A DNA stretch of 17,884 nt from contig JAYZQJ010000153.1 of the NCBI GenBank assembly GCA_036149055.1, positions 1 to 17,884 of the forward strand, read 5' to 3'. Below are positions 1 through 17,884 of this stretch, piece after piece. The notes under the pieces were generated by a model. The model was not told the origin of the DNA and did no database searches. It worked only from the letters and a program-made list of their open reading frames with translations. Source of the stretch: Myxococcota bacterium (lineage in GTDB: Bacteria; Myxococcota_A; Polyangia; Polyangiales; Sandaracinaceae). Numbering within the stretch: the first letter of the stretch is position 1; each line of letters begins with the position of its first letter. Made by a program: the position numbers and the translations under genes.

Positions 1-2
1 CA

Positions 3-152
3 GAGATCCGACCGGTAGAAGGGGAGATGGCGCCGGACCGGCGCTTCAGGGCAAGGCGCGACGACGAGTCGATGCCCCGCATCGGCGAGGAGGAGCAACG
101 CCGCCCTGGAGCGTCGGGACAAGCCAGGTCCCCTTCTACCGGGATGGATCTC
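3..152. mobile_element. MITE-like nested palindromic element (left end may extend beyond the window)
   Basis: Imperfect terminal inverted repeat GAGATCC-ga-CCGGTAGAAGGGGA (3-25) / TCCCCTTCTACCGG-gat-GGATCTC (129-152). Inner stem 38-52/103-117 (with G-U pairs) and apical hairpin GTCGATGC-ccc-GCATCGGC (68-86). CTAG at 156-159. Lies just past the murB stop. Confidence 0.6.
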
Positions 153-163
153 GCACTAGCGTC

Positions 164-1222
164 TCACCAGAGCGTCGGCTCGCGGTGGAGCTCGACGCCG
201 AAGCGATCTTTCACCGCCGCGCGGACCCGCTCGGCGAGCTCCAGCAGCTCCCGGGTGGTGCCGCCGCCGTGGTGCACCAGCGCGAGCGCGTGCTTGGTGC
301 TGATGCCCACGTTGCCGTGGCGGGTCCCCTTGCCCATGCCGGCGCGCTCGATCAGCCAGCCGGCCGCGAGCTTGACCCGATCGCCGGCCGGCCAGCGCGG
401 CACCTCGCCCTCGTGGGCGACGATGCCCTCGGCGACGGCCCGCCGGACCACCTCCGCGGCGACCTCGGGGGGGACGATCGGGTTGGTGAAGAACGAGCCG
501 GCGCTCCGGTGGTTCTCGTCGGCGAAGTCGAGCACCATCGACTTGCGGCGCCGCAGCGCGATCACCGTCTCGCGCACGTCCGAGAGCGACGGCGTCGCCC
601 GCCCCTCGAGCGCCCGCTCCAGCTCCGCGTAGCGGATCGCCGGGGCGCCGCCGGCCGTGAGCGCGAAGGTCACCGCCAGCACCACGTAGCGGTCGGGGTG
701 CTGCTTGAAGAAGCTGTCGCGGTAGGCGAAGCCGCAGTCCTCGGGCGCCATCGCGCTCACCCGCAGCGACTCCCGGTCGAGCACCCGGACGGAGGTGATC
801 GTCTCCGAGACCTCCTGGCCGTAGGCGCCGACGTTCTGGATCGGCGTCGCGCCGACCCGGCCCGGGATGCCGCTCAGACACTCGAGCCCGGCGAGCCCGG
901 CGGCGACGCAGCGCTCGACGAAGAGATCCCAGTCCTCTCCGGCGGCGGCGGTGACGAGGACCCGGTCGCCCTGGTCGTCCTCCTCGATGCCACGCTGCGC
1001 CATCTCGACCACGAGCCCGGCGTGGCCCTCGTCGGGCACGATGAGGTTGCTGCCCCCGCCGAGGATCCCGACCGGCAGCCCCACCCGCCGCGCCCAGCGG
1101 AGCGCCTGGGTGACCGACGCCTCGTCCTGGGCGCGCAGGTAGTGCTTCGCCCGGCCCCCGAGCCGGAGCGTGGTGCGGGGGCCGAGGGCGACGTCCTCGA
1201 GGATGTCGATGCCGGGGATCAA
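164..1222 (-). CDS. murB: UDP-N-acetylenolpyruvoylglucosamine reductase
   Basis: Motifs GGGSNL, LSGIPGxVGAxPIQNVGAYG, FAYRDSxFK, SAGSFFxNP, HALAL and C-terminal LHREP. TTG start overlaps the serS TGA (TTGA). Confidence 0.96.
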   Translation of the reverse strand: MIPGIDILEDVALGPRTTLRLGGRAKHYLRAQDEASVTQALRWARRVGLPVGILGGGSNLIVPDEGHAGLVVEMAQRGIEEDDQGDRVLVTAAAGEDWDLFVERCVAAGLAGLECLSGIPGRVGATPIQNVGAYGQEVSETITSVRVLDRESLRVSAMAPEDCGFAYRDSFFKQHPDRYVVLAVTFALTAGGAPAIRYAELERALEGRATPSLSDVRETVIALRRRKSMVLDFADENHRSAGSFFTNPIVPPEVAAEVVRRAVAEGIVAHEGEVPRWPAGDRVKLAAGWLIERAGMGKGTRHGNVGISTKHALALVHHGGGTTRELLELAERVRAAVKDRFGVELHREPTLW

Positions 1223-2526
1223 GCGGGCGCGATCGTCTCGAAGCCGACGTAGGGGCGGAGCGCCTCGGGCACGATGACCGAGCCGTCCGCCTGCTGGTAC
1301 TGCTCGAGGATGGCGACGAGCGTACGGCCGACCGCGAGCCCCGAGCCGTTCAGCGTGTGCACGAGCTGCGGCTTCGCCTTGGGCTCGGGCCGGTAGCGGA
1401 TCTTGGCGCGCCGCGCCTGGAAGTCACCGAACCACGAGCAGCTCGAGATCTCGCGGAAGGCGCCCTGACCGGGCAGCCAGACCTCGAGGTCGTAACACTT
1501 CTGCGCCGCGAACCCGAGGTCCTTGGTGCAGAGCTCCATCACCCGGTAGCGCAGGCCGAGCCTCTGGAGGACCGCCTCGGCGTGACCGACCAGCTTCTGG
1601 TGCGTGGCCTCGGCGCGCTCGGGGGCGCAGAAGTGCACGAGCTCGACCTTGTCGAACTGGTGCTGCCGGATGAGGCCCCGGGTGTCCTTGCCGTGGCTGC
1701 CCGCCTCGCTGCGGAAGCACGGCGTGTAGGCGCAGTAGGCGAGGTCGAGCGCGTCCGCCTCGAAGATCTCGTCGGCGTGGTAGTTGGTGATCTGCACCTC
1801 GGCGGTGGGCGACAGGAAGTGCCGCACCCGCTCGGCCTGGTCGCCCTCCTCGTAGTGCCGCTGCACCTGGAAGGCGTCGTTCTCGAACTTCGGGAGCTGG
1901 CCGGTGCCGCGCAGCGCCGAGTCCTTCACCAGCGCCGGGGGCCACAGCTCCTCGTAGCCGTGCTCGCCGGTGTGGAGATCGAGCATGAAGTTGATGAGGC
2001 CGCGCTCGAGCCGGGCCCCCTTGCCGCGGAGCACCGTGAAGCGCGCGCCGCTGATCTTCACCGCCCGCTCGAAGTCGAGGATGCCGAGCGCGCGGCCAAG
2101 GTCGTCGTGCGGCCTGGGCTCGAAGTCGTAGCTCCGCGCCTCGCCCCACACCCGCACCTCGACGTTGTCCTCTTCGCCGGCGCCGACCGGGGTGCTCTCG
2201 TGCGGCAGGTTCGGCAGACCGAGCAGGATCTCGCCCAGCTCCGCCTCGACCGCCTTGTGGCCGCCCTCGAGCTCCTTGATGCGCGCGCCGATGGCCTTCA
2301 TCTCGTCGCGCACCCTGGCGAACTCGTCGCTCTTCTTGTCGACGGTCGCCATCGCCTTGCTGGTCTCGTTGCGCTTCGCCCGGAGCGCCTCGACCTCGGT
2401 GATCGCGCTCCGGCGCTGCTCGGCCAGCTCGGCGAGGCGCTCGAGGGACCCCGGATCGGCGCCGCGCGCCGCGAGCTTCGCCCGCACCTCGTCGAGATGT
2501 TCCGTGACGTGCCGAAGGTCCAACAT
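1219..2526 (-). CDS. serS: Serine--tRNA ligase
   Basis: MLD start, N-terminal coiled coil, LPNLPH, PTAEV, FRSEAGSHGKDTRGLIRQHQFDKVEL, EISSCS, HTLNGSGLAVGRT. Confidence 0.98.
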   Translation of the reverse strand: MLDLRHVTEHLDEVRAKLAARGADPGSLERLAELAEQRRSAITEVEALRAKRNETSKAMATVDKKSDEFARVRDEMKAIGARIKELEGGHKAVEAELGEILLGLPNLPHESTPVGAGEEDNVEVRVWGEARSYDFEPRPHDDLGRALGILDFERAVKISGARFTVLRGKGARLERGLINFMLDLHTGEHGYEELWPPALVKDSALRGTGQLPKFENDAFQVQRHYEEGDQAERVRHFLSPTAEVQITNYHADEIFEADALDLAYCAYTPCFRSEAGSHGKDTRGLIRQHQFDKVELVHFCAPERAEATHQKLVGHAEAVLQRLGLRYRVMELCTKDLGFAAQKCYDLEVWLPGQGAFREISSCSWFGDFQARRAKIRYRPEPKAKPQLVHTLNGSGLAVGRTLVAILEQYQQADGSVIVPEALRPYVGFETIAPA

Positions 2527-2532
2527 GCGGCG

Positions 2533-2574
2533 GCTATAGCACGTTCCGCCTGTGGTAGCGTCGCGCCCCGGAGG
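2533..2574. promoter_or_regulatory. Back-to-back extended -10 promoters for serS and the DUF1517 gene, plus RBS
   Basis: Minus strand TGcTATAGC (2541-2533) lies 6 nt before the serS ATG. Plus strand TGgTAGCGT (2553-2561) and GGAGG (2570-2574) precede the GTG at 2583. Confidence 0.5.
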
Positions 2575-2582
2575 TCTCGAGC

Positions 2583-3623
2583 GTGCGCAAACGTTGGTTC
2601 CGTTGGGCCTTGGCGGTGGTCGCCGCCATCTGGTTGGGACTCGGCGCCTACCCCGTGGTCGCGCAGTCGACCGGCGGCAGCTTCGGCGGCGGCAGCTTCG
2701 GCGGCGGAGGCGGCGGCGGGAGCAGCTACGGCGGGGGCGGCGGCAGCTTCGGCGGCTCCGGCTACTCGGGCGGCAGCTACTCCTCCGGCTCCTACTCGGG
2801 CGGCGGCGGCGGCGGCGGCGGGCTCCCCTGCGGCTGCATCCTCCCGCTGTTCATCGGCCTCATCCTCTTCGTCGTCATCACCGGCGCGATGAAGAAGAAG
2901 GGTGGGTCGAGCCACGGCTCCAAGGCGTGGGGCAACGTCGACATCAGCGCCATCCGCCTCGGCATCGACTGGCGCGCGCGGCGGGAGCTGCAGGCCCACC
3001 TCGAGCGGCTCGCGAAGAGCGGCCAGACCGGCACGCAGGCGGGGCTCGCGAGCCTGCTCCGCGAGACCATCCTCGGGCTGCGTCGCGCGGAGCTCGCCTG
3101 GCTCTACGCGAACGTCGCCAACTACAAGCCGATGAGCGCGGCGATGGCCGAGGGCATCTTCCGCCAGCTCGGCACCGACGCCCGCTCGCGGTTCCGGCAC
3201 GAGCTGGTGCGCAACGCGGACGGCAGCACCTCCGAGGTGAGCGTCCCCGAGATGCGCGCGCGCCCCGAGGAGGGCGAGGGCGTGGTGGTCGTGACCCTCA
3301 TCGTCGCCGCGCGGCGCGAGATCCTGGACGTCGCCCAGGTGCAGGACGCCAACGCGCTCAAGGCGCTGCTCGACGACATGGTGGCGGTCGCCAACCCGCA
3401 CACGCTGATGGCGATGGAGGTGATCTGGTCACCCGCCGCCGAGAACGACCGCATGAGCACCGCCGAGCTCGAGCAGTTTTACCCGCAGCTGCAGAAGATC
3501 GACGAGCGCTCGATCGCCGGCCGCGTCTTCTGCAGCTACTGCAAGGGCCCGTTCGCGATGGAGCTGCTGCAGTGCCCGCACTGCGGCGCCCCGGCGCCCG
3601 GCGCGGACGACGCCCACACCTGA
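2583..3623 (+). CDS. DUF1517 (FLAP1-like) membrane protein with C-terminal zinc ribbon
   Basis: Signal/TM segment, STGGSFGGGSF followed by a Gly/Ser tract, a TM helix, GLASLLRETILGLRR, VVVTLIVAA, EVIWSP...MSxxEL...YPQL, then CSYC-x10-CPHCG. GGAGG RBS upstream. Confidence 0.82.
   Translation: MRKRWFRWALAVVAAIWLGLGAYPVVAQSTGGSFGGGSFGGGGGGGSSYGGGGGSFGGSGYSGGSYSSGSYSGGGGGGGGLPCGCILPLFIGLILFVVITGAMKKKGGSSHGSKAWGNVDISAIRLGIDWRARRELQAHLERLAKSGQTGTQAGLASLLRETILGLRRAELAWLYANVANYKPMSAAMAEGIFRQLGTDARSRFRHELVRNADGSTSEVSVPEMRARPEEGEGVVVVTLIVAARREILDVAQVQDANALKALLDDMVAVANPHTLMAMEVIWSPAAENDRMSTAELEQFYPQLQKIDERSIAGRVFCSYCKGPFAMELLQCPHCGAPAPGADDAHT
2672..2823 (+). repeat. Gly/Ser low-complexity coding tract (GGC-rich, GGSF/GGSY units)
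   Basis: Repeated GGCGGCAGCTTC/TAC units and (GGC)n runs within the DUF1517 ORF. Confidence 0.8.
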
Positions 3624-4628
3624 TCAGGAGGCCGGGGGGTTGCCGATCTCGCCGAGGAACGCTCGGTAGTCGTCGGCGACCCCCACGCCTTCGATCACGG
3701 CCACCGCCTCCGCCATCGCCCGATCGGGGCGGGCGCCGCGCGCCTCGAGCGACCCGGCGATGTGGCGCGCGATGGCGACCCGCGACGCGAGGTCGCGCCG
3801 GGCGTCCTCGAAGCTGCCGAAGAAGGCCCACTCGAGCGACCACACGTAGTCGGCGACCCAGTCGCGCAGGATCTCCTCGGCGTCGCCGGGCACCGAGCGC
3901 GCCTCGGCGCGGTCGAAGGCGTCGGCCCACTCGAGGGTGGCGTCGACGTGGTCGGTCGAGCGCCCCCCGAGGGCCAGGATGGCCGCGCCGAAGCAGCGCA
4001 CCGCGGCGCCGAAGCGCCCGCCTCCCTCCTCGAGGGCGAATTCCTCCCCGAGCGCGAGCCAGCGCTCCGGGGCGCCCGAGAGCGGCGGGGCGTCGAGCAC
4101 GTCGAGCGGGTCCTCGCGTCGCAGCCGCGCCAGGAGCGCCGACTCGATCCGCTCCCACTCCTCCACGCTCACCGCGCGGTCGTCGTCGATCCAGAGCGGT
4201 CCGGCGATGTGCCGCGACGGCTTCGGCGTGACCGCCAGCGCGGCGTCGGCCTTCAGGGGCGCGCGCTCTCCCATGGTGCGGCAGGGGCACCGGTGCTCGG
4301 TGCAGACGCGGCCGCCGGTCGGGGTGGCGACGAGCATGAAGGGGAACTGTCGACAGGTGGCCGGCTTCACCTCGGGGCCGAGCCGCGCGTGCAGCTCGCA
4401 GGTCCCGGCGCCGGCGAACATGCAGCGCCCCTCGACCGTGGTCACGAGCACCCGGTCGTCGCCGCTCCACCCGAGGATGCGCTCGTCGATCGCGCCGAGC
4501 AGCCGCGCCTCGTCTTCGGTCACCGGACCGAGCAGGTGCACGTCGCTGCAGCACAGCCCGTCGCCGTGACAGGTGAAGCGCGCGCCGGGGCGAACGCGCA
4601 GGGGGTGCAGCTTCGTCTCACCGGCCAT
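3624..4628 (-). CDS. YkgJ-like (CxxCxxCC) Cys-cluster putative Fe-S/Zn protein
   Basis: FTCHGDGLCC near the N-terminus, RCMF...CELH...KPATCRQFPF, and an extra CTEHRCPC. High GC3. Its stop abuts the stop of the convergent gene (TGA/TCA at 3621-3626). Confidence 0.78.
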   Translation of the reverse strand: MAGETKLHPLRVRPGARFTCHGDGLCCSDVHLLGPVTEDEARLLGAIDERILGWSGDDRVLVTTVEGRCMFAGAGTCELHARLGPEVKPATCRQFPFMLVATPTGGRVCTEHRCPCRTMGERAPLKADAALAVTPKPSRHIAGPLWIDDDRAVSVEEWERIESALLARLRREDPLDVLDAPPLSGAPERWLALGEEFALEEGGGRFGAAVRCFGAAILALGGRSTDHVDATLEWADAFDRAEARSVPGDAEEILRDWVADYVWSLEWAFFGSFEDARRDLASRVAIARHIAGSLEARGARPDRAMAEAVAVIEGVGVADDYRAFLGEIGNPPAS

Positions 4629-4836
4629 GGGACCCCGTACCGCATCCCCCCGCGCGTGTCACTGCCGCCCAGGCTGCAAGGCTTCACCCCCCGCCCGCCG
4701 TCGTGACGCGAGCCCCGCCTCACCCCGGCCCATGTGCCTCGCATTCGACGCCCCTCGAGCGGCGCGCAGGGCTCGGTACGCCAGCTGCAACGTCTCTTCG
4801 GTGCAACCCATCACCGAACACGAAGGAGACGACGAC

Positions 4837-5016
4837 ATGGGGAAGACCACCCGCACCGCGAAGAACACCGTCAAGCGCGGCACCAAGAAGACCGCCGACG
4901 CCGTCGAGAAGACCGGCGACGCTGCCGCCAGCGTCGTGAAGGGCGCCACCCGCACCGCGCAGCGCGGCGTGAAGAAGGTCACCAACACCGTCAAGCGCGG
5001 GGCCAACAAGGCCTGA
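4837..5016 (+). CDS. Small basic 59-aa peptide of five 11-residue repeats
   Basis: AAGGAG RBS at ~4823-4828, ATG 4837, almost all codons G/C-ending, and a strong hairpin downstream. The longer 4573 start in the ORF track is unlikely. Confidence 0.8.
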   Translation: MGKTTRTAKNTVKRGTKKTADAVEKTGDAAASVVKGATRTAQRGVKKVTNTVKRGANKA

Positions 5017-5035
5017 CGCGCCTCCCCTCCTCCTC

Positions 5036-5067
5036 GATCCGCGGGGCCCATCCGGGCTCCGCGGATC
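5036..5067 (+). terminator. GC-rich hairpin downstream of the small gene, possible terminator
   Basis: GATCCGCGGGGCCC-atcc-GGGCTCCGCGGATC, a 14-bp stem with one G-U pair. No classic U-tract (followed by cctaatt). Confidence 0.45.
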
Positions 5068-5230
5068 CCTAATTCGGGCGCCTGACCGATACGCGGCGGC
5101 CAGCCTCGATCCCGCCGCCAGCCCAGCCCCTTTGCGGCTTCGCGCCTTCGCGAGAGCAAAAAGGGGCGACCGAAGCGTCCCAGCCGACGAGGCTGGAACC
5201 GCGCAGCGGGGGGCCTAGGGGCGTGCCTGA

Positions 5231-6208
5231 ATGTGGCGGGCGCGGACGTGGATGACCGGCTGCGGGTGGGCGTGCATCTCCGGGTGCGACGGCCCGCAGT
5301 CCGCGCTCGCGGCCGCCGGGCGGGACGCGGAGCGCATCGCCGAGCTCTTCTGGTGGATGGGCGCGGGCGCCCTGCTCGTCTGGGGCGCGGTCATGCTCTC
5401 GGCGGTCTACGCCGCGCGGTCCGAGAAGGAGCACGACCCGAAGCTGGCGTCGCGCTTCATCGTCGGCGGGGGCGTGGTGTTCCCCACCGTCGTGCTCACC
5501 GCGCTGCTCTCCTTCGGGCTCGCGATGATGCCCGACCTGCTCGCGCCCGGGGCCGCCTCCGCGCCGCGCATCCGGGTGAGCGGTGAGCGCTGGTGGTGGC
5601 GCGTCACCTACGACGTCGACGGCCGCCCGGTCGAGCTCGCCAACGAGCTGCGGCTGCCGGTCGGGGAGCGGGCCGGGCTGACGCTGGTGAGCCCCGACGT
5701 GATCCACGCCTTCTGGGTCCCCTCGCTGGCCGGCAAGGTCGACATGATCCCCGGGCGGGAGAACCGCATGGCCCTCGAGCCGACCCGCATCGGGCTCTAC
5801 CGCGGCGCGTGCGCCGAGTTCTGCGGCGGGGCCCACGCGATGATGGCGTTCCACGTCGAGGTGCTCGAGCGGCCCGCGTTCGACGTCTGGCTCGCCGAGC
5901 AGGCCCGCCCCGCCGCGCCGCCGGAGGGCGCGCGAGCCACCGAAGGCGCGCGGGTGTTCGACGTGCACGGCTGCGGCGCGTGCCACGCGGTCCGCGGGAC
6001 CCACGCCGACGGAACCGTCGGGCCCGACCTCACCCACGTCGGCGGCCGGCACCGCATCGCCGGCGTGCTCCCGAACGACGTCGAGGGCTTCCGCCGCTTC
6101 GTCCGTGACCCCGCCGCGGTGAAGCCCCACGCCGAGATGCCGGCCTACGCGACGCTCTCCGACGACGAGCTCGACGCGCTGGCCCACTACCTGGATGGCC
6201 TGCGATGA
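5231..6208 (+). CDS. coxB: Cytochrome c oxidase subunit II fused to a C-terminal cytochrome c (caa3-like)
   Basis: Two TM helices, RWWWRVTY aromatic loop, DVIHAFW, CuA motif CAEFCGGAHAMM, heme c motif CGACH with distal MP. Possible lipobox ISGC. Start could be 5231 or 5252. Confidence 0.93.
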   Translation: MWRARTWMTGCGWACISGCDGPQSALAAAGRDAERIAELFWWMGAGALLVWGAVMLSAVYAARSEKEHDPKLASRFIVGGGVVFPTVVLTALLSFGLAMMPDLLAPGAASAPRIRVSGERWWWRVTYDVDGRPVELANELRLPVGERAGLTLVSPDVIHAFWVPSLAGKVDMIPGRENRMALEPTRIGLYRGACAEFCGGAHAMMAFHVEVLERPAFDVWLAEQARPAAPPEGARATEGARVFDVHGCGACHAVRGTHADGTVGPDLTHVGGRHRIAGVLPNDVEGFRRFVRDPAAVKPHAEMPAYATLSDDELDALAHYLDGLR

Positions 6209-8736
6209 AGACCGCCAAAGGCGACGTCGAGCCCCTCGAGGAGCCGTTCTCGGAGGCGCTCCAGGAGGCGCAGAAGCAGCGGCTGCGGGCCGCGTGGAAG
6301 ACGCCCACCGGCTGGCGCTACTGGTCGGCGGTGAACAACACCGAGGTCGGCGTCTGGTACACCGCGACCGCCTTCGGGTTCTTCCTCTTCGGGGGGCTGC
6401 TCGCCCTGGTGATGCGGGTGCAGCTCGCCGTGCCCGACAACACCCTGCTCGACGCGAACACCTACGACCAGTTCTTCACCCTGCACGGCTCGGTGATGAT
6501 GTTCCTGTTCGCGGTGCCCGTGTTCGAGGCGTTCTCGATCATGGTGCTGCCCGAGATGCTCGGCGCGCGTGACCTGCCGTTCCCGCGCCTGAGCTCCTAC
6601 GGCTTCTGGTGTTACCTCATCGGCGGCGTCTTCGTGTGCGGCTCGCTCTTCTTCGGGCAGGCGCCGATGGGCGGCTGGTTCATGTACCCGCCGCTGACCA
6701 CGCAGTACACCGAGGGCTACGGCGTCGACATCTGGCTGCTCGGCCTCTCGTTCATCGAGGTGGCCTCGATCGCGGCCGCGGTGGAGCTGATCGTCGGCGT
6801 GCTGAAGTGCCGGCCGCCCGGGATGCGCATCAACCTCATCCCGCTCTACAGCTGGTACATCCTCGTGGTCGCGGCGATGATCCTCTTCGCCTTCCCGCCG
6901 CTGATCGCCGGCGACATCTTGCTCGAGGTCGAGCGCGCCTTCGACTGGCCCTTCTTCGACCCCGAGCGCGGCGGCGACCCGCTGCTCTGGCAGCACCTCT
7001 TCTGGATCTTCGGCCACCCCGAGGTCTACATCGTCTTCCTGCCGTCGATCGCGCTGGTGGCGATGATCGTGCCGACTTTCGCGAAGACCCCGATGGTCGG
7101 CTACGGCTGGGTCGTGCTCGCCGCGGTGGGCACCGGGTTCCTCAGCTTCGGGCTGTGGATCCACCACATGTTCACCACCGGGCTGCCCGGCGTGTCGCTC
7201 GCGCTCTTCAGCGCCGCGTCGGAGGCGATCGCGATCCCCACCGGGGTGCAGCTCTTCTGCTTCATCGCGACGCTGCTGGTCGGCCGCGTGAAGATGAAGG
7301 TGCCGATGCTCTTCGTGCTCGGCGGCTTCAGCACCTTCATCATCGGCGGGCTCACCGGGGTGATGGTCGCGTTGGTGCCGTTCGATCTGCAGGCCCACGA
7401 CTCCTACTTCGTCGTCGGCCACCTCCACTCGGTGCTCATCGGGGGGACGATCTTCCCCATCATCGGCGCGGCCTACTACTTCTTCCCGCTCATCGGCGGC
7501 AAGCACCTCTCCGAGAAGCTCGGCCGGCTCTCGTTCTGGCTGATGTTCGTCGGCTTCAACGTGACCTTCGTGCCGATGCACCTCACCGGCCTGCTCGGCA
7601 TGCCGCGCCGGGTCTTCACCTACCCGGAGGAGCTCGGCCTGGGGGCGCTCAACATGGCCTCCACCGTCGGCGCCTTCATCCTCGGCCTCGGCGTCCTGGT
7701 CTTCGTGATCGACGTCTTCCGGCCCAAGAAGAACCAGCCCTACGCGAAGCGAAACCCCTGGGGCGCGGGGACCCTCGAGTGGCTCGCGCCGATGCCGGAC
7801 GAGGCCTGGGGCGTGCGGTCCATCCCCGAGATCGACTCGCGCTACCCGCTCTGGGATCAGCCGAACTTCGTGCGCGACGTCGACGAGGGCCGCTTCTACC
7901 TGCCCGACGCCGAGGAGGGGCTGCGCGAGACCCTCGTGACCAGCCCGGTGGACGCGCAGCCGATCCAGTGCCTGCGGGTGGCCGGCCCGACCTGGCTCGC
8001 GATGATCGCCGCCATCTTCACCGGCGGCCTCTTCATCTTCTCCACGTTCCACATGTACACGCCCGCGCTGATCAGCGGGGCGCTCGCCTTCGTGACCGTG
8101 GTGCGCTGGCTCTGGACGGGCACCGCGGTGATCCCCGAGAAGAAGGAGAAGCACGTCGGCCTCGGGCTGACGCTGCCGCTCTACCGCTCGGGCCCGAAGT
8201 CGGTCGGCTGGTGGGGCATGCTGATCATGATGCTCGGGGACATGACGGCGTTCCTCGCGCTGATCTTCGGCTACTTCTTCTACTGGACCGCCGACACCGA
8301 CTTCGTCACCGCCGATACGCCCGCCCTCGACACCCTCTGGCCCGCGGTCGGCGCGGCGGCCATCGTCGGCTCCTGGCTCGCCACCTACGCGGCCAAGCGG
8401 CTGAACCGACGCACCGCCGCCGGCTTCTACGGGGCCATCGCGGTGGCGCTCGGCCTCGGCGCGCTCGGGTCGTGGGCGCTCCTGCGGGCGCCCGGCGCGC
8501 TCGATCCGACGGCGCACGTCTACCCGGCGATGGTGTGGCTGCTCTTCGGCTGGTCCGCGCTCCACGCGATCGTCGGCGTGATCATGCAGCTCTACTGTCT
8601 CGCCCGCAGGATCGCGAGGCGCATGGACGGCGAGCACGACATCGACATCGTCAACGTCACGCTCTACTGGCACTTCGTGCTCGTGACCGTCGTGATCACG
8701 ACCGCCGTGCTGCTGGGCTTCCCGAGGCTGCTGTGA
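6205..8736 (+). CDS. ctaD: Heme-copper oxidase subunit I fused to a subunit III-like domain
   Basis: FTLHG, WIFGHPEVY (A1-type), WIHHM, HDSYFVVGHLH, GMPRR. The C-terminal ~250 aa is multi-TM with LHAIVG and LYWHFV as in subunit III. ATGA overlap with subunit II. Confidence 0.95.
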   Translation: MKTAKGDVEPLEEPFSEALQEAQKQRLRAAWKTPTGWRYWSAVNNTEVGVWYTATAFGFFLFGGLLALVMRVQLAVPDNTLLDANTYDQFFTLHGSVMMFLFAVPVFEAFSIMVLPEMLGARDLPFPRLSSYGFWCYLIGGVFVCGSLFFGQAPMGGWFMYPPLTTQYTEGYGVDIWLLGLSFIEVASIAAAVELIVGVLKCRPPGMRINLIPLYSWYILVVAAMILFAFPPLIAGDILLEVERAFDWPFFDPERGGDPLLWQHLFWIFGHPEVYIVFLPSIALVAMIVPTFAKTPMVGYGWVVLAAVGTGFLSFGLWIHHMFTTGLPGVSLALFSAASEAIAIPTGVQLFCFIATLLVGRVKMKVPMLFVLGGFSTFIIGGLTGVMVALVPFDLQAHDSYFVVGHLHSVLIGGTIFPIIGAAYYFFPLIGGKHLSEKLGRLSFWLMFVGFNVTFVPMHLTGLLGMPRRVFTYPEELGLGALNMASTVGAFILGLGVLVFVIDVFRPKKNQPYAKRNPWGAGTLEWLAPMPDEAWGVRSIPEIDSRYPLWDQPNFVRDVDEGRFYLPDAEEGLRETLVTSPVDAQPIQCLRVAGPTWLAMIAAIFTGGLFIFSTFHMYTPALISGALAFVTVVRWLWTGTAVIPEKKEKHVGLGLTLPLYRSGPKSVGWWGMLIMMLGDMTAFLALIFGYFFYWTADTDFVTADTPALDTLWPAVGAAAIVGSWLATYAAKRLNRRTAAGFYGAIAVALGLGALGSWALLRAPGALDPTAHVYPAMVWLLFGWSALHAIVGVIMQLYCLARRIARRMDGEHDIDIVNVTLYWHFVLVTVVITTAVLLGFPRLL

Positions 8737-9122
8737 TCGACGACACGCAGGGACCCGAGGAGGAGACGGAGAGCCTGTGGTGGCTGACGGTGGCCCCGGC
8801 CGCCTGGGTCGCGCACCTGCTCGCCTCCTACGCCACGGTCGCGGTGTGGTGCGCGAAGGTCACCGACCGCGACGGCGCGCTCGGCGACGCGCGCTGGATG
8901 GTCGCCGCCTACACCGCGGTCGCGCTCGCGCTCATCGGCTGGGTCGCGGTGCACGGCTTCCGGCGGCACCGCTTCGGCGAGGGCGTGCGCCCGCACGAGC
9001 TCGACACGCCCGGCGACCGGCACCGCTTCCTCGGCTTCGCCACCTTCCTGCTCGCCGGGGTGAGCGCGGTCGCCACCGTCTACGTGTCGCTGGTGGTCGT
9101 CTTCATCGGGAGCTGCCAGTGA
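8733..9122 (+). CDS. Small 3-TM membrane protein of the oxidase operon (129 aa)
   Basis: GTG overlaps the subunit I TGA (GTGA). It is the 3' end of track ORF 6609-9122 and has three hydrophobic segments, with W-x-x-HLLASY..C and a terminal C. Confidence 0.78.
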   Translation: MIDDTQGPEEETESLWWLTVAPAAWVAHLLASYATVAVWCAKVTDRDGALGDARWMVAAYTAVALALIGWVAVHGFRRHRFGEGVRPHELDTPGDRHRFLGFATFLLAGVSAVATVYVSLVVVFIGSCQ

Positions 9123-9754
9123 TCGCAGGTGGGCCGAGCAGACCTGGGCTGACGGGGGGCGGGCTGCTCGTGCTGGCCCTCGCCTGGCTCTGGCCGCTGC
9201 CCCACCTCGGGCTGCCGCCCTTCACCACCCACATGACCATGCACATGGCGGTGGTCGCGGTGGCGGCGCCGCTCCTCGCGCTCGGGGTCGCCGGCACGCG
9301 CGCCGATCTCGTCTTGCGTCGCCCGGCCTGGATGGCCGCGATCCCCGCCTCGCTCGCCGAGCTGATGATCGTCTGGGTCTGGCACGCCCCCGCCTTGCAC
9401 GAGCTGGCCCGCGACCACCTCGCGCTGAAGGCCCTCGAGCAGCTCAGCTTCCTCGCCGCCGGCGTCTGGCTCTGGCTCTCCGCCCTCGGCGGCCGGCCGG
9501 CGCAGCGCCGGGAGCGGGCGACCGCGGGGGTGACCGCCCTGCTGCTGACCGCGATGCACATGACGCTGCTCGGCGCGCTCCTGGTGGTCGCGCCGCGGGT
9601 GCTCTACCCGTGCGTCCGGCTCTGCGGCGGCGTCGACGCGCTCACCGATCAGCACATCGGCGGCGCGATCATGCTCCTGGTCGGCGGCGCGGCGTACCTC
9701 GCGGGCGGGGTGGGCCTGACCGCGGACGTGATCGCCTGGCGGAGGCGCGCGTGA
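9119..9754 (+). CDS. Caa3-type CtaG-like cytochrome c oxidase assembly factor
   Basis: GTGA overlap at the start. HMTMHM, WVWHAPALH, MHMTLLGALL and DQHIGGAIM motifs in a multi-TM protein. Confidence 0.83.
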   Translation: MIAGGPSRPGLTGGGLLVLALAWLWPLPHLGLPPFTTHMTMHMAVVAVAAPLLALGVAGTRADLVLRRPAWMAAIPASLAELMIVWVWHAPALHELARDHLALKALEQLSFLAAGVWLWLSALGGRPAQRRERATAGVTALLLTAMHMTLLGALLVVAPRVLYPCVRLCGGVDALTDQHIGGAIMLLVGGAAYLAGGVGLTADVIAWRRRA

Positions 9755-10824
9755 CGCGGCGGAAGTGGATCGTGCGGGGCGCGATCGCGCTGGCGGCCCT
9801 CGGCGCGCTCGGGGCGGCGGTGATGTTCTCCGGCGTCATCCCGGTCACCGCGAGCTCCGGCCACTGGGACATCACGAAGTGGGTGCTGCACACCGCGATG
9901 CGCCGCTCGGTCGCCACCCACTCGATGGGGCTCGAGGTCCCGGACGACCTCGACGCCGAGGGGCGGGTGCTGGTGGGCGCCGGCCACTACGAGCACGGCT
10001 GCCGCTACTGTCACGGCGCGGTCGGGACGCGCATGCCGCGTGTGCCGGCCGCGATGACGCCCGCGCCGCCCTGGCTCCCGCCCCGGATCCGCGGGCTCGA
10101 CGACGCCGAGCTCTTCTACGTTGTGAAGCACGGGGTGAAGTTCACCGGCATGCCGGCGTGGCCCAGCCAGGTCCGCGACGACGAGGTCTGGTCGGTGGTC
10201 GCGTTCCTCCGCCGCATGCCCGAGATGTCCGACGCGGAGTACCGCCGCCTCACCCGGGTCGAGGGAGACGCCCCTCGGCTCGTCGTCGAGCGCTGCGCCC
10301 GCTGCCACGGCGTCGACGGGCTCAGCCGCGGGGTCGACGGAAGCGCGCCGCGCCTCGCCGGTCAGCGCCCCGCCTACCTCGACGCGGCGCTGCGGGCCTA
10401 CGCGGAGGGCGCCCGCCCGAGCGGCGTCATGGAGCCGCTCGCCGCCGAGCTCTTCGAGGCCGACCGGCGGGTGGTCGTCGACTGGTACGCCTCCCGCCCG
10501 CCGATGCCCGCCGCCGAGCCTCTCGCGGGCGCCGACCTCGAGCGCGGGCAGGCCGTCGCGAGGGACGGCGTGCCGGACGAGCGGGTCGCCGCGTGCAGCG
10601 AGTGTCACGGCCCCGACCCGAGCGAGGAGTCGGAGTCGCACCCCAGGCTCGGCGGCCAGTGGGCCGGGTACCTCGAGAGCCAGCTCCGCCTCTTCGCGGC
10701 CGGCGTCCGGGGCGGCGCGCCGCAGGCCGAGCTGATGGAGGAGGTCGACCCCCACCGCCTGACCGACGCCGAGCTCCGCGACGTCGCCTCGTACTACGCG
10801 AGCGTGCAATCGGCGCACGAGTGA
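9751..10824 (+). CDS. Membrane-anchored triheme c-type cytochrome (monoheme domain plus c4-like diheme)
   Basis: GTGA overlap, N-terminal TM, three CxxCH motifs (CRYCH, CARCH, CSECH), GVKFTGMPAW, and PRLAGQ/PRLGGQ c4-type motifs. Confidence 0.9.
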   Translation: MTRRKWIVRGAIALAALGALGAAVMFSGVIPVTASSGHWDITKWVLHTAMRRSVATHSMGLEVPDDLDAEGRVLVGAGHYEHGCRYCHGAVGTRMPRVPAAMTPAPPWLPPRIRGLDDAELFYVVKHGVKFTGMPAWPSQVRDDEVWSVVAFLRRMPEMSDAEYRRLTRVEGDAPRLVVERCARCHGVDGLSRGVDGSAPRLAGQRPAYLDAALRAYAEGARPSGVMEPLAAELFEADRRVVVDWYASRPPMPAAEPLAGADLERGQAVARDGVPDERVAACSECHGPDPSEESESHPRLGGQWAGYLESQLRLFAAGVRGGAPQAELMEEVDPHRLTDAELRDVASYYASVQSAHE

Positions 10825-10837
10825 TCACGTTGAGCGC

Positions 10838-11374
10838 ATGACCGCGCTGGACACCCTGGCGTCGCGCCTGAGCCTCGGCGATCTCCTGGAGACGCTGCGG
10901 GCCGGCTGGGGCGACTACGAGCTGCTCGCCCACTGGACCCCGCTCCCGGAGGGGGCCTGCGCCCCCTCCCGGCCGACCGGCAAAGCCGGCTCGGCCTCCC
11001 ACCCCATCTAACGCGCTCACGCGCGTTGAAGGTGCGGCGAGGCCGCACCTTCCGGCGAGTTCCACCACGACGTCGTCCTGAAGGTCGACGACCCGAAGAG
11101 CCTGCCCGGGCCGTACCTGGTCGTGGCCACCAACTGCAACGGGGGCGTCAAGGAGGTGCTCTGCTTCGGCGAGCGCCCCGACCGGGAGGCGCTGTGGCAC
11201 TGGCGCTGCCCGGAGGGCGAGTTCGAGGACCGGACGCTGCCCCCGATCCTCGCCCGCGAGGAGACCTGTCACTTCTTCGATCCCTGCGAGCTGCTCGCGG
11301 CCGACGCCCGGAGCGAGCTCCGCCCCGAGCACCGCCGTCGCCAGCGAGGCGGCGGCTGGGAACCCGCGTATTGA
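10838..11374 (+). pseudogene. ~140-aa His/Cys-rich hypothetical gene interrupted by a structured insertion (pseudogene or discontinuous gene)
   Basis: ATG 10838 lies 13 nt after the cytochrome stop. 10838-10939 (MTALDTLASRLSLGDLLETLRAGWGDYELLAHWT) and 11054-11374 (GEFHHDVVLKVDDPKSLPGPYLVVATNCNGGVKEVLC...WHWRCP...HFFDPC...GGGWEPAY) share one frame with near-total G/C third positions. They are separated by a hairpin array containing TAA (11009) and TGA (11027). Confidence 0.72.
10940..11053. mobile_element. Four-hairpin palindromic insertion (REP/RPE/MITE-like), ~111-114 bp
   Basis: HP1 10948-10969 (9 bp), HP2 10971-10996 (11 bp, 1-nt bulge), HP3 11010-11027 (7 bp), HP4 11028-11052 (11 bp). 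No clear TIR or target duplication. Confidence 0.7.
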
Positions 11375-11506
11375 GCCCGCACGAAACGTGAACGCTTCGT
11401 CGCGTTTGTTCGCAAGTCACTGGAATGATTGAAATCGGCGCTCGCTCCAACGCGAGTGGCGGGGCGATCTCCCGGGCGTACGCTGTCCTCCTTTCCGGGG
11501 GGAACG

Positions 11507-12154
11507 ATGAGCGACAGCGATCTGCCGGGGGGGCTCCGGCACAAGGTGCGTCCGCGCTTTCTCACGCCGCGGCGCAGCAGCTGGGTGGGCGCGGTGATCG
11601 ACGGGCTCGGCGCGAGCGCCGCGTCTTCGATCGTGCTGCCGGAGGAGCCGCGGCGGCGGATCGACGGGCTGCCCTACGAGGTCGGCTACGTGCTCGAGCA
11701 CCGCGAGGCGCGCATCCGGATCGGCTGGTGGTGGGCCCGCCAGGAGGGGCTCGCCGAGCGGGGGCTGTACACGCTGGCGATGCACAACCTCTGGAGCGAA
11801 GGGCTGCTGCGCGCCTTCGACCACTACCCGGACCACGGCGCGCCGATCGTCATAGACGACCCGCTCGGCTACGCGGCGAGCGCGGCGCTGCTGTTGCCCG
11901 ACCTGCTCTCGGACGGCGAGGCGCTCATCGCCTTCTCGCTGCGGCCCGGGCAGCTCCTCCTCTTCGCGAGCGACGATCCCGATCTCGACCTGGCGCTGCT
12001 CGAGCTCCGGCAGGGCGGCTTCGACTTCGACGTCGCCCCGATCCCGGAGCCCGTCCGGGTCACCCGTCGCGGCTTCGCCAGCCTCGTCCCCCTGCGCGAC
12101 ACCGTCCGGGACCGGCTCCCCGGAGAGCTCGGCGACACCCCCACACCGCGTTGA
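11507..12154 (+). CDS. Hypothetical protein, DUF1444 (UPF0354)-like
   Basis: ATG 11507 after GGGGGAA, high GC3. The pattern VGYVLE...GL.ERGLYTLAMHNL...DPLGYAASAALLLP...LIAF...QLLLF resembles DUF1444 by eye only. Confidence 0.55.
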   Translation: MSDSDLPGGLRHKVRPRFLTPRRSSWVGAVIDGLGASAASSIVLPEEPRRRIDGLPYEVGYVLEHREARIRIGWWWARQEGLAERGLYTLAMHNLWSEGLLRAFDHYPDHGAPIVIDDPLGYAASAALLLPDLLSDGEALIAFSLRPGQLLLFASDDPDLDLALLELRQGGFDFDVAPIPEPVRVTRRGFASLVPLRDTVRDRLPGELGDTPTPR

Positions 12155-12192
12155 GAAAAACGCGCCCGCGGGGATTGCGGTCGAGGTCCGCA

Positions 12193-12218
12193 GTTTTATG
12201 AAGTGCCCATTCCAAAAC
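12193..12218. promoter_or_regulatory. Candidate TetR operator upstream of the SDR-TetR operon
   Basis: AT-rich imperfect palindrome GTTTTATGAA-gtgccca-TTCCAAAAC in a GC-rich background. TTGCGG at 12175-12180 and GGAGG RBS at 12232-12236. Confidence 0.55.
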
Positions 12219-12243
12219 ACGCCGTACGGCGGGAGGAGTGGAC

Positions 12244-12987
12244 ATGAGCCGATTTCAGGGACGCAACGTGGTCATCACCGGGGGCTCGGGGGGCATCGGC
12301 AAGGCGACCGCGGCCAGGGTGGTGAGCGAGGGCGGCAAGGTGCTCATCACTGGCACCAACCAGGAGAAGCTCGATCAGGCCGCGCGCGAGATCGACGGCG
12401 TGATCCCGTTCGTGAACGACGCGGGGGATCCGGAGAGCGCGCTCGCGCTCGCGGAGGCGGTCGAGACGCACCTCGGCCAGGTCGACGGGCTGTTCCTCAA
12501 CGCGGGCTATGGCGAGCTGGTGTCGCACGATCAGGTGACGGTCGCGCAGTTCGATCGACAGTACGCCGTCAATGTGCGTGGACCGATTCTTCAGGTGCGC
12601 GCGCTCGCGGGGCTCCTCCGGGACGGCGGCTCCATCGTGCTCAACACGTCGGTGGTGCAGTCCGTCGGCATGCAGGGCGGCATCCTCTACGGCTCGTCCA
12701 AGTCCGCGCTCCGCAACGTCACGCGCGTCCTGGCCGCCGAGCTGGCGCCGCGGATCCGGGTCAACGCGGTGAGCCCGGGCCCGGTCTCGACCGACTTCTT
12801 CGCGCGGACGGGCTTGCCCGAGGAGCAGACCGCGCAGCTCGCGGAGGGCATCCTCGCGCAGGTCGCGCTGAAGCGCTTCGGCGAGGCGTCCGAGATCGCC
12901 AGCGCGGCCGCGTTCCTCCTGTCGGACGACGCCTCCTTCGTCACCGGGAGCGAGCTCGTGGTCGACGGCGGCATCACGCAGGTGTAG
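12244..12987 (+). CDS. Short-chain dehydrogenase/reductase
   Basis: TGGSGGIGK Rossmann motif, NAG, catalytic S and YGSSK, IRVNAVSPG, VTGSELVVDGG. RBS spacing favours ATG 12244. Confidence 0.95.
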   Translation: MSRFQGRNVVITGGSGGIGKATAARVVSEGGKVLITGTNQEKLDQAAREIDGVIPFVNDAGDPESALALAEAVETHLGQVDGLFLNAGYGELVSHDQVTVAQFDRQYAVNVRGPILQVRALAGLLRDGGSIVLNTSVVQSVGMQGGILYGSSKSALRNVTRVLAAELAPRIRVNAVSPGPVSTDFFARTGLPEEQTAQLAEGILAQVALKRFGEASEIASAAAFLLSDDASFVTGSELVVDGGITQV

Positions 12988-12996
12988 CCCTTCCAG

Positions 12997-13590
12997 GTGG
13001 GCCGACCCCGCAAGATGTCGCGCGAAGAGACCCTCGAGCTGGCGCTGCAGCTCTTCTGGCAGCGCGGGTTCGAGGGGACCTCGATCGGTGAGCTCTCCCG
13101 CGCGATCGGGGTCGGGCCTTCGAGCCTCTACAACACCTTCGGCAGCAAGAACGAGCTGTTCCGGGAGTGCCTCGAGGCCTACACGGCGCGGGAGGGCGCC
13201 TTCGTGCGCGACTCGCTGGCGAAGGACGACGCGGTCGAGGCCCTGACCGCGCTCCTCCGCAGCGCGGCCGCCCGCTTCACGCGCGAAGACCAGCCCCGGG
13301 GCTGCGCCGTGCTCACCGCGCCGAACCCCGATCGGGTCGAGAACGCCGACGTCGAGGCGCTGCTCCGCGACCTGCGCCGCCAGACGCTCTCGATGATCGA
13401 CGCCCGCGTCCGCCGTGGCGTGGAGGAGGGTGACCTGGCGGCGGACACCGACGTCGCCAACCTCGCGCGTTACGTCTACGGCGTGATGCAGGCGCTCTCC
13501 GCGCAGGCCCGCGACGGGGCGGACCCGGACGCGCTCGGCGCCTTCGCCGAGCTCGCGCTCCAGGTCGTCGAGCGAGCCCGCGCGATTTAG
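12997..13590 (+). CDS. TetR/AcrR family regulator (ComR/NemR-like)
   Basis: GRPR start, ALQLFWQRGFEGTSI...SLYNTFGSKNELF HTH, PRGC motif, ALSAQARDG. Confidence 0.93.
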   Translation: MGRPRKMSREETLELALQLFWQRGFEGTSIGELSRAIGVGPSSLYNTFGSKNELFRECLEAYTAREGAFVRDSLAKDDAVEALTALLRSAAARFTREDQPRGCAVLTAPNPDRVENADVEALLRDLRRQTLSMIDARVRRGVEEGDLAADTDVANLARYVYGVMQALSAQARDGADPDALGAFAELALQVVERARAI

Positions 13591-14597
13591 CGACTCGCGT
13601 CGAGGATCTTCCGGGTAAGGGTGGAGACGCCGACCTCGGAGAGCTCGTCCTCCGAGAACAGCCGCGCTCCGTCGCTCGACGGCGCGGCGGCGGTCGCGCG
13701 CCACACGCGGACCCCGAGCCGCCGGTGGGTGAGCACGTGCTCGACCTCGGCCGCGGGGTCCCGGGAGAGCCGGGCCTTCACGCCGGCCTCGCGCAGCGCC
13801 GCTCTCGCGGCGTCCCGGCCGTCGCCCTCGGCGGTGGGCACGCCCCAGAGCCCGCCGAAGAGGGCGCCGTCGCGTTTGGTCAGCGCCACGCGCCCGCCTC
13901 GGGTGGCCACCACCGCGGAGAGGCGCACCGCCTTCGGCGCCTTCTTGGGGCGAGGCACGGGCAGCTCGCGCTGCCTCCCTTCGTCACGGGCGACGCAGGC
14001 GGCGACCGGGCACGCGTCGCAGCGCGGGCTCTTCGGCGTGCAGACGCGCGCGCCCAGCTCCATCAGCGCCTGGTTCAGGTCGCCCGGGCGGGGCCCCGCC
14101 ACCAGCCGCTCGGACTCCGCCCACAGCCGCCGCTCCGTGTCGCCCCGGCCGAGCGGGGTGTCGATCCCGTGCACGCGCGTCAGCACGCGGGCCACGTTCC
14201 CGTCGACGATGGGCTCGGCGCGGTCGAAGGCGATCGAGCCGATCGCGCCCGCGGTGTAGCGACCGACGCCCGGCAGCCCGCGCCGCGCCTCGGCGTCCTC
14301 GGGGACCGCGCCGCCGTAGCGCGCCACGACCTCCTTCACCCCGGCGTGGAGCAGCCGCGCGCGCCGGTAGTAGCCGAGGCCGCTCCACATCGAGAGCACG
14401 TCGTCTTCGTCCGCCGCGGCCAGGTCGTGGGTCGTGGGGAAGCGCTCGAGGAAGCGCGTCCAGTAGGGGATCACGGTCTCGACGCGGGTCTGCTGGAGCA
14501 TGATCTCCGAGACCCAGATCGCGTACGGGTCGCGGGTCTCGCGCCACGGCAGCGCGCGCTTGTGGGCGTCGTACCAGCGGAGGAGCGCGGCCCGCAT
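13587..14597 (-). CDS. mutY: A/G-specific adenine DNA glycosylase
   Basis: LLRWY...LPWR...PYAIWVSEIMLQQT, WSGLGYYRRA, HhH LPGVGRYTAGAI, VDGNVARV, ALMELGA plus a four-Cys cluster. ATG 14597 overlaps the kinase TGA (TGATG). Confidence 0.96.
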   Translation of the reverse strand: MRAALLRWYDAHKRALPWRETRDPYAIWVSEIMLQQTRVETVIPYWTRFLERFPTTHDLAAADEDDVLSMWSGLGYYRRARLLHAGVKEVVARYGGAVPEDAEARRGLPGVGRYTAGAIGSIAFDRAEPIVDGNVARVLTRVHGIDTPLGRGDTERRLWAESERLVAGPRPGDLNQALMELGARVCTPKSPRCDACPVAACVARDEGRQRELPVPRPKKAPKAVRLSAVVATRGGRVALTKRDGALFGGLWGVPTAEGDGRDAARAALREAGVKARLSRDPAAEVEHVLTHRRLGVRVWRATAAAPSSDGARLFSEDELSEVGVSTLTRKILDASR

Positions 14598-15865
14598 CAG
14601 CTCATCAGGAGGATGGCGAGGGCGACGACGACGACGAGCCCGGCGAGCCCGAAGGCGCCGATCGCGATCGCGAGCAGGACCCAGAACATCGGGCTGCGCT
14701 TCGCCTCCGCCGGGACGGCGCTCGCGCGGGCCTGGATCGGCGGGGGCGCCGGGAGCGCGGCGTGCTGCCCGGTGATGAGCGGCGCCGGCTGCACGTCGGG
14801 CGTGGTCTGCACCGCGGCGGCGTGCGGCTGAGGCGCAGGCGGCGGGTGCGGCATCGACGCGCGCGGGACCTGCGGCATCGACATGCGCTCCTGGGCCGAG
14901 GGCTGGCGGGCGGTCGCGTCCGGCGCGTCCATCTCCCAGCCCCGCTCCGGGAAGGTCCAGCTGACCAGGCGCGCGAGCTGATCGCGGCCGTACCCCGGCG
15001 CCACCTCGTGCAGCATCTCGCGCAGCTGCATGCCGAGCGCCTGCGCGGTGGGCGTGCGGATCGTCGCGTCCTTGGTCAGGCAGCGCATGACGATCGCGTC
15101 GACCTCGGCCGGCACCTTCGGGTTGTAGGTGCTGGGCGGCGGGAACTTGCACGCCTCGAGCATCTGCGCCGCGGTCATCGGATCGTTCGGCGGCATCAGC
15201 GTGCGCATCGTCAGCATCTCCCAGACGACGATGCCGAGGCTGAACACGTCGGCGCGGGCGTCCACGTCGCGGTGGTCCGCCTGCTCGGGCGCCATGTAGC
15301 TCATCTTGCCGATCGGCACGCCGCTGCCGGTCTGCACGACGTTGTCGGCCGCCTTCACGAGCCCGAAGTCGCTCACCTTCACCGCGCCCTCGTTCGAGAG
15401 CAGGACGTTCTGGGGCGAGACGTCGCGGTGCACGATGCCGAGCGGGTTGCCCTGCTCGTCGCGCTTGCGGTGCGCGTGATCGAGCCCCGCCGCCGCCTCC
15501 GCGCCGATGAACAGCGCGGCCGCGATCTCGAGGTGCTGACGCTTCTCGACCAGCTGCTGCAGCAGGAGCGCGAGGGTGACCCCCTCGACGAACTCCATCA
15601 CCAGGAACGGCTCGGGCTCGATGCCGAAGTCCACCACCGCGACGAGGTTCGGGTGGTCGAGCCGGGCGTTGGTGCGCGCCTCGGCCGCGAAGCGCTCGAG
15701 CAGCGAGGGGTCCCGCCGGTACTGCGGGAGCATGCGCTTGAGCGCGACCTTCTTGCGGAAGCCGGCCTCCCCGGAGCGCTCGCCCCGGTAGACCATGGCC
15801 ATCCCGCCCTGCCCGAGCTTCTCGAGCAGACGGTATTCACCCAGCTGCGCGGGCTCCGCGGACAC
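14597..15865 (-). CDS. Hanks-type Ser/Thr protein kinase with C-terminal membrane anchor
   Basis: LGQGGMAMVY, VALK, HRDVSPQN, DFG, YMAPE, DVFSLG. Pro-rich linker and a terminal TM helix with no external domain. Start at GTG 15865 is inferred. Confidence 0.92.
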   Translation of the reverse strand: MSAEPAQLGEYRLLEKLGQGGMAMVYRGERSGEAGFRKKVALKRMLPQYRRDPSLLERFAAEARTNARLDHPNLVAVVDFGIEPEPFLVMEFVEGVTLALLLQQLVEKRQHLEIAAALFIGAEAAAGLDHAHRKRDEQGNPLGIVHRDVSPQNVLLSNEGAVKVSDFGLVKAADNVVQTGSGVPIGKMSYMAPEQADHRDVDARADVFSLGIVVWEMLTMRTLMPPNDPMTAAQMLEACKFPPPSTYNPKVPAEVDAIVMRCLTKDATIRTPTAQALGMQLREMLHEVAPGYGRDQLARLVSWTFPERGWEMDAPDATARQPSAQERMSMPQVPRASMPHPPPAPQPHAAAVQTTPDVQPAPLITGQHAALPAPPPIQARASAVPAEAKRSPMFWVLLAIAIGAFGLAGLVVVVALAILLMS

Positions 15866-15903
15866 CGGCGAATGCTTTACCACGCGGCGCCGATCGAGGC
15901 CGC

Positions 15904-16581
15904 TCAACGGACTTCGGAGATCTCCTCGAGCGGCTTGCGGCCGATGTCGGGCACGACGCAGTCGTCCGCCGGATAGCCGACCGGCATGATCACGAACGGC
16001 TTCTCGCTCTCCGGCCGGCCGCAGATCTCGCGCAGGAAGGTCATCGGCGCCGGGGTGTGGGTGAGGGTGGCGAGCCCAGCCCGGTGCAGCGCCGAGATCA
16101 GGAAGCCGACCGCGATGCCCACCGACTCGTTCAGGTAGTAGCCCTTGAGCTTGGTCCCGTCGGGCAGCAGCTCCCAGTCGCGCCGGAACACCACGAGCAG
16201 CCACGGCGCGTCGGTGATGTGCTCCTTGACGGTGTCGGTCCCGAGCGGCGCGAGCGCGTCGAGCCACTCGTCGGGCGCCCGGCGCTCGTAGAACTCGCGC
16301 TCCTCCTTCTCGGCCGCCTCCCGGATGCGCCGCTTGAGCTCCGGGTCGGAGATGGCGACGAAGTACCAGGGCTGGCGGTGCGCGCCGCTCGGCGCGGTCC
16401 CGGCGATCCGGATCGCGTCCTCGATGACCGAACGAGGGACCTCGTCGGTGGAGAAGTGCCGCACGCTCCGGCGCCCCTCCATCACCTCGTAGTCCGCCGC
16501 GATCCGCCGCGCGGACTCCTCCGGCGGCACCCGCTCGGGGCGGTAGGGGACGGGCTGGTAGCGCGGGTCGTCTTCGCTCAC
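15904..16581 (-). CDS. Nitroreductase-family flavoprotein, iodotyrosine deiodinase-like
   Basis: RRSVRHFS, TAPSGAHRQPW, lid IREAAEKEEREFY...LAPLGT..KEHI, ESVGIA, LATLTHTP, PVGYPA..VPDI.RK. Confidence 0.88.
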   Translation of the reverse strand: MSEDDPRYQPVPYRPERVPPEESARRIAADYEVMEGRRSVRHFSTDEVPRSVIEDAIRIAGTAPSGAHRQPWYFVAISDPELKRRIREAAEKEEREFYERRAPDEWLDALAPLGTDTVKEHITDAPWLLVVFRRDWELLPDGTKLKGYYLNESVGIAVGFLISALHRAGLATLTHTPAPMTFLREICGRPESEKPFVIMPVGYPADDCVVPDIGRKPLEEISEVR

Positions 16582-17884
16582 CCCGGGAGGCTAACGCATG
16601 CGCGTCGCCCTCGGCGACGGCGGCCCGCGAGCCAGCCGAGGACCAGCAAGAGGAGCCACGCGGGCGGGCGCCGCCCGACGACACCACACCCGCAGCCCGT
16701 CGCCGGCACCGAGGGGGTGGGCAGGCCGCCGTCGGCGTGGGGGGCGCAGCGATGGTCGAGGCAGCTCTCGCCGGCGCCGCACTCGGCGTCCTCGTGGCAG
16801 CAGCCGGCGATCGGGAGCCGCTGGCAGCCCCCCTCCAGGCAGCGGTCTCGCGTGCAGACGTCGCCGTCCTCGCAGTCTGCGTGTGACCGACAGCAGCCCG
16901 CGACCTCGACGTGCGTACAGCCGGCGATCGCGTCGCAGGCGTCCGCCGTGCAGCGGTCACCGTCATCGCAGCGGAGGGGGCGACCCTCCGCGCACTCGCC
17001 GGCCGCGCACGTCTCGGCGCCGTCACAGACGTCGCCGTCGTCGCAGCTCATCCCGTCGGCGGCTCGCTGATCGAAGCCGCAGTGCAGGTGCACGCCGTCG
17101 CAGGTGTCCGAGACGTCACACGGCCCCGTCGACGGCCGGCATTCCGTGCCCTCCGCGGCCGCCCACTCTGCCGGGCACTCCGCCATGAGGCCGTCGCAGA
17201 CCTCGGGCGCGTCACAGGCGCCCGCCGCGGGGCGACACACCGCGGCCGTCTCGTCGAAGGCGTAGCGGCAGTGGCCGGAGGGATCGCAGCGGTCCTCGAC
17301 ATCGCATGGCCCCTCGGCCGGCCGGCAGATCGCGCCCGGCTCGAGCCGAGCGTCGGCCGGACAGTCCACGCCGACGCCGTCGCAGATCTCCTCCGGGTCG
17401 CAGGCGCCTCCGCTCTCCCGGCACACCCACCCCGCGGAGACCGCGGTGCAGCGGCCGTCCTCGCTGCCTCCGAGCGCCACGGAGCAGGCCTCGCAGCCGC
17501 CCAGGCACGCGGACTCGCAGCACACTCCGTCGACGCAGTGGCCCGAGCCGCACTCGGCGTCCACGACGCAGCTCGCGCCGTCGTCGGCCCCGACCTCGAG
17601 GCGGGCGGAGAGCAGGCGGCGGTCACCGTTCCCGGGCCCGTCCACCAGGTGGAGCACCGCGGCGCGCTCCTGACCCCGGTACGCGATGTCCTCGATCTCC
17701 CCTCGCGGGATCGTCGAGGGGCCTCCGAGCACCTCGCCGCGAAGGTCCGTGAGGACCAGCGCGCTCGTCAGGGCCCCCGCGACGCGCACCCAGCAGTGGC
17801 TGTCCCCACAGTGGATCGAGAGGCAGCCGCTCGGCAGGGCGTGGGCGCGCCCGGGCGCGCCGTCCGCGTCCACCGCGACGAGGC
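16578..17884 (-). CDS. Cys-rich surface protein with disintegrin-like repeats and a MYXO-CTERM sorting signal (5' part outside window)
   Basis: Four CRxxxGxCDxxExC-type repeats, CDDGxxCT-type repeats, and a C-terminal GCGC + hydrophobic stretch + RRRR. The frame stays open to the window edge. Confidence 0.85.
   Translation of the reverse strand, partial: LVAVDADGAPGRAHALPSGCLSIHCGDSHCWVRVAGALTSALVLTDLRGEVLGGPSTIPRGEIEDIAYRGQERAAVLHLVDGPGNGDRRLLSARLEVGADDGASCVVDAECGSGHCVDGVCCESACLGGCEACSVALGGSEDGRCTAVSAGWVCRESGGACDPEEICDGVGVDCPADARLEPGAICRPAEGPCDVEDRCDPSGHCRYAFDETAAVCRPAAGACDAPEVCDGLMAECPAEWAAAEGTECRPSTGPCDVSDTCDGVHLHCGFDQRAADGMSCDDGDVCDGAETCAAGECAEGRPLRCDDGDRCTADACDAIAGCTHVEVAGCCRSHADCEDGDVCTRDRCLEGGCQRLPIAGCCHEDAECGAGESCLDHRCAPHADGGLPTPSVPATGCGCGVVGRRPPAWLLLLVLGWLAGRRRRGRRACVSLPG

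Follow-up and report, generated by a model that had tools for sequence, protein, structure and literature searches.

The fused subunit I+III gene in the 17,884-nucleotide stretch of Myxococcota DNA analysed here (the window) appears to encode an intact, spare O2-reducing respiratory enzyme, an A-family oxidase with a conventional active site and two altered proton channels. According to the best explanation, to which we assign a probability of roughly one half, this enzyme and its relatives are accessory caa3-like cytochrome c:O2 oxidoreductases with a single, carboxylate-lined D-channel and low or no proton pumping, serving as an electron sink under stress. For this clade, we infer proton paths and pumping from sequence. 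The preliminary description had called the enzyme alternatively wired. The term seems apt, since the K-channel appears dismantled, including its part in subunit II, and the D-channel asparagines are replaced by a set of co-conserved glutamates.

The product scored 699 bits against the TIGR02891 (CtaD/CoxA) profile (cut-off 670.75) and grouped among A-type subunits I, which identifies it as a member of the A family. A-type structures headed the ranking in structure and profile comparisons, with ba3 far below. An AlphaFold2 model based on a 138-row alignment (pLDDT 95.5, pTM 0.94) contained 12 core helices, two linker helices and five helices of subunit III; a single-sequence AlphaFold model was dropped (pLDDT 42.6). 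The top Foldseek match of the alignment-based model was the Thermus thermophilus caa3 oxidase (2YEV_A, TMq 0.85, 31% identity). The core fold is shared with the aa3 oxidases of R. sphaeroides (1M56/2GSM) and P. denitrificans (1AR1) at an rmsd of 1.5-1.8 Å (2GSM, 1.5 Å over 534 columns), as are all metal ligands, E286, Y288, D132 and T359.

Residues are given in the numbering of this protein, followed in brackets by the R. sphaeroides residue taken as equivalent. Numbers were mapped to E. coli CyoB and, via P0261, to P. denitrificans 1AR1 and R. sphaeroides 1M56. Conservation was counted in the best 119 of 8000 scored homologues (120 listed including the query) and in the best 80 of 514 GTDB loci; we refer to these as the best-ranked homologues and loci.

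Features of the operon and of the subunit I+III gene, in positions of the window
Feature	Positions	Strand	Remarks
Subunit II (CuA) with C-terminal cytochrome c fusion	5231..6208	+	Pfam COX2 and Cytochrom_C
Fused subunit I+III	6205..8736	+	843 aa, 19 predicted membrane helices; carries the apparently rewired channels
E108 (G117), new Glu in helix II, one turn past the N121 position	6526..6528	+	
D-channel mouth and gate: I112 (N121), D123 (D132, kept), S130 (N139)	6538..6594	+	
Helix IV: E185 (G198), S188 (S201), E194 (N207)	6757..6786	+	
HPEVY: CuB His, E286 and cross-link Tyr	7015..7029	+	119/119 homologues and 80/80 loci in the best-ranked sets
K-channel positions, apparently dismantled: A286 (S299), W302 (P315), T346 (T359), Q349 (K362)	7060..7251	+	
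129-aa membrane protein, no named family	8733..9122	+	three hydrophobic stretches by eye
Caa3_CtaG copper-insertion factor	9119..9754	+	PF09678, 89 bits (cut-off 27.7)
Membrane-anchored triheme cytochrome c	9751..10824	+	three CxxCH motifs

The six histidine ligands, the HPEVY motif, D132 and T359 had been reported as present, and all were found where they had been placed (D132 at nucleotide 6571). H94 and H408 are the ligands of heme a, H406 of heme a3, and H271, H320 and H321 of CuB; all six occur in 119/119 best-ranked homologues. E273 (E286) and Y275 (Y288) are retained, the latter in 119/119 best-ranked homologues and 80/80 best-ranked loci. The tyrosine is thus invariant, and its covalent link to histidine is predicted. 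D123 (D132), T346 (T359), Y52 (Y33), S188 (S201) and W158 (W172) are also kept, together with R468/R469 (R481/R482) and D394/H398/D399 (D407/H411/D412) on the exit side, and the O2-path residues G270 and V274 are found as well. Active-site, Mg and propionate residues are invariant in the best 119 homologues and the best 80 of 514 loci. A glutamate of the FeB type found in cNOR and qNOR is absent from subunit I, in which three histidines ligate CuB. According to the available text of PMC11214002, the NO reductases of the HCO superfamily lack the cross-link tyrosine, and cNOR and qNOR possess the FeB glutamate. An invariant His-Tyr site combined with the lack of this glutamate favours O2 chemistry.

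The preliminary description had proposed four substitutions, K362 to Gln, N139 to Ser, N121 to Ile and N207 to Glu. All four were verified and extend across the clade: Q349 (CAG, codon start 7249), S130 (6592), I112 (6538) and E194 (6784). Beyond these, the K-channel has lost S299 (now A286) and P315 (now W302), and the position of its entry glutamate in subunit II (E101 in R. sphaeroides, E78 in P. denitrificans) lacks a glutamate in 71/71 loci. Altogether, the changes at K362, S299, P315 and subunit II E101 suggest that the K-channel as a whole has been dismantled, at both ends. No compensating lysine or arginine was found within the helices of subunit I: R71, R128 and R244 belong to the canonical set, and the ends of helices are where K201, K438 and R441 sit. 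Helix VII has two polar residues, T310 and S314, that are enriched in the clade (93% and 98%) and could mark what is left of a polar path.

In model oxidases, the K-channel is needed chiefly in the reductive phase, and lysine mutants retain peroxidase-type turnover. The loss of this channel, together with the stress-type promoters and neighbours described below, is compatible with H2O2 or NO rather than O2 as the physiological substrate, which had also been suggested for this gene. We regard this suggestion as weakly supported and as a long shot, given the invariant cross-link tyrosine, the three histidines at CuB, the missing FeB glutamate and the retained O2-path residues. By the description of HCO-type NO reductases in PMC11214002, the tyrosine alone sets this protein apart from them.

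In the D-channel, the loss of asparagine is accompanied by a gain of glutamate. Two new glutamates had been noticed in the motifs PVFEAF (E108, codon start 6526) and FIEVAS (E185, 6757), and both turned out to be invariant in the best-ranked homologues and loci. Further changes in this region are G133 (S142), I184 (S197), A187 (S200) and G198 (T211). An alignment artefact was ruled out: residues 94-135 and 184-198 contain no asparagine at all, and the register was the same with four references. Canonical asparagines and a compensating lysine were also looked for at the equivalent positions, and neither was found. By helix periodicity, E108 belongs to the conserved side of helix II, with an offset of 57 degrees; for helix IV, where the signal is weak and equivocal, the offsets are +66 degrees for E185 and -114 degrees for E194.

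The canonical A1 fingerprint (Sousa et al., 2011; PMC3084760, Table 2) comprises eight D-channel and four K-channel residues. This protein retains Asp124, Tyr35, Ser193 and Glu278 (4/8) of the former and Thr351 and Tyr280 (2/4) of the latter; Asn199, Asn113, Asn131 and Ser134 are replaced by Glu, Ile, Ser and Gly, and Lys354 and Ser291 by Gln and Ala. Judged by these residues, neither its D-channel nor its K-channel would count as canonical A1-type. B-type enzymes are described in PMC3084760 as having no D-channel and Thr, Ser and Tyr at the Lys354, Thr351 and Ser291 positions; here, these positions hold Gln, Thr and Ala, and D132 and E286 are kept, which sets the protein apart from the B type as well.

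The altered residues are conserved far beyond the window. Q349, S130, E108, E185 and E194 occur in 119/119 of the best-ranked homologues, and I112 in 118/119. Among the best 80 of 514 GTDB loci, Q349 was found in 80/80, E194 in 79/79, and E108 and E185 in 78/78 each; the S130 position is Ser in 72/78 and Gly in 6/78, and the D123 position is Asp in 56/78 and Glu in 22/78, thus acidic in 78/78. Both glutamate codons and both glutamine codons are in use across the loci. The channel pattern therefore looks like a property of the clade rather than the result of chance or sequencing error, and conservation of the Gln and Glu residues, which had been suggested as a check, was found for Q349, E108, E185 and E194 in the best-ranked sets. 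Two other proposed peculiarities were rejected as clade features. The glutamate in AASEAIA (E340, M353; codon start 7222) is present here but not invariant (86/119 best-ranked homologues, 73/80 best-ranked loci, Met in S. meliloti), and by helix periodicity faces away from the conserved T359/K362 side of helix VIII. Of the change from HFHY to HLHS, the replacement of Phe by Leu is general, but the serine is a minority state (31/119 best-ranked homologues; Tyr in 76/80 best-ranked loci).

In a set of 163 core-spanning sequences (loci, 82 of 150 representatives, the query and two references), the three glutamates occurred together in 98, of which 97 had Gln at position 349, one had Ile and none had Lys. 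Conversely, none of the 34 lysine-bearing representatives had any of the three glutamates. A FastTree core tree of A-type-like sequences only (query, 12 loci and 82 representatives, rooted on CyoB) recovered the carriers of the glutamate triad as a clade (support 0.996), nested in a larger clade that lacks Lys362 throughout (support 1.0). Its two sister branches retain most of the D-channel asparagines; Glu286 is accompanied by Gln362 in one of them and replaced by Trp in the other. Support for the branching among the triad clade and the two sisters was 0.36. Parsimony on this tree, from one method, suggests that the K-channel was lost first and that the glutamate lining came second. The carriers include Myxococcota, Planctomycetota, Verrucomicrobia, Rhodothermales, Nitrosococcus, Pseudomonas/Stutzerimonas, many Rhizobiales and plasmids of the Roseobacter group. 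This spread over several phyla and the literature covered agree with the earlier guess that the operon type is widespread and uncharacterised.

These observations suggest the following mechanism. Electrons would flow from periplasmic donors via the triheme cytochrome c, the heme c of subunit II, CuA and heme a to the heme a3-CuB site, the parts of this chain being observed and their order proposed. O2 would be reduced by the normal His-Tyr cofactor, whose residues are observed. After the loss of the K-channel, the D-channel would have exchanged its Asn/Ser lining for three glutamates; E194 would sit at the mouth, with E108 and E185 above it. Since both ends of the K-channel appear dismantled, protons have no evident route other than the D-channel, and the three glutamates would carry all chemical protons to E286, including those of the reductive phase that normally use the K-channel. 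In this manner, the added invariant glutamates may compensate for the channel changes. The cost would be a lost or strongly reduced pump, by analogy with N139D and N207D. The enzyme would mainly separate charge, and probably consume O2 or drain off electrons in stress or stationary phase, beside canonical oxidases; the proposed link to stress draws on EcfG-type promoters in Rhizobiales and on the partial RpoE2 response in S. meliloti, both described below.

Mutation of K362 inactivates model oxidases. When N139 or N207 is replaced by a carboxylate, pumping is uncoupled and turnover persists or even increases, according to the accessible part of PMC7196763, and the earlier suggestion of a non-pumping enzyme is plausible by this analogy. 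The same source reports that D132N/N139D brings pumping back in R. sphaeroides, and here D132 is relaxed (Glu in 22/78 loci from the best 80 of 514); together with the fully kept exit-side residues, this means that pumping may survive. An A-type oxidase with one channel and a working pump, in which the relocated carboxylates move chemical and pumped protons alike and E194 replaces D132 in uptake, is therefore a serious, if less likely, alternative. It would account for the retention of E286, W158, R468/R469, D394, H398 and D399, and has a parallel in the lysine-less A-family oxidases of iron oxidisers, for which dependence on the D-channel has been proposed (bioRxiv 2020.03.01.968255, in the text available). 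However, the D132 position is acidic in 78/78 best-ranked loci, so that the mouth has a pair of carboxylates, just like that of the uncoupled single mutants, and the conservation of the exit-side residues is not pump-specific, as they serve in binding hemes and Mg as well.

The three invariant intramembrane carboxylates, with Ser and Tyr nearby, might also form a cation site, for Na+ translocation or for regulatory Ca2+ or Zn2+, rather than a proton wire. In S. meliloti, a gene annotated as a sodium:calcium antiporter separates the subunit II gene from that of subunit I, which would fit such a role. A homologue of this antiporter, however, occurs in only 1/80 best-ranked loci and nowhere in the present genome, for which reason the Na+/Ca2+ antiporter was rejected as a general operon partner. 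The carriers, moreover, include rhizobia and Verrucomicrobia and are not confined to marine or alkaliphilic taxa, and chemical protons, once the K-channel is lost, have no evident path but the D-channel. We consider a cation site very unlikely, and found no positive evidence for the different ion (Na+) coupling that had been raised for this enzyme. More far-reaching, and in our opinion rather improbable, is the idea that the E108/E185/E194 triad is a new coupling site, in either a fully pumping, K-channel-free A-family oxidase or the first Na+-coupled one, with a new small subunit and a triheme donor.

The subunit I+III gene is the second of five in an operon whose stops and starts overlap; it is followed by the genes for a 129-aa protein, for Caa3_CtaG and for a triheme cytochrome c. 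In gene order, beginning with the subunit II-cytochrome c fusion, homologues were present in 76, 80, 78, 69 and 75 of the best 80 of 514 loci, some of which are partial. The five-gene operon thus appears to be conserved and to recur in several phyla. Subunit II scored 141 bits against TIGR02866, slightly below the cut-off of 147.7; it possesses H159, C194, E196, C198, H202 and M205, and is a probable lipoprotein, as suggested by a cysteine in its N-terminal motif. The triheme cytochrome, probably the electron donor, has its three CxxCH motifs here and in 73/75 homologues from the best 80 of 514 loci.

The 129-aa protein had no match in Pfam and NCBIfam searches, and only unnamed clusters were found in the ESM Atlas. 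It was rejected as a CyoD homologue (hhalign probability 0.1% against E. coli CyoD) and is probably an analogue of subunit IV. P22, W25, H28, Y33, C40, R96 and C128 are invariant. A complex model with subunit I+III reached a score of 0.49, against 0.00 for the best control, with at least 87% of contacts agreeing between runs and a partner pLDDT of at least 67. The mark used was reached by 116/157 solved complexes and 2/215 mismatches; at scores of 0.60 or less, it was reached by 18/157 solved complexes and by both mismatches. The model hints that the 129-aa protein binds subunit I+III.

A decaying or catalytically dead oxidase was also considered. Some long-branch relatives among the representatives (P0144, P0148, P0207 and P0216) have indeed lost CuB ligands. 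Here, however, the frame is intact, the ligands are invariant, and the five-gene operon, which includes its own copper chaperone, is conserved. In the 8 of 12 locus pairs that could be computed, dN/dS was 0.024-0.077, thus below 0.08, pointing to purifying selection in the clade. Decay is hardly credible on this evidence.

The operon seems to be accessory to canonical oxidases. Besides this operon, the genome (96% complete) has genes for two cbb3-type CcoN proteins, cytochrome bd and an ACIII-linked A2 oxidase in which Lys362 and the three asparagines are all kept (C233), as well as for heme A synthase and a heme O synthase homologue. A further COX1-family match was found in 34/35 carrier genomes, counted by family without regard to Lys362. 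The operon marker gene was present in only 4/40 relatives. GC3 of the operon equals that of neighbouring housekeeping genes, so any transfer was not recent.

The operon has the architecture published as COX operon type a, or A1 subtype a, by Degli Esposti: a COX1-3 fusion of about 830-850 aa, a COX2-cytochrome c fusion, Caa3_CtaG in the operon and PQQ dehydrogenases often nearby (PMC4013037 and PMC6431628, in the parts describing this type). In supplement file 3 of PMC8239418, "subtype a & a-II" is marked "yes" for the K-channel, and the K-channel table of that paper has no row with Gln at K354. The clade sequences analysed here contradict the former entry. K-channel loss is known from other A-family branches (bioRxiv 2020.03.01.968255 and PMC8239418, as far as available). 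Oxidases of acidophilic iron oxidisers (Acidithiobacillus and its relatives) have likewise lost Lys354/362 and subunit II Glu78/101; in these enzymes, the lysine gave way to hydrophobic residues and the D-channel is canonical (bioRxiv 2020.03.01.968255), whereas here it gave way to Gln, the D-channel is rebuilt and the hosts are not known acidophiles. We found no description of the pattern of K362Q with three glutamates in place of the usual residues in the open full-text literature, the scope of which excludes subscription papers.

In the Thermus caa3 oxidase, an A2-type pump, both the K- and the D-channel are of the usual kind. This pump shares the I+III fusion and the subunit II-cytochrome c fusion with the present enzyme, which differs in that it has HPEVY, lacks Lys362, has a D-channel lined with glutamate and comes with a triheme cytochrome as well as a small subunit that is unrelated. 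The aa3 oxidases of R. sphaeroides and P. denitrificans lack the new glutamates at G117, G198 and N207. Why two proton channels are needed in A-type oxidases, and how the asparagine gate contributes to pumping, are long-standing questions that have been studied almost exclusively with laboratory mutants. Changes at the inactivating (K362) and uncoupling (N139, N207) positions occur together in this clade under strong purifying selection, which makes it a natural test of proton transfer in these enzymes, and many genes annotated as ctaD or "subunit I+III" may conserve energy in a manner unlike textbook aa3.

With respect to regulation, neither a sigma-70 nor an EcfG-type promoter was found upstream of the operon in the window. 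Of three RNA-library runs compared with the window, X1 contains a near-identical strain; its contigs span genes and intergenic regions alike and reach up to 29 kb, which makes DNA in this library likely; we therefore do not use them as evidence for transcription. The motif GGAAC-N16/17-CGTT, which we take to be the EcfG/RpoE2-type promoter consensus, lies upstream of subunit II in 9/62 alphaproteobacterial loci, compared with 22/6150 background windows; it is missing from the other 53/62 and from 12/12 non-alphaproteobacterial loci. A looser pattern was found in 14/62 alphaproteobacterial loci, 53/6150 background windows and 0/12 non-alphaproteobacterial loci. The alphaproteobacterial loci are related, so that a P value for these enrichments would be overstated.

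A member of the clade with the full signature is located on pSymB of S. meliloti, including strain 1021, which would make direct testing possible. It is 48% identical to the present protein and has the same E/E/E/Q pattern (E99, E177, E186 and Q341, with S121). By synteny, SMb21366 would encode CtaG, SMb21367 the cytochrome c, SMb21368 subunit II, SMb21369 the antiporter and SMb21370 subunit I. In Data Set S1 of PMC6180224, RpoE2 overexpression raised SMb21366, SMb21367 and SMb21369 (logFC 1.73, 0.94 and 0.83), and SMb21368 and SMb21370 are not among the RpoE2-induced genes listed there; induction of the S. meliloti operon by RpoE2 is thus partial. Recurrent, though not universal, neighbours of the operon include a sorbosone-type dehydrogenase (cluster found at 9 loci), DUF2231 (6), a short-chain dehydrogenase (6) and a PQQ glucose dehydrogenase (7).

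At the position equivalent to Asn139 of the R. sphaeroides aa3 oxidase, the serine of the window protein is encoded by AGC (6592-6594), whereas a TCN codon is used in all loci bearing serine there (72 of 72). This difference implies a separate mutational route via asparagine or glycine. D-channel asparagines are retained in P0135, P0162 and P0217, the members of a sister branch of subunit I sequences whose D-channel region is covered. In this branch, which also includes P0177 and P0195, tryptophan occupies the E286 position and Lys362 is absent. Members of the clade on long branches (P0144, P0148, P0150, P0205, P0207 and P0216) have lost CuB histidine ligands or the cross-link tyrosine, but retain the heme histidines, and could represent decayed copies or derivatives that are not oxidases.

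The third gene of the window's operon encodes a 129-aa membrane protein with an invariant intramembrane histidine (H28) and an invariant cysteine pair (C40 and C128). On pSymB of S. meliloti (L082/L083), a gene with the annotation sodium:calcium antiporter is inserted between those for subunits II and I. Of 80 other loci, one has a homologue of this gene adjoining the operon.

Searches of Pfam and NCBIfam gave no match for the 59-aa ORF upstream of the operon, which by eye resembles hydrophilic stress proteins. The 334-aa protein likewise had no family match, and is possibly metal-binding.

Features in the window and in other loci
Feature	Location	Strand	Remark
334-aa protein	window 3624-4628	-	Cys clusters close to N-terminus
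59-aa ORF	window 4836-5016	+	Lys/Thr/Ala-rich, repetitive; directly upstream of operon
129-aa protein	window 8733-9122	+	third operon gene
83-aa putative ORF	window 11123-11374	+	four spaced Cys; directly downstream of operon
Annotated sodium:calcium antiporter gene	L082:5928-7001; also L013:4861-5871		
CcoO-like/CcoN fusion	G000:C284 (L084:2880-5390)		genome of the window

The 4.3-Mb genome G005, which carries locus L019, has 11 matches to the COX1 family, of which several contain long open frames, suggesting several paralogous fused oxidases. The window's own genome also encodes a CcoO-like cytochrome fused to a cbb3-type CcoN.

Follow-up and report, generated by a model that had tools for sequence, protein, structure and literature searches.

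The nearest described counterparts of the repeat reported here are the PATEs of Haloquadratum and the REP, BIME and REPIN repeats. In the parts of the source considered here, PATEs are described as lacking terminal inverted repeats (TIRs), carrying near-terminal palindromes, causing no target duplication, having a non-coding length, forming strain-specific insertions and having ends that resemble IS605-type transposons (PMC3119063). The relevant portions of other reports state that REP ends also provide stop codons and enter genes (PMC3733652), that RAYT cuts between C and T (PMC8266576), and that Rickettsia palindromic elements are mostly in-frame fusions (PMC10969869). Mobile inserts with structured ends inside genes are further described, again in sources considered in part, for IStrons (10.1101/2023.11.20.567912) and for the T4 gene 60 cassette (10.1101/2022.08.31.505936). 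Within the main texts covered, and their coverage was partial, there was no account of the present repeat in myxobacteria.

Here, we describe a copy of this repeat in a window of 17,884 nt (the whole stretch of DNA analyzed), which is contig C153 of a draft genome (G000; 9.9 Mb, 289 contigs, 73% GC). The host of the repeat is a marine myxobacterium, and homologues with a named source suggest the Sandaracinaceae. An earlier note, made from the letters of the window alone, had proposed that a small gene is interrupted either by a non-autonomous REP/REPIN-like element or by an element that is removed or skipped at the DNA, RNA or ribosome level. The former is borne out by a family of 50 matches, by empty alleles and by ends without TIR or duplication, and we consider it probable (roughly 0.82) that the locus is an inherited insertion by a transposase-less hairpin repeat that has likely truncated the gene (Table 1). 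A cytochrome c gene ends 13 nt upstream of the locus. The insert comprises 113 nt (10941-11053) that stand in place of AG, a net gain of 111 nt.

Table 1. Features of the interrupted gene and of the inserted repeat (positions in the window).
Feature	Positions	Strand	Description
Host gene, 5' part	10838..10940	+	Codons 1-34 plus the first Gln35 base; conserved 141-aa protein, no known family
Four-hairpin element	10941..11052	+	112 nt; diverged copy of the 116-nt genome repeat
Left linker	10941..10947	+	Unpaired; 3/7 bases off the family consensus; varies between copies
Hairpin 1	10948..10969	+	Within the left-end module common to the long sister repeat and relatives
Hairpin 2	10971..10996	+	C-G to G-C swap at 10972/10995 relative to the genome consensus
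Hairpin 3	11010..11027	+	Basal C-G to A-T swap (1/39 copies) makes in-frame TAA (11009) and TGA (11027)
Hairpin 4 and right end (CTTC)	11028..11052	+	Completes an opposite-strand TGA stop in most other copies
Lone C	11053..11053	+	Empty allele has AG here; junction lesion, Gln codon lost
Host gene, 3' part	11054..11374	+	Codons 36-141, intact

Both flanks proved to be coding in one shared frame, as had been supposed, with GC3 values of 0.97 and 0.94 and no decay in carriers of the insert. Reading from 10838, 57 codons precede the TAA at 11009; the TGA at 11027 follows, and the same frame then runs on to 11374. With the 3' half as a protein query, 2056 homologues were recovered, and the top match (P0003) is a contiguous protein of 141 aa that matches both halves without a difference and has a Gln linking Thr34 to Gly36. 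The joined protein of about 140 aa foreseen in the earlier note is therefore real and Gln is its native junction residue. Further intact alleles occur among members of the P0003 cluster, and Gln35 is conserved in 96/96 aligned homologues (chosen from 120 listed). The protein family, with more than 2000 homologues, also features invariant His, Cys, Asp and Glu residues, and its members may possibly bind metal. The host protein has no match in Pfam. Its structure is predicted with a pLDDT of 95, and the predicted model returned no Foldseek hit at E<=0.001 (best VIA Z 4.7; atlas best 0.75), which amounts to no known fold match and is not proof of a new fold. In this model the insertion point (residues 35/36) is predicted to lie at the turn between the two strands of a beta-hairpin.

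The presence of the insert is an inherited strain polymorphism. Eight of 24 listed sequencing runs (six DNA, two RNA) were compared, all as contigs. Four of the six DNA runs carry the insert, X1, X2 and X3 in one piece each and X14 in two overlapping pieces, X1 possibly being the source of the window. It is also carried by a metagenome locus (L016) with one SNP over 537 nt. The remaining DNA runs, X6 and X7, and both RNA runs, X15 and X16, lack it, and here 10940 is joined to 11054 with AG between. Two linked variants, T11338C and C11341T, occur on the empty RNA contigs, in X6 and on one X7 piece, and are absent from X1, X2, X3 and X14. C11078T is common to carriers (X2, L016) and to the empty contig X15; therefore, the haplotypes have mixed. 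The joint in the RNA runs had been read as splicing, a candidate ruled out by the identical joint in DNA runs. Since the AG of the empty form is missing from the filled allele, the empty form cannot be its spliced product. The removal at the DNA or RNA level envisaged earlier is accordingly not supported, the insert-free sequences being alleles of other strains, present in DNA runs too and with the extra AG. RNA processing of the insert in carrier strains is likewise unlikely, and both RNA runs compared are of the empty form. It had also been claimed that deleting 111 or 114 nt restores the open reading frame. The frame does reopen, but the native junction is never obtained, since 113 nt now stand where the Gln codon had its AG; every clean in-frame removal attempted near the junction yields Pro, Ser or a loss instead of the native residues.

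The element was originally described as almost entirely back-to-back hairpins. Four hairpins do cover 91/112 nt and the fold is far more stable than expected (z = -5.75 as DNA and -5.91 as RNA; 0/200 shuffles as good), but a 13-nt unpaired tract separates hairpins 2 and 3. Loop 4 is shorter than in the family. The TAA and TGA reported at the feet of hairpin 3 are indeed located there, and both result from one compensatory pair change at its base; the first 23 codons of the insert are open.

A BLASTN search confirmed the suspected repeat family, with 48 matches in G000, and a profile from which the window copy had been withheld found 50; contiguous homologue and other copies both exist, as an insertion predicts. 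Copies are usually 116 nt long and share a fixed right end; the bit score is 82 for the window copy and up to 131 for others. In the outer stem of hairpin 2, which has 32 distinct arm pairs, 83/96 cells are Watson-Crick; shuffles average 44.8 +/- 4.1 and 0/5000 do as well, a statistic uncorrected for kinship. Judged from these alignments, the stems of the family appear to be kept by covariation. Neither a terminator- nor a promoter-like match was found for the repeat, and a comparison with viral contigs gave 0 matches.

The same genome harbors a long sister repeat (about 300 nt) that has the two-hairpin left module of the 116-nt family, a similar right end and likewise an ^AG joint. In 59/151 matches, its left-end pattern follows a same-strand stop at a constant spacing. 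The long repeat sits behind a same-strand TGA, whereas copies of the 116-nt family terminate on a TGA of the opposite strand. Across 66 copies of the long repeat (e.g., C4:52353), 29 versions of the 7-nt linker ahead of hairpin 1 were counted, against hairpins that hardly change. Unpaired positions other than the left linker also vary; linker variability is not target-derived, and may reflect either drift where bases are unpaired or joining that is prone to error. Beyond this genome, 31/301 order-level genomes have a match (G000 and the unpublished G127 counted), and the exact motif occurs 21-42 times in 4/5 family genomes. A species collection yielded 45 loci, nearly all from Sandaracinaceae, and 2/401 genomes in a phylum sample contain the motif. 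In relatives, 44/80 left ends follow a same-strand stop (one G127 site and overlapping loci counted) and far ends are variable. At L153 (G015:C10), L149 and L157, related elements are strung head to tail in arrays that reach six units, each unit being about 169 nt long.

Two empty alleles define the cut. The second, for the copy in contig C47 (P0135, P0136), sets it at TC^AG and assigns the A to the right side, and 7/8 intragenic sites with both flanks read GCTC^AG (4) or ACCC^AG (3). The family therefore inserts at (G/A)C(T/C)C^AG; two of these seven sites are shown by empty alleles, and five are inferred by reconstruction. Ends compared over 26 aligned copies have no TIRs, and neither empty allele displays a target duplication, in agreement with what had been noted at first sight; the window joint has a 1-nt loss. 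Near-terminal palindromes are present, with hairpins 7 nt from the left end and at the right end. The element starts with approximately AG and its last bases are TC, so that each joint resembles the target. The first two left-end bases vary between copies. Four head-to-tail tandem joints of right end and left end are consistent with TC^AG. A 13-nt loose-end match was at chance level. On the minus strand the target reads CT^GAGC, so a TGA stop hit by insertion is repaired by the end of the element: the terminal TC and the target A would rebuild TGA on the opposite strand. With gene calls taken from our own codon model, an opposite-strand TGA is found at 21/44 right ends (one a stop made mid-gene), compared to 488/6118 CTGAGC sites (8%), and 5110/6118 CTGAGC sites (84%) lie inside genes against only about 9 copies. 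The rebuilt TGA would account for the many harmless copies at stop codons and for the scarcity of intragenic ones, presumably through selection.

Eight intragenic copies could be scored. Five are 116-nt copies that shift the frame (G000:C169, C182, C268, C157 and C172/C36), and a probable lipoprotein is among the genes they break; two of the copies split Pfam domains, in a response regulator and in an endonuclease/phosphatase. Three keep the frame: the window copy (two stops), a copy in C107 that appears in frame with a stop, and the only fully open one, a 111-nt copy in C47 (about 16666-16778; L165:2066-2179, minus strand) that encodes an in-frame insert of 37 residues in a kinase-like gene. 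A further candidate in C253 was dropped since it sits at the stop of a gyrase-B-like gene. The earlier note had rated frame preservation, with its one-in-three chance, as suggestive only, a caution that was warranted: 3/8 in frame is the chance share, and a comparison made before C107 was added gave no enrichment (2/7 versus 5/24, p=0.64). The in-frame net length in the window is best read as chance, because it arises from a 112-nt variant and a 1-nt junction loss. Likewise, an element that is regularly removed or skipped does not fit with intragenic copies that are rare and mostly frameshifting, and we infer that such copies are usually harmful and purged, unlike a silent self-removing element.

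Compared with known systems, the repeat shares the PATE traits listed above apart from the IS605-like ends, for which no parent transposon was found in G000 or five relatives, and bases on either side of the cut define its target. Like REP, BIME and REPIN sequences, it comprises short hairpin repeats in tens of copies with tandem arrays, stop-supplying ends and occasional intragenic copies. It differs in having no GTAG/CGTC tag, its left linker being AG plus a pyrimidine tract, and in consisting of four hairpins that differ from one another instead of a REP pair in inverted orientation, with no Y1 gene flanked by them. The minus-strand cut, CT^GA, also differs from the RAYT cut between C and T. 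As a palindromic repeat in coding sequence it resembles the Rickettsia elements, and the open C47 copy, whose product is predicted from its reading frame, would be Rickettsia-element-like; in contrast to those elements, only 1/8 scorable intragenic copies is open. The absence of TIRs and target duplication separates it from a strict MITE. Overall, the family is hairpin-repeat mobile DNA resembling PATEs and REPINs, and no mobilizer was found in G000 or the relatives examined.

A search for an HUH/IS200-, RAYT- or IS110-type gene flanked by these hairpins, as the earlier note had suggested, came back empty for G000 and the relatives examined. Nine Y1 matches in G000 are set among other repeats, and element ends are absent from these nine loci and from 11 in relatives. 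Seven near-identical Y1 (HUH) genes in G000 (L096-L102; about 230 aa) are flanked by a different palindromic repeat. The complete genomes G003 (one contig, 25 motif copies) and G118 (two contigs, 42) have no Y1 match, and neither TnpB nor a Y1 locus bearing the element's ends was recovered from the G000 draft or five relatives. A multi-copy IS110 family in G003 and G118 (L247-L255) appears inserted in another hairpin-rich repeat. IS91-type Y2 had no match in G000, G001 or G003, although the control of one search matched nowhere. DUF559 gave one unrelated match, and clustering of 356 flanking ORF records revealed nothing both recurrent and transposase-like. In two genomes an HNH gene is followed, after about 300 nt, by an element copy (L109 in G001:C91, and L200); the array in which the L109 copy lies comprises six tRNAs and a YrlA RNA.

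Two explanations would keep the host gene functional. Departure of the element from the RNA, intron-like as in IStrons, or from the DNA is highly improbable: it would account for a net length that is a multiple of three, for intact flanks and for the joined form in 2/2 RNA runs, but the AG of that form is absent at the filled junction, the same form occurs with linked SNPs in DNA, and the invariant Gln is regenerated by no clean cut. An Rfam search with the insert returned two chance matches and no intron family; unlike an IStron or group I intron, these 112 nt of simple hairpins have no catalytic core and do not regenerate the wild-type sequence. In addition, the depletion of copies from genes and the frameshifts in 5/8 cases speak against silent insertion. 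An equally improbable alternative is that ribosomes bypass or read through both stops, which would yield a protein with a loop inserted at the turn. The stops at the hairpin feet, the open codons ahead of them and the site in the predicted model lend themselves to this reading. However, matched take-off and landing codons as in T4 gene 60 are lacking, as the earlier note had observed: over 150 nt, none of the frames offers a landing codon matching ATC, and the ATC preceding TAA recurs in frame only at 11246. Both stops stem from a pair seen in a single copy, Gln35 is lost, and the gap, being rich in GC and in structure, contrasts with the AU-rich gap of T4 as presented in the part of the source considered (10.1101/2022.08.31.505936). 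An insert that is neither removed nor skipped would leave the gene truncated, and loss of the host protein probably follows.

How the inserted repeat moves is a separate matter. By analogy with PATEs and REPINs, we tentatively favor cut-and-paste of folded single-stranded DNA by an enzyme acting in trans, at somewhat less than even odds. IS200/IS605 targets are as a rule unconstrained 3' of the cut, unlike that of the present repeat, which is specified on both sides. A two-sided target and existing right-end/left-end joints could instead point to an IS110-type double-strand recombinase, whose circle joint TC^AG would mimic the target, and IS110 genes occur in 5/5 copy-bearing relatives. IS110 uses a matching core, however, and the first two left-end bases are too variable for a strict one; no IS110 gene was detected in the G000 draft (289 contigs) by profile or tblastn, and element ends are absent from all 19 loci examined of 28 in the five relatives, so this route is quite unlikely. 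Slightly less so, though still unlikely, is copying by a reverse transcriptase via an RNA intermediate, or by rolling-circle replication. This would fit a constant left end together with the far ends that differ and the units joined head to tail in relatives, as well as the variable T-rich linkers beside near-invariant hairpins and the reverse transcriptase present in G000 and 5/5 relatives. Against it stand the fixed right end and fixed 116 nt of the short family and the variation of unpaired positions beyond the linker. The G000 reverse transcriptase locus and five Y2 loci were also without element ends or linkage, and Y2 gave no match in three of the genomes.

In summary, what is seen at this locus is probably a routine knockout of a gene by a small repeat. 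Together with the C47 copy, it supplies the empty alleles that fix the cut site and target of a stop-codon repeat family, which is shown to be polymorphic among strains. We also raise, as a broader and doubtful proposal, a Sandaracinaceae-wide hairpin superfamily that cuts in CT(C/G)AG, rebuilds a stop, moves between strains and seeds open peptide inserts, with a mover other than a RAYT, IS200, IS110 or IS91 transposase, since two complete copy-rich genomes are without Y1 and no transposase locus bears the ends. Which enzyme moves transposase-less hairpin repeats in RAYT-less genomes is testable in the Sandaracinaceae lineage. Finally, the open kinase insert in C47 suggests that the family may add peptide segments to proteins, as Rickettsia elements do.
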